From contig CAUQZV010000004.1 in the NCBI GenBank assembly GCA_963522415.1, forward strand, positions 72 through 64,071: a stretch of 64,000 nucleotides of DNA, written 5' to 3'. Shown in pieces: positions 1 through 64,000 of this stretch; within the stretch, counting starts at the first letter, position 1, and each line of letters begins with the position of its first letter. Source of the DNA: an uncultured Veillonella sp. (GTDB lineage Bacteria; Bacillota; Negativicutes; Veillonellales; Veillonellaceae). The translations under genes and the position numbers were made by a program. The notes under the pieces were generated by a model that searched no databases, was not told where the DNA came from, and saw only the letters and a program-made list of their open reading frames with translations.

Positions 1-46
1 GGGTGCTATTTTTTTATTAATCAATTATCTTAAATCCACTAAAGCC

Positions 47-219
47 GTTTCCAGCCAACATGACTCAAGTAGAATCTATGGAAGAATGCTATAGGCCTGG
101 GATCCCCAGTGAACCACTTTCATAGGAGCGAAGCGACGCATGAAAGTGTGTGAATCGGGGAGTTCCTGGCGTAAGATTTTGGAGCCCCAAAGGGGCGCTC
201 AAAATCCACAGCTAGGAAC
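47..219. repeat. GC-rich multi-hairpin element (MITE/REP-like or structured ncRNA)
   Basis: Nested inverted repeats: 47-55/211-219, 95-107/157-170, CACTTTCAT 115-123/ATGAAAGTG 140-148 around GCGAAGC, and GATTTT-GGAGCCCC-AAA-GGGGCGCTC-AAAATC 175-206. Confidence 0.55.
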
Positions 220-305
220 AAATAGGATGTCGTAACTAATATGACTATATCTGTAATCTTTTTATCTTAATATACCTAAACTCTATAATTGTATAACATA
301 TATAT

Positions 306-331
306 ACTATCTCTTTATGAGATAGTTTTTT
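306..331 (+). terminator. Intrinsic terminator-like hairpin
   Basis: ACTATCTC 306-313 / GAGATAGT 319-326 followed by a T run. Confidence 0.55.
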
Positions 332-339
332 ATATTTTT

Positions 340-417
340 TGTCCCATTATATACAAAAATGTCCCACATTGTAGTATAATATAAACAATATAAACAATAT
401 AAATAATATAAATAATA
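340..417 (+). promoter_or_regulatory. ietA promoter region with TGTCCCA direct repeats and a 9-bp tandem repeat
   Basis: TGTCCCA at 340 and 360; TATAAT at 375; AATATAAAY x4 at 378-413; AGGAGG RBS follows. Confidence 0.5.
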
Positions 418-430
418 GGAGGGACCGGTA

Positions 431-1489
431 ATGAAGAAAAAGAATATACTTAATTTAATAAAATACCATGTAGAGAAGAATGATAGTGCATTTAGAAATG
501 AGAGTATTTCTATTGCTAGATATTTTGATAGTATTGGGGATCAGGATTTAGCTGAATATATCTTAGGTTTACTATCTGAATTACCTCAATTTAGCCCTCA
601 GAGTATAGAAGTTAATAGTGAATTTTTAGAACAATTAGATACGACGAAATTGGAGGCCTTACATTTACCAATAGAGATTATGAATGATGTAAAAGGTATC
701 ATTAATGCAGTAGGGCATAATGTAGGGATAAATAAATTTCTTTTTGAAGGGTATCCAGGTAGTGGTAAAACTGAGGCAGCCAAACAAGTAGCAAGATTAT
801 TAAATCGAAACTTATATAGAGTAGATTTGGAAAGTCTGATTGATAGTAAATTAGGTAAAACAAATAAAAATATTATTCAAGTTTTTGATGAAATTCATGC
901 TCTTCCTAATGCTAGTCAAGCTGTGATACTATTTGATGAAATTGATATCATTGCACTTGATCGAGTAAACTCTAACGATGTTAGAGAAATGGGGCGAGTT
1001 ACGTCAACTATATTACGAGAATTAGATAGATTATCCGAAAATAATAAGGATATTATTTTAATTGCCACAACAAATCTATTTAATAATTTTGATAAAGCTT
1101 TACTTAGACGCTTTGATGCTACTATAAACTTTAATCGATATACAAAGGAAGATTTAATTGAAATAAGTGAATTTTATTTCTCCTCTTTTATTAAAAATTT
1201 TAAAGGGATCACTAAAGATATTCGACTATTACGTAAAATTTTAAAAGTAAGTGAAACATTACCATATCCGGGTGAACTTAAAAATATTATAAAAACATCT
1301 ATTGCATTTAGTGATGTATCATCAGAATATGATTATTTAAAGCGATTATATAATGCCTTAATCGGAAAACTAGATTATAAAGATGTCTCAGACTTATATC
1401 TGGAAGGATTTACTGTACGTGAAATTGAAAAACTGAAAGGAGAGTCTAAAAGCACTGTATCTAGGAAACTACAAAAGGAGGTAGTATAG
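431..1489 (+). CDS. ietA: AAA+ ATPase of the IetAS system, with a C-terminal HTH-like tail
   Basis: Walker A GYPGSGKT, Walker B ILFDE, DKALLRRF arginine finger; adjacent to an S8 protease. Confidence 0.85.
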   Translation: MKKKNILNLIKYHVEKNDSAFRNESISIARYFDSIGDQDLAEYILGLLSELPQFSPQSIEVNSEFLEQLDTTKLEALHLPIEIMNDVKGIINAVGHNVGINKFLFEGYPGSGKTEAAKQVARLLNRNLYRVDLESLIDSKLGKTNKNIIQVFDEIHALPNASQAVILFDEIDIIALDRVNSNDVREMGRVTSTILRELDRLSENNKDIILIATTNLFNNFDKALLRRFDATINFNRYTKEDLIEISEFYFSSFIKNFKGITKDIRLLRKILKVSETLPYPGELKNIIKTSIAFSDVSSEYDYLKRLYNALIGKLDYKDVSDLYLEGFTVREIEKLKGESKSTVSRKLQKEVV

Positions 1490-1490
1490 T

Positions 1491-3725
1491 GTGAATTATG
1501 TTCTGGAGTTAAAGAATAAACGATTTATACAAGCAGATAAGAAAAATATAGGTGGCGGAATTACTATGAATAGTAAAGTAGATGTTACCGTCACACAGTT
1601 AGATACTTTGATAAAGCAATTAAGTTCTATTCAAGAATTTTGGAAGAGAGAACATAAACTATTTGCAGGTCTTTTGGTAAGTGTTCATTATAATAAAATT
1701 GCGGCAAAAAGTAATCGTATTTCTGGATTATTTAAAGGTACAGATTCTAATAATGCCGTAGTAGGAGCTAAGTTTAGTGATGATAAGTCTAAACATATCA
1801 TCACGTATTTTTTAGAAGATAAGGATCTTACTAAAAGTATCGAATTACTTTTACAAGTAAAAGTAATTTTAAATGAAGTATATACTGGAAGAATGAATAA
1901 AAATATATTAGAGAATGCCGAAAAAGTGCATTCAAATATTTTTAAAAATTATCCGATTAGTATGTCTGTATTTAAAAGCGTGATTTCTGATGTTTCCTAT
2001 ATTGAATCGTTTGAAGTCGACCAACCAAAGTTAGTCAAAAGTCAAAGTATTGTTACTTTATATGATGTAAAAAAAGATATCAATGTATTGTTAGATGAAA
2101 TAGGAATAGACCCTTTACATGTGACTATGTTAGATGATCAAACTATATATTTAACGGATACGCAAGTGCAAGTTTTATTTGAAAATGCAGCGTATTTAGT
2201 TGCAATGGCTACTGTTGATATATCTCAATTGCCACCAGATGAATTTATAGATACATATGAAAGTTATAGGGTTACTATTCCAGAACCAACAATTGAGCCA
2301 ACAATAGGAGTCATCGATACATTATTTGATGAAAGGGTATATTTTTCTGAGTGGGTAGAATATCATGATATGGTTTCTAGCGATATAGAGAAATCATCAC
2401 ATGACTATAATCATGGAACAGCGGTATCATCTATTATTGTAGATGGGCCCAGATTAAATCCGTGGTTAGATGATGGTTGTGGTCGGTTTAGAGTTTGTCA
2501 TTTTGGCGTGGCTGTAGGGAAAAGTTTTTCATCATATACTATCATTAAAAATATAAAGAAAATAATAGCTAACAATAGAGATATAAAGGTATGGAATATC
2601 TCTTTAGGGAGTAGTTATGAAATTAATGACAACTTTATATCAGTGGAAGCTGCTACATTAGATAGGATTCAGTTTGAAGAAGATGTCATCTTTGTGGTAG
2701 CGGGCACAAATAAGTCTAGCACGGATGTTATGAAAATAGGTGCTCCAGCTGACTCAATTAATAGTGTTGTTGTAAATGCAGTTACTAAGGAGGGACTATC
2801 TACAGCCTATACAAGAAGAGGGCCTGTATTGTCTTTTTTTGCTAAACCTGATGTAAGTTACTATGGTGGTAGTAAAGGTGATTATATCCAAGTATGTGAA
2901 CCAAATGGAGTTCATGGAGTTGCGGGTACATCGTATGCATCGCCTTGGATAGCTAGAAAACTTTCTTATTTAATCGATATACTAGGGTTACAGAAAGAAG
3001 TAGCGAAAGCATTACTTATCGATTCTGCGCGTGGGTGGAACGAAAATCTCGATCCTAATTTATTAGCTACTTATGGACATGGGATTGTACCAATTCATAT
3101 TAACGATATTATTCAAACTAAAGACGATGAGATTAAATTTTTGGTATCGGACATTAGTGAAAAGTGGAATACCTATAATTATCACTTTCCAGTACCTCTT
3201 GAAGATGATAAATATCCGTACATTGCGAAAGCGACTATGTGCTATTTCCCACTATGTGATAGATTGCAGGGTGTTGATTATACTAATACAGAGCTTAACT
3301 TACATTTTGGAAGAATAGGCAATAATAAAAAAATTATAGATATAAAAGGTGATAAACAAAACTCAGATACTGTATTTGATGAGGGTATATCCTATCTGAA
3401 TGAGAAAGAAGCTAGAAAACAGTTTAGAAAATGGGATAATGTTAAATATATTTCTGAAAGCATCACAAAACGCATGAGAGCAAAGACTTCCTATGAGTAT
3501 AAAAACTGGGGTATGGAAATTAAGACGAACAATCGATTAGATCCTAAAGATGGAATTGGAGTACGATTTGGTGTTGTAGTGACATTAAAAGAAATAAATG
3601 GAGTTAATCGCATTGATGAGTTCATTCGTAACTGTACATTAAACGGGTGGAATGTGAATAAAATAGATGTGAAGAATCGAGTTAGTATCCATCAGAAGAT
3701 GAATGAAGAGATTGAGTTTGAGTGA
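1491..3725 (+). CDS. ietS: Subtilisin-like S8 serine protease (IetS/y4bN-like)
   Basis: Catalytic triad motifs IGVIDT, NHGTAV, GTSYASP; no signal peptide; coupled to the AAA ATPase. Confidence 0.85.
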   Translation: MNYVLELKNKRFIQADKKNIGGGITMNSKVDVTVTQLDTLIKQLSSIQEFWKREHKLFAGLLVSVHYNKIAAKSNRISGLFKGTDSNNAVVGAKFSDDKSKHIITYFLEDKDLTKSIELLLQVKVILNEVYTGRMNKNILENAEKVHSNIFKNYPISMSVFKSVISDVSYIESFEVDQPKLVKSQSIVTLYDVKKDINVLLDEIGIDPLHVTMLDDQTIYLTDTQVQVLFENAAYLVAMATVDISQLPPDEFIDTYESYRVTIPEPTIEPTIGVIDTLFDERVYFSEWVEYHDMVSSDIEKSSHDYNHGTAVSSIIVDGPRLNPWLDDGCGRFRVCHFGVAVGKSFSSYTIIKNIKKIIANNRDIKVWNISLGSSYEINDNFISVEAATLDRIQFEEDVIFVVAGTNKSSTDVMKIGAPADSINSVVVNAVTKEGLSTAYTRRGPVLSFFAKPDVSYYGGSKGDYIQVCEPNGVHGVAGTSYASPWIARKLSYLIDILGLQKEVAKALLIDSARGWNENLDPNLLATYGHGIVPIHINDIIQTKDDEIKFLVSDISEKWNTYNYHFPVPLEDDKYPYIAKATMCYFPLCDRLQGVDYTNTELNLHFGRIGNNKKIIDIKGDKQNSDTVFDEGISYLNEKEARKQFRKWDNVKYISESITKRMRAKTSYEYKNWGMEIKTNNRLDPKDGIGVRFGVVVTLKEINGVNRIDEFIRNCTLNGWNVNKIDVKNRVSIHQKMNEEIEFE

Positions 3726-3813
3726 TTGTAAGATAAAAAACATTGAAGTATTTTCTTTTATGTAAGGTAAGTCTTATACTATGTAATTTGATAGAATTAG
3801 ATGAGAGGATTAG

Positions 3814-6800
3814 ATGGCTGATATTAATAAATTTAATACATTAAATTCTATAATACTTGATGAAATTAATTCTGTATATATAGAATCACTAGATTATGCA
3901 CTTTTAGAGGATGATATTAAGAATTTTGCTATAGCTGGCAAATATGGTGCAGGTAAGAGTACAATATGGAATAGCTATAAAAAAGAACGATTACAAAATA
4001 ATAAAATTTCAGGAAAAATAAAAAGTAAACTTAATAATATTATAACTATTTCTTTAGGAAAGTATGTAGATACAACAGAAAAGTCTGATAATAGTGATAT
4101 CATATTAGAAAGCAGAGTTGAAAGACAAATAATAAATCAGATATTAGCTCAAATAGATGATAAAAGTAGTAATCAATGTAAATACAGATTTAAAGTTACT
4201 CGGGAGTTGAGTGAGATATATAAAACAATAATTTCTTTATCTATTATTGTTTCAGTGATTTATTTTTTTATTATTAAAGAGGATATATTTCTCTACTTAA
4301 CAACCACTGCGAAATTGATATCGTATTTAATATGTTTTATGTGTTTTTTATTTGGGGTAGTACTTCTTATATATGAGCTTTTAAAAAATAGAAATATTAC
4401 CTTTTCTAGTATAAATTTTCAGGGGGTTGAGGCAAAATTTGATAATAATAACCTAGATGAAACTATTTTAGAAAGAGATATAAAAGAAATAGTACTCCTT
4501 CTGTATAGTTCAAAAGTTGAAGTTGTAGTTTTTGAAGATTTAGATAGATATGATAACCTTGATTTATTTACTAGACTAAGAGAACTAAACTATTTACTCA
4601 ATTCTTTTATTATCAATAATAAGGAAGATAGAATTGTTAAGTTTGTATATATGATAAAGGATAGCCTATTTATTTCTAAAAATAGAACAAAATTTTTTGA
4701 TTTTATAATTCCTATTGTTCCTATCGTTGACTCTAAAACATCAGAAAGTCATTTATTTAATCTATTTAAAAAAATAGAAGATGCACCTAATAAAGAATTT
4801 CTATTCAAGATTTCTTTATATATTGATGATATGCGACTTTTAAAAAATATAGTAAATGAATATATAATATATTCGAAAATTATACCATTAAGTGAACTAA
4901 ATTTAGATAAAGATATATTATTTTCTTTAATGGCAATAAAAAATATATTTCCGAAAGAATTTGAATTATTGCAAGAAGATAAAGGATATATCGTAGATGT
5001 TTTGACACAACTAAAATCTGTCAAGAATTTATTAATATATAAATTCAAAGAGAAAATAGATAGCTTAGGAAAAGAAATAGAATGTTTAAAAAGCACTATT
5101 ATTAAGAACGAGATTGATGAGTTAAGTTTGTTAATTCCAACACATATTGCAGTAATTTCTGGAAGTAATAAACAAAGTTGGGCTCAATTTTTGACAGAAT
5201 GGAATAAGGAACCTGAAAAATATTATAATATTAACGAATATAATAGTAGTATTCATAACTATAATTATAAACTATTTTTAGAACGTTATATTTTTAGTAA
5301 TACTGAAAACACTGAAAGATTAAATAAATTACCTACAAATTTAGATATTAAAAGTCAAATACAAAAGTTAGAGTTACAGATACAAAAAACTTTAAAAGAG
5401 AGGGAGCAGGTGTACCAATATAATATAAAAAAAATAATAGCATCATTAACTTCGGAAGAAGTAGATACTTTGTTTTCAGAAATAAAATCAGATATAAAGG
5501 AAAATTATTATTTTCCTTTGATTAGATTTTTAATTCTTAATAATTATATAAATGAAAGTTATTACTACTATAAAGGGTATTATAACGTCAATAATACAGG
5601 TATCATAAGCGTAAATGATATTATATACATGAAAGGATTATTTGAAGATAAAAAAATAGATGTCTTATTTAAAATTGACAATCCTAGAGAAGTAATAGCT
5701 AGATTGCATGAAGATGATTTTAAGCGTGGTAATTTTTTAAACAAGTATATCTTTGAGGCATGTTTGATTGATAATAAAAATAAGCATATCATATCAATGA
5801 CAGCATCCGTAGATGAAAGAGACGATTATAAAACGTTAATTGTTGCATTAAAAAATATTAAAAGAAATCATGTTGAGAAGTATATTAATATATTAATAGA
5901 GAAATATGATAGTTGGATTATCAGAATTTTAAATGCTTGTATAGAGTGTGATGTCACTATTTTACATATTATATTAGTAACAATATTATCAAAGGAAAAT
6001 ATAAAAAAGGGATTACTAGATAGCTTTAAAACTTATATAGAAAGATATAATGAGCTAATCTTCGAAATTCCTAAAGGGTATACTGAGATTGTTATTATAA
6101 ACTTACAAAAAGTAAATATTAAGTTTAATAGCCTTAAGGAGATATCTCATGCTAAAGAAATAATGATTCAGTTAGAAAAAATCAATGCGTATCAACTAAG
6201 TGTGACTAACGTTATTGAACTAGTAAAGAGCCTTTTGGGGAAATCTATAGAATATGGTAATTTATTAAATGAAGTGTTTACCTCTATAGAATTAGTTTCT
6301 ACCAAGAAATATATAAAAGATAACTTTACCAATTTTATTCAACAATATATTTTAGAGTGCTCTGATGGAGAACAATTTATAAATAATGAGAATATAGTTT
6401 TAGAAATTTTAAATTCAGATATACTAGAACGTGAAAAAATATTTTATATAAGTCATAATCAAATAACTATTTCAAACTTAGCAAATCTAAAAAAATGTTT
6501 AAAAAATATAAGTATTCTCCATAGTCTATTAATCAATAATACAATAAGATTTTCCACAGAAAACCTATTAATTTTATGGAACTCAATGAATCGAATGCGG
6601 TATGACCTAATTACTTATATTAACAGGAATTTAAATACTGAGAATGCAGAAGGAATTCTTCATAATAATATAGATATTTGTAATCAATTGATTAACTCAT
6701 CAATTCTCGATTTTGAATTGTTTAAAGTTGTAATTAAATTTGTTAACTATAAAATTAAAAAAATTAATAGAAACTTAAGTGTGGAGTCACTTAATTTACT

Positions 6801-7491
6801 TATAGAGAATAGTTTGATAGAAATAACTGAACATAATATAAAAAGTTTCGTGGATCGTAAGTATGAAGATCAAATTATTAAACTTCTAGAAATAACATCA
6901 AAAACATATGAAAAAAACTTTATATCTATGTTAGTAGATATGGATATATCTGATGAGTTAGTATATAGGATAATTAATAGTAACCTTTCACAAGAGAGCA
7001 TAAAGATTTTAATAGATTTTTTAGGAGATCGAGTTTTAGTAAAAAAAATAAGGGTTTGTAGATCTGATATATTAAAGATTATTATTGATCAAGGCTTATC
7101 AGATGAAAATATCAAATATATAATAGATATTTTTGATCATATTAATTTGAAAAGAGATTTTATTCAATATTTGGTAGATTCGAAAAAACTTGATAGTTAT
7201 AAAGATGTTATTAGTGAAAATATATTAATATATATTTTGAAGTTAGAGGATATTGATGTGGATATAAAGGTAGACTTAATTATAAATAAGATTTTGCATA
7301 GAGTACCAATAGATAGTATTAAAAAATATATATTAAAGGTACCTGAAATTGAAGAGCTTGCTACTGTTTGGGAACAAAAATATCCACTGCTAGATAATGA
7401 GCAAAAGAAACGTGTAGCTAGTGCATTAGCTAATGTTAATATGATAAAATATCGGCAGGGGAAAAGTGAAAAACGAATTATGTGCTGTTAA
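3814..7491 (+). CDS. YobI-family/KAP-like P-loop NTPase with two TM helices (TmnA-like defence protein)
   Basis: GKYGAGKS Walker A, two hydrophobic helices at about aa 139-190, VFEDLDR Walker B, RTKFFDFIIPIVP and DMRLLKNIVNEY motifs; very AT-rich. Confidence 0.8.
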   Translation: MADINKFNTLNSIILDEINSVYIESLDYALLEDDIKNFAIAGKYGAGKSTIWNSYKKERLQNNKISGKIKSKLNNIITISLGKYVDTTEKSDNSDIILESRVERQIINQILAQIDDKSSNQCKYRFKVTRELSEIYKTIISLSIIVSVIYFFIIKEDIFLYLTTTAKLISYLICFMCFLFGVVLLIYELLKNRNITFSSINFQGVEAKFDNNNLDETILERDIKEIVLLLYSSKVEVVVFEDLDRYDNLDLFTRLRELNYLLNSFIINNKEDRIVKFVYMIKDSLFISKNRTKFFDFIIPIVPIVDSKTSESHLFNLFKKIEDAPNKEFLFKISLYIDDMRLLKNIVNEYIIYSKIIPLSELNLDKDILFSLMAIKNIFPKEFELLQEDKGYIVDVLTQLKSVKNLLIYKFKEKIDSLGKEIECLKSTIIKNEIDELSLLIPTHIAVISGSNKQSWAQFLTEWNKEPEKYYNINEYNSSIHNYNYKLFLERYIFSNTENTERLNKLPTNLDIKSQIQKLELQIQKTLKEREQVYQYNIKKIIASLTSEEVDTLFSEIKSDIKENYYFPLIRFLILNNYINESYYYYKGYYNVNNTGIISVNDIIYMKGLFEDKKIDVLFKIDNPREVIARLHEDDFKRGNFLNKYIFEACLIDNKNKHIISMTASVDERDDYKTLIVALKNIKRNHVEKYINILIEKYDSWIIRILNACIECDVTILHIILVTILSKENIKKGLLDSFKTYIERYNELIFEIPKGYTEIVIINLQKVNIKFNSLKEISHAKEIMIQLEKINAYQLSVTNVIELVKSLLGKSIEYGNLLNEVFTSIELVSTKKYIKDNFTNFIQQYILECSDGEQFINNENIVLEILNSDILEREKIFYISHNQITISNLANLKKCLKNISILHSLLINNTIRFSTENLLILWNSMNRMRYDLITYINRNLNTENAEGILHNNIDICNQLINSSILDFELFKVVIKFVNYKIKKINRNLSVESLNLLIENSLIEITEHNIKSFVDRKYEDQIIKLLEITSKTYEKNFISMLVDMDISDELVYRIINSNLSQESIKILIDFLGDRVLVKKIRVCRSDILKIIIDQGLSDENIKYIIDIFDHINLKRDFIQYLVDSKKLDSYKDVISENILIYILKLEDIDVDIKVDLIINKILHRVPIDSIKKYILKVPEIEELATVWEQKYPLLDNEQKKRVASALANVNMIKYRQGKSEKRIMCC

Positions 7492-7583
7492 TTAAGATAA
7501 TAGATTAGTGTGGAAGAAATGATAAACCTTAACTAGCTATCAAAGGATACGATCAGATTTTAAGACTGAAAGTTAAAATATAA

Positions 7584-9206
<1,623 letters not shown>

Positions 9207-9216
<10 letters not shown>

Positions 9217-10070
9217 GAAACTTTGATGAATGGTTAAATACCATGACGGATTCAGTAGCAAGTTGGACATATTATACAGATTTTGAAAAAGTGTATGAAA
9301 ATGTCAATGATATTAAAATTCCATTATGCCTTTTGAATAGCTTAATAGGAAGTAAGAATATAAAACAAGATTTTTTAAAGTTATATAATGAGTATCCAGA
9401 AGTATTGCGTGCTGTGCCTATTATTATTGCTAAAAGACTTAAAGACATCGTTGTTGTAAAAGATCCAGAAAAAGATTTCTATTTTGACTTTAGAAAACAT
9501 GATTATACACCTGAGGAATATTCTTTATTTATGGAGAAAACGGGAATATATGATTTACTAGAACATCATTTAGTTGCAAGTCTATTGGACTATGTAACTG
9601 GTGTAGAAGTAGGTATGGATACGAATGGACGTAAAAACAGAACTGGTCACTCAATGGAAGCTATTGTTCAGCAATACCTAGAGCAAGAAGGATATGTTAT
9701 GGGAGAGACTATGTTTAAAGAAATCTATCAAAATGAAATTGAAGAACGCTTTAACGTTGACTTATCCGCTATTACTAATGAAGGAACAACTCAGAAACGA
9801 TTTGATTATGTAATTAAATGTAATACAACAATATATTTAATTGAAGTTAACTTTTATGCTACGGGCGGGTCTAAGTTAAACGAAACAGCAAGATCGTACA
9901 AAATGATTACAGAAGAAACTAAGAATATTCCTAATGTAGAGTTTATGTGGTTTACCGATGGAAAAGGTTGGCATAAAGCTAAAAATAACTTACGGGAAAC
10001 ATTTGAGGTATTGCCTAACTTATATAATATTAATGATCTATCAAATGGGGTATTAAAAAATATTATTTAA
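9207..10070 (+). CDS. dpnB: DpnII-family type II restriction endonuclease (GATC predicted)
   Basis: [52 protein letters not shown] motifs. Confidence 0.9.
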
Positions 10071-10114
10071 TATATTAGGAGTATATCCTTCTTTCCCCTA
10101 CAGAAAGGACCACT

Positions 10115-10996
10115 ATGGAACAACTTTCTCCTAATCAACATAACAAACAAAACACTGATACATATCAAGATGTAATTCACACTCCTCATCCTACTATTAC
10201 GGGCAAAAATGATGATATAATGTTTCCACGTCCAGAGATATATCTAGCAGAGGTTGAATTTGGTAATTCCAGAGAAATAGGTACTTTCATTTGCGAAGAT
10301 ATAGACATATGGTATGGAGACTTTGTCTATGTAACAGGCCCTATGCAAGACAAAATTGGAACAGTGCGAGATGTGGACTATTTTTGTAAGATCCGACCTT
10401 CTAAATATGAACGGGTGATAGCAAAAGTTGATACATCCCTATATGGTGAATTTTCTCCTATAGAACACTTATGGGTGACTTTTCAACGTAACAGTATTGA
10501 AAAGGATAAAATGCGCCTTTGGTTTCTATCACCCTTATTTGATGGGCCTTGTGTTAGTAATAATGATGTGGTTCCATTTTCATTGTTCAAGTTAGATGCT
10601 TTCCCTATATCTTCTATTCGTGCAGAGCGTGGGGAAGGCTATTATGAAGACCATCGTGTGGTTTATCTCTCTATCGATAAGGGAGAAGGGTATGCCATTG
10701 TACAAGGTTCTGAGTACTATGAGGTTACTTTCATCTATGAAGATGAGGAAATAAAAATGATTGTATGTAATTGCTATTGTGAGGGCCATTGCAAACATGA
10801 ATATGCTGTATTATTACAGTTGCAGGACTTAGTGGATAATTGGGCAGTAAACTTTGATGAAAATTACCCTAAACAGGAATATTTTGCAGCGATTGATAAA
10901 ACGGTAGCTTGGAATATGAGTATTAGTCGTAGACAGAAAGAAATCATTAGATTAACAGAAGATTCCTATGAGGGACTTATTATATATGAAGATTAA
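10115..10996 (+). CDS. SWIM zinc-finger domain protein
   Basis: RGEGYY...AIVQGSEYYEV...CNCYCEGHCKHEYAVL SWIM-type motif. Confidence 0.7.
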   Translation: MEQLSPNQHNKQNTDTYQDVIHTPHPTITGKNDDIMFPRPEIYLAEVEFGNSREIGTFICEDIDIWYGDFVYVTGPMQDKIGTVRDVDYFCKIRPSKYERVIAKVDTSLYGEFSPIEHLWVTFQRNSIEKDKMRLWFLSPLFDGPCVSNNDVVPFSLFKLDAFPISSIRAERGEGYYEDHRVVYLSIDKGEGYAIVQGSEYYEVTFIYEDEEIKMIVCNCYCEGHCKHEYAVLLQLQDLVDNWAVNFDENYPKQEYFAAIDKTVAWNMSISRRQKEIIRLTEDSYEGLIIYED

Positions 10997-11005
10997 GGAG
11001 GCCCC

Positions 11006-11530
11006 ATGCAAGAACGTAAACTTTCATCGGAAATGAAATTCGATGGTAAATTGATTAAGGTAACTTATGATGTAGCAGAGGTCAATGGTAAGGAAGCTTG
11101 GCGTGAGGTGGTACATCATCCAGGGGCAAGTGCAGTGGTAGCCATTGATGAGGAAAATCGTATTATTATGGAAAAACAGTTCCGCTATGCATTGAACGAT
11201 TATTTATTGGAAATCCCTGCGGGTAAATTAGATGCTGGTGAAGATCCTTTGGTATGTGCTAAACGTGAGCTAGAAGAAGAAACAGGTATTGTAGCTTCGG
11301 AATGGATTAGTCTTGGAACTATTGCAACATCTCCTGGTTTTTGTAATGAAGTCATTCATTTGTATGTAGCAAAAGGACTTTCCAAAGGGGAAATCCATTG
11401 GGATGAAGATGAATATGTGGAAGTAGAGCGCTATACGTTTGACGAATTGCTACAACGTATTAAGGAAGAGAAAATCAAAGATAGTAAATCTTTATCCGCG
11501 TTGTTATTAGCTATGCCGTATTTAAAATAA
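11006..11530 (+). CDS. nudF: NUDIX hydrolase (ADP-ribose pyrophosphatase)
   Basis: EIPAGKLDAGE...AKRELEEETG Nudix box; SPGF motif. Confidence 0.9.
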   Translation: MQERKLSSEMKFDGKLIKVTYDVAEVNGKEAWREVVHHPGASAVVAIDEENRIIMEKQFRYALNDYLLEIPAGKLDAGEDPLVCAKRELEEETGIVASEWISLGTIATSPGFCNEVIHLYVAKGLSKGEIHWDEDEYVEVERYTFDELLQRIKEEKIKDSKSLSALLLAMPYLK

Positions 11531-11602
11531 TGAAAGAATGCCTAGGAGTCTAACTTCCTAGGCATAGATTGTTTACGAGTGTTTAACAAAGAGGAGGTCT
11601 CT

Positions 11603-12856
11603 ATGTTTAAACGAATTATTACGATTGTCACAGATAGTGTAGGGATTGGACATAGTCCGGAAGCAGAACGTTTTGGAGATTTGGGTGCTAATACATTGGG
11701 CCATATTGAAGAGGCGGTAGGGCCTTTACAAATTCCGAATTTACGAAAATTAGGCATCGGTAAGATTGCAGATATCACACCGCAACAAGATACAGTAGTG
11801 GGTGCCTTTGGTCGCATGCATGAACAAAGTACAGGAAAAGACACCACCAGTGGTCATTGGGAAATGATGGGGCACCCTGTGAAAGTTCCTTTCCCAACCT
11901 TTTATGATGGGTTTCCACAGGAGTTGATGGATACTTTTACGAAGGAAACTGGCTATGGATTCCTAGGCAATGAAGCGGCATCGGGGACGGAAATCATTGA
12001 GCGCCTGGGGGAAGAGCATATGAGAACGGGGAAACCTATTGTGTATACGTCTGCCGACTCAGTGTTTCAAATCGCCGCTCATGAAAGCATCATACCTTTA
12101 GAGGACCTATACAAGATGTGCCAAATTACGCGGGAACGAGTATGTATTGGAGACTACTATGTAGGACGTATCATTGCTCGTCCCTTTGTGGGGGAGCCAG
12201 GTCATTTTGTGCGTACCTCAAATCGTCATGATTATAGTCGTTTACCGGAAGGTCGATTTGTATTACAAGCTCTACAAGATGCGAAAGTACCGACCATAGG
12301 AGTAGGTAAGATTGGGGATATTTACGCTCATATCGGTTTGGATCAATCCTATCCAACAAAATCTAATTCTCATGGCATGAATCTAGTAGCTGCCTTGTTA
12401 GGGCATAGTGCGGATGATACACATGGTACATGTAGTACACATAATACACATACTATGCATGATACATCGGATACTACGTTAGAAGGTAGATTTACTCATG
12501 GCTATATGATGGTCAATCTAGTAGAGTTCGATAGCTTGTATGGACATCGTCGTGATGTACAAGGCTATGGCCGTGAGCTAGAAATGTTCGACTATCAATT
12601 AGGGGGATTGCTAGAATTATTAACAGAAGGTGATTTGTTACTCATTACGGCAGACCATGGTAATGATCCGACTTGGAAGGGAACAGACCATACGCGGGAA
12701 CTCGTGCCCCTCTTGGCGTATTCACCATCTTTCACAGGGGCTATTGATCTTGGAGATAGAAGGAGTTTTGCGGACATTGGACAAACCATATTGGAAAACT
12801 TTGGAGTTACTGAATCCTTTGTGGGGGAAAGTTTCTTATGTGAACTAGGAAACTAG
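11603..12856 (+). CDS. deoB: Phosphopentomutase with a His/Thr repeat insertion
   Basis: DSVGIG, GKDTTSGHWE, YGHRRD, TADHGNDP, DHTRE motifs; start chosen after GGAGG. Confidence 0.95.
   Translation: MFKRIITIVTDSVGIGHSPEAERFGDLGANTLGHIEEAVGPLQIPNLRKLGIGKIADITPQQDTVVGAFGRMHEQSTGKDTTSGHWEMMGHPVKVPFPTFYDGFPQELMDTFTKETGYGFLGNEAASGTEIIERLGEEHMRTGKPIVYTSADSVFQIAAHESIIPLEDLYKMCQITRERVCIGDYYVGRIIARPFVGEPGHFVRTSNRHDYSRLPEGRFVLQALQDAKVPTIGVGKIGDIYAHIGLDQSYPTKSNSHGMNLVAALLGHSADDTHGTCSTHNTHTMHDTSDTTLEGRFTHGYMMVNLVEFDSLYGHRRDVQGYGRELEMFDYQLGGLLELLTEGDLLLITADHGNDPTWKGTDHTRELVPLLAYSPSFTGAIDLGDRRSFADIGQTILENFGVTESFVGESFLCELGN
12416..12478 (+). repeat. Degenerate in-frame 9-bp tandem repeat (7 units) inside deoB
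   Basis: GATACACAT GGTACATGT AGTACACAT AATACACAT ACTATGCAT GATACATCG GATACTACG. Confidence 0.75.
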
Positions 12857-12931
12857 TGGTTTTACTTACTTTATTGTAGAGTTAGGCGTATAATGAAAAT
12901 AAGATACATGTGAAAATGAGGAGGTGATAAA

Positions 12932-13171
12932 ATGTGTACTATAAATATAAGTAAAAATGAAGAGCTAAAAGCCCTTGTAAAATTGCTAACCGATGGAGCA
13001 GCAGATTCTATTTTTTTACAAGATGAGGATACAGTAGCAGAAATAAAACTAATAAAAGATGTACTACAACCGATACAGTTTGGATTAGGAAATGGATTGT
13101 TTAAGGCTCCAGAGAATATTCATGCGGACGATGAAGCGATTCAAGAAGTATTTAAGGAGTACACACGATGA
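12932..13171 (+). CDS. Putative Phd/VapB-like antitoxin (orphan)
   Basis: Strong RBS; C-terminus FGLGNGLFKAPENIHADDEAIQEVF resembles VapB-type tails. Confidence 0.6.
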   Translation: MCTINISKNEELKALVKLLTDGAADSIFLQDEDTVAEIKLIKDVLQPIQFGLGNGLFKAPENIHADDEAIQEVFKEYTR

Positions 13172-13182
13172 ACTATTATTAG
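13168..13182 (+). pseudogene. Possible 5' relic of a PIN/VapC toxin gene
   Basis: AAGGAG RBS and ATGA overlap with the antitoxin stop; ATGAACTATTATTAG is one A short of MKLLL. Confidence 0.4.
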
Positions 13183-13246
13183 GGGATAATGAACCCTGCG
13201 TTTTGTGGGTCTAAGTATACAGTACTATAATAAAATTAGACATAGC

Positions 13247-13300
13247 AAAAGAGGCTATCAGTACTGAAGAATATTCTTCCTGACTGATAGCCTCTTTTTT
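13247..13300. terminator. Bidirectional terminator
   Basis: AAAAGAGGCTATCAGT / ACTGATAGCCTCTTTTTT between convergent genes. Confidence 0.85.
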
Positions 13301-13322
13301 GAGTACATGTACCTTCAAAATC

Positions 13323-13511
13323 TTACGCGCGTGTAATTTTATCAGAACGAAGGCAGCGTGTGCAAACGTTAACTCGTTTAGTTTCGCCGTCTACAATTGC
13401 TCGTACTCTTTGGATGTTTGGTTTCCAAGTTCGTTTGGAACGGATATGGGAATGAGAAACATTCATACCCGTAGTAGTGGATTTACCACATACTTCGCAA
13501 AGGTTTGCCAT
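13323..13511 (-). CDS. rpmB: 50S ribosomal protein L28
   Basis: CEVCGK...NVSHSH..SKRTWKPN...VCTRCLRS. Confidence 0.97.
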   Translation of the reverse strand: MANLCEVCGKSTTTGMNVSHSHIRSKRTWKPNIQRVRAIVDGETKRVNVCTRCLRSDKITRA

Positions 13512-13667
13512 TTGTTTCCACCTCCAAAGTGTTTACTACTAATATAACATATGTATTTTATCATAAAAGAGTATAGCAATGCAAGTACATTTCCTTTAGA
13601 TAATATTATACTTGCTTATTAACTATATACTAAAATAGTAAAATCTGTCAAATTTTCAAAATATGAC

Positions 13668-13770
13668 TTGCGTTAATTTTAAACAAGATGTATAATTTTG
13701 GTATGGAAGGACACTTTGTTATATAACCTAACTCACGTAACTCTTTTATACAAAGTGTCCTTCTTTTTTT
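13668..13770 (+). ncRNA. Candidate ~68-nt sRNA with its own promoter and terminator
   Basis: TTGCGT-17-TATAAT (13668-13696), then a perfect 14-bp stem 13706-13719/13750-13763, 30-nt loop and T7 tail. Confidence 0.55.
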
Positions 13771-13812
13771 GCGCCTATTTTTAAGTGAGGTTCATATTGG
13801 ATAGGTTCTCTA

Positions 13813-13906
13813 TGGTATAATATAAAGCATCTAGTAATTACTATGTGTGGCAGTGTGTCATAGGATAGAAACATATATAGATACACACACATAGATAGTT
13901 AGATGC
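13813..13906 (+). ncRNA. Candidate structured leader or sRNA upstream of recG
   Basis: Extended -10 TGGTATAAT, then GCATCTA/TAGATGC and CTATGTGTG/CACACATAG stems. Confidence 0.35.
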
Positions 13907-14067
13907 AGTGATGGTGGTTATGACCGAGTATTAGTGAGTGCTTATCGTATGGCTGTTGTCTTGTATTAATCAATATAAATTAGTCATGTAGTATACTTTC
14001 AGAATTAATAGAGTAGAGGGTACATTCATAAATAACGACATAATGAAGGAAAGAGTACGGATAGAAT

Positions 14068-16104
14068 ATGAACGAACAATTGCAATCCATAAAGAGCGTG
14101 GGACCGCAACGAGTGAAACAATTGAATAAATTAGGAATTTATACGGTAACAGGTTTGTTGCATTATTTTCCACGCACTTTTGAAGATAGACGGCAAGTGT
14201 ATACGATCTGTGAAGCCCCTATAGGAGAGATGGTAGGTGTGACAGGGCAGGTAGTACGGGTCAGTGAAAAACGACCAAGACCACGTATGCATATTCTAAC
14301 GGTTACTCTATCTGATGGGATACGTCAATTAAACTTAACCTTTTTTAACCAAGCCTATAAGAAAAACTTTTATAAACCAGGTCAACATATCTATGCCTAT
14401 GGAAAGATAGAACATGCCTATGGAGCCTTCCAAATGAATACACCACAAGTGGAACTGATAGAAGAAGGACAAGTTATGGAGCGTGGTATTGTACCTGTCT
14501 ATGGTTTGACGGAAGGCATGAAACAATGGGGAATCAGATTGGCCATAAAAAACTGGTTTGACCATAACTCCACGTTAGAAGATGTGGTCCCTCAAGATGT
14601 GATGGGGAATAAGTTTACTATGAGCCGTTATGATGCCTTTCGGGAGATGCATTTTCCTACATCGTGGGAACGGTATCAAGAGGCACGCAAACAATTAGCT
14701 TATGAAGAACTATGGATTATGCAAATGGGGCTATTACTCCTTCGTGCCCATGAACAGGGGCAAGGGGGATTCCCTATGACAGAGAATGGATCTTTGGTGG
14801 AGCGAATTAGAAAAGGTTTACCATTTACTTTGACCGGAGATCAAGAGAAAGCATTAGAAGAGATTGCCAAGGATATGGAACAGCCCCAAGCTATGCAGCG
14901 GTTAGTACAAGGTGATGTAGGTTCTGGTAAAACGGTGGTAGCGGCGTTGGCTTTAGCTAAAGTAGTAGAAAATGGGTTTCAAGGCGCTATTATGGCACCT
15001 ACAGAAATTTTGGCCACACAACATTTTGAAAGCTTCCAGGAGCTCTTTCAAGATGCACCGATACGAATGGCATTGTTGACGGGCTCCACGAAGAAAAAGC
15101 AAGATCTTTATGATGCCTTAGAACGAGGGGACATCGATGTCTTAGTAGGCACTCATGCATTGATTCAAGACAAAGTGATGTTTCATCAATTAGGTTTGAT
15201 TGTAGTGGATGAACAACATCGATTTGGTGTAGAGCAGCGGGCGAAACTACAACGAAAAGGAGACCATCCTCATGTGCTAATCATGACGGCAACCCCTATA
15301 CCACGGACTATGACCTTATCCATTTATGGAGATCTAGAAGTTTCTTTGATTAAGGAAATGCCTCCAGGTCGTAAACCAGTGAAAACCTACGCTGTGGATT
15401 CGTCCTATAAAGAGCGATTGTTGCATTTTTTTGAAAAAGAAATGCAAGCGGGTCATCAGGTCTATGCAGTGTGCCCATTAGTGGAAGAGTCTGAAAAAAT
15501 GGATTTGCAAGCAGCAGAGCAAATTTATTACGAATATAAAGAATATTTTGAGCCACACTATCGTGTAGGTTTGGTGCATGGTCGCATGCGTCCAAAGGAA
15601 AAAGAAGACATTATGGATGCGTTCTATCGTCGAGAGATTCATTTGTTAGTATCGACTACGGTGATTGAAGTAGGCGTGAATGTGCCGAATGCGACGATTA
15701 TGTGTATCCATAATGCAGAACGTTTTGGTTTATCCCAGTTGCATCAATTGCGTGGTCGTGTAGGTCGTGGATCGGCACAGGCCTATTGTATTCTGATTAG
15801 TGATAGTAAAAACCCTGATAGCAAAACTCGACTTTCACTGATGGAACAAACGCAAGACGGATTTGAACTGGCAGAACAAGACTTGCTCATCCGTGGCACA
15901 GGGGAATTATTTGGCTTGGCGCAGTCGGGATTGCCAGATTTGAAAGTGGCGAACATCATCAAAGATATTCCTATTCTTGTGGAAGCCCGGGAAGATGCTA
16001 AAGCATATTTACAATCCCACGGATTTGATGAAGTGCAATCGACTTTGCGTCATCAAATGGAAGCACGCTTTGGACCACAGTATATGCGTATTTTGTATAG
16101 TTAA
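14068..16104 (+). CDS. recG: ATP-dependent DNA helicase RecG
   Basis: QGDVGSGKT, DEQHRFG, MTATPIPRT, QLHQLRGRVGRG. Confidence 0.97.
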   Translation: MNEQLQSIKSVGPQRVKQLNKLGIYTVTGLLHYFPRTFEDRRQVYTICEAPIGEMVGVTGQVVRVSEKRPRPRMHILTVTLSDGIRQLNLTFFNQAYKKNFYKPGQHIYAYGKIEHAYGAFQMNTPQVELIEEGQVMERGIVPVYGLTEGMKQWGIRLAIKNWFDHNSTLEDVVPQDVMGNKFTMSRYDAFREMHFPTSWERYQEARKQLAYEELWIMQMGLLLLRAHEQGQGGFPMTENGSLVERIRKGLPFTLTGDQEKALEEIAKDMEQPQAMQRLVQGDVGSGKTVVAALALAKVVENGFQGAIMAPTEILATQHFESFQELFQDAPIRMALLTGSTKKKQDLYDALERGDIDVLVGTHALIQDKVMFHQLGLIVVDEQHRFGVEQRAKLQRKGDHPHVLIMTATPIPRTMTLSIYGDLEVSLIKEMPPGRKPVKTYAVDSSYKERLLHFFEKEMQAGHQVYAVCPLVEESEKMDLQAAEQIYYEYKEYFEPHYRVGLVHGRMRPKEKEDIMDAFYRREIHLLVSTTVIEVGVNVPNATIMCIHNAERFGLSQLHQLRGRVGRGSAQAYCILISDSKNPDSKTRLSLMEQTQDGFELAEQDLLIRGTGELFGLAQSGLPDLKVANIIKDIPILVEAREDAKAYLQSHGFDEVQSTLRHQMEARFGPQYMRILYS

Positions 16105-16198
16105 AGTTGTTTAGTGAGGGCTAAATATGATACAATAGGATGAGATTTTATCTATAGCATAGTGCTATAGATGCGTAGTGGTGATGGAGGAAAGACTC

Positions 16199-16387
16199 AT
16201 GCCTATTATTCATGTAGAACTTGTTGAAGGTCGTACTTTTGAACAAAAGAAAGCTCTTGGCGAAGCGATTACAAAAGCAACTGTAGAAACTGTAAAAGTA
16301 CCTGCAGAAGCGGTAAAAGTAATTTTCGTGGACATGAAAGCTGACAACTATATGGAAGCTGGCGTTATGCGCTGCGAAAAGAAATAA
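16199..16387 (+). CDS. 4-oxalocrotonate tautomerase family protein
   Basis: N-terminal catalytic Pro: MPIIHVELVEGRTFEQK. Confidence 0.9.
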   Translation: MPIIHVELVEGRTFEQKKALGEAITKATVETVKVPAEAVKVIFVDMKADNYMEAGVMRCEKK

Positions 16388-16486
16388 TTAGGAAAATTAC
16401 CTACCAGAAGGATAGGTCTATGATAGGGTGTAGGCTCTTTCATATGTCCTGTCCTTCTTGTTTACATACTAGAGTAGATGAGGTGA

Positions 16487-17215
16487 ATGGTGCAGAATCA
16501 AATACATGTGCTATCCGTCCCAATTGATGCGGTAACGATGACGGAAGCCGTAGATAGAGTGCTTTCATTAGTGGGACAGCCAAAATTACATATGGTGGCA
16601 ACGGCCAATGCAGAAATGATTATGATGGCACAGGATGATCAAAGATTGTTAGAGGTTCTGCAACAAGCGGATCTTGTTGTACCGGATGGAGCAGGTGCTT
16701 TATGGGCAGCTGAGCAACAGGGACAGCGTTTTCCAGAACGAGTGACAGGTTGTGACCTATTGCAACACTTATTGAAGGCAGCTAAAGCACATAATATAAA
16801 GATATACTGCTTAGGTGGAGCTGAGGGAGTTGTCAAAAAAGCCTTAGAAAATATGACAGCAGAACTTGGAGAATTGCCGGTAGTGGGATATCATTCTGGA
16901 TATTTCACAGCGGAGGAAGAAGTAGACATTCTTGATGAGATTCAACGTAGAGGGGCTCAATTAGTGTTTGTTGCCTTTGGGGTGCCGAAACAAGAGTTTT
17001 GGATTCAAGAAAAATTAGCCCGATTAGATGGTGTAGTCGCCATGGGAGTGGGCGGTTCTTTCGATGTATTAGCGGGCATGTTGAAACGAGCTCCTGTATG
17101 GATGCAAGAAAACCGCTTAGAGTGGTTATATCGATTGGCATTGCAACCGAAACGTATTATTCGTATGTTAGCATTGCCTAAATTTATGTGGACTGTATGG
17201 CGCCATAAACATTGA
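16487..17215 (+). CDS. WecB/TagA/CpsF glycosyltransferase
   Basis: VPDG, GVPKQE, MGVGGSFD, RAP..MQ...LEWLYRL. Confidence 0.92.
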   Translation: MVQNQIHVLSVPIDAVTMTEAVDRVLSLVGQPKLHMVATANAEMIMMAQDDQRLLEVLQQADLVVPDGAGALWAAEQQGQRFPERVTGCDLLQHLLKAAKAHNIKIYCLGGAEGVVKKALENMTAELGELPVVGYHSGYFTAEEEVDILDEIQRRGAQLVFVAFGVPKQEFWIQEKLARLDGVVAMGVGGSFDVLAGMLKRAPVWMQENRLEWLYRLALQPKRIIRMLALPKFMWTVWRHKH

Positions 17216-17267
17216 TACAGTATAGTTGTATCTTGTTGGAGCTATCACTAGTTAAGAGAGGTTTAGT

Positions 17268-17903
17268 ATGGGTTTGATTGTTAAAGAAGGATATCCTTTA
17301 ATCGGTGCTTGTCTTGTTGTGACAGCACTGGTAGGCTACTTTCTATCATGGTGGTTAGGAATTATACCATTTGTACTGGCATTATTCTTTACTTATTTTT
17401 TTAGAAATCCTAATCGCCGTATTCCTCATGATCCAATGGTGTTAGTATCACCAGCGGATGGGAAAGTGATGGAAGTAGTAGAGGTGTTTGAGGACACATA
17501 TTTACATCAACAATGTAAAAAAGTAACAATTTTTTTATCTGTTTTTGATGTCCATGTGAATCGGGCGCCAATGGCAGGTGAAATTACATTCCGTCAATAT
17601 ACAGAAGGACGTTTTTTACCAGCCTACAAAGATTCTGTAGGCTACGAAAATGAACGACATACGATTAGCATTAAAAACGACAAGATGGAAATTGTGGTCA
17701 CACAGATTGCGGGCTTGTTGGCTAGACGTATCGTGTCTTGGACAGATGTAGGAGATACCTTGGAGCAAGGTACTTTGTATGGTATGATTAAATTCGGATC
17801 TTGTACAGAACTATTTGTTCCGTTAGACGTAGAGATTTGCGTCACAAAAGGGCAACATGTAGTTGGTGGAGAAACGATTATTGGGAGGGTGAAAGATGAA
17901 TAA
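17268..17903 (+). CDS. psd: Phosphatidylserine decarboxylase proenzyme
   Basis: SPADG, FLSVFDVHVNRAP, IKFGS cleavage motif. Confidence 0.93.
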   Translation: MGLIVKEGYPLIGACLVVTALVGYFLSWWLGIIPFVLALFFTYFFRNPNRRIPHDPMVLVSPADGKVMEVVEVFEDTYLHQQCKKVTIFLSVFDVHVNRAPMAGEITFRQYTEGRFLPAYKDSVGYENERHTISIKNDKMEIVVTQIAGLLARRIVSWTDVGDTLEQGTLYGMIKFGSCTELFVPLDVEICVTKGQHVVGGETIIGRVKDE

Positions 17904-18567
17904 GTCTATGTTTCCCAATCTTTGCACAGCAGCAAATTTAGCCTTCGGTGTGATTGGCATTAGTTTATCTGCTACAGGTAATTTTACTGGGGCAGCCGTA
18001 TGTGTGCTTTTGTCCTTATTAGCCGATGGCTTAGATGGACGGATTGCTCGTGCTTTGGGTGTTTCTGGAGATTTTGGTCGTGAATTAGATTCGTTAGCCG
18101 ATGTAGTTGGCTTTGGTGTATCTCCAGCTTTTATGCTGTATATGATGAGCCTCGATCACTATGGTTGGTTAGGCTATGTGCCATTGTTGGTATTCTCTGT
18201 GTTAGGGGCTTTCAGATTGGCACGATTTAATATTATGACAGAAGAAGTACACGGTTACTTCCAAGGGTTACCGATTCCTGCAGCAGGTTGTATGGCCGCT
18301 ACCTATGTGTTAAGTGGTGTTCGTATTCCTGATGCGGCGTTGATGTTAGCTATGATATTCGTAGGTTACTTGATGGTTAGCAATGTGCATCATCCGGATT
18401 TCAAAGGGAAAGGTAGCGATCCAGTGCAACCAATTGCCGTAGGTATTACTGTAGGTTGTGGCGTATTTTGCCTATTGATGGATTATCGCTCTTGGCCGGT
18501 TTTGATTTTTGTATTATATGCTGTATATGGTATTAGTAATACTATCATCAACAACATTCGTAAATAG
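17896..18567 (+). CDS. pssA: CDP-diacylglycerol-serine O-phosphatidyltransferase
   Basis: DGLDGRIAR...GRELDSLAD CDP-alcohol motif; RLARFN. Confidence 0.93.
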   Translation: MNKSMFPNLCTAANLAFGVIGISLSATGNFTGAAVCVLLSLLADGLDGRIARALGVSGDFGRELDSLADVVGFGVSPAFMLYMMSLDHYGWLGYVPLLVFSVLGAFRLARFNIMTEEVHGYFQGLPIPAAGCMAATYVLSGVRIPDAALMLAMIFVGYLMVSNVHHPDFKGKGSDPVQPIAVGITVGCGVFCLLMDYRSWPVLIFVLYAVYGISNTIINNIRK

Positions 18568-18579
18568 GAAGGAACTAGG

Positions 18580-19848
18580 ATGAATTACGTTTGGTTTGAC
18601 CTAATTATGATTCCCATACAGGTAATTATCGTATTTTATACCTTGTATTACTTTGTGTTGATGGTCTGTGGCATGTGGCATAAAAGTGACAAAAAGGAAT
18701 GTCCGCCGAAACATTCCTTTGCTATTATTGTCTGTGCCCATAATGAAAGTGCCGTGATAAGTCAATTGGTGAATAATCTACACGTCTTAGATTATCCTCG
18801 CCACTTATATGACATCTTTGTGGTGGCAGATAATTGTAAAGATGATACGGCCAAGATTGCTCGCGAAGCTGGTGCTGAAGTGTATGAACGCTTTAATACT
18901 GAAGAAGTGGGTAAAGGCTATGCCATGGGTTGGATGTTTGACAAAGTATTCGCCATGGAACGCAAGTATGATGCCTTCGTCATTTTTGATGCGGATAATC
19001 TAGTACACCCTCATTTCCTCTATGAAATGAATCGTCATTTGGAAAAAGGGGAGCCAGTGATTCAAGGATACTTGAATGCGAAGAATCCAACCGATACATG
19101 GGTAGCAGGTACCTTTGCTATTGCCTTTTGGATGGTCAATCACATGTGGCACTTGGCGAAATATAATTTGGGACTTTCCACAGCCTTAGGTGGAACTGGT
19201 ATGTGTATTCGTACAGATATCATTCGCGACTATGGTTGGTCATGTAATAGCTTGACAGAAGATATGGAATTTTCCTTGAAACTGTTAATCCATGGCGTGA
19301 AAACAACATGGGCGCACAATGCCATCGTCTATGATGAAAAACCATTGACCTTTATGCAGTCTTGGAATCAGCGGAAACGTTGGGCTCAAGGGCATTTTGA
19401 TACAGGAGAACGGTATATTCCGAAACTCTTTGTGCAAGGTATTAAGAAAGGGAAATGGACGATTCTAGATGGAATTGTACAGATTACACAGCCCTATTTC
19501 TTGTTACTGTCAGCCTTTTATATTATTATGACCTATATCAATGGCATCGTGCCGTTGTATACGAATATTATCTACCAAATCTTGCCAGTGCAAGTATGGC
19601 AGATTATCGGTATTGGACAATATTTATTTCCACTCATTGTGTTAGCACAAATTAAAGTGCCACCGAAAGTGTGGTTGTATTATCTATTGTATCCATTATT
19701 CATTTATTCTTGGGTACCAGTTACGCTCCTTGGATATTTGAATCGCCACGATAAAGTATGGTCCCATACACAACATACCCGTGGGGTAGCATTAGGGGAA
19801 GTGAAACTAACCCGTATGGGCGATACCAGTCGAAAAACAAAAGAATAA
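18580..19848 (+). CDS. Membrane GT2 glycosyltransferase (CESA-like)
   Basis: AHNE, DAD, TED, QRKRW motifs; TM helices. Confidence 0.9.
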   Translation: MNYVWFDLIMIPIQVIIVFYTLYYFVLMVCGMWHKSDKKECPPKHSFAIIVCAHNESAVISQLVNNLHVLDYPRHLYDIFVVADNCKDDTAKIAREAGAEVYERFNTEEVGKGYAMGWMFDKVFAMERKYDAFVIFDADNLVHPHFLYEMNRHLEKGEPVIQGYLNAKNPTDTWVAGTFAIAFWMVNHMWHLAKYNLGLSTALGGTGMCIRTDIIRDYGWSCNSLTEDMEFSLKLLIHGVKTTWAHNAIVYDEKPLTFMQSWNQRKRWAQGHFDTGERYIPKLFVQGIKKGKWTILDGIVQITQPYFLLLSAFYIIMTYINGIVPLYTNIIYQILPVQVWQIIGIGQYLFPLIVLAQIKVPPKVWLYYLLYPLFIYSWVPVTLLGYLNRHDKVWSHTQHTRGVALGEVKLTRMGDTSRKTKE

Positions 19849-19856
19849 ACTATGAT

Positions 19857-19892
19857 AAGAGCAACAGGATCATTTGGTTCTGTTGCTTTTTT
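19857..19892 (+). terminator. Intrinsic terminator
   Basis: AGCAACAGGA/TTCTGTTGCT followed by a T run. Confidence 0.8.
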
Positions 19893-20000
19893 GTGTGCTT
19901 GTTGAGATGTTTGAGTTAAGGGATTGAAGCTGAAACTGTACAATTTTGGATGTAGATTTATCAGTTAATACATTTATTTGATTAACTGAATGTAGTAAAT

Positions 20001-20032
20001 TTGCACCAAATATTATATAATATTTGGTGCAA
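20001..20032. promoter_or_regulatory. Perfect 32-bp palindromic operator over the abiE promoter
   Basis: TTGCACCAAATATTATATAATATTTGGTGCAA contains TATAAT and abuts the RBS. Confidence 0.75.
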
Positions 20033-20044
20033 GGAGGGAGAAAA

Positions 20045-20653
20045 ATGACATATAAAGAGAAAATTTTAGATAGAATTAATACTCTAAAGGATGGACATGT
20101 TTTTATAGCCAATGATTTTTTTGATATTGCTGGATATGAAACAATTCGTAGTGCTTTAAATCGTCTTGTGGAGAATAATGAAATTACTCGCATTATGAAG
20201 GGAATCTATTTCAAACCAAGATATATTGAAATCATTGATGAATATACAATGCCATCTATTGATGAAGTGGCTAACGCCATTGCTAGAAAATATAATTGGA
20301 CAATTGCACCATCTGGTAATACAGTATTAAATGTATTAGGTTTATCTACACAAGTGCCAGCTACATGGTCATATATATCTGATGGAAGATATGCAAACTT
20401 TACCATTGGTAATACAATAATAGAATTTAAACGTAGAACCAATGGGGATATTTCAAAGATGTCAACTATGACGGCTATGATTATACAAGCTATTAAAGCT
20501 ATAGGTAAAGATAATATAACGGAAAAAGAGATTAACTTTTTAAAAGCAAAAATATCACCAAATGAAAAAGAAGAATTACTATATAATGCAAAAAGCACAA
20601 GTGTTTGGGTATACTATATTATTATGAAAATATGTGAGGTGGAACATGTTTGA
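20045..20653 (+). CDS. DUF6088/AbiEi-like type IV antitoxin
   Basis: N-terminal wHTH (IRSALNRL...ITRIMKGIY); LGLSTQVP motif. Confidence 0.85.
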   Translation: MTYKEKILDRINTLKDGHVFIANDFFDIAGYETIRSALNRLVENNEITRIMKGIYFKPRYIEIIDEYTMPSIDEVANAIARKYNWTIAPSGNTVLNVLGLSTQVPATWSYISDGRYANFTIGNTIIEFKRRTNGDISKMSTMTAMIIQAIKAIGKDNITEKEINFLKAKISPNEKEELLYNAKSTSVWVYYIIMKICEVEHV

Positions 20654-21644
20654 GTATAAGATGATTTCTAAAACAGATTTAGAGCAAGTTATACGTAATG
20701 CTTCTCATAAGTTAGGGATTCATGAAGCTATCCTTGAAAAAGACTACTGGGGGTGTTTTGCGCTTAATTATTTATTTTCAAGTTGCAAATGGAACCAAGC
20801 TTTTACATTTAAAGGTGGAACAAGTCTATCAAAATGCTTTAATCTCATTAATAGATTTTCCGAAGATATAGATCTGATACTCGATTGGAGATATATTGGT
20901 TATGGTATGAATGAACCATGGGATAATCGAAGTAATACAAAACAAGATAAATTCAATAAAGAAACAAATTTAAAAACACAAGAGTTTCTAAAGAGAGAAT
21001 TTCTACCACAGTTACAAAAAGATTTTAGTGAATTGTTGGACGATAGATTTATATTGAAAGTCGATGAAATAGATAAACAAACTATTCTGTTTGAATATCC
21101 TAAATCATTTAGATCTACTTATTTAACACAATCTGTGAGACTTGAAATAGGAGCATTAGCAGCTTGGATTCCTTCAGATGTTGTTACAATAGTTCCCGAA
21201 TTACAAAAAATATATCCTATGCTTTTTAATGGAAGCGGTATAAAGGTGCGCACGGTTTTACCAGAAAGAACATTTTGGGAAAAAGCGACTATCTTACATC
21301 ATGAGGCAAATCGTCCTAAAGAATTAGCAATGCCAAAACGATATGCTAGACATTATTATGATTTATTTTGTATGACTAACTCTATCTATAAGGATGCTGC
21401 TTTAAAAAACATAGAACTTTTACCGAAAGTAGTCGAATTTAAACAAAAGTTTTATCCTAGAGGATGGGCACACTATGAAAATGCTACTAGTAAAACAATT
21501 AAACTAATACCAGATAATGATAGAATTGAGGAAATCAGATTAGATTACAAAGAGATGCAAGAAATGTTTTTTGGGAAATATCCTGAGTTTGACGATATTA
21601 TTGCTGTGTTGAGATCCTTGGAAGATGAATTACATACATTATAG
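20646..21644 (+). CDS. AbiEii/AbiGii nucleotidyltransferase toxin
   Basis: EKDY, FKGGTSLSK, RFSEDID, ERTFWEK, RHYYD. Confidence 0.9.
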   Translation: MFEYKMISKTDLEQVIRNASHKLGIHEAILEKDYWGCFALNYLFSSCKWNQAFTFKGGTSLSKCFNLINRFSEDIDLILDWRYIGYGMNEPWDNRSNTKQDKFNKETNLKTQEFLKREFLPQLQKDFSELLDDRFILKVDEIDKQTILFEYPKSFRSTYLTQSVRLEIGALAAWIPSDVVTIVPELQKIYPMLFNGSGIKVRTVLPERTFWEKATILHHEANRPKELAMPKRYARHYYDLFCMTNSIYKDAALKNIELLPKVVEFKQKFYPRGWAHYENATSKTIKLIPDNDRIEEIRLDYKEMQEMFFGKYPEFDDIIAVLRSLEDELHTL

Positions 21645-21648
21645 ATAT

Positions 21649-21686
21649 AAGCCTTGTTGCAGTTCACATATTGCAACAGGGCTTTT
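21649..21686 (+). terminator. Intrinsic terminator
   Basis: AAGCCTTGTTGCA/TGCAACAGGGCTTTT. Confidence 0.8.
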
Positions 21687-21802
21687 GCTGTCCTTAAAAT
21701 AGGGCTCAAAATATATTCTAGAACTGTAACTATTGAGACTTTTATAATTTTCAAATTTCACTTTTCTATATACTAAGAGAGGCAAAAAATTTTAAATTTA
21801 TG

Positions 21803-21841
21803 TTGCCAATGACAAAATATGTCATTCGTGATGGATATACT
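21803..21841 (+). promoter_or_regulatory. 22-bp box copy 1 plus -10 (putative WYL-regulator site)
   Basis: TTGCCAATGACAAAATATGTCA 21803-21824 (TGACA-N5-TGTCA); TATACT 21836-21841. Confidence 0.75.
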
Positions 21842-21895
21842 GTACTCATACTTAGTGTTTTACAAGTGGTATAAGACCACGGAAAGGAAATGATT

Positions 21896-23485
21896 ATGAA
21901 TTTTTGGAAAGTGTTAATGGAATCAATTACAGCGAAGCAAAAACAACAGAATGTACGGATGGGGACACAGTGGTTTGATGTATCTCAAGACACATCAAAG
22001 GTAGTCGTAGCTATGGCACATCCTAGTCAGCTTGGAACGGAAGTTGGTGTGCAAGGAGATACTATGGCTCAAATGCAAGTATCTGTAGAAAGTCAAGAGA
22101 TGGTTCAAGCGCAGTTTGATAGTGCAGAGAATCCCCAATTATCTGCACAAACTAAGGACTTAGTGGAATCAGACTCAGATCAAAGCAACACGATTTCAGT
22201 ACTATCTGGAGCGGTGCACTGTGCAGTGGAAGCCTTTGCACGATTTGGTCGAGCAGATATGTTAGCTCAATTAGTGAAGGAACATTCAGTACATAAAGAG
22301 ATTGAATACTTAGTAGGCTCCTTAGGCGACTTCTCAGAGGCGGCCTATTTGTGTAAAGGGGATGATATGGATTTTGCCGTTCATGCCATTCGTCAAGGTA
22401 TTAAAGATTGTGAATCCATCACAGCTAATAACGAAGTGGATACAGCGTTCTTACAGTACTTACCAACCTTAAAAGAAAGCTTAGGAGATTTATTAGATGC
22501 TACTGTTCATAGTCAAGAATTACAATTAGTTATGATTCAATGGTGCTTACAATGTGGTTTATACCAACAATCGGTCACATTGAGTACAGAATGGGTGCCA
22601 ACGATATTATTCAATAAAGGCGTTTACTACACAGAACGTACGGATATGGAAATCCTATTTAAAAAAGAAATCGAATCGATGCAACGGACTTGGAAAGAGT
22701 GCTTTGTCATTACGTACCGTGATTATGCAGGGAATAAAGCAGTCAGTGTAGCTGGTGGTGATACAGTAGGAGCAGAACTATCTGTGATCCGTGATGAATT
22801 GCGCGGGGCTACTAATAAAAATCAAGTGATGAAGGCCTTTGCTAATTTCTCTTATAACAAAGAAAAAATTCTACCATTTATGCTCGATTTGTACCCAGCT
22901 TATTTACATGTACAACAAAATATACGCTCTGTTGTGGATGTCATGTATTTTCAAGCACAATACCCAGAGATTGAAGGATACTTACGTGAATACTATGAAA
23001 TCCAATGCACTAGCATTAGTTACCATAAACAATATTATCAATTCTTACAACAAAGTGCATCGGACTACGGCGCTTTCATCCGTCAATTCTTGCAAGCACC
23101 AACGGCAGATTTGGTAGAACAATTTGATTTGCATCAATCTGTTAGTTTTGAAGAGGAGGACCATGAGGAGTCCTTAGAATCCGTGGCGGTGGAAACGTTC
23201 CAAAAACAACGCATCAAGTTGATCCGTGATTGCCAAGCGATGTTAGCCTACGGCAGTGCAAAAACAGATTTACCACAATTAGAAGCGCTACAATTCTTGG
23301 TGGAATTCCATTACATTCGCCATCTTCGCAACAATATTAACCATGCAGCAGATAAAACTTTGGTCATCACTAGTGATATGGTGAAAGAAGCAGTGTCTAC
23401 CTTGGTATCGTCTTTACAAGCTGGACAGTGGCTCGGAAATGTAACAGTGGAAGAAGAATTACAAAAAAATAGAAATATTATATAA
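21896..23485 (+). CDS. Csx1/TM1812-like protein with C-terminal HEPN (RxxxxH) and no recognisable CARF domain
   Basis: AVEAFARFGRA, DFSEAAYLC, IQWCLQCGLYQQSVTLSTEWVP and LRNNINHA segments resemble the C-terminal half of TM1812/Csx1; N-terminal ~100 aa are Q/S-rich; start chosen by RBS spacing. Confidence 0.65.
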   Translation: MNFWKVLMESITAKQKQQNVRMGTQWFDVSQDTSKVVVAMAHPSQLGTEVGVQGDTMAQMQVSVESQEMVQAQFDSAENPQLSAQTKDLVESDSDQSNTISVLSGAVHCAVEAFARFGRADMLAQLVKEHSVHKEIEYLVGSLGDFSEAAYLCKGDDMDFAVHAIRQGIKDCESITANNEVDTAFLQYLPTLKESLGDLLDATVHSQELQLVMIQWCLQCGLYQQSVTLSTEWVPTILFNKGVYYTERTDMEILFKKEIESMQRTWKECFVITYRDYAGNKAVSVAGGDTVGAELSVIRDELRGATNKNQVMKAFANFSYNKEKILPFMLDLYPAYLHVQQNIRSVVDVMYFQAQYPEIEGYLREYYEIQCTSISYHKQYYQFLQQSASDYGAFIRQFLQAPTADLVEQFDLHQSVSFEEEDHEESLESVAVETFQKQRIKLIRDCQAMLAYGSAKTDLPQLEALQFLVEFHYIRHLRNNINHAADKTLVITSDMVKEAVSTLVSSLQAGQWLGNVTVEEELQKNRNII

Positions 23486-23492
23486 AAAAGTA

Positions 23493-23531
23493 TTGCCAAT
23501 GACAAAATATGTCACTTTCATATGGCATACT
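23493..23531 (+). promoter_or_regulatory. 22-bp box copy 2 plus extended -10
   Basis: Identical TTGCCAATGACAAAATATGTCA 23493-23514; TGGCATACT 23523-23531. Confidence 0.75.
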
Positions 23532-23628
23532 AATAGCATAGAGCACATAGTTCTAATACTTGGGGACATAGAAGAGAGAGAACATGTGATATCTAGTTAG
23601 AATATTGTTAATCATTTAAGGAGGATGT

Positions 23629-24549
23629 ATGGAACAAAAAGAAACAGTATTGTCTGCTGTAGAACAGGCAAAGGAGAAAATGAATGCACTGCTAGAGGAT
23701 GTGAGCCGCTTTGAAAGCCATCAATTTGATGCGGGAAATAAGGATTTACAGTACTTTTTCGGCGTAGATGTGATTGCCGCATTAGAATCCAGAGAGGATG
23801 AGCACAGCACTGCAAGTGGGGCTCGTAAAGCAGGTCTAGCATATTTTACGAAAAAAGTGTATAGCCAGCGAAAAGAAGCTGTGAAAGAGATGATTGCTAC
23901 CTATGTAGATCGGACGCTAAAACGATATAACTGGACCAATGAAGTGGAATATGTAGAGGACCCGTTCGGACAGGATGATGATACAGAAGCATATCAAGAA
24001 ATCCTACGAGAAACAAAGTTCCCTGTACGTAATTATCTTTCCTTAGAATCGGATGGTATCTACCAGCAATGTAACGAACAGATTCGTCAGATTTTACAAG
24101 AGTTGCAGGACACCATCGTGGCTACTTGCGATGATACTATTTCATTGGATAGTCAGTTTACACAATGCTTTGTGGTACCTTCCTTACAAGATGTGTTGGA
24201 TAACTTGAATGGCTTGGATACGAATGCCTATTGGGTGAACACCATCGTGCAAGACTTTGAAAAGGGGTACTATCATAAACCTGAGCGATATATCGACTAT
24301 ATTGAAGTCCACGATATGATACGCGATAAAGGATTTTTATCTCTACTTGGTTTTGATACTTGTTATATCTATGGTGATATGGGAGATGCGGTGCTTGAAC
24401 TGTCGAAGGACTTGGCACTTTCAGTGGAACTTAGCGATTTAAACCTATACGTAAAAGAACAGGTGCAGTTACTGATGAAAGAATATGTAGCAGCTGTGAA
24501 AGCCCTAGTTGATGCAAAATGTCAGTCTATTATAGAACAAGTAGCATAA
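23629..24549 (+). CDS. Hypothetical acidic, probably helical protein
   Basis: 306-aa ORF with AAGGAGG RBS; no motif recognised. Confidence 0.8.
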   Translation: MEQKETVLSAVEQAKEKMNALLEDVSRFESHQFDAGNKDLQYFFGVDVIAALESREDEHSTASGARKAGLAYFTKKVYSQRKEAVKEMIATYVDRTLKRYNWTNEVEYVEDPFGQDDDTEAYQEILRETKFPVRNYLSLESDGIYQQCNEQIRQILQELQDTIVATCDDTISLDSQFTQCFVVPSLQDVLDNLNGLDTNAYWVNTIVQDFEKGYYHKPERYIDYIEVHDMIRDKGFLSLLGFDTCYIYGDMGDAVLELSKDLALSVELSDLNLYVKEQVQLLMKEYVAAVKALVDAKCQSIIEQVA

Positions 24550-24575
24550 TGTATAGCAGGTAATACCTGAAAGAG

Positions 24576-24622
24576 AAAGCCACCATCTTGCCTATGACAT
24601 TTCATGGTGAGACGGTGGCTTT
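24576..24622. terminator. Terminator-like hairpin
   Basis: AAAGCCACCATCT/AGACGGTGGCTTT. Confidence 0.7.
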
Positions 24623-24641
24623 ATGTATACATAAAAAACTA

Positions 24642-24670
24642 TTGCCTTAGTTGAGAGAGTTTTTTATAAT
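24642..24670 (+). promoter_or_regulatory. Sigma-A promoter of the small ORF-WYL unit
   Basis: TTGCCT-17-TATAAT. Confidence 0.65.
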
Positions 24671-24725
24671 TAAAGTAATTAGTATTTCGAGAGCAAATAC
24701 TTTCATAAGAGAAAGGACAAAAGAG

Positions 24726-24884
24726 ATGAAACGATACATGGTCAAATTTCACTATCCTAATAGCACGACGGTACACACTGCCTATGAAAGTGCCCATTCC
24801 CGTAGCGAGGCAGCGAACAAGGTGAAAGCCTGTGAGGCAGGTTGTGGTCGTATTGTGAAAATTATTGCTACTGTGGAGCGATAA
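24726..24884 (+). CDS. Small basic 52-aa protein upstream of the WYL gene
   Basis: GAAAGGA RBS; MKRYMVKFHY...CEAGCG...; stop is 1 nt before the WYL ATG. Confidence 0.6.
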   Translation: MKRYMVKFHYPNSTTVHTAYESAHSRSEAANKVKACEAGCGRIVKIIATVER

Positions 24885-24885
24885 G

Positions 24886-25854
24886 ATGGGGGACAAGATA
24901 GACAAGACGCAGCGAATTTTGACGATGCAACGTCGCCTATTACAAGGGGAAGTGCTGTGCAAACCAGAACTGGCAAAAGAGTTTGGCATTAATGAACGGT
25001 CCGTACAACGAGATATAGACGATTTGCGAGCCTATTTACATGATGAAAGCACTCTCTATGGAAATGAACAGCTCATCGTCTATGATCAAAAGCGGAAAGG
25101 CTATGTCTTCAGCCATGGAGAGTCCGCTTGCTTATCCGTCAATGAACTAGTGGCCATTGCGAAGGTAATGCTAGATAGTCGTTCCCTATTACGAGATGAT
25201 ATGGGGCGTATATTGAATAAACTGTTGAAAACATTTTTACCACATGAAGAGGTAAAGCTCGTAGAAAATCTCATTCGCAATGAATTGCACCACTATGTAG
25301 AATTACGACATAAGAAAAACGTGTTGCCTCTATTGCAAGACTTATCGAGAGCCATACAAGAACAGAGATATATAACAGTATCCTACGAAAAAAGTACGAA
25401 CAAAGAAGTGGTCACACGGAAGTTATCCCCATTGGGCATCTGTTTTTCGGAGTACTATTTCTACTTAACTGCCTATATGGACCGAGAAGAACGAAGCAAA
25501 ATTCCGAAAGAATTGCAGGACTTTCCTACTATTTATCGCTTAGATCGTATCCATAGCTTGAGCGTCGAAGAGGAGCACTACCAAGTGCCATCCTATACAT
25601 CACGGTACCAAGAGGCAGAGTTTCGTAAACGAATCCAGTTTATGTACGGCGGTAGATTACAACGAGTGACCTTTACCTATGTAGGGCATGATATCGATGC
25701 CATCCTAGATCGATTGCCAACAGCCACCATTACCTGGTATGAAGAAGAAACACACACCTACCATATCCGTGCAGAAGTGTATGGAACGGGAATTTGGCGG
25801 TGGATACGGAGCCAGGGGGATGCTGTGACGGATGTTAGAGTGGAGGAGTTGTAG
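24886..25854 (+). CDS. HTH-WYL(-WCX) transcriptional regulator
   Basis: wHTH ELAKEFGINERSVQRDIDDLR; WYL core PLGICFSEYYFYL...IYRLDRI; C-terminal WIRSQG. Confidence 0.92.
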   Translation: MGDKIDKTQRILTMQRRLLQGEVLCKPELAKEFGINERSVQRDIDDLRAYLHDESTLYGNEQLIVYDQKRKGYVFSHGESACLSVNELVAIAKVMLDSRSLLRDDMGRILNKLLKTFLPHEEVKLVENLIRNELHHYVELRHKKNVLPLLQDLSRAIQEQRYITVSYEKSTNKEVVTRKLSPLGICFSEYYFYLTAYMDREERSKIPKELQDFPTIYRLDRIHSLSVEEEHYQVPSYTSRYQEAEFRKRIQFMYGGRLQRVTFTYVGHDIDAILDRLPTATITWYEEETHTYHIRAEVYGTGIWRWIRSQGDAVTDVRVEEL

Positions 25855-25931
25855 TATAGGGTTTATTCAAGAAATTAATGAAGCAATAAAGTTTGTTAAA
25901 ATCGGGAACTAATAAATTTTAAGTTGTAAGG

Positions 25932-26767
25932 GTGAATAGAAAAGTGGAAAATAGTAAATATGTTGCTTTTGAAATATTAGGGGTTAAGAAGAATGGCAAT
26001 AAGAATTCTTTTATATTTGATAAAGATGCGGAATGCATAATTACAAATGATAAATATATAAGTAAAATACAAATATCATCAGATATAAGTAAGGCTATCT
26101 TTTATATACATGACTCACTTGAGATTTTAGAAGATGATGTTTTGGAAATAGTTAATTACCTTTCTCTATATCTTGGAAAGATGATGGTTGCACTTCTAAA
26201 AAATAATGTATACTATTCTAATGTTTTACTAAAACCTTCTATTAGTATTTCAGCGTTACATATATTAGAAAATAAAGTTAGATTATCTGACTGTACTCGG
26301 ATTACTGATTGTGTGGCTCGTTGTGCTATACTTGATAATGGTAATGAAATTTAAAAAAATGGATAGAAGATGTTGAACTTTCAGACTATATTAGAAAAGA
26401 TGATAAGTATAATATTTTGTTTTTATTACTTCAGGAAAATAATATTGCTCAAAAGTATATGGCGATGTATGCGTATCTGATGTGCTTAGTAAAGGAAATA
26501 TATTCTAGTCCAAAAGAGAGACAAAAAGAAGTAATACAATATATTTCAGATAATTGTTCGAGGGTTGGAATTAATTTGAACCTAACTTCAACAACTCGCC
26601 CAGGGGCCCCCGCCGATGAGGAAGAAGACCAATTTACTGCTTTGCGCAATAAGATAGCTCATCCAGACACTATAAATGCTAATAATAATGTTAACACTAA
26701 TATAGGTGAAACCATTATAAACGAACTTGCATCAATCATTTGCTGTGCAATAGAAGATGTACCTTGA
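25932..26767 (+). pseudogene. Frameshifted HEPN-like gene (~278 aa if restored)
   Basis: Adding one T at ~26351 joins the two ORFs (GNEI-LKKWIEDVELSDYIRK...); C-terminal ALRNKIAH RxxxxH motif. Confidence 0.65.
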
Positions 26768-26776
26768 TACTCTGAC

Positions 26777-27664
26777 TTAATAAATTTTTGTGGAAAAATA
26801 AAATAGAAGGTCATCTTTTGTTACAATTAATGTACTACCAAATAACTCAAAGGAAAGGAGACCTTCTTATGAAATTTTATTTTACAACAAGTAGTAGATA
26901 ATTGTACTGATTCTTTAACTTTTTTGAAAAGTAGATATTTAATGATAAAGCAATATATAAACGAATCGAACCCTATTGTATCAGTGAAATTATTAGTCGT
27001 GCTATATCTATGAGTTATGCTAACGCAGCAGAAGGTTCTACCCCAGCTAAACTTTCACTGCAGTCCGATAGAATTTAGTGTAGCCTACCTACGTCTCTGA
27101 CTACACTGCAAACAGCACTAAAACTAAAGTCTGTTTAAAGTGTTTATATTGAAGTGGATGAAGATTATGTAAGTTTGCAAACTGGTAAGAAGATTAACAT
27201 GAAGTTGGCTACAGTGCACACGGACAAGTTAGATGTTGATTCTAACAGTATGGAGTTAGTCGAAAAATATTCTACTATGGGATTAGAAACACGAGGAGAA
27301 TTTTGGATGCAGATAGAGAGCTACTTGTCAGAAACGTATATGAGTAGCCCTAAGGTTGTATATCATTGTCGATGATGCTAAATGGATTTAACGAGACCTA
27401 GATGTGCTTCCTAAGAGTGAGTTTATTTTAGATAGATTTCATCTATTTAAAAAGTATGACAAAGATCTATGGAAAACAAAGTAGAAAAGAGGTATTTGAA
27501 AGCTCAGAAACTCTTCAATATCGAGAATTGGAATCTGGGGTGTAGAGGAGAAAAGTAACGGATGTTTGCAAGTCATTAAACATGGTGGATGCAAAATTCT
27601 TTAGTAACTAGAAACCCTCTTTTAAAGTTAGGCAACTATTTTCCAACAAAAACTTGATACCGTA
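26777..27664 (+). mobile_element. Degenerate ISLre2-family (UPF0236) IS relic
   Basis: Fragments IEVDEDYVSLQ, KLATVH, W..IESYL..TY, IVDDAKWI*, FILDRFH; imperfect ends TTTTTGTGGAAAA / TTTTCCAACAAAAA; RBS-sequestering stem AGAAGGTC/GACCTTCT. Confidence 0.7.
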
Positions 27665-27768
27665 ATTTTAAAATTTCACTCTACGCAGTGCTCTTTCTCT
27701 ATGTTATAATGTATATTACGTATCGAAAAATGCATTGTATATTATTCACGTAGAAGGGAAGACACAGC

Positions 27769-29652
27769 ATGCCACCAGAGTTAGAAGAACCGCATCAAGG
27801 GATCGGTTCAAGACAGAAAAAACGTATTATAGGAGTCAAACCAGGTCAGTTTGTGAAAGGCCTTGACGGGTTAAAGGGATTAGCCATTCTAGGCGTCACG
27901 ATTTTTCATTTATTTCCCCATGCAGCCAGTGGCGGGTTCATGGGGGTTTCCCTTTTCTTTGTATTATCGGGGTATTTATTAGCTTTCACCACCAATCAAC
28001 AATGGAAGTTGGGAAATTACAGCATTTCAAAATTCTTTCAACGTAGGGCGGAGCGGATTCTCATTCCCTTAGTGTTGATGGTGGCAGTAGTGCTAGGGCT
28101 GTGGCATTTGCTATTGCCTGACAAATTAGCGGGCATACGCCCAGAAGTGATGTCCATTTTGCTAGGCTATAATAACTGGTGGCAAATCGCACAAAATGCA
28201 GATTATTTCACTCGTTTAGTGAACACATCGCCATTCACCCATATGTGGTTCTTAGGGGTAGAAATTCAGTATATTGTCATTTGGCCCATCTTATATTGGA
28301 CCTATACAGCACTGAAAAAGCAGTGGAGTTACACCATCGGTCTAGTATGGATGTTGGTGTTGGCATTAGGCTCCTCTGTCATTATGCCACTACTATATAC
28401 AGAGGGTATGGACGTATCTCGTTTTTATTACGGTACAGACACACGGTTATTCGCCTTGCTATTGGGCGCCTTTTTAGGATTGCATCGGAGTGAACAAAAA
28501 CTATATCCGTTGGGCACTATGAAAGGAAATGTCATCAGCAGTATATTCCTATTGGTAGGTGTTATTGCCACCGTACTGGGGTACATCTATTTAGATGGAC
28601 AAAGTCCTTCTCTTTACACCTATGGTATGGTAGCATTTACTTGCCTATTTGGTTTCATGGTGTGGTTAGTAGAACGTCCTAATACACCACTTGGAAAGAT
28701 AGTAGATATACCACTCCTTGCATGGTTTGGTAAACATAGTTATGGATTATTTTTATGGCAATATCCAATGATTTATCTCTTTGAACATATGGGTATCATG
28801 GACTACTTCGCATCACCCATTGCCTACTATTTGGTTTTAGTGGCGGTTATCATCGGCCTTACTATTTGGTCTGAAGCGGTGACGAATTGGTGTGTCCGTC
28901 AAGACAGTGTCCGTGCTATTGTGGACGTCATTCGTTCCTATTATGTGAAAGTGTTATCTATCGTTGGGGCTGTTTGTATTGTCTTAGGCGTGTATGCTTT
29001 CAGTACAGCACCTGCAGAGAAGCAACAAGATGTGACAGAGTTACAAACGCGATTGGCAAAGAATGCAGAATCTCAAGCGGCAGAAAATGCGAAGGTCATC
29101 GACCTTTCTACCGTCAGTGATCCACAGGATATGGTACATATGGCAGCCATTGGTGATTCCGTTATGCTTGGTTCTGCTCACGCATTGCGACAAGATTTTG
29201 CAGGCATTCAAATTGATGCCAAAGTATCTCGCTATGTAGCGGCAGGTTTAGGAATTGCAAAACAAATGGATGCAAACCAACAACTAGGTAATGCGGTACT
29301 CATCGGTCTTGGTACCAATGGTCCTATTACAGGGTACTATGAAGATGAAACAAAAGCATTGGTGCAGTATTTAGGTTCAAATCGTCAGATTTTCTGGATT
29401 AACAATTATGCGCCAGGCATCCAGTGGATTGAAGCCAACAATGCGTACTTAACTAAGCTTGCCAAAGAACATCCGAATGTGCACATCATCGACTGGGCTA
29501 GTTTAGCTTCGAAACATCGAGATTGGCTCGGAGATGATGGCATCCATCCGAATGATACTGGTGTGAAAGAGTACTCTAAATTCATCCATGATGAAGTGAA
29601 AAAAGTATTGCTCCAACAAGGAGAAACGACTACAAAACAGAAAAAACGCTAA
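27769..29652 (+). CDS. oatA: OatA-like O-acetyltransferase (acyltransferase_3 + SGNH)
   Basis: GVSLFFVLSGYL, HMWFLGVE, YYGTDTR; GDSV, GTN, DGIH SGNH blocks. Confidence 0.85.
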   Translation: MPPELEEPHQGIGSRQKKRIIGVKPGQFVKGLDGLKGLAILGVTIFHLFPHAASGGFMGVSLFFVLSGYLLAFTTNQQWKLGNYSISKFFQRRAERILIPLVLMVAVVLGLWHLLLPDKLAGIRPEVMSILLGYNNWWQIAQNADYFTRLVNTSPFTHMWFLGVEIQYIVIWPILYWTYTALKKQWSYTIGLVWMLVLALGSSVIMPLLYTEGMDVSRFYYGTDTRLFALLLGAFLGLHRSEQKLYPLGTMKGNVISSIFLLVGVIATVLGYIYLDGQSPSLYTYGMVAFTCLFGFMVWLVERPNTPLGKIVDIPLLAWFGKHSYGLFLWQYPMIYLFEHMGIMDYFASPIAYYLVLVAVIIGLTIWSEAVTNWCVRQDSVRAIVDVIRSYYVKVLSIVGAVCIVLGVYAFSTAPAEKQQDVTELQTRLAKNAESQAAENAKVIDLSTVSDPQDMVHMAAIGDSVMLGSAHALRQDFAGIQIDAKVSRYVAAGLGIAKQMDANQQLGNAVLIGLGTNGPITGYYEDETKALVQYLGSNRQIFWINNYAPGIQWIEANNAYLTKLAKEHPNVHIIDWASLASKHRDWLGDDGIHPNDTGVKEYSKFIHDEVKKVLLQQGETTTKQKKR

Positions 29653-29697
29653 GAGCTTATCTTGAGATAAGAAGATTAGCTAGATATGCCAATACAC

Positions 29698-29745
29698 AAG
29701 GGCTGTAACGAAATGTAGATTTGACATTTTGTTACAGCCCTTTTT
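29698..29745. terminator. REP-like palindrome / terminator
   Basis: AAGGGCTGTAACGAAATGT / ACATTTTGTTACAGCCCTT. Confidence 0.8.
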
Positions 29746-29805
29746 GTTTTATTATTGATAGTTTACGCTCAATATTCTCGAAAGTTTAATATATAGCATT
29801 CCCAT

Positions 29806-29902
29806 AAAAAATAAGAGCCATATCTCTCGATACGGCTCTAGCAAAAGTACGGCTACTTTTTCTATATATATACATATTAACTTAGTCTAAACCAATTGTC
29901 AA
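29806..29902 (-). ncRNA. Candidate ~60-nt sRNA divergent from the pilus operon (span includes its promoter)
   Basis: Minus strand: TTGACA(29902-29897)-17-TAATAT(29879-29874), two hairpins, G-U-compatible terminator with U tail. Confidence 0.5.
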
Positions 29903-30031
29903 TGACAAGAGTATTTGATTAATATCTCCTAAAATAGCACTACCAGTCAAGGTTGACTGGTAGGAGTGTTTTCAAGGGTTTTATAGGGTGCATAGAGAAA
30001 TCCTAAGTACGCAAGTAAAGGAGGTGACATT

Positions 30032-31045
30032 ATGTACCATGTGGAGATTGAGCTAGATCATTTCTTTCAGCGTGCCTATGAAAGTGGAGCCAGTGATATG
30101 CATTTTGATACCTTAGAAAAAGAGGTGCAGGTTCGATTTCGTTTGGATGGTCGTTTGCAAGAGATAGCGCGGATTCCCATGCCAGAAGGTGAGCAAGTGA
30201 TGAATCGTTTGAAAGTGTTAGGGTCTTTAGATATTAGTGAAAAAAGATTGCCTCAAGATGGGCGTTATGTGTGGACCCATGGAAATCACTCAGGAACGAT
30301 ACGTATGTCTTCCTTGCCCTCTGTGTATGGTGAAAGTCTTGTATGTCGACTCTTTTGGCATGATGAGCAGATAAAATCCTTAGAAGAATTGGGTATGCCT
30401 GCTGACATCAGTGCAGAGGTGCGCAGGTTATTGGCACGCCCACATGGGCTACTGCTTGTGTGTGGGCCTACAGGGTCTGGTAAAAGTTCTACCTTGTATG
30501 CATTATTGCAAGAACTCAATGGTGATGAGGAACAAATCATTACCTTGGAGCATCCAGTGGAGCGTATTGTAGAAAAAGCCGTTCAAATTGGTGTACAGCC
30601 ACAGATTGGTATGACCTTCAGTAAGGGATTACGTGCTATTTTACGGCATGATCCAGATACGATCGTGGTCGGTGAAATTCGTGATCAAGAAACGGCGCAA
30701 CTAGCGGTACAGGCAGCGCTCACGGGGCATCGGGTGCTATCCACAATACATACAAACCATGCTATAGGTGTGGTGGAACGATTGGTGGATATGGGTGTGG
30801 AAGAGTATCTAGTGCGTGCCACTTTGACAGGAGTTATCTCGCAACGATTAGTGCGAACTCTAGTAGATGGAGCATATCGTGGTCGCTGTGGATTGTATGA
30901 GTTATTAGCTATTCCTAACTATGATTGCCATTGGGAACAGCTAGATTCGTATCTGCTTTGTTCTTTGGAAGAATCGGCTCGCCAAGCTATTGAAGAAGGG
31001 TTGACTACGGAAGAGGAAGTTCGCCGTGTGGGGGTAGTATTATGA
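30032..31045 (+). CDS. pilB: GspE/PilB/ComGA pilus assembly ATPase (short form)
   Basis: RLPQDG, GPTGSGKS, LRHDPD.I.VGEIRD, TGH.V.ST.H. Confidence 0.88.
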   Translation: MYHVEIELDHFFQRAYESGASDMHFDTLEKEVQVRFRLDGRLQEIARIPMPEGEQVMNRLKVLGSLDISEKRLPQDGRYVWTHGNHSGTIRMSSLPSVYGESLVCRLFWHDEQIKSLEELGMPADISAEVRRLLARPHGLLLVCGPTGSGKSSTLYALLQELNGDEEQIITLEHPVERIVEKAVQIGVQPQIGMTFSKGLRAILRHDPDTIVVGEIRDQETAQLAVQAALTGHRVLSTIHTNHAIGVVERLVDMGVEEYLVRATLTGVISQRLVRTLVDGAYRGRCGLYELLAIPNYDCHWEQLDSYLLCSLEESARQAIEEGLTTEEEVRRVGVVL

Positions 31046-32034
31046 TTTGGTCACAGGTATTGCACGAAGCTATAGAGCGAGGAGCAACAGATATTCATGT
31101 ACAAAGTGGGACGGTCTATTGGCGATTAGGTATGGATGTGCTGCCTACGGAATACCAATTATCTGATGAAGATATGCTAACATTTCTAACTGATCAAGTT
31201 CACACTATACCGGACACCATGATGTCCTATGATGGAGCGATGACCTTTGAAGGCTTACGTATTCGGGTGCATTTATTCCGTTGGCGTTCTGGTTGGGGCG
31301 GTACCTTGCGCATTTTGTATCCCCCTAAAACGGGCCTTGATACATCGGAAGAGGGGAATTTATTGCGCCGGATATCTTCTTTCAAAGAAGGTCTAGTTAT
31401 TATCGCTGGTGCTACTGGTTCAGGAAAATCTTACACCCTAACCTCTTGTTTAATGCATATTAATGAAAGTATGCGTCGTCATATTATTACGTTAGAAGAT
31501 CCCATCGAATATGTATTGGATCATCAACAATCCTTAATACATCAACGGGAATTGCATACACACTTTCATCATATGGCGGACGGTATCCGAGATGCGTTGC
31601 GAGAAGATCCAGATGTGATTTTAATCGGTGAGGTACGGGATAGGGAAACCTTGGAAGCAGCACTACATGCGGCGGAAACGGGGCATCTCGTATTTGCTAC
31701 CTTGCATACGCAACGTGCTACTATGTCCATCAATCGGATGATTTCTATGTTCCCTGCACACCAACAAGAAGAAGTGCGGACGCAGCTTTCACAGATATTG
31801 CGAGCTGTCATCTGCCAACGACTGGTTGTTATCGATGATAGATTTATACCGGTGCGAGATATTTTGATTAATACCCCAGCAGTGGCAAATTTGATACGGC
31901 AACGAAAGGAGCCGCAAATTGTATCCTTGCAAGAAACGCAAAGGCCCATGAAAACATTGGAAATGGCAGTCGCTGAGTTACGATCTATCTATGGCTCATT
32001 GCCAGTGTTAGAGTCTGTATTACAGGTAAATTAG
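31042..32034 (+). CDS. pilT: PilT/PilU retraction ATPase
   Basis: GATGSGKS, LEDPIE, LREDPDVILIGE, AAETGHLV.ATLH, NLIR. Confidence 0.9.
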   Translation: MIWSQVLHEAIERGATDIHVQSGTVYWRLGMDVLPTEYQLSDEDMLTFLTDQVHTIPDTMMSYDGAMTFEGLRIRVHLFRWRSGWGGTLRILYPPKTGLDTSEEGNLLRRISSFKEGLVIIAGATGSGKSYTLTSCLMHINESMRRHIITLEDPIEYVLDHQQSLIHQRELHTHFHHMADGIRDALREDPDVILIGEVRDRETLEAALHAAETGHLVFATLHTQRATMSINRMISMFPAHQQEEVRTQLSQILRAVICQRLVVIDDRFIPVRDILINTPAVANLIRQRKEPQIVSLQETQRPMKTLEMAVAELRSIYGSLPVLESVLQVN

Positions 32035-32046
32035 TGGAGAATATGT

Positions 32047-33222
32047 ATGAGTTGGTATACCTATGAAGGATTTTCAACAGATAAAAAGATAGTGTCAGGC
32101 AAAGTATGGGGCGACTCTGAAGAGGAAGTGCAAGCAAAGCTAGAGTATCAATCCATAACGCCTATTCACTTGGAATGTGTTGTTCTAAAGGAAAAAAAGA
32201 AGCAATGGAAAACAGCTCATATGATTCACTTTGCCTATCGATTACATATGCTGTTGGGAGCAGGTATATCCTTACGAAAAGCCTTAGATATGATGGCCAA
32301 TACGAAAGGTTCTACTATCCCCTATGAAGATATTCGTGAAGATGTAGGGCGGGGCATGGCACTGTCAAAGAGTTTAGCCAAGTACCAGTGTCCTATTATT
32401 GTCACCACTATACTGGAGGCAGGGGAAGCATCAGGAACGTTAGTGGAGTCCTTAGGGATGATTCAAAGCATGTACGAAGAGGAGCATCGATTGCGCCAAC
32501 AATTGGTATCAGCCATTACGTATCCTTCTTTTTTGGTGGTGCTTATGATGGTGTTTATAGGAGTTGCCGTAGGTTTTATTCTGCCGCAATTTAAATCTGT
32601 TTTCGAAAGCATGCAAATCGAATTGCCACCCCTTACAGCTGCACTTTTTACAGGAGGCACTTGGTTACAGCAAAAAGGAGTATATCTCCTGGTTGCATTA
32701 CTAGCATTGGGTATGGGGTTGTGGAAATCGTACCAACGAGAATCTGTGAAGTTCACCGTGCATCGTAAGGTTTGGCTATGTATGGCACGAAGAGAATGGC
32801 TTATGGCGTATACGATGGTACGTATGTGTCAGATTTGGAAGCTACTTTTAAAAAGTGGGATACCTTTGTTACAACTGTTGGATATGACAGAATCGCTATG
32901 GGGTAATCGTTGGGCTAGTACCTTGCAACAAGAGGTGAAAAATCGTATCTCTCAAGGGCATGGATTTACGGATTCATTAGAAGAGGTGCAATTAGGAACT
33001 TCTTTTGTATGGGATTTGCTTCGTATTGGAGAAGAAACGGGTGACCTAGAAAGTATGTTAGATCAAGGGCATACGTACTATAAAGGAATTTTGGAACGGA
33101 CTGTGAAACGAGGAGAACAATTATTAGAACCTATTATGCTCAGTATTATGGGCAGTATGATCGCTTTACTTGTGGTAGCAGTAATGCTGCCGATGTTTAA
33201 TTCAATTTCAGCTATTCAATAG
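32047..33222 (+). CDS. pilC: GspF/PilC platform protein
   Basis: GEASGTL...SAITYP, GEETGDL, LLEP motifs. Confidence 0.9.
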   Translation: MSWYTYEGFSTDKKIVSGKVWGDSEEEVQAKLEYQSITPIHLECVVLKEKKKQWKTAHMIHFAYRLHMLLGAGISLRKALDMMANTKGSTIPYEDIREDVGRGMALSKSLAKYQCPIIVTTILEAGEASGTLVESLGMIQSMYEEEHRLRQQLVSAITYPSFLVVLMMVFIGVAVGFILPQFKSVFESMQIELPPLTAALFTGGTWLQQKGVYLLVALLALGMGLWKSYQRESVKFTVHRKVWLCMARREWLMAYTMVRMCQIWKLLLKSGIPLLQLLDMTESLWGNRWASTLQQEVKNRISQGHGFTDSLEEVQLGTSFVWDLLRIGEETGDLESMLDQGHTYYKGILERTVKRGEQLLEPIMLSIMGSMIALLVVAVMLPMFNSISAIQ

Positions 33223-33230
33223 GAGGAAGT

Positions 33231-33608
33231 ATGGAAGCATTTCGACAACGTTTGTCTTTACGAAAACGGAAACAACAAGATGGATTTACATTAGTTGAAT
33301 TAATGGTTGTGGTAGCAGTCATTGCCATTTTAGCATCCTTGGCGATGCCACAATTTTTAAATGCCTCAAACAAGGCGAAGGATGCGAAAATTAAATCGGA
33401 TGTGACAACGATTTCCAATGCAGCACAGCTGTATATGATGGAACAATCTACCGATACAGTACCGACTGTAGATACATTATATAAAGAAGGGTATTTGACA
33501 GAACATGTGAAAACTCCTAAAGGGGGAGAGTACACAATCACCAGTGTACAAAATGAAGGTGGTAAAGGTAAACATATTGCTGTCACAGCACCTGATGCGG
33601 ACAATTAA
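33231..33608 (+). CDS. Major type IV pilin
   Basis: Class III signal GFTLVELMVVVAVIAIL. Confidence 0.92.
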   Translation: MEAFRQRLSLRKRKQQDGFTLVELMVVVAVIAILASLAMPQFLNASNKAKDAKIKSDVTTISNAAQLYMMEQSTDTVPTVDTLYKEGYLTEHVKTPKGGEYTITSVQNEGGKGKHIAVTAPDADN

Positions 33609-33630
33609 TTAGTAGAAGGAAGAGGGAAAT

Positions 33631-34242
33631 ATGGAGTATGTGCTAGGAGGTATTGCTGGTGTCACAGGAGTTGCAAGCCTCTATCTCATTGTTTCTTGGA
33701 CCTATATGAAAACACATAGTATGTGGTGCCTTATGTCCATCTTTGCTCATATCATAGGGACAGTAGGGCTTTGCTATGCCTATCAAGTCGGATACATTAT
33801 GAATATCTATGAACTGGGACTTCTTTATATGCTGGAGGTAACGCTCTTTTGGGGATCAACCATCGATAAGCTATATTATATTCTTCCCGATGAGGGAGCT
33901 ATTCTAATTTGTATATGTGGATTTGTTTACCAGTGGATAGGTAATGGTGATGTACTAATGATAGTAGTCAATGCCCTCTGTATGGGCGGACTGTGGTGGT
34001 CATTGCGGTGGTTTAGCCGTGGTGGTGTGGGATTAGGTGACATCAAATGGTTGATGGCCGTCAGTTGTTGGCTCACATCGGTGGAATGCTTGGCATTATG
34101 CGGCGTTTCCTCTCTCATTGGTATCTTGTACAGTTGTGTATGGCGTGTTATATCTCCGAATCATACCTATATTCCCTTTGGTCCTTCTTTCAGTATGGCA
34201 ACGATGGTGCTATTCATCTACCCTGTTGAGAGGTGGCTATGA
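33631..34242 (+). CDS. A24 prepilin peptidase (peptidase domain only)
   Basis: ID...YILPD, GVGLGDIK, IPFGP. Confidence 0.85.
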   Translation: MEYVLGGIAGVTGVASLYLIVSWTYMKTHSMWCLMSIFAHIIGTVGLCYAYQVGYIMNIYELGLLYMLEVTLFWGSTIDKLYYILPDEGAILICICGFVYQWIGNGDVLMIVVNALCMGGLWWSLRWFSRGGVGLGDIKWLMAVSCWLTSVECLALCGVSSLIGILYSCVWRVISPNHTYIPFGPSFSMATMVLFIYPVERWL

Positions 34243-34709
34243 TGAAAGTACCAAGGCACTCAGAAGGTGGCTCGTTGTTAGTGGAAATCTTGTTATATAT
34301 GACGATTTGCTCTCTTATCATAGGCATGGTGTTGCTCTTAAACAATGGAGAGCAACGAGAGTACTACCAATTTGATAGAGAAGGACGTATTTTATTTGCT
34401 CATATGAAGCGTATGCAGATGGCTACTTTATATGGGAACCTACAACGTGTTAGTGGTGGTAACCGCATAATATTAGGTGGAACTAGGTACGGATATATTA
34501 ATGAGTCAAGCGTTATGGTGTATCGTGAGTTGCCGCCATCTATGTATATTGAATTTACAGGTACATCCCCGGTGTTGCGCTTTGCAGGTCATAAGGGGGT
34601 AGGAAAGGTGTTTACCGTGACCTTAGTGGATACTGTAATTCGCTATAAACGAACCTTTATATTTGCTCGACAATCAGGGCGCATACGGTGGGAGGAATCA
34701 AAATATTGA
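34239..34709 (+). CDS. Minor pilin
   Basis: GSLLVEILL class III-like signal. Confidence 0.7.
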   Translation: MMKVPRHSEGGSLLVEILLYMTICSLIIGMVLLLNNGEQREYYQFDREGRILFAHMKRMQMATLYGNLQRVSGGNRIILGGTRYGYINESSVMVYRELPPSMYIEFTGTSPVLRFAGHKGVGKVFTVTLVDTVIRYKRTFIFARQSGRIRWEESKY

Positions 34710-35062
34710 AAGCACAACAAGAAGGGTTTCTCTATATGGATGTATTAGCATCGCTGTTTGTAATGAGTTTATTATGTTCCACTTTATTTGTACTCATGAT
34801 GAGCAGTATCCAGCAATATGGGAAAATGATGGAGGAAGATAGAACCTTGCAAGCTATGATTTTGTATATGGAAGAGGGGAAAGCGAGTTGGGCGAATGGA
34901 ACTAGTTCAGAGTCTGATGAACCGCCCAATGTGGGATTGACGAGCTTTCAGCGAAGGGTGGAAGTAAGTCCAGAAGGAGTACACGTATTGACTGTCATAG
35001 CCTATCGCCATGGAGAAGAGATACATCGGTTTACTACCTACTTGTTGGAACCTAGTCAATGA
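34688..35062 (+). CDS. Minor pilin
   Basis: GFLYMDVL signal plus hydrophobic helix; start uncertain. Confidence 0.65.
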   Translation: MGGIKILKAQQEGFLYMDVLASLFVMSLLCSTLFVLMMSSIQQYGKMMEEDRTLQAMILYMEEGKASWANGTSSESDEPPNVGLTSFQRRVEVSPEGVHVLTVIAYRHGEEIHRFTTYLLEPSQ

Positions 35063-35318
35063 GATACATTATTAGAATGACGAAGGGGATAGACTAAAAC
35101 TATAGAGTAGTTACCTAATATGATTTTGAACAAAATAGCCTACTGTGATTGCGAGATAATTACATAACACTTTGGATGAAGAGTTTGTTTGATATGTTTG
35201 AGGATAGTCACCGAACAGAGTGACAATGCAATCAGATGAGATTACAGTATTATGGAGCAAAATAAATGAAATGTATGAGCTGTTATAGAGAGACAAGATA
35301 CCTGGTCGGTATATATGG

Positions 35319-35930
35319 GTGAAAGGTATGATGTTAAGTTCAGAAAAAGCTAGGGCTTTTTCGAAGAGAAGTAAAGGTAAGCAGGGAACAGCAGGTTTTC
35401 TACTGGTGGAGGCATTAATAGGAAGCCTATTATTAGTGACTATCATAACGGGATTTTTCCTTATCACATCACATAGTGTGAAGTGGCTACATATGTTACA
35501 TCACCGTCATGAATTGCTGCTAGATGCTAGGTTTAGTCGCATACAGATTATGAATCGTCTTCGTTATAGTGAGAAAAAACCACGAGTCAGTGAAGATGGC
35601 TCCTGGTTAGTATCTCCTTCCAATTGGCGCATACGGGTCTATCAAGATGCGTTCGTGACTATCCTATCTGATGGACAATTACAGGATATTACGGAAAGTG
35701 AGATCAGTCCCAAGATAGGGAAAATACATGTATTTCCAGAAGGTTCTACATTTTTTCAGGAACGATCAGATGGTCTTGTTGACTTACATTGGTACTCAGA
35801 GGTACGACCTTATTGGAGACGAGATCACATTCAACTTATGGAAGGTGGACAGAACCGATATCATGTACAGACTGGGATTTTGCCGTATGCTACTTATCTC
35901 CAACGATTACAACATACTACAGTAAAGTAA
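35319..35930 (+). CDS. Minor pilin
   Basis: GFLLVEAL signal; start uncertain. Confidence 0.7.
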   Translation: MKGMMLSSEKARAFSKRSKGKQGTAGFLLVEALIGSLLLVTIITGFFLITSHSVKWLHMLHHRHELLLDARFSRIQIMNRLRYSEKKPRVSEDGSWLVSPSNWRIRVYQDAFVTILSDGQLQDITESEISPKIGKIHVFPEGSTFFQERSDGLVDLHWYSEVRPYWRRDHIQLMEGGQNRYHVQTGILPYATYLQRLQHTTVK

Positions 35931-36190
35931 GGTGGTATTTTGTCATTTTAGGGAATAATAATAGTATCAGTGAAATGCTAAGTATGGATGTTAACATGCC
36001 TAATCTATTTATAAGAGTATGAATTGAGTCATGAGCAAGATAACTTACATATTAAATATATGTAAAAAATGATTGTAGTTAGATGTAGGTAAAAGGTATA
36101 TCTAGAAAAATGGGCAAGGAAAGCAGTTATAGTTAGAAATAGACGCTTGTAGAGTGGTTGTATTGGATAATGCATGAGAGGTTAGCGCTT

Positions 36191-36631
36191 ATGTTGCATT
36201 GGAAAGGTCGAAAGAAAAATGGTTTTGTATCGTACATGATTTTGCTAATAGCTATGATGACCATTGGTACTTGGGTAGCCTGGCAACATACGATGCAGAT
36301 TACCTATCAAAGCATGATAGATGAATATCGATTTGTTCGCTGTCAATATGGCATAGAACGAGGGATAGTATTAGGTACAAAGAAAGAATTCTTTCTAGCT
36401 CATCAAAAGGAAGTAACTGGTAGTGGTTCTCCAAAGTATGTATTAGAAGAAACGGATACAGAACGAATAGAGGCTATTATCTATAAAGAACGAGATTCGC
36501 AACGGTATTGTTTGCGGCTCATATGTATCGATGTAGATACAGAAACAAATGTGAGGCAAGACGTATACTTTCAAACTATGTATAAGGATGATGTGTTAGA
36601 GGCTATACGCATAGAAGGTGTGAAAGAATAA
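36191..36631 (+). CDS. Minor pilin (PilX/ComGG-like)
   Basis: KKNGFVSYMILL signal lacking E5. Confidence 0.6.
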   Translation: MLHWKGRKKNGFVSYMILLIAMMTIGTWVAWQHTMQITYQSMIDEYRFVRCQYGIERGIVLGTKKEFFLAHQKEVTGSGSPKYVLEETDTERIEAIIYKERDSQRYCLRLICIDVDTETNVRQDVYFQTMYKDDVLEAIRIEGVKE

Positions 36632-36641
36632 GGAGGTTAAT

Positions 36642-37475
36642 ATGAAAACAAATCCAGTATTGGCTATTGCCGTTGGACATGATGAAATTGTGGGGGTGAA
36701 AGCCTATGAAATTGAAGGTACTAATGTGCTAGAAGATATAATAGTACAAAAACGGCACGCTGATATGGGAACGGATGTGCAAAAGTTTTTTGACTATTAT
36801 GGGGAAACAGGCATATCCATTGGTTGCGTTTTTGAAGCGCCACTACAATCGGTATATATGGAAACACCGATAATGCATAAAATAGATCAGTATTTATTTG
36901 CTCAACGTGAAGGAAAAAGAATCTTCCAGAATGAAGAGTTTCCTAATGCCATCGATTTTGCCTCTAGACCAGGTACGACGGAGGAACTGATGTTCATTCT
37001 TATTGTGGCATTAGAACGAAAACAACTCAAACAGGTGGCACGAGGGATTCAACAAGGAGGGGGAGATCTTCGTGTTATCGATTACTGGCCAGCACCACTT
37101 GTATTCAGTCGTGGTCGAGAATCGTCTATGCTTTGTATCACTCCAGAAGAAGATAAGGTACGAGTATCGTTATGGAATTATAAATTCTGTACGGCGCATA
37201 CCTTAGTGTCATTAGATGTAAATAAAGTATTGGAAGCATGTAAAACGGTCTATGAAGATAGCAAACAATTTCAAGTGCCCTATCCTAAGGGGGCTATTAT
37301 AGTTGGGTTTGATGAAACGAGAGTTAAAGCACTTGAGCCTATTTTAGAAACTTATGGAACTATGGATCAGGTACCTCTTCATATAGTAGATAAAGGAGAA
37401 GGTTATAATCCACAGAATATAAATCATGAAATGGCATGGGGATTAGCAATTAGGTTACTTACTGATGGAAAATAA
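36642..37475 (+). CDS. PilM-like protein (divergent)
   Basis: Position in operon; LAIAVG N-terminus; AWGLAIR C-terminus typical of PilM. Confidence 0.6.
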   Translation: MKTNPVLAIAVGHDEIVGVKAYEIEGTNVLEDIIVQKRHADMGTDVQKFFDYYGETGISIGCVFEAPLQSVYMETPIMHKIDQYLFAQREGKRIFQNEEFPNAIDFASRPGTTEELMFILIVALERKQLKQVARGIQQGGGDLRVIDYWPAPLVFSRGRESSMLCITPEEDKVRVSLWNYKFCTAHTLVSLDVNKVLEACKTVYEDSKQFQVPYPKGAIIVGFDETRVKALEPILETYGTMDQVPLHIVDKGEGYNPQNINHEMAWGLAIRLLTDGK

Positions 37476-38016
37476 GGAAAATTTTACTTTCATAGAACCG
37501 GATATACAGTGGATATGTTGGTATATTCGATATAAACACATATGGTGGGCATTATTAGCTTTACTGATTGTTGTATTCCTAGGTTCTGTGGCGATGGGCA
37601 CAAAAGCATATATACAGTATCAAGAAATTGTAGAAAGACAAGAAGATGTAATATCACGCCATATTGATGCTAAGGAGGCTCATAGTATGTATGAATCTAT
37701 GGTTCACGAAAATACAAAAGGAGATCCATCATCCCAGGGAACGTTGAAGGAATGTATATACTTACTGGACGCATCGAATACATATCACATCCAAATGGTG
37801 GAGTGGTCTACTATGAATCAATGGTATGTGGAAGCTAGAGGGACCAATGAAAATGAATTGCATCAGTTTGGTTCAGTTTTGAGTCGATTAGGAGGTTGCC
37901 GTCACTATGATGAAGTGGTGGAAAAAGAATCCGGAACTACACTATATCGCAGTCGTATTACGGGGACTGTGGAAAGCCCTTCCCATTCCAAAAAAAAGTC
38001 TGCTCCTAGTCATTAG
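37465..38016 (+). CDS. PilN-like bitopic membrane protein
   Basis: Single TM helix; follows pilM-like gene. Confidence 0.5.
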   Translation: MENKENFTFIEPDIQWICWYIRYKHIWWALLALLIVVFLGSVAMGTKAYIQYQEIVERQEDVISRHIDAKEAHSMYESMVHENTKGDPSSQGTLKECIYLLDASNTYHIQMVEWSTMNQWYVEARGTNENELHQFGSVLSRLGGCRHYDEVVEKESGTTLYRSRITGTVESPSHSKKKSAPSH

Positions 38017-38467
38017 CGTGTACTGTTGTGTATTAGATTTGGGCATCGGCATGACCGTGTACTTTCAAGGAGAAAGAGAACGTATTTCTGCAGAGATTGA
38101 TGAAGAAATACTTTCACAGGAGGCAGAAACAACATTTTTACATAGTGAAAGTTATCAATTTGTCAAACACTTAGATGATAATATATTAGACATGGAAGGC
38201 TTGTATCATTTGGTGTTGTCATCCATAGAAGATACACCCTTGATAATTGTCAGTACACACAAAGAAGAGGAAACGGTAGATGTGGTGGTACAAGGGTCTA
38301 CCTTAGATATGGTACAGTGGTTGGTAGGGATGCAAAAGGTGCATCCTACCTTGCGTTTTACTATAGAAAAAATAATTCATCTGCAAGGTGTTACTACTTT
38401 ACAATGTAAGATTCGTGAAAATAGTAAAAATAGAGGGAATGGTTTGTCAAAGTATAGTCGAGTATAG
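37907..38467 (+). CDS. PilO-like bitopic membrane protein
   Basis: Single TM helix; follows pilN-like gene; start uncertain. Confidence 0.45.
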   Translation: MMKWWKKNPELHYIAVVLRGLWKALPIPKKSLLLVISVYCCVLDLGIGMTVYFQGERERISAEIDEEILSQEAETTFLHSESYQFVKHLDDNILDMEGLYHLVLSSIEDTPLIIVSTHKEEETVDVVVQGSTLDMVQWLVGMQKVHPTLRFTIEKIIHLQGVTTLQCKIRENSKNRGNGLSKYSRV

Positions 38468-38518
38468 TAAAATAAAGTTAAAATTAACTAGTATATTAAA
38501 GAAGAGATATTATGTAGA

Positions 38519-39082
38519 ATGAAAACGACTATCAGGAGAAATATTATCCTCATTGGTTCTATGGGGAGTGGCAAAAGTCATTTAGGTCGAAATTTAGCGG
38601 ATGCCAAAGGTTGGCAATTTGTTGACACGGATCGAATATTAGAGAAACGATACAATATGCCTATTGCTGATATTTTTAAAACAATAGGTGAAAAGGCATT
38701 TCGCCGTGCTGAGTTTGAAGTGATTAAAAAGGTGGCTATGTATCATGAAGCGGTGATTTCCGTAGGTGGGAATTTCCCTATTGATATGCGCACATTGCGG
38801 TATATGCAAAAATATTCTTTTATTGTGGGCATACGTGCTTCACATTACAGAATTGTGAATCGGGTCAATCGTTGGGTTGGTAAACGGCCGACGATGAACT
38901 ATGATGATGTATCTGGTTATGTAGCGTGGATGATGCGTAGGTGGAAACCATTATATCGTAAATGTGACCATGTATTAGATACGACGCACAGTCACACTGA
39001 TGAATTAGTTACTAGTATTGATGCATCAGTAAAGTCCAAAGGTATATATTTTAAACGGCGAAAAGTACACCAAGGTGAATAA
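38519..39082 (+). CDS. aroK: Shikimate kinase family protein
   Basis: GSMGSGKS, FVDTD, GEKAFRRAE, SVGG, KRP. Confidence 0.8.
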   Translation: MKTTIRRNIILIGSMGSGKSHLGRNLADAKGWQFVDTDRILEKRYNMPIADIFKTIGEKAFRRAEFEVIKKVAMYHEAVISVGGNFPIDMRTLRYMQKYSFIVGIRASHYRIVNRVNRWVGKRPTMNYDDVSGYVAWMMRRWKPLYRKCDHVLDTTHSHTDELVTSIDASVKSKGIYFKRRKVHQGE

Positions 39083-39083
39083 T

Positions 39084-40043
39084 ATGAAACGAATAGGTAT
39101 TTTAACGAGTGGTGGAGATGCACCAGGAATGAATGCAGTCATTCGTTCCGTAACAAGAAGTGCAATATATGAAGGCCTCGATGTAGTAGGAATACAGCGA
39201 GGCTTTTTGGGCGTTTTAGAAGAAGACTTTATCCCCTTAACAAGACGTAGTGTGGGGAATATTGTAAACAAAGGTGGAACAATCTTAAAATCGTCGCGCT
39301 GTCTTGAGTTTAAAGAAAGTGAGCATCAACAAAGAGGTTATGACAATTTGCGTCATCATGGTATTGATGCCTTAGTCGTTGTTGGTGGTGATGGTTCTAT
39401 GTGTGGTGCCAAAGTATTGTCTAACCTAGGATTGCCTACGGTGACAATTCCTGGCACTATAGATAAAGATATGAATGGTACCGATTATACAATTGGTTTT
39501 GATACAGCTCTTAACACCATCATTGATGGTGTGAGCAAAATTCGTGACACTTCTACGGCTCATGATCGTGTAGCCATTGTAGAAGTAATGGGACGGCATG
39601 CTGGTCACATTGCAGTGTATGCGGGTGTAGCGTGCGGTGCAGAGGTTGTGTTGACTCCTGAAGTACCCATGACGTTAGAAGAAGTGAAAGACTCTCTAGA
39701 AAATACGACTCGTAATGGTAAAAAGAACAGTATTATTATCGTTGCGGAAGGTGCCTACAGCGCCTTTGAAGTGGCTCAATATATTAAAGCACATACGTCC
39801 TATGCACCATCTGTTACGGTGTTAGGTTATTTGCAACGAGGCGGGTCACCGTCTGCGTATGATGCTCTAATGGCTGCTCGTCTAGGAGAGGCAGGAGTTC
39901 GTGCTTTATTAGAGGGATGTACACATCATTTGATAGGAGTTCATTGTAATCATATTGATGCTATAGCGTATGAGGAAGCCCAAACATGTGAGTATCCTTT
40001 AGATACATCTTTATATCAATTAATACGTGTGTTAGGACAATAA
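39084..40043 (+). CDS. pfkA: 6-phosphofructokinase
   Basis: TSGGDAPGMN, GGDGS, PGTID, EVMGR, QRGG. Confidence 0.95.
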   Translation: MKRIGILTSGGDAPGMNAVIRSVTRSAIYEGLDVVGIQRGFLGVLEEDFIPLTRRSVGNIVNKGGTILKSSRCLEFKESEHQQRGYDNLRHHGIDALVVVGGDGSMCGAKVLSNLGLPTVTIPGTIDKDMNGTDYTIGFDTALNTIIDGVSKIRDTSTAHDRVAIVEVMGRHAGHIAVYAGVACGAEVVLTPEVPMTLEEVKDSLENTTRNGKKNSIIIVAEGAYSAFEVAQYIKAHTSYAPSVTVLGYLQRGGSPSAYDALMAARLGEAGVRALLEGCTHHLIGVHCNHIDAIAYEEAQTCEYPLDTSLYQLIRVLGQ

Positions 40044-40304
40044 TTTCATAGTTGTTTCACCATTGTATTGTATAAGATAAAGAAAACTAACCTTAGTTTT
40101 CTTTTCTTTTTATCCTCTGTATATGACATATTTTGTTTTATATTATAGTTGGGGGCTACTCATGTAAGTAAGTTATTGTCAGGTGTAAACTAGTTTATGG
40201 AGATGAAAGTCTATACTACATGTTGGAGCATACTCCTATTAGAGTAAGAAAACACTATGTTGATGATATTCTATTTACAATCGATGGATGAAAGGAGATA
40301 TTTC

Positions 40305-41372
40305 ATGTGGAAAAATAAAAAATTATGGATTGCTATCGTAGCTATTTTGGTGGTAGCTATTGGTGGATGGCAATGGTATAGTAGTAGCCAATCGAAAGAG
40401 GCTCCTACCTATACAACGGGGAAAGTAGGAAAAGGTAGTATTTCATCTACCATAAGTGCCACAGGAACGATTAATCCTGTTCGTTATGTAGATGTGTCTA
40501 CGAATGTTCCTGGTAAATTAGAAGCTGTTTTAGTAAAAGCGAATCAACATGTGACAGCAGGACAAGTGATCGCTACCATTGATTCTCGTCAACTACAGGC
40601 TTCCGTAGATAATGCAAGAGCTACATTGAATCAAACAGCCACAGATTTGGATCGCTATCGTACGTTAGTATCACAAGGTGCTATTTCACAGCAAACTTAC
40701 GACAATGCCTTAGCAGCGTATGAAAAAGCAAGAGCTACCTACGACCAAGTGGCAGCTAACTTGACCGATAGTACGATTACAGCACCTATGGATGGCACGA
40801 TTATTGGAGAACCTTTAAAAGCAGGTCAAACCATTGCTACTGGTATTTCTACACAAATGATCATTGCTACCATTGCAGATTTATCCGATTTAGAAATCTA
40901 TTTAACAGTTGATGAAACAGATATTGGGAATGTAAAAGAAGGTGCCAAAGTAGATTTTACAGTCGATGCGCATCCTGGCCAGACTTTCACAGGTACTGTG
41001 AAAAGTATTTCCTTAGGCACAAAAGGTAGTATGGGAACAACCAGCTCGTCCGTGGTGTACTATACAGTGCGTGTAGCAATTCCAGCAAGTGATGTAAGTC
41101 ATTTCTTCCCATCTATGACAGCGCGTGCTACGATTCATGGCGAAGAACGACAAAATGTGTTGGTAGTACCATTGGCAGCAGTGCGTTCTGACAAAGTGGG
41201 AGAATTTGTGTATGTTATTAAAGATGGAAAACCTGTTCGAACCAGTGTAAAAACAGGTATGACAGGGGACTCTACAATTGAAATCATATCTGGTGTAGAA
41301 GAAGGCGATGAAATCATTATCAGTGGTGATGTCAATGCGACGAAAAAACAACAACAGAGGGGGCCATTCTAA
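40305..41372 (+). CDS. MacA-like periplasmic adaptor subunit
   Basis: N-terminal TM helix, ITAPMDG, VDETDIG. Confidence 0.9.
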   Translation: MWKNKKLWIAIVAILVVAIGGWQWYSSSQSKEAPTYTTGKVGKGSISSTISATGTINPVRYVDVSTNVPGKLEAVLVKANQHVTAGQVIATIDSRQLQASVDNARATLNQTATDLDRYRTLVSQGAISQQTYDNALAAYEKARATYDQVAANLTDSTITAPMDGTIIGEPLKAGQTIATGISTQMIIATIADLSDLEIYLTVDETDIGNVKEGAKVDFTVDAHPGQTFTGTVKSISLGTKGSMGTTSSSVVYYTVRVAIPASDVSHFFPSMTARATIHGEERQNVLVVPLAAVRSDKVGEFVYVIKDGKPVRTSVKTGMTGDSTIEIISGVEEGDEIIISGDVNATKKQQQRGPF

Positions 41373-42109
41373 TGGAAACTCCTAAAAAAGCGGTCATTAC
41401 CTTAGAGGGGATTACAAAAACCTATGTGAATGGAAAGTTGACGGTACCCGTATTACATGGTATTGATTTATCCATTTATGAAGGGGAGTTTACTTCTATC
41501 ATGGGACCGTCTGGTTCTGGTAAATCTACGTTTATGAATATCTTAGGGTGTTTGGATAGACCTACTAGTGGTTCCTATCGATTAGATGGAGAAGAAGTAG
41601 CTCACCTTGGTGACGATGAATTGGCCTATGTGCGGAACAAACGAATTGGGTTTGTGTTCCAAAGTTTTAATTTATTGCCGAAGTTAACAGCCTTAGATAA
41701 TGTAGCATTACCTATGGTCTATGCAGGCGTATCCAAAGCAGAACGTACGGCTAGGGCGAGTCAATTATTGACAGAGTTAGGGCTGGGTACTCGGTTGGAT
41801 CATATGCCAGCAGAACTATCTGGGGGGCAACGACAACGGGTAGCCATTGCAAGGGCATTGGCCAATGACCCAGCTATCATCATGGCCGATGAACCTACTG
41901 GTAACCTCGATTCAAAAGCGAGTTTAGATGTGATGCATATCTTCACAGAATTATATCAAGAAGGGCGCACTATCATTTTAGTTACTCATGAGCCAGATAT
42001 TGCTGAATATGCAGGTCGTAATGTGGTTTTAAAAGATGGACTGATTGTAGAAGATAGAATAAATCCCCACATGAAAGGATTGCAGCTGGGAGGTGAAAGC
42101 CATGTATAA
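41372..42109 (+). CDS. MacB-type ABC ATP-binding protein
   Basis: [25 protein letters not shown]. Confidence 0.93.
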
Positions 42110-43313
42110 AGAAGGTTTTTTAATGGCTTGGTCATCTTTAGTAGCCAATAAGATGCGTTCCTTACTGACGATGCTAGGTATCATCATTGGTGTATCAGCT
42201 GTGATTGCGTTGGTATCTATTGGATATGGAGTTCGTCAACAAATAACAGAATCTATTTCGAGTTTGGGTAGTAATCTATTAATGGTCTATCCAGGGGCTC
42301 CTAGAACACCAGGGGTACGTCCTGTGGCAGGTGCTAATAAAACGATAAAATTGAGTGATTATGAAGCTGTTTCTAAGATGGATAGCGTGCAAGCAGCTTC
42401 ACCAGTGGCGTCTAATTCCTATTTGACAGTGTATATGAGCAAGAATTGGACCACAACGGTGAATGGTGCCAATGCGGACTTTCAGTATGTGAATAACTGG
42501 ACTATGAAATCCGGTCGCTTTATTACAGATAGTCAAATTGAACGGCGTGAACGGGTGGCAGTCATAGGTGCCACAGTAGCAAAAAATTTGTTTGGCAATG
42601 AAGATCCCATTGGTAAAGATATTCGGATTCACAAAAATTCTTTTAAAATTGTAGGCGTTCTTGATGAAAAGGGATCCGGCACTATGGGGAATGATCAAGA
42701 TGATGTCATTGTAGTGCCTTATACAACTATGATGGAACGTGTGATGGGTGTTGATTATTTGCGTATGATCTATATTCAAGCAAAAGAAGGGCAGGATTTA
42801 GAACGTGTCCAAGCTGATATAGAAAATATTTTACGCGTCCGTCATGGTATTAAAAACCCTGACCTAGATGATTTTAATGTGAATAATATGGCTTCTATTA
42901 TGAAAGCTGTAGAAGAAAATACAGCCACAATGACCTTATTCTTAGGTGCTGTGGCAGCGATTTCCTTACTAGTTGGTGGTATTGGCATTATGAATATTAT
43001 GCTCGTGTCTGTAACGGAACGTACTCGAGAAATTGGTGTTCGTAAAGCTTTAGGCGCTACGTATCGAACCATTATTACGCAGTTTTTAATTGAAGCTGTT
43101 GTTATCTCTCTTGTAGGTGGTGCTATTGGTATTGTAGTGGGAATTGGTGCTTCACAGTTGATTGCCACAGTAGCTAAATTAAAAACTGTAGTGACCACAG
43201 GCCCTATTTTATTATCATTTGGATTTTCCATGTTTATAGGTCTTGTATTTGGCCTGTATCCAGCTAGAAAAGCAGCGAAGTTAAATCCTATTGATGCTTT
43301 ACATTATGAATAG
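42102..43313 (+). CDS. MacB-type ABC permease
   Basis: RSLLTMLGIIIG, VTERTREIG, PARKAAKLNPIDAL. Confidence 0.93.
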   Translation: MYKEGFLMAWSSLVANKMRSLLTMLGIIIGVSAVIALVSIGYGVRQQITESISSLGSNLLMVYPGAPRTPGVRPVAGANKTIKLSDYEAVSKMDSVQAASPVASNSYLTVYMSKNWTTTVNGANADFQYVNNWTMKSGRFITDSQIERRERVAVIGATVAKNLFGNEDPIGKDIRIHKNSFKIVGVLDEKGSGTMGNDQDDVIVVPYTTMMERVMGVDYLRMIYIQAKEGQDLERVQADIENILRVRHGIKNPDLDDFNVNNMASIMKAVEENTATMTLFLGAVAAISLLVGGIGIMNIMLVSVTERTREIGVRKALGATYRTIITQFLIEAVVISLVGGAIGIVVGIGASQLIATVAKLKTVVTTGPILLSFGFSMFIGLVFGLYPARKAAKLNPIDALHYE

Positions 43314-43420
43314 CTGAGTAAATACCAATATGCATGGAAAAGTAGGTCTATTGTATATTGGTATTTTTCTTTTTCCCGAAAGAATATGGTATAATATATA
43401 AATTGAAAGGATGTGTGTCT

Positions 43421-43705
43421 ATGAAAATTAGTCAAGAGGAAATTAAGAATATTGCCTTATTATCCAGATTAGAAATTAAAGATTTAGAGGCTGCTGAAAA
43501 AGCCTTAAGTAATATCCTTACCTATGTTGAGGAATTAGAAGAATTAGATTTAACCGATGTAGAGCCAATGGCTCATGCGGTGCCATTACAAAATGTATAT
43601 CGTCCTGATGAAATGAAACCATCATTGTCACGAGAAGAAGCATTGCAAAATGCACCAGAAGAAGAGAATGGGTATTTCAGAGTACCTCGTGTTGTACAAA
43701 ACTAG
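43421..43705 (+). CDS. gatC: Asp/Glu-tRNA amidotransferase subunit C
   Basis: IALLSRL, NAPE...YFRVPRV. Confidence 0.93.
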
Positions 43706-43715
43706 GAGAAGATAC

Positions 43716-45173
43716 ATGACTCTTTTTGAATTACATCAAAAATTAGTAAATAAAGAAATTTCTGCCGTAGAGCTTACGAAAGCTGTATTGGCACATAAAG
43801 ACAATGTAGAGCCTACAGTACATGCGTACTTATCAGACTCTCATGAAGCGGCGTTAGCACAAGCTGAAGCTGTGGATGCAAAAATTGCAAAAGGAGAAGT
43901 TATTTCTCCATTAGCAGGTGTTCCAGGCGCTATTAAAGATAATATTTGTACGAAAGGAGTAGCCACTACTTGCGGGTCCCACATGTTGGAAAACTTTGTG
44001 CCTCCTTACAATGCTACTGTTATTGAAAAATTACAATCTCAAGATGCTATTATTTTGGGTAAATTAAACATGGATGAGTTTGCTATGGGTAGCTCCACAG
44101 AGAACTCTGCTTTAGGCAAAACCACAAATCCATGGAATCCAGACTACGTACCAGGCGGTTCTTCCGGTGGTAGTGCAGCGGCTGTTGCCAGCGGTAGCGC
44201 TATTTGGGCATTGGGTTCTGATACAGGTGGATCCATTCGTCAACCAGCATCCTATTGTGGCGTGGTTGGTTTGAAACCAACTTACGGCAATGTATCTCGC
44301 TATGGCTTGATTGCCTATGCATCTTCTTTGGACCAAATTGGCCCTGTTACAAGAGATGTACGTGATGCAGCCATCGTGCTGAATGCCATTACTGGTCATG
44401 ATTTCCATGATTCTACATCTATTCCGGGGAATCGTGTAGATTATACAAAAGCTCTTGTGAAAGATGTAAAAGGCTTGCGTATTGGTGTGCCTAAAGAATA
44501 TTTTGGTGAAGGTTTACATCCAGAAGTGCGTGCAGCTTTGGAGAAAGCTGTTGAAACCTATCGCAATATGGGGGCCACTATTGTGGATATTTCCTTGCCA
44601 ACTACAAAATATGCCTTGTCTGCATACTATATCATCGCTTTGGCAGAAGCTAGCTCCAACTTAGCTCGTTATGACGGAGTTAGTTATGGCCTTCGCGTGC
44701 CGGCAGATAATTTAGTAGAAATGTCTACTAAAACTCGTACCCAAGGTTTCGGTGAAGAAGTACAACGTCGTATCTTGTTAGGTACCTATGTATTGAGCTC
44801 TGGCTATTATGATGCGTACTATTTGAAAGCCTTAAAAGCACGTCGTTTAATCAAGAACGAATTTGATGCTGCCTTTCAAGAATGTGACGTATTGTTAACA
44901 CCAACAGCTCCGAATACAGCTTTCAAATTTGGTGAAAAAATCAACGATCCTTTAACAATGTATTTAGAAGATGTGTGTACAGTGCCAGTTAACTTGGCTG
45001 GTATCCCAGGTATCAGTATTCCTGCTGGATTTGGCTCTAATGGTATGCCAATCGGTATGCAATTATTGGCGCCAGCTATGGGTGAAAGTACATTGTTACA
45101 AGCTGCTTATAGCTTTGAACAAGAATGTCCTGAATTTACAAAATTGCCAACTATGGGAGAATTGAAACTATGA
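43716..45173 (+). CDS. gatA: Asp/Glu-tRNA amidotransferase subunit A
   Basis: Amidase signature [19 protein letters not shown]. Confidence 0.97.
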
Positions 45174-46615
45174 AATATGAAACAGTCGTAGGCCTTGAAG
45201 TTCATACTGAACTGAAAACAAATTCAAAAATATTCTGCTCCTGTACAACGGCCTTCGGGGGCGACCACAATACACATGTATGCCCAACTTGCTTAGGTTT
45301 GCCGGGAACGATGCCTGTGTTTAACCAAAAAGTATTGGAATATGCTATTAAAGTCGGTTTGGCATTGAATTGTGAAATTGTATTATTCAATAAATTTGAC
45401 CGTAAAAACTATTATTATCCAGATTTGCCTAAAAACTGGCAAACCTCTCAATTTGATTTGCCTATCTGCGTGAATGGTCATCTTGATGTAGAAGTGAATG
45501 GGGAAACTCGTCGCATTCGTATCAATCGTATCCATATGGAAGAAGATGCTGGTAAATTAGTGCATAGTGGTGCTACTATTTCTAGCTCTGATAGCTCCAA
45601 TGTAGACTACAACCGTACAGGTGTGCCATTGTTAGAAATCGTATCGGAACCAGATCTCCGTTCTGGGGAAGAAGCGCGCCAATATGTGGATAAAATCCGT
45701 GCCATTGTACAATACCTAGGCGTTTCTGATGGCCGTATGGAAGAAGGTAGCTTGCGTTGCGATGCGAACATTTCCATCCGCCCTGTAGGGGAAACAAAAT
45801 TAGGTACAAAAACTGAAATCAAAAATATGAACTCTTTAACAGGTATCCAAAAAGGTATTGAATACGAAGCACTTCGTCAAGCGGAAGCCTTGGAAGATGG
45901 AGAGACTATTATACAAGAAACTCGCACGTGGGATGATAGCAAAGGGATTACTCTTTCTATGCGTAAAAAAGAGAAAGAAAATGACTACCGTTTCTTCCCA
46001 GAACCTGATTTGGTACCTATCGTGGTAGATCCTAAGTATATTGAAGAGATTCGTGAATCCTTACCAGAGTTGCCAGAAGCAAAACAACAACGTTTTATCG
46101 AAAGCTATGGACAATCTAGTGAAGATGCTCGAACATTGACAAGTCAACGCGCTACAGCGGATTATTTCGATGCTGTCGTAGAGGCTGGAGCCGATGCAAA
46201 AACGGCATCTAACTGGATCATTGGCGATTTGGCAAAACTTGTGAATGATGCTGGTATTTCCTATGCAGACAGCAAGGTACAACCAGAACAATTAGCTGCT
46301 ATGATTGGCTTAATTGAAAAAGGTACAATTTCTGGTAAAATTGCTAAACAAGTCATTGTAAAAATGTTTGAAACTGGTAAAAATCCAGACAAAATCGTAG
46401 AAGAAGAAGGTTTAGTTCAAATTACCGATACAGGAGCTATTGAAGAAATCGTAAAACAAGTCATCGCAGATAATCCTAAATCTGTGGAAGATTTCAAATC
46501 TGGTAAAGGTAAAGCTATCGGATTCTTGGTAGGTCAAGTGATGCGTGCTTCTAAGGGTAAAGCAAATCCTGGCGTTGTTAATGAATTGTTGGAAAAATAT
46601 TTACAAGCTCTATAG
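45170..46615 (+). CDS. gatB: Asp/Glu-tRNA amidotransferase subunit B
   Basis: [21 protein letters not shown]. Confidence 0.97.
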
Positions 46616-46623
46616 GAGTGACT

Positions 46624-46959
46624 ATGAGTCAAGAACAAAAGTATGAAGAAGGAACACGCGTTCTTTCAGAAGAAGAAGTACGTGATTTTGACGGAACAAC
46701 AATAGATGAAGAGGGGCGTACATATGACGCTCCTCCTCACAAATCTTCTCAACAGAAACAACAGGGTTTTCAAACTATTCCTAATATGAAGGTCTTCTTG
46801 TGGAATGCCCTTAACTGGAAGTGGAAAGCAGGCCTAGTAGTAGCTGCATCAGTGGTGATTGTAGTGTTATTTGCATTAGCTAAATTCATCATTGCTGGTG
46901 CTTTTGTGATTATCCTAGCGTGGTTAGTGATGCGCTTGTTGGGAAAAGTATTTTTTTAA
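46624..46959 (+). CDS. Hypothetical membrane protein
   Basis: Acidic N-terminus and two C-terminal TM helices. Confidence 0.75.
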   Translation: MSQEQKYEEGTRVLSEEEVRDFDGTTIDEEGRTYDAPPHKSSQQKQQGFQTIPNMKVFLWNALNWKWKAGLVVAASVVIVVLFALAKFIIAGAFVIILAWLVMRLLGKVFF

Positions 46960-46984
46960 ATCTGAATACAGAGGTTGTATTGCT

Positions 46985-48592
46985 ATGGAACAAACATTTT
47001 CATGGAAACGGTTTGCATGGCTAGGGATGGGAACGTTCTTGTTCTACCTGTTTATGGCATGGGCATTGCCTGTGACGGATACAGTGGAATCAAACTATGC
47101 TTTGTCTGCCGTGACCATGATGAAACATGGAGAGTTTTTGTCTCCTATGATTTATGACATGTATTGGTATGATAAACCAATTATGGCATATTGGGGGCTT
47201 ATACTGTCCTACTCTTTGTTTGGTATCTCTGATTTGGCTGCTCGATTGCCATCCATTGTCGTTTCTACGTGTACAGTATTAGCGATGTATCGGATGGCTT
47301 TCAGTATATATCAAGTAGAACGGATTGCCATGTGGAGTGCCATTGCCCTAGGAACGGCGTTAGAATTTTGGTACATCGGTCACGCTGTCGTAACGGATGG
47401 ATATTTATTTCTCTTTTCCATGGGTATTTTTTATTATGTATACCGAGGTATCACTGGTGAAAGTCATCGCCATATGATCTATGCATATATTTTTGCTGGA
47501 TTAGCGGTGCTTACCAAAGGTCCTGTAGGGATCGTGTTACCCGGGATTATTTTAATTCTATATGTGGCCTTAAATCGTCGTATGGATTGGTTTAAGTATG
47601 TTTTTTCTTGGAAGGGTATCCTTGCCTTTATTTTAGTTGTGGCACCTTGGTATGGATATATGTACTACGCTCATGGCGATGCTTTTATCCAAGGATTTTT
47701 AGGGCTACATAATGTGACTAGAGCCACAGTAGCAGAGCATCCAGAACATAATTGGTGGTACTTGTATTTTGTCTTGTTACCAATCTGCATGATGCCATGG
47801 ACTAGTTTTGTGGTTCGTGGTATTAATGAACAGAAACATGCCTATATTTGGTATTGGTCTATTTTCTGGTTTGTAGGGACTGTTTTGTTCTACACGTGTA
47901 TGGCTACTAAATATATTACCTACACATTTATTATGCTGATTCCTTTGGCATTATGGGCAGGCATGGGCATTCATGTTTGTATAGAAGGATACAAAGAACG
48001 CAAGATGACGTGGAAGGTGTTTACCCTATATGCACTGGGTGGAGTTCCATTTTTATTAGGATTAGTCATAGTAGGATTGGGCATGTCTTTATCACATAGT
48101 ACGTATCTATTGATCAGTTTAGTGGTAATAGTGGTAAGTTGTATCTATGCCGCTAGTAGACGAACAGGACATGTCTTAGTGTGTAGTATGGCAACGAGTG
48201 CTATTGTATTCTATTTAGCATTAGTTCCAAACTTAGTGCCAGTTATGGAAGACCAATCTGGAAAAGTATTAGCTAATGAAGTGATGGCATTGGAGGGGAC
48301 TACTCCACTAGATGTGTATCAATATGGTAATTATCGTACATCTTTGTCCTATTATTTAGGACGGACTACTTCCTTCATACATTACAAAGAACATGAAAGT
48401 GTTTGGGAAGATGGGAAGAACATTATGCCTATGGTGAAACCTACTGACTTGGCAAAAGATAGAGAGAAACTATCTCGAGCTTTAATTTATGTGCCCAATA
48501 AATACGCAATATATTTTAAAGAAACAAGTGTATATGACCATGTTCAGCCAGTAGAAAGAGATTCTCGAGGCGTCTTCTACAAAGCGAAATAA
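46985..48592 (+). CDS. ArnT-like GT39/PMT glycosyltransferase
   Basis: YDKP, ARLPS, LTKGPVG, PWY, multiple TM helices. Confidence 0.88.
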   Translation: MEQTFSWKRFAWLGMGTFLFYLFMAWALPVTDTVESNYALSAVTMMKHGEFLSPMIYDMYWYDKPIMAYWGLILSYSLFGISDLAARLPSIVVSTCTVLAMYRMAFSIYQVERIAMWSAIALGTALEFWYIGHAVVTDGYLFLFSMGIFYYVYRGITGESHRHMIYAYIFAGLAVLTKGPVGIVLPGIILILYVALNRRMDWFKYVFSWKGILAFILVVAPWYGYMYYAHGDAFIQGFLGLHNVTRATVAEHPEHNWWYLYFVLLPICMMPWTSFVVRGINEQKHAYIWYWSIFWFVGTVLFYTCMATKYITYTFIMLIPLALWAGMGIHVCIEGYKERKMTWKVFTLYALGGVPFLLGLVIVGLGMSLSHSTYLLISLVVIVVSCIYAASRRTGHVLVCSMATSAIVFYLALVPNLVPVMEDQSGKVLANEVMALEGTTPLDVYQYGNYRTSLSYYLGRTTSFIHYKEHESVWEDGKNIMPMVKPTDLAKDREKLSRALIYVPNKYAIYFKETSVYDHVQPVERDSRGVFYKAK

Positions 48593-48604
48593 TGGTGATC
48601 ACAG

Positions 48605-48641
48605 TATTGGGGATGCTCCTAAGAGTGTCTCCAATATTTTT
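48605..48641 (+). terminator. Intrinsic terminator
   Basis: TATTGGGGATGCTC/GAGTGTCTCCAATA followed by a T run. Confidence 0.7.
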
Positions 48642-48813
48642 ATTCTATACTACATGGAGGGATAGCTATGGTTTCAGGCTATTTTTTGGATTCTAATATA
48701 TAGTGGGGAGCAAACATCATACTTTTGTGGAGTTATTCAGTTGTATAACTCTTTGAGAGTATAGTGATAGGTATTATCCCAAAGTAAATTTTATATACAA
48801 AAAAATAGATATG

Positions 48814-48849
48814 AAATAGGCACCAACTGTAAAAGCTGGTGCCTGTTTT
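48814..48849. terminator. Terminator hairpin downstream of the eptA-like gene
   Basis: AAATAGGCACCA/TGGTGCCTGTTT. Confidence 0.7.
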
Positions 48850-48863
48850 GTACTTGCACTATT

Positions 48864-50690
48864 TTATTTGGCTTCAGGATCTAGGGACAATGGTTGTGTA
48901 CCTAACATTGTAGTTAAGTTATTAACATTAAAGCGATATGCTTTGTTAGAAAAATCTCGTGTAACATCGTAATTACCAGATGGAGCATGTATGATGCCTA
49001 CGAGCATATCATACAATAAGTCATTGGTGAAATATTGTTGTTCATGATTGCGTAGGGTAATTGCTGTTTCTGGATATGCTGTACGATATGTAGGAGATAA
49101 GTAAATCCACATTGGTATCCGTGTCATTCCAAAATTGAAGATATCTGGATTGTGAGATGTTTTAATATTTTCTCCATGGTCAGAGAAGTATACCATGGCT
49201 TGTAAGTTTAAGTTATCCTTAGCATAGGTGTAAATTTCTTGTAACAGCCAATCAGTATATAGTTGGCTATTGGCATAAGCTTCAATTCCTTCAGGGTTTG
49301 GACCTTGTTTCCATTTGCTGAACTCGTGAGGATATCTATCGTTGTAGTAGATATGACTACCCATAATATGGATGACGATGAAATTATTTTGGTTCTTTGG
49401 TACATCTTTTAAAAGTGGTAACAAAGCGCCATCATATTGATCGGAGAAGGCGTAGGATTCATGCGCCCATCGAGGGGTGTCACTAGCTTTCGCGATAAGG
49501 GAAATAGCTGTATCATATTCGCCATATACACCTTGGTTAGACAACCAAGAGGTATGATATCCAGCTTTTTTTGCTACATCGATGATGGTTGTGGCATCAA
49601 AGAATGGTTTATCATCATATTGGTTTCGCTCTGTTAAGGCTCTTTCTAAAGTTGGTACTGTTTGTACATAGGAAGAGTAAGCGTGCTTAAATACATTAAA
49701 GTTTGGGTTTTGATACAAGGAACCTTGCCATGGCGTATCATCGTAAGGGAAGTCTGGAGTGTACATTTTCATGTAATCTCTAGAAGAAGATTCACCAATG
49801 ACTAAGATCACAGTGCCCGGTGTTTTTTGCGCCGCTGTTTCTGTAGTGCTTAATTGTAAATTATTAAAGACACTGACATGCTTATCATTATATGATTGCA
49901 ACTCTTTCATATAAGCTCTTACTTCCAACCAGTTGCTGACGATATCAGTACGAGGGAATAAATAATACCCACCATACACGATAAGTGCGATGGATAGAAT
50001 CCATTTTATATCATTTCGATACCTTTGAAAGAAAAAGAAATGGAACACAGTAGGTTCATCGTTTATTTGCGCTTTCACATTGGCGAAGTAGAAAAGACCA
50101 AGTATGATTGCAATGCCAACGATAGCGCCTCCGATACCGCCTACGCCGATGATGTTTTTTACAAAGCCTAAGGCTTCCTCAGGGTTGGTTTGGTATAGAG
50201 CCATCATGGTAGCTGGTGTAATGCAATGCCAGGTGGATAGATAGTATCCGATTTGACCTGCTGGAATGAGAAGTAATACTATATCAAGAAGGCTATATAA
50301 GCCAGCCCATAGTTGTTTCCATTTGCCCCATTGGAACAGCCAATAGTGACTGACTGTGAGCAAACAAAAGATGACGAGGCCGAAGAGGAAGTCATTGGCA
50401 AATTCGTAGAAGTAAAATGGTTTTTCATAGGACCAATGGAATAAGAGGGGGAATGTTAATGCCCAACTGATACCCACGATACCATGACCAATGAGATATC
50501 CTTTTGTGAAGGAACTACGAATAATCGATTGTAAGATTGTTAAACCTACTATGGTAGGGACGAACAAGGTAAGTATATCTTCTATGTCAAACCCTAAAGT
50601 TATAGGTTCGTAGATATAAAATAGTGCCACTGCGATGATAGTGGACACGATGGTATACAGTCCTAGCTGTTTCCATCTTTGACGATGCAT
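48864..50690 (-). CDS. Phosphoethanolamine transferase (EptA/CptA-like sulfatase fold)
   Basis: TM N-terminus; VIGES, W.SNQ, HIMGSH, YFSDHGE. Confidence 0.88.
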   Translation of the reverse strand: MHRQRWKQLGLYTIVSTIIAVALFYIYEPITLGFDIEDILTLFVPTIVGLTILQSIIRSSFTKGYLIGHGIVGISWALTFPLLFHWSYEKPFYFYEFANDFLFGLVIFCLLTVSHYWLFQWGKWKQLWAGLYSLLDIVLLLIPAGQIGYYLSTWHCITPATMMALYQTNPEEALGFVKNIIGVGGIGGAIVGIAIILGLFYFANVKAQINDEPTVFHFFFFQRYRNDIKWILSIALIVYGGYYLFPRTDIVSNWLEVRAYMKELQSYNDKHVSVFNNLQLSTTETAAQKTPGTVILVIGESSSRDYMKMYTPDFPYDDTPWQGSLYQNPNFNVFKHAYSSYVQTVPTLERALTERNQYDDKPFFDATTIIDVAKKAGYHTSWLSNQGVYGEYDTAISLIAKASDTPRWAHESYAFSDQYDGALLPLLKDVPKNQNNFIVIHIMGSHIYYNDRYPHEFSKWKQGPNPEGIEAYANSQLYTDWLLQEIYTYAKDNLNLQAMVYFSDHGENIKTSHNPDIFNFGMTRIPMWIYLSPTYRTAYPETAITLRNHEQQYFTNDLLYDMLVGIIHAPSGNYDVTRDFSNKAYRFNVNNLTTMLGTQPLSLDPEAK

Positions 50691-50866
50691 AGTGTCGCCT
50701 CTCTTTCTGGGTGTAGCAATTTTTGCCCATTTCATTTATAATACTTATTAGATACATACGTTGGTATGTCTATGTATTATTCTAACTGTTTCTAATAGGA
50801 AATGCAATTTTTTCATACAAGGTGTGGTGAAAGCCATACCTTTATTTTTGGTAGAAAGGAGTTTTC

Positions 50867-51598
50867 ATGAATACCTACGATTTTAAACTGGATATTTTTG
50901 AAGGCCCTTTGGATCTTTTGTTGCATTTGATTGAAAAGAATCAGATCGATATATATGATATTCCCATTGTGCATATTACCTCACAATATATGGATATATT
51001 GAAAACTTGGAATCGATTCGATATTGTTTATAGTAGTGAGTTTTTAGTCATGGCAGCTACTTTGTTGCAGATTAAGTCACGTCTGTTGTTGCCTAAAGTA
51101 ATTCATAAGGATGAAAGTGAGGCAGAAGATCCACGAGATGAATTGGTAAACCGATTGGTGGAGTTCAAACGTATCAAAGAATTGACGGGTCTCTTAGAAG
51201 AACGTGTATCCGATGGTTCCTATGTATTCAATAGACCAGAAGAGCTTAGCCAAGTAGGATTAGATCTTGTTTGCACTGTGGAATGGGAAGCTCTAGTGGC
51301 GTGCTTTCAGAAAGTGCAGGAACGGTATCATCGACCTGAGGTAGAAGCCCCTAAAGTTATGATGGAACGAGAAGAATATACATTAGAGCAAGGGATTGAA
51401 GATGTATTACTAGCGACGAGACAGCAACAAGTGCCTTGTGTCAATTTATTTGCGAGGGCTCAGACGAAGAAAGAAAGCGTGGTTACATTTTTGGCCTTAC
51501 TAGAGTTGATGAAACGTCAACTGTTGCGGATTATTGTGGGCAATCACGATGTATATAGCGTGATTGTAGAAGGTATAGAAGAAGGAGAGTCCCTGTGA
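50867..51598 (+). CDS. scpA: Segregation and condensation protein A
   Basis: FEGPLDLLLHLI, FLVMAATL, TFLALLEL. Confidence 0.95.
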   Translation: MNTYDFKLDIFEGPLDLLLHLIEKNQIDIYDIPIVHITSQYMDILKTWNRFDIVYSSEFLVMAATLLQIKSRLLLPKVIHKDESEAEDPRDELVNRLVEFKRIKELTGLLEERVSDGSYVFNRPEELSQVGLDLVCTVEWEALVACFQKVQERYHRPEVEAPKVMMEREEYTLEQGIEDVLLATRQQQVPCVNLFARAQTKKESVVTFLALLELMKRQLLRIIVGNHDVYSVIVEGIEEGESL

Positions 51599-52131
51599 GT
51601 AGCATTGAATTTCAGCAGTTAGAGGCTGTTTTATTTGCAGCGGCTACCCCTTTAACGGTAGATACATTAGCAGATATATTTGAGGTTTATGTACCAGAAG
51701 TTGAAAGAGCTATCAAAGCTTATGAAGAAAGTTTGATTCAGGAACGACGAGGCATTCGGATTCGTAAAAGTGCATCAGGTATAGAACTGGTGAGTGCTCA
51801 AGAATGCAGTGAATTTGTTACCAAAATCCGCCATCGAGATGAAAAGCTATCTGGTGCGGCTATGGAAACGTTGGCAGTGATTGCTTTCAAACAGCCTATC
51901 ACAAAAGGTGAAGTAGAAGAGTTTCGTGGGGTAAACTGTGAAAAAGTATTAAAACAATTATTGGCCCGTGACATGATTGTGGAGTTAGGACGAAAGGAAA
52001 CCATTGGACGTCCGGTGATTTATGGAACTTCGGATAACTTTTTAAGGACTGTAGGTGCTAATTCTATTGAAGAGTTGCAACAGTCTATGCCTCTTTCAGA
52101 GGGAGCATCCATAGCTATAGAAGGAGAATAA
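51595..52131 (+). CDS. scpB: Segregation and condensation protein B
   Basis: EAVLF, ETLAVIA.KQPIT, GRPVIY. Confidence 0.95.
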   Translation: MSSIEFQQLEAVLFAAATPLTVDTLADIFEVYVPEVERAIKAYEESLIQERRGIRIRKSASGIELVSAQECSEFVTKIRHRDEKLSGAAMETLAVIAFKQPITKGEVEEFRGVNCEKVLKQLLARDMIVELGRKETIGRPVIYGTSDNFLRTVGANSIEELQQSMPLSEGASIAIEGE

Positions 52132-52132
52132 T

Positions 52133-52855
52133 ATGGAATTAGAACGTTTGCAAAAATATATTGCTCGTTGTGGTGTGGCATCACGACGAAAAGCAGAAGA
52201 ATTAATTACCTCCGGTAAAGTACTTGTGAATGGTAAATATGTAAAAGAATTGGGGGCCAAGGTAAATCCTACACGAGACCGCGTCAAAGTGGACGGACAA
52301 TTATTGGAGCCAGAAGCGTTGGAGTATTATATTTTCAACAAGCCAAAAGGTGTGATTACATCCATCACAGATCCTGAAGGACGCAAAACGGTAATAGATT
52401 ATATTAACTCTGTAAAAGTTCGTATTTATCCTGTAGGTCGATTAGATTACCATACAGAAGGATTATTGCTATTGACGAATGATGGAACTATGGCGCAAAA
52501 CTTAGCACATCCATCAAAAGGTGTGACAAAAACATACGAAGTAAAAGTAAAAGATCGTGTCTTTGATGAACATTTGGAGCAGTTAGCAGTAGGTGTCACA
52601 TTAGAAGATGGTGTAACTGCACCTTGTGAAATTACAGATTATGGATTTAATGGAAAAACAGGTCTTACTACTGTAGAAATTACGATTCATGAAGGTCGTA
52701 ATCGCCAAGTACGTCGTATGTTTGAACATTTTGGGTATTCCATTCATAATTTGAAACGTATTAATTATGCAGGATTGATGTTAAAAGGGTTAAAGCGTGG
52801 AGCATTCCGTAAATTAACAAGAGAAGAAGTGAAACAATTACAGGCTATAAAATAA
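52133..52855 (+). CDS. rluB: rRNA pseudouridine synthase (RluB/RsuA family)
   Basis: S4 domain, VGRLD, EGRNRQVRRM. Confidence 0.9.
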   Translation: MELERLQKYIARCGVASRRKAEELITSGKVLVNGKYVKELGAKVNPTRDRVKVDGQLLEPEALEYYIFNKPKGVITSITDPEGRKTVIDYINSVKVRIYPVGRLDYHTEGLLLLTNDGTMAQNLAHPSKGVTKTYEVKVKDRVFDEHLEQLAVGVTLEDGVTAPCEITDYGFNGKTGLTTVEITIHEGRNRQVRRMFEHFGYSIHNLKRINYAGLMLKGLKRGAFRKLTREEVKQLQAIK

Positions 52856-52863
52856 GGGTGAAT

Positions 52864-54108
52864 ATGAAACGAATTATTGTCATCGGCGGTGGCGCCGCAG
52901 GTCTTATGGCGGGTGTTCGTGCGGCACAATTAGGTGCGTCTGTGCACATTATTGAAAAAATGAAGATGGTAGGCCTTAAAATGGGGATTACAGGTAAAGG
53001 GCGTTGTAATGTGACTAATGCAGCTCCCATAGAAGATTTTATTAAACAAACACCAGGGAATGGTAAGTTCCTATATAGTGCTTACCAACAATGGACCAAT
53101 GAAGATATGATTCATTTGCTCAATAGTTGGGGCGTCTCTACTAAGGTTGAGCGAGGTGGTCGTGTATTTCCAGAATCTGATAAAGCTACAGATGTACGCA
53201 ATGCTTTTATCGACACATATCGTAAATTAGGTGGACAGCTTCACTTAGAAGAAGTTGTTAAGGATTTGATTGTAAAAAATGGAGCTATTACAGGTGTTAT
53301 TACAGATAAGGGAACCTATACTTGCGATGCAGCGATTATCGCTACAGGAGGGATGTCGTATCCATTGACTGGGTCTACTGGAGATGGCTATGAATTAGCT
53401 TCTTCTGTGGGACATTCCATCGTAGAACTGCGGCCATCCTTAATTCCTTTGGAAACGAAAGAACATTGGGTGAAAGACTTAATGGGGCTAAGTTTAAAAA
53501 ATGTAGAAGTCGCTATTATTGCGAAAAATAAGGTGCAAACAAAACAATTTGGAGAAATGCTATTTGCCCATTTTGGGGTGACAGGACCAATTATTCTATC
53601 TGCCTCTCATACAGTGACAAAGTTACTCAAGAAAAAAGTAGATCCTATCATTATTGAAATCAATTTGAAACCAGCGTTAACTCGTGAGGTCTTAGATAAG
53701 CGTGTACAACGGGATTTCAGTGAGTCTCAAAATAAGCAATTAGTAAATGTATTGAAAGGTTTATTGCCATCCAAATTAATTCCAGTTATTTGTCAACTAG
53801 CAGAGTTAGAAGGAACCAAGGCTATTCACGATATTACCAAAGAGGAGCGCTTGCGGTTAGTGGATACTATACAACATATGCGGATCACCGTTCATAAACC
53901 TCGCCCTATAGCGGAGGCTATTGTGACTGCTGGGGGAATTTCTGTAAAAGAAGTAGATCCCAAAACGATGCAATCTAAATTGGTGAGTGGTTTATATATG
54001 GCGGGAGAAGTCTTGGATGTAGATGCTTTCACAGGAGGCTATAATCTGCAAGTTGCGTTTTCCACAGCCTATGTAGCTGCCACTCATGCAGCAGAAGGAG
54101 GAGTCTAA
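52864..54108 (+). CDS. HI0933/BaiN-family flavoprotein
   Basis: GGGAAG, GKGRCN, GRVFP, TGGYNLQ. Confidence 0.92.
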   Translation: MKRIIVIGGGAAGLMAGVRAAQLGASVHIIEKMKMVGLKMGITGKGRCNVTNAAPIEDFIKQTPGNGKFLYSAYQQWTNEDMIHLLNSWGVSTKVERGGRVFPESDKATDVRNAFIDTYRKLGGQLHLEEVVKDLIVKNGAITGVITDKGTYTCDAAIIATGGMSYPLTGSTGDGYELASSVGHSIVELRPSLIPLETKEHWVKDLMGLSLKNVEVAIIAKNKVQTKQFGEMLFAHFGVTGPIILSASHTVTKLLKKKVDPIIIEINLKPALTREVLDKRVQRDFSESQNKQLVNVLKGLLPSKLIPVICQLAELEGTKAIHDITKEERLRLVDTIQHMRITVHKPRPIAEAIVTAGGISVKEVDPKTMQSKLVSGLYMAGEVLDVDAFTGGYNLQVAFSTAYVAATHAAEGGV

Positions 54109-54109
54109 T

Positions 54110-54796
54110 ATGAATCGACGAATTTCTGTAGCTATTGATGGTCCTGCTGGTGCAGGTAAAAGTAGTATTTCTAAAGTAGTAGCCAAACAGCTAGGCTATT
54201 TATACATTGATACAGGGGCCATGTATCGAGGTATTACATGGGCTTTATTAGATATGGGTGTCTCCATTGACGATATTGAGGCTGTAGCACAAGCTTTGCC
54301 TCATATTCAATTGGAATTACAAGCTACTGAAAGTGGCCTTGTGGTATTGGTAAATGGTCGTGATGTATCTCAGGAAATCCGCACACAATATGTAACTAGT
54401 CATGTGTCTCAAGTAGCTGCACAAAAAGCGGTGCGTACAAAATTAGTGGATATGCAACGACAGATGGCAGCTGCTGGTGGTGTCATTTTAGACGGTCGGG
54501 ATATTGGTTCCGTGGTGTTACCTAATGCGGAATTGAAAGTCTATTTAACAGCATCTGTGGAAACTCGTGGTCATAGACGTTGGCTAGAATTGAAAGATTC
54601 CGAACATATTTCTTTAGAAGAGGTATGTCGCACTGTAGCTGAGCGAGATGCTATGGATATGAACCGGGAGGAATCTCCTCTTGTATGTGTAGATGATGCA
54701 GTGGTTGTAGAAACTGATCATCTCAGTATAGAAGAAACTGTACAAACACTTATCGACTTAATTCGCAAAACGGAATTAGGAGGCCATCATGGATAA
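54110..54796 (+). CDS. cmk: Cytidylate kinase
   Basis: IDGPAGAGKS, DTGAMYR, DGRDIG. Confidence 0.97.
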   Translation: MNRRISVAIDGPAGAGKSSISKVVAKQLGYLYIDTGAMYRGITWALLDMGVSIDDIEAVAQALPHIQLELQATESGLVVLVNGRDVSQEIRTQYVTSHVSQVAAQKAVRTKLVDMQRQMAAAGGVILDGRDIGSVVLPNAELKVYLTASVETRGHRRWLELKDSEHISLEEVCRTVAERDAMDMNREESPLVCVDDAVVVETDHLSIEETVQTLIDLIRKTELGGHHG

Positions 54797-55394
54797 ATTT
54801 TCTGAATGCTTATGGCGATCTGCATTTACTGTCGTCTATGGATGGTGGTATAGGACAAAGGTGTATGGGAAAGAAAATGTGCCTAAAGAAGGACCAGTCA
54901 TTATTTCACCGAACCATAAAAGTAATAATGATCCCCCTTTGTGTGGTTTTGCATTGCCACGTCATGTGAACTTCATGGCAAAAGAGGAATTATTTAGAAA
55001 TCCAATTTCTAAATTAGTTTGTACTTGGCTAGGAGCCTTTCCAGTACGCCGTGGTGGAGTCGATAAGCTAGCTATACGCCATGCTATGAATTTATTGAAA
55101 GATAATTTAATGCTAGGTATTTTCCCAGAAGGGACACGACAAAAGGGTGACGCCTTAGGGCGGTTTCACGATGGAGTGGCTTCGATGGCATTGCGCACAG
55201 GCGTTTCAGTAGTGCCGATGGCAATTGTGGGTAGTGACAAGATGATTCGTGGAGAGGTTGCTGTTATTATTGGAAAACCGATTGCTGTAGAAAAAGCAAA
55301 AGCAACAGTAGAAGCTATTGCAGATGTGAACCATAAGGTAAAAACAGCTATCCAAACTATGATTGATGATTATAAAGCAGGTAAGTATAAATAG
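54789..55394 (+). CDS. plsC: 1-acyl-sn-glycerol-3-phosphate acyltransferase
   Basis: NHKSNND, FPEGTR. Confidence 0.92.
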   Translation: MDKFSECLWRSAFTVVYGWWYRTKVYGKENVPKEGPVIISPNHKSNNDPPLCGFALPRHVNFMAKEELFRNPISKLVCTWLGAFPVRRGGVDKLAIRHAMNLLKDNLMLGIFPEGTRQKGDALGRFHDGVASMALRTGVSVVPMAIVGSDKMIRGEVAVIIGKPIAVEKAKATVEAIADVNHKVKTAIQTMIDDYKAGKYK

Positions 55395-55403
55395 GGGAAT
55401 GCT

Positions 55404-57311
55404 ATGTTTACAATACGATTAGCGGAAAATTGTGGCTTTTGTTATGGCGTAAAGCGCGCTGTTACGATGGCAGAAAAAGCAGCAGACTCAAAAGATGTGA
55501 GTTATACATTGGGGCCTATTATTCATAACCCTCAAGTGGTAGGTCGACTTGAAGATAATGGTGTGTATGCTATTAATGAATTAAGTGATGTGCAAGAAGG
55601 TACTGTTATCATTCGCTCTCATGGGGTTGGTCCAGAAGTATATGAAGAAGCAGAAACACGGGGATTACCCGTGATTGATGCTACTTGCCCACATGTACAG
55701 AAGGCACAGCGCGATGCAAAGTCTGTAGTGGATGAGGGATTAACCTTAGTCATTCTTGGGGAGAAGAAGCATCCAGAGGTAAAGAGTATTAATCTGTGGG
55801 CAGGTAATAAAGGTATTATCGTAGAAACAGAAGAAGATGCTAAAAATATTCAATTCGTGGAAAAAATTGGTGTTGTTGTACAAACTACCTTTTCACAATT
55901 TAAGTTTCAAAGTATAATAAAAATATTAGAACAAAAATCTAAGGATCAAAAGATTTTCAAAACCATTTGTCAGGCTACAGAAGAACGTCAAAACTCTGCA
56001 GTGGCACTGGCTAAGGAAGTGGATCTTATGATCGTGGTAGGTGGGAAAAACTCTGGCAACACGACTAGATTAGCAGAAGTATGTCGTGATGTAGGGTGTA
56101 CTACATATCACATCGAAACTGCTACTGAAATACAAATGACGTGGTTGAAGGACGTCACAACAGTAGGAGTCACGGCTGGTGCATCGACACCAGACTGGAT
56201 AATTAAGGAGGTCATTCAGACGATGGAAAATTTTGCAGAATTATTTGCAGCATCAGAAGCGCAAGCAGAAGAATTTAAGAAAGGTAATGTGATTGAAGGG
56301 GAAGTTGTACAAATCGATGACGAACGTGCATATGTATCCTTTGGCTACAAAACAGAAGCACAATTAGAAAGAAAAGAAATGGCATACCCTACACCAGCTT
56401 CTGCTAAAGATGTATTAAAGGAAGGCGACAAAATCAAAGCTGTTATCCTTAACCACATCAAAGAAGATAGCCCTATCTATCTTTCTATCACTCGTTTGGC
56501 TAAAGATGAAGATTGGCAATATGTTATTGAAGCACAAGAAAAAGATGAACCAATCATCTGTAAAGGTGTGGATGCAATTCCTGCAGGTTTAGTCGTAACT
56601 GTTAAGTCTTTACGTGGTTTCATTCCACTTTCCCAAGGTGACATTCACTTCGTGAAATCCCTTGATAACTTAGTAGGTACAGAATTTGAAGCTAAAGTAC
56701 TTGAAGTTGAAGAAAAGAAAAACCGTTTGGTTCTTTCCCGTCGTGAAGTACTTGAAGTGGAACGCCAAGCTAAATTAAAAGAAGCGTTAGCAAATGTAGA
56801 AGTTGGCGGTACTTACAAAGGTACTGTTCGCAAAATAATGCCTTACGGCGCATTCGTTGATATCGGGGGAATCGAAGGTTTACTTCACATTTCCGACATC
56901 TCTTGGCAAAAAATTAAACGCGTTGAAGACGTGTTAGCAGTTGGTCAAGAAATCGACGTTAAATTACAATCCTTTGATGAAGAAAACAGCAAAATCTCTT
57001 TATCTTTAAAAGCATTATCCAAAAGCCCATGGGACGTTGCAGAAGAAACAATCCATGTAGGTGATGTGGTAACTGGTAAAGTGGTTCGTACAGTTCAATA
57101 TGGTGCATTCGTTGCAATTAACGATGACATTCAAGGTTTACTTCACATCTCTCAAGTGACTAAACAACGTAATGCAAAAGTAGAAGATTACTTGAACCGC
57201 GGTCAAGAAGTGGAAGTAGAAGTAATTTCTTTCAACAAAGATGAAAAGAAATTAGGTTTAAAATTAACTGAATTAATGGAACCAGTAGCAACTGAAGAAG
57301 AAGCTGAATAA
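55404..57311 (+). CDS. ispH: IspH-ribosomal protein S1 fusion
   Basis: GFCYGV, DATCP, TIC, SGNT, TAGASTP followed by S1 repeats (GAFVDIGG.EGLLHIS). Confidence 0.95.
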   Translation: MFTIRLAENCGFCYGVKRAVTMAEKAADSKDVSYTLGPIIHNPQVVGRLEDNGVYAINELSDVQEGTVIIRSHGVGPEVYEEAETRGLPVIDATCPHVQKAQRDAKSVVDEGLTLVILGEKKHPEVKSINLWAGNKGIIVETEEDAKNIQFVEKIGVVVQTTFSQFKFQSIIKILEQKSKDQKIFKTICQATEERQNSAVALAKEVDLMIVVGGKNSGNTTRLAEVCRDVGCTTYHIETATEIQMTWLKDVTTVGVTAGASTPDWIIKEVIQTMENFAELFAASEAQAEEFKKGNVIEGEVVQIDDERAYVSFGYKTEAQLERKEMAYPTPASAKDVLKEGDKIKAVILNHIKEDSPIYLSITRLAKDEDWQYVIEAQEKDEPIICKGVDAIPAGLVVTVKSLRGFIPLSQGDIHFVKSLDNLVGTEFEAKVLEVEEKKNRLVLSRREVLEVERQAKLKEALANVEVGGTYKGTVRKIMPYGAFVDIGGIEGLLHISDISWQKIKRVEDVLAVGQEIDVKLQSFDEENSKISLSLKALSKSPWDVAEETIHVGDVVTGKVVRTVQYGAFVAINDDIQGLLHISQVTKQRNAKVEDYLNRGQEVEVEVISFNKDEKKLGLKLTELMEPVATEEEAE

Positions 57312-57325
57312 TTTCTATATAATAG

Positions 57326-57363
57326 AAGAACAGTAGGTCCAATGGACTTACTGTTCTTTTTTT
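57326..57363 (+). terminator. Intrinsic terminator
   Basis: AAGAACAGTAGGTCC/GGACTTACTGTTCTT followed by a T run. Confidence 0.85.
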
Positions 57364-57448
57364 GCTTTCGTTTATGTGATACAATATAAGTTGATAAATT
57401 ATGTGTTCTTACTCTCCCTATTGGGAAGTTGTAATATGAGGTGAAAGT

Positions 57449-58783
57449 ATGTCAAAACCATTAGTTGCGGTCGTAGGGAGACCAAATGTAGGGAAGTCTA
57501 CATTATTTAATGCCATTGTGAATAAACGAATTTCTATTGTAGAAGATATTCCAGGTGTAACACGAGACAGAATTTATTTCGATGCAGAGTGGTTACAACG
57601 AGAATTTACTATGATCGACACAGGAGGGATTGAGTTCATCACTGCGGAAAGTCATGAAATCCCTAAGATGATGCGTTTTCAAGCCCAATTAGCTATTGAA
57701 GAAGCAGATGTGATCCTCTTTGTTGTAGATGGTAAACAAGGCATTGCGATTGCCGATGAAGAAGTGGCAAATTTATTGCGTGCTAGCGGTAAGCCTGTGA
57801 TTCTTGTAGTTAATAAAATCGACAGTGTGAACCAAGAAGCCAATATTTATGAGTTCTATAATTTAGGCATAGGCGATCCAATTGGTATTTCTGCAAAAAA
57901 TTTAATGAACTTAGGTGATTTGCTAGATGATGTGGTGAAACATTTCCCTCCACAAAGTGCTAGCGAGGAAGATGAAGATACAATCCATGTAGCATTGATT
58001 GGTCGCCCTAATGTGGGTAAATCATCTCTTACAAATGCTTTGTTAGGTCAAGAACGAGTTATCGTCAGTGATGTAGCTGGTACAACACGTGATTCTATCG
58101 ATACTCATTGGAGCCATGATGGACAGGATTTTGTGTTAATTGATACAGCAGGTATGCGTCGTAAATCTCGTATTGATGCACCTGTAGAGCGTTATAGTAT
58201 TGTTCGTTCTCTTCGTGCTATTGATCGTTCTGATATTGTAGTGTTAGTTCTAGATGCTACAGATGGAGTGACTGAGCAAGATAAAAAAATTGTTGGTTAT
58301 GCTCACGAATCTGGTAAAGGTTTAGTCATCGTTGTCAACAAATGGGATTTGATTGAAAAAGATGATAAAACTACACTACGATTTACAGAAGATATTTATG
58401 ATGAAATGGCTTTCTTGCGGTATGCACCTATCTTGTTTGCGTCGGCTTTGACGAAACAACGCGTTCATCGCTTAGCAGAATTAATTAAATATGTATCTGA
58501 GCAACAACATATGCGTATTTCTACAAGTGTATTGAACCAATTGTTATCAGATGCACAAACGGTAAACCCAGTGCCATCTCGTGGTGGTCGGATTCCTAAA
58601 ATTTACTATATGACACAGGCAAGCGTAAAACCTCCTACGTTCATTTTATTTGTGAATGAACCGGACTTAATTCATTTCTCCTATATGCGTTTCTTGGAGA
58701 ACCGCTTGCGTGAATCATTTGGCTTCGAAGGGACTCCAATTCGATTAGTACTTCGTGGTAAGAAGGGAACTGATGAAGAATGA
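57449..58783 (+). CDS. der: Ribosome biogenesis GTPase Der
   Basis: Two GRPNVGKS G-domains. Confidence 0.97.
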   Translation: MSKPLVAVVGRPNVGKSTLFNAIVNKRISIVEDIPGVTRDRIYFDAEWLQREFTMIDTGGIEFITAESHEIPKMMRFQAQLAIEEADVILFVVDGKQGIAIADEEVANLLRASGKPVILVVNKIDSVNQEANIYEFYNLGIGDPIGISAKNLMNLGDLLDDVVKHFPPQSASEEDEDTIHVALIGRPNVGKSSLTNALLGQERVIVSDVAGTTRDSIDTHWSHDGQDFVLIDTAGMRRKSRIDAPVERYSIVRSLRAIDRSDIVVLVLDATDGVTEQDKKIVGYAHESGKGLVIVVNKWDLIEKDDKTTLRFTEDIYDEMAFLRYAPILFASALTKQRVHRLAELIKYVSEQQHMRISTSVLNQLLSDAQTVNPVPSRGGRIPKIYYMTQASVKPPTFILFVNEPDLIHFSYMRFLENRLRESFGFEGTPIRLVLRGKKGTDEE

Positions 58784-59379
58784 TAACGATGGAAATTGTT
58801 GTATTAATTTTGGTAGCGTACCTAGTAGGTTCTATTCCTACAGGTTTACTGATTGGAAAACTCTTTTTCCACACTGATGTGCGCCAATATGGTAGTAAAA
58901 ATATTGGTGCTACTAATACCTATCGTGTATTAGGTATGAAAGCTGCCTTACCTGTGTTCTTAGGTGATGCTGGGAAAGGTGCTATAGGTGTGCTCTTGTT
59001 TTCGCCAAACCCAGAATGGATGATTGTAGGTGGATTATGTGCTATGATTGGTCATAACTGGTCTATTTTTCTTGGCTTTTCTGGTGGTAGAGGAGTTGCT
59101 ACAGGATTGGGCGTGCTCATTGCATTGTCTCCGATAGCAGCGTTAATTTGCTTTGCTGTATGGGCTATTATTGTTAAGTTCACTTCCTATGTATCCTTAG
59201 GGTCCATTGTAGCGGCTACATTAGTGCCTATTGTGATGTACTGTTTATCTGAGCCCTTGCCATATATTATCTTTGGTGCTGTAGCAGCATTGTTTGTCGT
59301 ATTCCGTCATAGAGAAAACATTATGCGTCTTTTACAAGGAAAAGAATTAGCTGTGAAACGTATTACAAAGGATGAGTAA
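58780..59379 (+). CDS. plsY: Glycerol-3-phosphate acyltransferase
   Basis: GSKNIGATN, GGRGVAT, RHRENI. Confidence 0.95.
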   Translation: MITMEIVVLILVAYLVGSIPTGLLIGKLFFHTDVRQYGSKNIGATNTYRVLGMKAALPVFLGDAGKGAIGVLLFSPNPEWMIVGGLCAMIGHNWSIFLGFSGGRGVATGLGVLIALSPIAALICFAVWAIIVKFTSYVSLGSIVAATLVPIVMYCLSEPLPYIIFGAVAALFVVFRHRENIMRLLQGKELAVKRITKDE

Positions 59380-59381
59380 TT

Positions 59382-60383
59382 ATGAAAATTGCAGTCATTG
59401 GATCTGGTAGTTGGGGTACGGCATTAGCTCTGAAAGGTATAGAAGCAGGTCACCAAGTGAGTATGTATTGTCGAACGGAAGAAAAAGCGAATTATTTGCG
59501 TGAATATCGTATTAATCCTTATTTGCCAGAAGTAGTATTACCTAGTTCATTAGAGTTTGAACATTCTTATAAAGATACCTTGGAAGATGCAGAGGTGGTG
59601 CTACTGGTAACGCCATCCAGTTATGTACGAAGCACTTTGCAAGAGTTGAAACGGTATTTACAACCATCTATGATTATCGTGGGCTGCTCAAAAGGGTTGG
59701 AAAAAAATAGTGAAAAGCGTTTATCCTTGGTTATTGAAGAAGAAGTGCAAGGTTTAGTGAAAGCGACAGCTATTTTATCTGGTCCCAATCATGCAGAAGA
59801 AGTCGGTCGGAATTTGCCGGCTGCCACCGTGGTTGCCAGTCAACATGAACAGGCTATCTGTATGTTACAAAAAGCTCTGGGTGGACCGAGTTTTAGGGTA
59901 TATGGTAATACGGATGTAATTGGTGTTGAACTAGGGGGGGCTACAAAAAATATCATCGCTTTAGCAGCTGGGATTGCTCATGGTATGAAATTGGGAGATA
60001 ATTTATTGGCAGCTCTACTGACTCGCGGTCTTCATGAAATGACGAAGTTTGGTGTTGCCATGGGAGCAAAAGCTGAAACCTATGCGGGACTTTCAGGTAT
60101 GGGAGATTTAATCGCCACATGTATGAGCCCTCATAGTCGAAATCGTCGAGCAGGTCAAAAGTTAGCCGATGGAGAGACGATGGAAGATATCATTAACCAT
60201 TCCCAAATGGTGGTGGAAGGATTTTTTGCTGTTCGTATCATTTATGACCTAGCCAAAGCAAAGGGAATCGATATGCCTATCACCAATGCTTTGTATGAGG
60301 TGTTATATCATCAAGTTCCTCCTGCTGACGTATTGATGCAACTGATGATGCGTGACGTAAAACAAGAAGTTTGTAATAAGTGA
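59382..60383 (+). CDS. gpsA: NAD(P)H-dependent glycerol-3-phosphate dehydrogenase
   Basis: GSGSWG, SGPNHA, KNIIA, GDL..TC...SRN. Confidence 0.95.
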   Translation: MKIAVIGSGSWGTALALKGIEAGHQVSMYCRTEEKANYLREYRINPYLPEVVLPSSLEFEHSYKDTLEDAEVVLLVTPSSYVRSTLQELKRYLQPSMIIVGCSKGLEKNSEKRLSLVIEEEVQGLVKATAILSGPNHAEEVGRNLPAATVVASQHEQAICMLQKALGGPSFRVYGNTDVIGVELGGATKNIIALAAGIAHGMKLGDNLLAALLTRGLHEMTKFGVAMGAKAETYAGLSGMGDLIATCMSPHSRNRRAGQKLADGETMEDIINHSQMVVEGFFAVRIIYDLAKAKGIDMPITNALYEVLYHQVPPADVLMQLMMRDVKQEVCNK

Positions 60384-60468
60384 GTGATTGTGGGGAAGAT
60401 TCTATAAAATATCTATTGTAGCCCATAGTAAAATCATGTAGAATATACAGGTATAGGTAGTAAATCAT

Positions 60469-61014
60469 ATGAGAATTATTTCAGGGACGGCCAAAGGTCA
60501 TACCATACAAGCTCCAAAAGGCATGGATACGCGACCGACACAAGATCGTGTGCGTGAGAGTATTTGTAATGTCATACAAAGTCGGAGAGGATTTTTTGAG
60601 ACTCAGGTGCTAGATCTATTTTCGGGCACCGGTGCATTAGCTATAGAGTCCTTAAGTCGAGGGGCTAGTCATGCTATTGCGGTAGATATACGTACTGATA
60701 CATACATCAAAAAGAATGCACAGCATTGTAAGGTAGAAGAACGATTGGAGATTCTGAAATGTACGATGGAAGCTGCACTTTCGCGACTACAAGGAAAGCA
60801 GTTTCAGCTAATTTTTTCAGATCCTCCTTATGAAAAAGGGTATGTTCAAAAAACATTAGACTTAGTGGAAGAATTTCGATTACTTACCGAAGATGGCTTT
60901 TTAATTATAGAACGCCATAAGAATGAAACATTAGAATTATTGCCCAAGTGGGTGGTTGTAAAAGCCTTATCCTTTGGGTATACTCGCGTTGACATATTAT
61001 GTCGAGAACCATAG
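60469..61014 (+). CDS. rsmD: 16S rRNA m2G966 methyltransferase
   Basis: MRIISG, TRPT.D.VRE, LDLFSGTG, DPPY. Confidence 0.93.
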   Translation: MRIISGTAKGHTIQAPKGMDTRPTQDRVRESICNVIQSRRGFFETQVLDLFSGTGALAIESLSRGASHAIAVDIRTDTYIKKNAQHCKVEERLEILKCTMEAALSRLQGKQFQLIFSDPPYEKGYVQKTLDLVEEFRLLTEDGFLIIERHKNETLELLPKWVVVKALSFGYTRVDILCREP

Positions 61015-61029
61015 AAAGGGGCTTGTGCC

Positions 61030-61521
61030 GTGAGAATTGGAGTTTGTCCAGGTAGTTTTGATCCTGTTACAAATGGACATATAGATATATTTGAGCGAGC
61101 TAGTAAATTAGTCGATAAGTTAATCATAGTGATTTTAGAAAATCCGAATAAGAAGTATTTATTTACCTTGGATGAACGGGCAGAGCTAATTCGCCAATCA
61201 GTAGCACATATCTCAAATGTTGAAGTAGATTTTGGGACTGGTTTGTTGAATGACTACGTGAAATCAAGAGATAGCCACATTATTATTCGTGGATTACGTG
61301 CACTAAGTGACTTTGAATACGAGTTTCAGCGAGCTTTATTTTCAAAATATTTGGATGATGATATTGAAACTGTTTTTATTATGACCAATAATAAATATGC
61401 CTTTGTAAGTTCTACAGGTATACGAGAATTAGCTAAGTACGGTGGTAAATTAGAAGGTTTAGTACCTGCAGTTGTGAAACAAGCCTTAGAAGATAAATTT
61501 AAAACAGTGGAAGAAAAATAG
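61030..61521 (+). CDS. coaD: Phosphopantetheine adenylyltransferase
   Basis: PGSFDPVTNGH, RGLR..SDFEYE. Confidence 0.96.
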   Translation: MRIGVCPGSFDPVTNGHIDIFERASKLVDKLIIVILENPNKKYLFTLDERAELIRQSVAHISNVEVDFGTGLLNDYVKSRDSHIIIRGLRALSDFEYEFQRALFSKYLDDDIETVFIMTNNKYAFVSSTGIRELAKYGGKLEGLVPAVVKQALEDKFKTVEEK

Positions 61522-61530
61522 GAGGATACT

Positions 61531-61971
61531 ATGAGAACAGAAAAGTTATTAGAAGAATTAGAGAATTTGATTGTTACTAGCAATAATATGATTATGACCA
61601 ATAAAAAATTAATTGAAGAAGAAGAAATTATGCGTATAGTCGATGCTTTAACAGAATCTCTACCTCTTGAATTAGAAGAATCTCGTCGCATTGTAGCGGA
61701 GCGTGATCGTATTGTGGCGGAAGGTCAAAAGCAAGCAGATGCCTTGATTGAACAAGCGAAAGAATATATTCAAAAGTTAACAGAAGAAAGTGAATTAGTG
61801 AAACAAGCACAAGAACATGCTAATCATATTATTGCAGAAGCAAATAAATCTTCTGAAGAGCTTAAAAATAGTTCTATTCAATATGCTAGTGATGTGTTTA
61901 AATATGTAGAATCAAATTTAGAGCGTACTTTAGAAGCATTGCAAGAAAATCGTCAAACATTATATAAATAA
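61531..61971 (+). CDS. Conserved coiled-coil protein following coaD
   Basis: LPLELEESRRIVAER..I..E coiled coil; common coaD neighbour in Firmicutes. Confidence 0.8.
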   Translation: MRTEKLLEELENLIVTSNNMIMTNKKLIEEEEIMRIVDALTESLPLELEESRRIVAERDRIVAEGQKQADALIEQAKEYIQKLTEESELVKQAQEHANHIIAEANKSSEELKNSSIQYASDVFKYVESNLERTLEALQENRQTLYK

Positions 61972-61979
61972 TTTAACTT

Positions 61980-62016
61980 GAGACTGTAGCGAGATTTATT
62001 TGTGGCAGTCTCTTTT
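61980..62016 (+). terminator. Terminator hairpin
   Basis: GAGACTGT/GCAGTCTC followed by TTTT. Confidence 0.65.
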
Positions 62017-62148
62017 GTTTAGTGTTAGATGGGTATAATTGTTCGTATATTTTAAAATATTAGACTCAAGAAGAAAATAAAGGAGTTTTTGATGTTAAGT
62101 CGAATACTAACAATATAAGTTTCATGTAATACTAAGAGGAGGTATACT

Positions 62149-62595
62149 ATGAATTTTGAAATTCGTAATGGCCACGAGTATATTGATGAAGTTAAAGATT
62201 TATTTGTAGAGTATGTGCGATCCTTGGGTGTATCCGCTAGTGTAAGAGAGTTTTATGGACTGGAAGAGAAGTACAAAGGTGAAGGTGAGGCTTTGTATAT
62301 TGCTTTTATTGATAATAAACCAGCTGGCTGTGTGGCTTTACGTTATGTAGATAGTAAAACAGCTGCTATGAAACGTTTGTATGTGCGTCCTGCTTTTAGG
62401 CATAGCTCTTTAGGTACGAATATGGCAAAGCTAGTAGTAGAAGATGCCCGTGAATTTGGGTATAAAACGCTGTTATTAGATACATTGCCTAGTATGGAAA
62501 ATGCAAAAGACCTGTATACGACATTAGGCTTTAAAAAGTTGGATGACACCCAAAAATTGGTGAAAACTGTAGTTCATTTATCTTTGCCTTTGTAG
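62149..62595 (+). CDS. GNAT family N-acetyltransferase
   Basis: AGCVAL, MKRLYVRP.FR...LG, LDTL..M..A..LY...GF. Confidence 0.9.
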   Translation: MNFEIRNGHEYIDEVKDLFVEYVRSLGVSASVREFYGLEEKYKGEGEALYIAFIDNKPAGCVALRYVDSKTAAMKRLYVRPAFRHSSLGTNMAKLVVEDAREFGYKTLLLDTLPSMENAKDLYTTLGFKKLDDTQKLVKTVVHLSLPL

Positions 62596-62634
62596 AGGTA
62601 CAATGTTGATGGAATAATGACTGCTATATAAAGG

Positions 62635-62681
62635 AAAAGCTGTAACAAATTATGTGCTTTATGATTTGTTTACAGCTTTTT
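62635..62681. terminator. REP-like palindrome / terminator
   Basis: AAAAGCTGTAACAAAT / ATTTGTTTACAGCTTTT. Confidence 0.7.
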
Positions 62682-62799
62682 CTTAAGATAACATGTCTTG
62701 AACTTTATTGGATAAAATATAGATGTATTACTTAGAAAGATACTGTATAATAGGGTAAGTATAGATTGTTTCTATCGATAGGGTTAGTTCTGTAGGAAG

Positions 62800-63990
62800 G
62801 TGAGGCCTTTGAAAGGTAAACATATTGTGGTAGGCGTAACAGCAGGGATTGCAGCCTATAAAGCAGTGGATTTAGTAAGCCGTTTATATAAAGCGGGGGC
62901 AGAAGTGAAAGTAGTCATGACGAGGAATGCTACTAAATTTGTGAGTCCTCTTGTGTTTGGAGAAATTAGCAAGCATAAAGTGGCTGTAGAAATGTTTGAA
63001 AATATACAGGATTGGAATGTAGAACACATATCCTATGCAACTTGGGCAGATGCCTATGTGGTAGCACCAGCTACAGCTAATATGCTTGCGAAGATGGCAC
63101 ATGGTATTGCAGATGATATGTTATCTACACAATTGTTGGCCACAACGGCTCCAGTATTTGTATGTCCAGCTATGAATAGTAACATGTATGCCCATCCAAC
63201 TGTGCAGGAAAATTTAACTACCTTACGTGATAGAGGCGTCCATGTGTTGGAGCCAGATAGTGGACTTCTAGCATGTGGGGTAGAAGGAAAAGGTAGATTA
63301 CCGGATCCGCAAAAAATTATGGATTGGGTGGACTTTCATTTAGGAAAAACTAAATTATTAGAGGGTAGAACGGTTATTGTTAGTGCTGGTGGTACGCAAG
63401 AGGCTATCGATCCTGTTAGATATATTACGAATCGATCTAGTGGAAAAATGGGATATGCAGTGGCGTCGAAAGCGGCCCAAGCGGGCGCTAAAACAATTTT
63501 AGTGTCTGCCCCCACAGATCTTGCTGTACCGATTGGGGTAGAGCGTATCATAGTTCGGTCCGCTATGGAGATGAAAGAGGCAATCGATAGTCATTATGAC
63601 TCTGCAGATGCTGTGATTATGGCAGCAGCTGTAGCGGATTACCGTGTGGCAGAAGTAGCCGATAATAAAATAAAAAAACAAGAAACAATGAGGTTAGAAT
63701 TGGTTAAAAACCCGGATATATTATCTGGATTAGGAGAGCGTAAAAAACATCAAAAATTAATTGGTTTCGCAGCAGAAACCCAAGATGTCATTTCCTATGG
63801 AAAAGAAAAGGTGCGGAAGAAAAATTTAGATATGTTGGTAGCCAATGATGTGAGTAAGTTAAATGCAGGATTTGATGTAGATACAAATGAAGTGACCTTT
63901 ATTTATCCAGGCGAACAAATAGTTGCATTACCTAATATGTCAAAACTAGATGTAGCAGAACGTATCATTCAAGCCTTGGCAGACTTATAA
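62800..63990 (+). CDS. coaBC: Phosphopantothenoylcysteine decarboxylase/ligase
   Basis: GIAAYK, PAMN, LACG..G.GRL, DPVRYITNRSSGKMG, GFAAET. Confidence 0.97.
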   Translation: MRPLKGKHIVVGVTAGIAAYKAVDLVSRLYKAGAEVKVVMTRNATKFVSPLVFGEISKHKVAVEMFENIQDWNVEHISYATWADAYVVAPATANMLAKMAHGIADDMLSTQLLATTAPVFVCPAMNSNMYAHPTVQENLTTLRDRGVHVLEPDSGLLACGVEGKGRLPDPQKIMDWVDFHLGKTKLLEGRTVIVSAGGTQEAIDPVRYITNRSSGKMGYAVASKAAQAGAKTILVSAPTDLAVPIGVERIIVRSAMEMKEAIDSHYDSADAVIMAAAVADYRVAEVADNKIKKQETMRLELVKNPDILSGLGERKKHQKLIGFAAETQDVISYGKEKVRKKNLDMLVANDVSKLNAGFDVDTNEVTFIYPGEQIVALPNMSKLDVAERIIQALADL

Positions 63991-64000
63991 TTTTATGCTA

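Follow-up and report, generated by a model that had tools for sequence, protein, structure and literature searches.

In a group of Veillonella species, and in this one genus only, we found a module whose WYL protein, judged from its sequence and by analogy with characterised regulators, is likely to be a DriD/DdaA-type activator of two neighbouring genes. These encode a derivative of the type III effector Csx1 and a helical protein of 306 amino acids. Neither gene retains the sensor domain of its relatives, which suggests that for both effectors control has shifted from protein level to the promoter. The explanation of the whole module as a regulon of the DriD/DdaA type has a probability of roughly 55%, and an anti-phage role is slightly favoured on the sequence evidence.

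The window, i.e. the whole stretch of 64,000 nucleotides analysed here, had been noted to contain two genes that are each preceded by the same 22-bp palindrome-containing box. Exact copies of the 22-mer TTGCCAATGACAAAATATGTCA were indeed found at 21803-21824 and 23493-23514, where about 7e-7 second copies are expected in a genome of 1.78 Mb. The open reading frames (529/531, 306, 52 and 322 amino acids) and the separate promoter proposed for the 52-aa gene were recovered as well (Table 1). The regulator matches the WYL family PF13280 (E = 5.8e-12) and, below the cut-off, HTH_11 (E = 6.9e-5), and the Csx1-like nature of the first gene is borne out by a PADLOC CARF-HEPN model (E = 2.2e-39). TTGCCA was rejected as a -35 element, as no usable -10 lies 17 bp away, and a LexA-type box was not found within one mismatch at four promoters.

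Table 1. Positions of the module's features and of its flanking genes in the window
Feature	Position	Strand	Remarks
Box 1	21803..21824	+	Palindromic core TGACA-N5-TGTCA, 21810-21824; predicted to bind the WYL dimer
-10 TATACT	21836..21841	+	11 bp past box 1 core; no -35 at 16-18 bp
CARF-less Csx1 (TM1812-like) HEPN protein, 529 aa	21896..23485	+	Alternative start 21890
HEPN catalytic motif R478-N-N-I-N-H483	23327..23344	+	Conserved in homologues
Box 2	23493..23514	+	Same letters as box 1; core 23500-23514
-10 CATACT, TG-extended	23526..23531	+	11 bp past box 2 core; no -35
306-aa helical protein	23629..24549	+	Lacks ferredoxin; homologous to C-terminal part of 4Fe-4S-ferredoxin/helical proteins
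GC-rich hairpin, possible terminator	24579..24619	+	3' of the 306-aa gene; seen by eye, not called by the scan
Sigma70 promoter TTGCCT-17-TATAAT	24642..24670	+	Without box; serves 52-aa gene and WYL gene
52-aa conserved small protein	24726..24884	+	No family; stop codon 1 nt ahead of WYL start
wHTH-WYL-WCX regulator, 322 aa	24886..25854	+	PF13280 match
AbiEi/AbiEii pair	20045..21644	+	Context only; 30% GC; in relatives variable or incomplete
Frameshifted HEPN-like gene, two pieces	25932..26767	+	Context only; 30% GC; HEPN_RiboL-PSP, below cut-off

In both window promoters the core TGACA-N5-TGTCA stands 11 bp ahead of the -10 hexamer without a -35 element, and 24 bp separate its end from the inferred start. 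Among 11 copies the spacer between box and -10 has 8 different sequences, its length being always 11 bp, and box 1 is conserved in each of the 10 loci from relatives that cover the whole module. A third copy of the box, unlinked to the module, is located on contig C24 ahead of a single-pass membrane protein gene in a housekeeping neighbourhood. The promoter of the 52-aa gene and the WYL transcription unit carry no box.

The same arrangement recurs far outside the genus. In 74 distant loci of the WYL subfamily the core GACA-N5-TGTC occurs 117 times, compared with 7 to 24 times for other spacer lengths, and 83 of 234 oriented cores have a -10 at the module's distance (0 to 7 at other distances). 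None of the 99 sites with core and -10 has a -35, and 48 show the TG of an extended -10. A site just upstream of the WYL gene was present in 42 of 73 distant loci, compared with 23 of 2000 random windows. With a matrix trained on the 74 loci, the three top-scoring sites of the genome are both window boxes and the C24 box; of 12 simulated genomes, one contained a site scoring more than 21 bits. Because core and spacing mark these distant loci of the same subfamily, the box is very probably the site of the WYL protein, with the geometry of an activator. The neighbours of the subfamily are defence-like, with dynamin-like genes as the commonest (32/74 loci), besides HerA-like (28/74) and BnzB-like genes (14/74), and in the loci examined the box heads dynamin-like, HerA-like, BnzB-like and type I-B cas operons. 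An association of the recognition-helix type R-[ST]-x-x-R-D with box presence (51/56) was set aside, as it is confounded by locus length. In viral contigs, relatives of the WYL protein, of the ferredoxin-helical family or of the 52-aa protein were not found, and 57 box matches were treated as chance, with a WYL gene within 1.5 kb in none of them.

The WYL gene (dN/dS 0.025) is the sole WYL match in a genome that is 85% complete. Its recognition helix has R38, S39 and R42 at the spacing of Arg37, Thr38 and Arg41 in DriD, and positions 148-318 of the subfamily profile align weakly (E = 0.011) to chain 7u02_B, which we take to be DriD and which fits the published DriD residue numbering. Counterparts exist for five of the seven residues of the ssDNA pocket of DriD (Y167, R178, Y193, R218, Y254), while V176 and T215 stand in place of its R176 and R204. 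By analogy, ssDNA would be the signal of the WYL protein.

The 529-aa protein comprises a conserved N-terminal peptide of about 38 residues, a variable linker (39-99) and a helical core with the HEPN domain (100-529). All 14 matches to PADLOC models begin at residue 110 or later and leave profile positions 1-190 without a match; the alignment with a 647-aa congener begins at residue 182 of the latter. The CARF motif D/N-x-S/T-x3-R/K was seen in 30 of 39 relatives and in 0 of 6 module proteins. In the tree, the CARF-less form and full-length Csx1 from this genus are sisters (100/99), with an identity of only 25%. By its sequence, this gene is a Csx1 derivative that lost the cOA-binding CARF domain. 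RNNINH at 478-483 corresponds to the C-terminal HEPN motif R-X4-6-H and is unchanged in all 24 close homologues, as are R478, N479, N482 and H483 in 33 of 33; the core is under purifying selection (dN/dS 0.07), and RNase activity is predicted. As the activity of Csm6 is strongly raised by cOA, according to PMC4748810 and PMC12214007, the CARF-less enzyme may be limited to basal activity. The same papers provide a precedent for this question in the CARF deletion of TtCsm6, and a structure of Streptococcus mutans Csm6 without CARF is mentioned in PMC4748810. A homodimer of the core was predicted with a score of 0.66, where the best of three controls gave 0.00; among solved pairs 20 of 30 attain the mark, among single chains 1 of 23. 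At least 66% of contacts are shared between runs, pLDDT is at least 76, and the interface includes residues 478 and 481-484 from each copy. The prediction may reflect likeness to solved Csm6/Csx1 dimers; sequence searches of the PDB with the protein gave no match at E<=10, and the profile gave spurious ones only.

The 306-aa protein (dN/dS 0.10) is homologous to the C-terminal domain of a 4Fe-4S-ferredoxin/helical family and misses the ferredoxin part. Its model aligns end to end with dynamin stalk/trunk regions over 157-216 residues (Z 6.4-9.0), and six dynamin-family chains stand among the 50 rows of the structure search (best Z 9.0, rmsd 6.3, 194 residues aligned), values that fall short of what the tool regards as safe for helical bundles; the top row is a designed bundle with Z 9.7. 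Foldseek found nothing for the better model in PDB and BFVD at E<=0.001, and a GTPase domain was not matched in Pfam, NCBIfam or PADLOC. The protein is possibly a dynamin-like stalk, as far as the model goes. An earlier fold from close homologues (pLDDT 41) had no match and was discarded. An atlas lead (dynamin-like helical, 0.78) is under the mark of 0.9 and is not counted as evidence. The 52-aa gene (dN/dS 0.05) has a similar sigma70-like promoter in six relatives' loci and, in three genomes that lack the effectors, is still present next to a WYL stub. Here the atlas lead, T7 gp2-like (0.79), likewise falls under 0.9 and is not counted. PADLOC-DB 2.0 matched neither of the two proteins, only its accessory models for Csx1 and WYL, and the full component set of any one system was not matched, in agreement with the expectation of an uncatalogued module.

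Among the 20 relatives' loci surveyed, which come from close kin and are not independent, gene order is conserved in 10. The module genes travel together and the box precedes the orthologues, as originally predicted. Co-occurrence throughout the Negativicutes was not found: Csx1 stands beside a WYL gene in 0 of 102 more distant loci, so that the combination looks genus-specific. The flanking AbiE and HEPN genes are, on comparison of sequences, variable passengers outside the unit. Of the predicted flanks, the AbiE pair is real; the HEPN gene lies in two frameshifted pieces whose match to HEPN_RiboL-PSP (E = 4.6e-5) is below the cut-off. Being broken and private to this genome, with no match in the 20 loci, it was rejected as a module member, and so was a pairing of AbiEii, as MNT-type antitoxin, with the HEPN protein, since AbiE belongs to two lineages and is partial or absent among module genomes. 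By a simple repeat search CRISPR arrays were not found on this contig, as had been noted for the window, and csx lies outside any cas locus; genome-wide, arrays exist on C5 and C25. The idea that transcriptional control replaces cOA control is supported by the loss of the CARF domain, but cOA signalling is present in the genome, which carries a type III-D operon on C25, including a Cas10 with GGDD, and another, CARF-bearing full-length Csx1 apart from the module.

In the mechanism that we propose, the WYL and 52-aa proteins would be made from their own ordinary promoter and a WYL dimer would bind TGACA-N5-TGTCA. Phage replication or DNA damage would supply single-stranded nucleic acid to the WYL-WCX pocket, and the ligand-bound dimer would recruit RNA polymerase to three promoters without a -35. 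Two of them would drive the CARF-less Csx1 ribonuclease and the 306-aa helical, possibly dynamin-stalk-like protein without its 4Fe-4S domain, and the third the unlinked membrane protein. As Csx1 has lost the cOA-sensing domain, its output would be set by the amount made. On induction RNA would be degraded and growth arrested, with no need for type III cOA signalling.

Repressors are common among WYL proteins linked to defence (PMC9122601 and PMC13622015), and the same regulon might be governed by a BrxR/CapW-like protein that occludes extended -10 promoters and releases them on ssDNA. This would suit a potentially toxic RNase, and it would fit the frequent position of the box directly upstream of the WYL gene, the TG extensions, which could work without an activator, and the retention of box 3 in genome G004 (99% complete), where a WYL match was not found. 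However, the phasing to the -10 is strictly fixed and the -35 is missing throughout, as for DriD, the BrxR repeats lie downstream of the -10 (PMC9122601), and the module's own WYL gene has no box; we regard repression as unlikely. It is unlikely that the regulon answers DNA damage or general stress and has no part in phage defence, with controlled RNA turnover and membrane remodelling like the didA/bapE outputs of DriD. DriD, DdaA and SiwR mainly serve DNA-damage responses, the third target is a membrane protein among housekeeping genes, and the GC content of the module genes is host-like (0.40-0.46, compared with 0.30 in the flanks). Yet a repair gene was seen behind none of the three top-ranked sites, both cargo genes come from defence-type neighbourhoods, and the block is absent from three close relatives, where the site is empty.

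The CARF-less Csx1 could also modulate type III signalling, e.g. in mixed dimers with full-length Csx1 that damp or bypass cOA control during DNA damage. Its origin from Csx1 of the same genus, the presence of both forms in G010 and G016, and the Cas10 and second Csx1 of its own genome agree with this, as does the finding that csx is broken in two of the three module-bearing genomes without a Cas10 match (G006, with two stops, and G018, with a frameshift). It is nevertheless quite unlikely in view of the intact module in the third, G008 (99% complete), the low identity to the full-length sister, the invariant catalytic motif and the predicted homodimer. Chance assembly in an insertion hotspot, with a box that belongs to another regulator, appears very improbable: the GT2-acyltransferase interval does collect unrelated genes across relatives, and another regulator is possibly missing from the incomplete assembly, but core and spacing follow the WYL subfamily over the distant loci, gene order is conserved, and in G006 all three large genes decay jointly.

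Returning to activation by the WYL protein, a wider reading is put forward tentatively. A type III effector would have been freed from cOA control by CARF deletion and put under an ssDNA-sensing WYL activator, next to a partner that lost the 4Fe-4S sensor from a dynamin-stalk-like protein. The result would be a stand-alone abortive-infection system blind to phage ring nucleases. It would exemplify a subfamily spread through the Bacillota, with many defence operons, so far undescribed, behind its GACA-N5-TGTC promoters. The loss of an N-terminal sensor from both box-controlled genes suggests a repeatable route for building defence modules from old parts. A naturally CARF-less Csx1 under purifying selection offers a test of whether transcription alone controls a HEPN effector, which, if true, would bypass phage ring nucleases. 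With box and fixed spacing, defence operons in gut Bacillota can be searched for in a simple way. Neither the module, nor the motif in Bacillota, nor a WYL-controlled CARF-less Csx1 was found described in literature mostly outside subscription journals; supplementary tables on DdaA or BrxR might list subfamily members. Sensor-stripped cargo under a WYL protein is apparently new, whereas the wiring is not new in kind, since WYL activation of defence genes is established by DdaA.

With Csx1/Csm6 of type III systems the module protein shares the helical core, the HEPN domain with RNxxNH, the dimer through this motif (here predicted by a model) and its place nested among full-length Csx1 of Negativicutes; it differs in lacking the CARF domain and DxTGGxR and in lying outside a cas locus, behind a WYL box. 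The 306-aa model may resemble the stalk/trunk of bacterial dynamin-like proteins (BDLP, SynDLP, IniA, LeoA) and Eleos, without their GTPase domain, in place of which its parent family bears a ferredoxin. Like the repressors BrxR and CapW (PMC9122601 and PMC13622015), the WYL protein stands beside defence-type genes and is associated with an inverted repeat with a 5-bp spacer, but the repeats of BrxR, each of 11 bp, follow the -10, whereas the module boxes end 11 bp upstream of it. DdaA of Moraxellaceae, according to PMC12392091 and PMC13010146, is a WYL activator that switches on anti-phage genes (RM, CRISPR-Cas), and its site CGACAATATGTGTCG has the same core GACA-N5-TGTC; it regulates globally, from sites some 50 bp ahead of the start, unlike the module with three sites and local cargo. 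The site of DriD of Caulobacter crescentus, ATACGAC(X)7GTCGTAT, is described in PMC9186387, PMC10853764 and PMC13004042 as lying at one fixed distance from a -10 with no -35, and by our count the -10 of the DriD promoter oligonucleotides lies 11 nt past GTCG. Both proteins have the wHTH-WYL-WCX architecture, an Arg-x3-Arg recognition helix and a palindrome over the -35 position, xGAC-N7-GTCx. Unlike DriD, to which its profile is only distantly similar, the module's regulator belongs to a Bacillota subfamily and misses two pocket arginines, and it is predicted to control a Csx1 derivative together with two proteins of unknown kind, whereas the targets of DriD are repair or division genes.

The 22-mer TTGCCAATGACAAAATATGTCA stands in two exact copies in the window, one before each of two consecutive genes as the original prediction had it, and the number of second exact copies expected in the genome by chance is about 7e-7. 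The four open reading frames were also recovered as first described (see table), and the 52-aa gene has a sigma70 promoter of its own (TTGCCT-17-TATAAT), in agreement with its proposed separate transcription. Both boxes share the core TGACA-N5-TGTCA, and a spacer of exactly 11 bp separates it from a -10 hexamer, TATACT or CATACT; neither hexamer has a -35 element 16-18 bp ahead of it. At promoter 1, this spacer has a constant length of 11 bp in the window and at ten relatives' loci, and its sequence occurs in eight versions. Judged by these features, the 22-bp box appears to be a promoter element. At one relative's locus (L173:8269, genome G012), box 2 bears the spacer and the -10 of box 1, which suggests gene conversion between both promoters or an assembly merge. 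Outside the module, a perfect 16-bp inverted repeat (window 20001-20032) lies immediately 5' of abiEi and is likely the AbiEi autoregulatory operator.

Boxes and open reading frames of the module (window positions)
Feature	Position	Type
Box 1, before csx	21803	exact 22-mer
csx, 529 aa	21896-23485	ORF
Box 2, before 306-aa gene	23493	exact 22-mer
306-aa gene	23629-24549	ORF
52-aa gene	24726-24884	ORF
HTH-WYL gene, 322 aa	24886-25854	ORF

Close homologues, as well as the nearest named loci, carry the source label Veillonella. Of the 23 genomes of the genus, 14 have the CARF-less csx gene and likewise 14 a WYL orthologue; 13 genomes have both, and the two that break the co-occurrence are fragmentary assemblies. 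The order box-csx-box-306-52-WYL is kept at ten loci. Thus the expectation that the partner genes co-occur with WYL genes and that the box lies upstream of orthologues held within the genus. It did not extend further: among 102 distant WYL loci no homologue of Csx1, of the 52-aa protein or of the third-site product was found, and matches outside the genus (300 genomes of the class) are 21-34% identical and lie in long frames. Of the other 22 genomes of the genus, 13 gave a match to the box pattern (at most one mismatch); it was found in 1/1 and 0/1 genomes of two small genera and in none of the 82 and 12 genomes of the two larger genera of the family. By sequence comparison we regard the module as a real, conserved and genus-restricted regulon, for which no published description was found in the literature searched.

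One of the ten ordered loci (G006) shows decay in all three large genes, and in G018 csx is frameshifted. In three of five module-negative genomes checked, the housekeeping genes on either side enclose an empty site. The module genes have a host-like GC content (0.40-0.46), that of AbiE and the broken HEPN gene being 0.30; AbiE at the relatives' loci belongs to two lineages and is partial or absent. At window 25932-27375, the HEPN-like gene, frameshifted into two pieces, is followed by an ISLre2 transposase remnant. For the 52-aa gene a dN/dS of 0.05 was obtained. Since it is kept beside HTH-only WYL stubs in G005, G007 and G019, where boxes and cargo are absent, it belongs with the transcript of the regulator and not with the regulon. 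Loci of three congeners (L158:9762-10192, L159 and L160) hold the 52-aa gene (88-94%) and an HTH-only WYL gene (~83 aa, 55-60% identity).

The WYL gene is the sole PF13280 match in the genome (85% complete). Of 600 pattern matches from species genomes, a profile built on 21 relatives confirmed 586 as hits. The 80 best hits led to 79 loci, of which five from Veillonella were set aside and 74 analysed. The search pattern was derived from the window; the 74 distant loci are independent of it. In these, GACA-N5-TGTC occurs 117 times compared to 7-24 times for the other spacers from 2 to 9, and 83 of 234 oriented cores have a -10 hexamer 12 nt further on (11 nt from the longer core), versus 0-7 at other distances. 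Among the 99 sites with this -10, none has a -35 match of 5/6 and 48 have a TG extension. At 42 of 73 loci, a site falls within the 200 nt preceding the WYL gene (23 of 2000 random windows). A matrix trained on the 74 loci ranked the two window boxes and a third box on contig C24 on top of the whole genome (26.0, 24.7 and 24.5 bits; next 18.4); a site above 21 bits appeared in one of three block shuffles and one of 12 Markov genomes. The box very probably belongs to the subfamily of the WYL protein. Neighbours in the 74 loci, labelled after cluster representatives, were dynamin-like (32), HerA-like (28), BnzB-like (14) and PDC-M09A-like (8), and are defence-like by these labels.

The third box has the same 11-bp spacing and precedes a gene whose 213-aa product has a single hydrophobic segment and matches no family. 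Box and membrane gene (L001, C24:22222-24457) lie 5' of genes that appear to be those of the menaquinone pathway. In G018 the third box is kept and its membrane gene is missing. On a separate contig of G003 (L168:276-4998), an identical 22-bp box heads a dynamin-like gene pair, one gene being LeoBC-like (E 2.3e-13); this is likely a fourth target in that genome. In G607 (L171:3840-11453), a WYL relative and a cas6-like gene are followed by a box that stands immediately ahead of a cas8b-cas7 type I-B operon, with an 11-bp spacer and the -10 TATAAT, a candidate for a WYL-activated CRISPR-Cas system in Bacillota. A Lachnospiraceae locus (L142:1761-9885) has six box-like sites, some before housekeeping-looking genes.

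None of the 14 PADLOC matches to the csx protein reaches N-terminally beyond residue 110, and the strongest (E 2.2e-39) covers profile positions 191-549 of 551, whereas the 647-aa Csx1 of congener G011 matches from position 1. Alignment of both proteins begins at residue 182 of the latter (25% identity, E 3e-38). A CARF motif pattern is present in 30 of 39 relatives and in none of six module proteins. In a core tree of 37 rows (8 of 45 were dropped as long-branched or redundant), full-length Csx1 proteins of this genus are the sister group of the module clade, with support 100/99. The csx product is accordingly best described, by sequence, as a derivative and not a member of CARF-HEPN Csx1. 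In place of CARF it has a conserved ~38-residue peptide and a linker of variable length; dN/dS was 0.20 for residues 1-38, 0.74 for the linker and 0.07 for residues 100-529 (from 10 sequences, leaving out the broken copy of G006). The RNNINH motif is invariant among homologues. For the core (99-529) a homodimer was predicted with a score of 0.66 (best of three controls 0.00), a level that 20 of 30 solved pairs attained, as did one of 23 single chains. The runs share at least 66% of contacts at a pLDDT of at least 76, and in both copies residues 478 and 481-484 belong to the interface; resemblance to solved Csm6/Csx1 dimers may account for the score. According to PMC4748810, TtCsm6 without CARF is as active as the full-length enzyme when cyclic oligoadenylate (cOA) is absent. 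Because cOA strongly raises Csm6 activity (PMC12214007), the output of the putative CARF-less RNase may, by analogy, be basal.

The original prediction further held that transcriptional control replaces cOA control. The csx protein indeed is CARF-less, but the genome has a III-D operon whose Cas10 carries GGDD, and also two arrays and a Csx1 that retains CARF. By this gene content cOA control is present, and the module runs beside it. III-D Cas10 was found in 10 of 23 genomes of the genus. Five module genomes are devoid of it, two having another Cas10 and three no Cas10 match; among the latter the module is intact in G008 and csx is broken in G006 and G018. Independence of the module from type III CRISPR is weakly supported by this. 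Adjoining the III-D cas operon is a PDC-M09A/B-like pair (L004, G000:C25:14306-18343) with no box-like site above 12 bits.

For the 306-aa protein no family match above cut-off was obtained, and 28 close homologues were found. A profile search led to a protein named ferredoxin (E 1.1e-4). In profile comparison, residues 57-300 matched a ferredoxin-helical family (probability 98.6, E 9e-16), whose profile in turn retrieves the 306-aa gene in its own genome (E 1.2e-22); the N-terminal 4Fe-4S domain of this family is absent from the 306-aa protein. The dN/dS of the gene is 0.10. A model built with the family alignment (pLDDT 75.5) matches the BDLP trunk best among natural structures (Z 9.0, rmsd 6.3, 194 aligned), Z below 13 being unsafe for bundles; a designed bundle is on top, and five further dynamin-family chains are among the 50 matches listed. 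As a lead from modelling, the protein could be a GTPase-less dynamin-like stalk. The ferredoxin-helical gene is the last of an uncatalogued three-gene unit recurrent in Bacillota (~460-500 aa, ~270 aa, ferredoxin-helical; L100, L024, L193, L194), the first product being weakly PDC-M40B-like in two of four tested. The unit lies downstream of WYL at L020, L021, L024 and L100, and at L186, which nearly duplicates L021; in the sequence retrieved for L187-L192 and L194, neither WYL nor a box is present. Of the two boxes at L193:7363 and 13545 in G121, one precedes the unit and the other a dynamin-like gene, and both WYL relatives sit on a different contig. The unit is a candidate defence system.

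We consider it probable (about 0.8), from sequence, that the WYL protein acts through the box as an activator. Repression, known for BrxR/CapW, would fit with family boxes often preceding the WYL gene itself, with half of the family sites having an extended -10 and with G004 (99% complete), where box 3 is retained and no WYL match was found. However, BrxR repeats are located downstream of the -10 (PMC9122601), unlike the upstream box of the module. The DriD site ATACGAC(X)7GTCGTAT, as given in PMC13004042, has a single fixed distance to the -10 in promoters without a -35; by counting in the promoter oligonucleotides of this source, the -10 starts 11 nt past GTCG. The spacing of the module's box is equal, which counts for activation.

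The protein was compared to DriD as well. Arg37 and Arg41 of DriD read bases and Thr38 contacts the backbone (PMC10853764); R38, S39 and R42 of the module WYL protein are spaced alike, compared by spacing and not by alignment. Of seven DriD residues for ssDNA given in PMC9186387, five have counterparts and two have none, in a weak profile alignment (E 0.011). The WYL protein DdaA, which binds CGACAATATGTGTCG (PMC13010146), activates genes for repair, RM and CRISPR (PMC12392091). In the sequence features that can be tested, the WYL regulator agrees with the DriD/DdaA type, and by analogy the module would work like a DriD/DdaA regulon.
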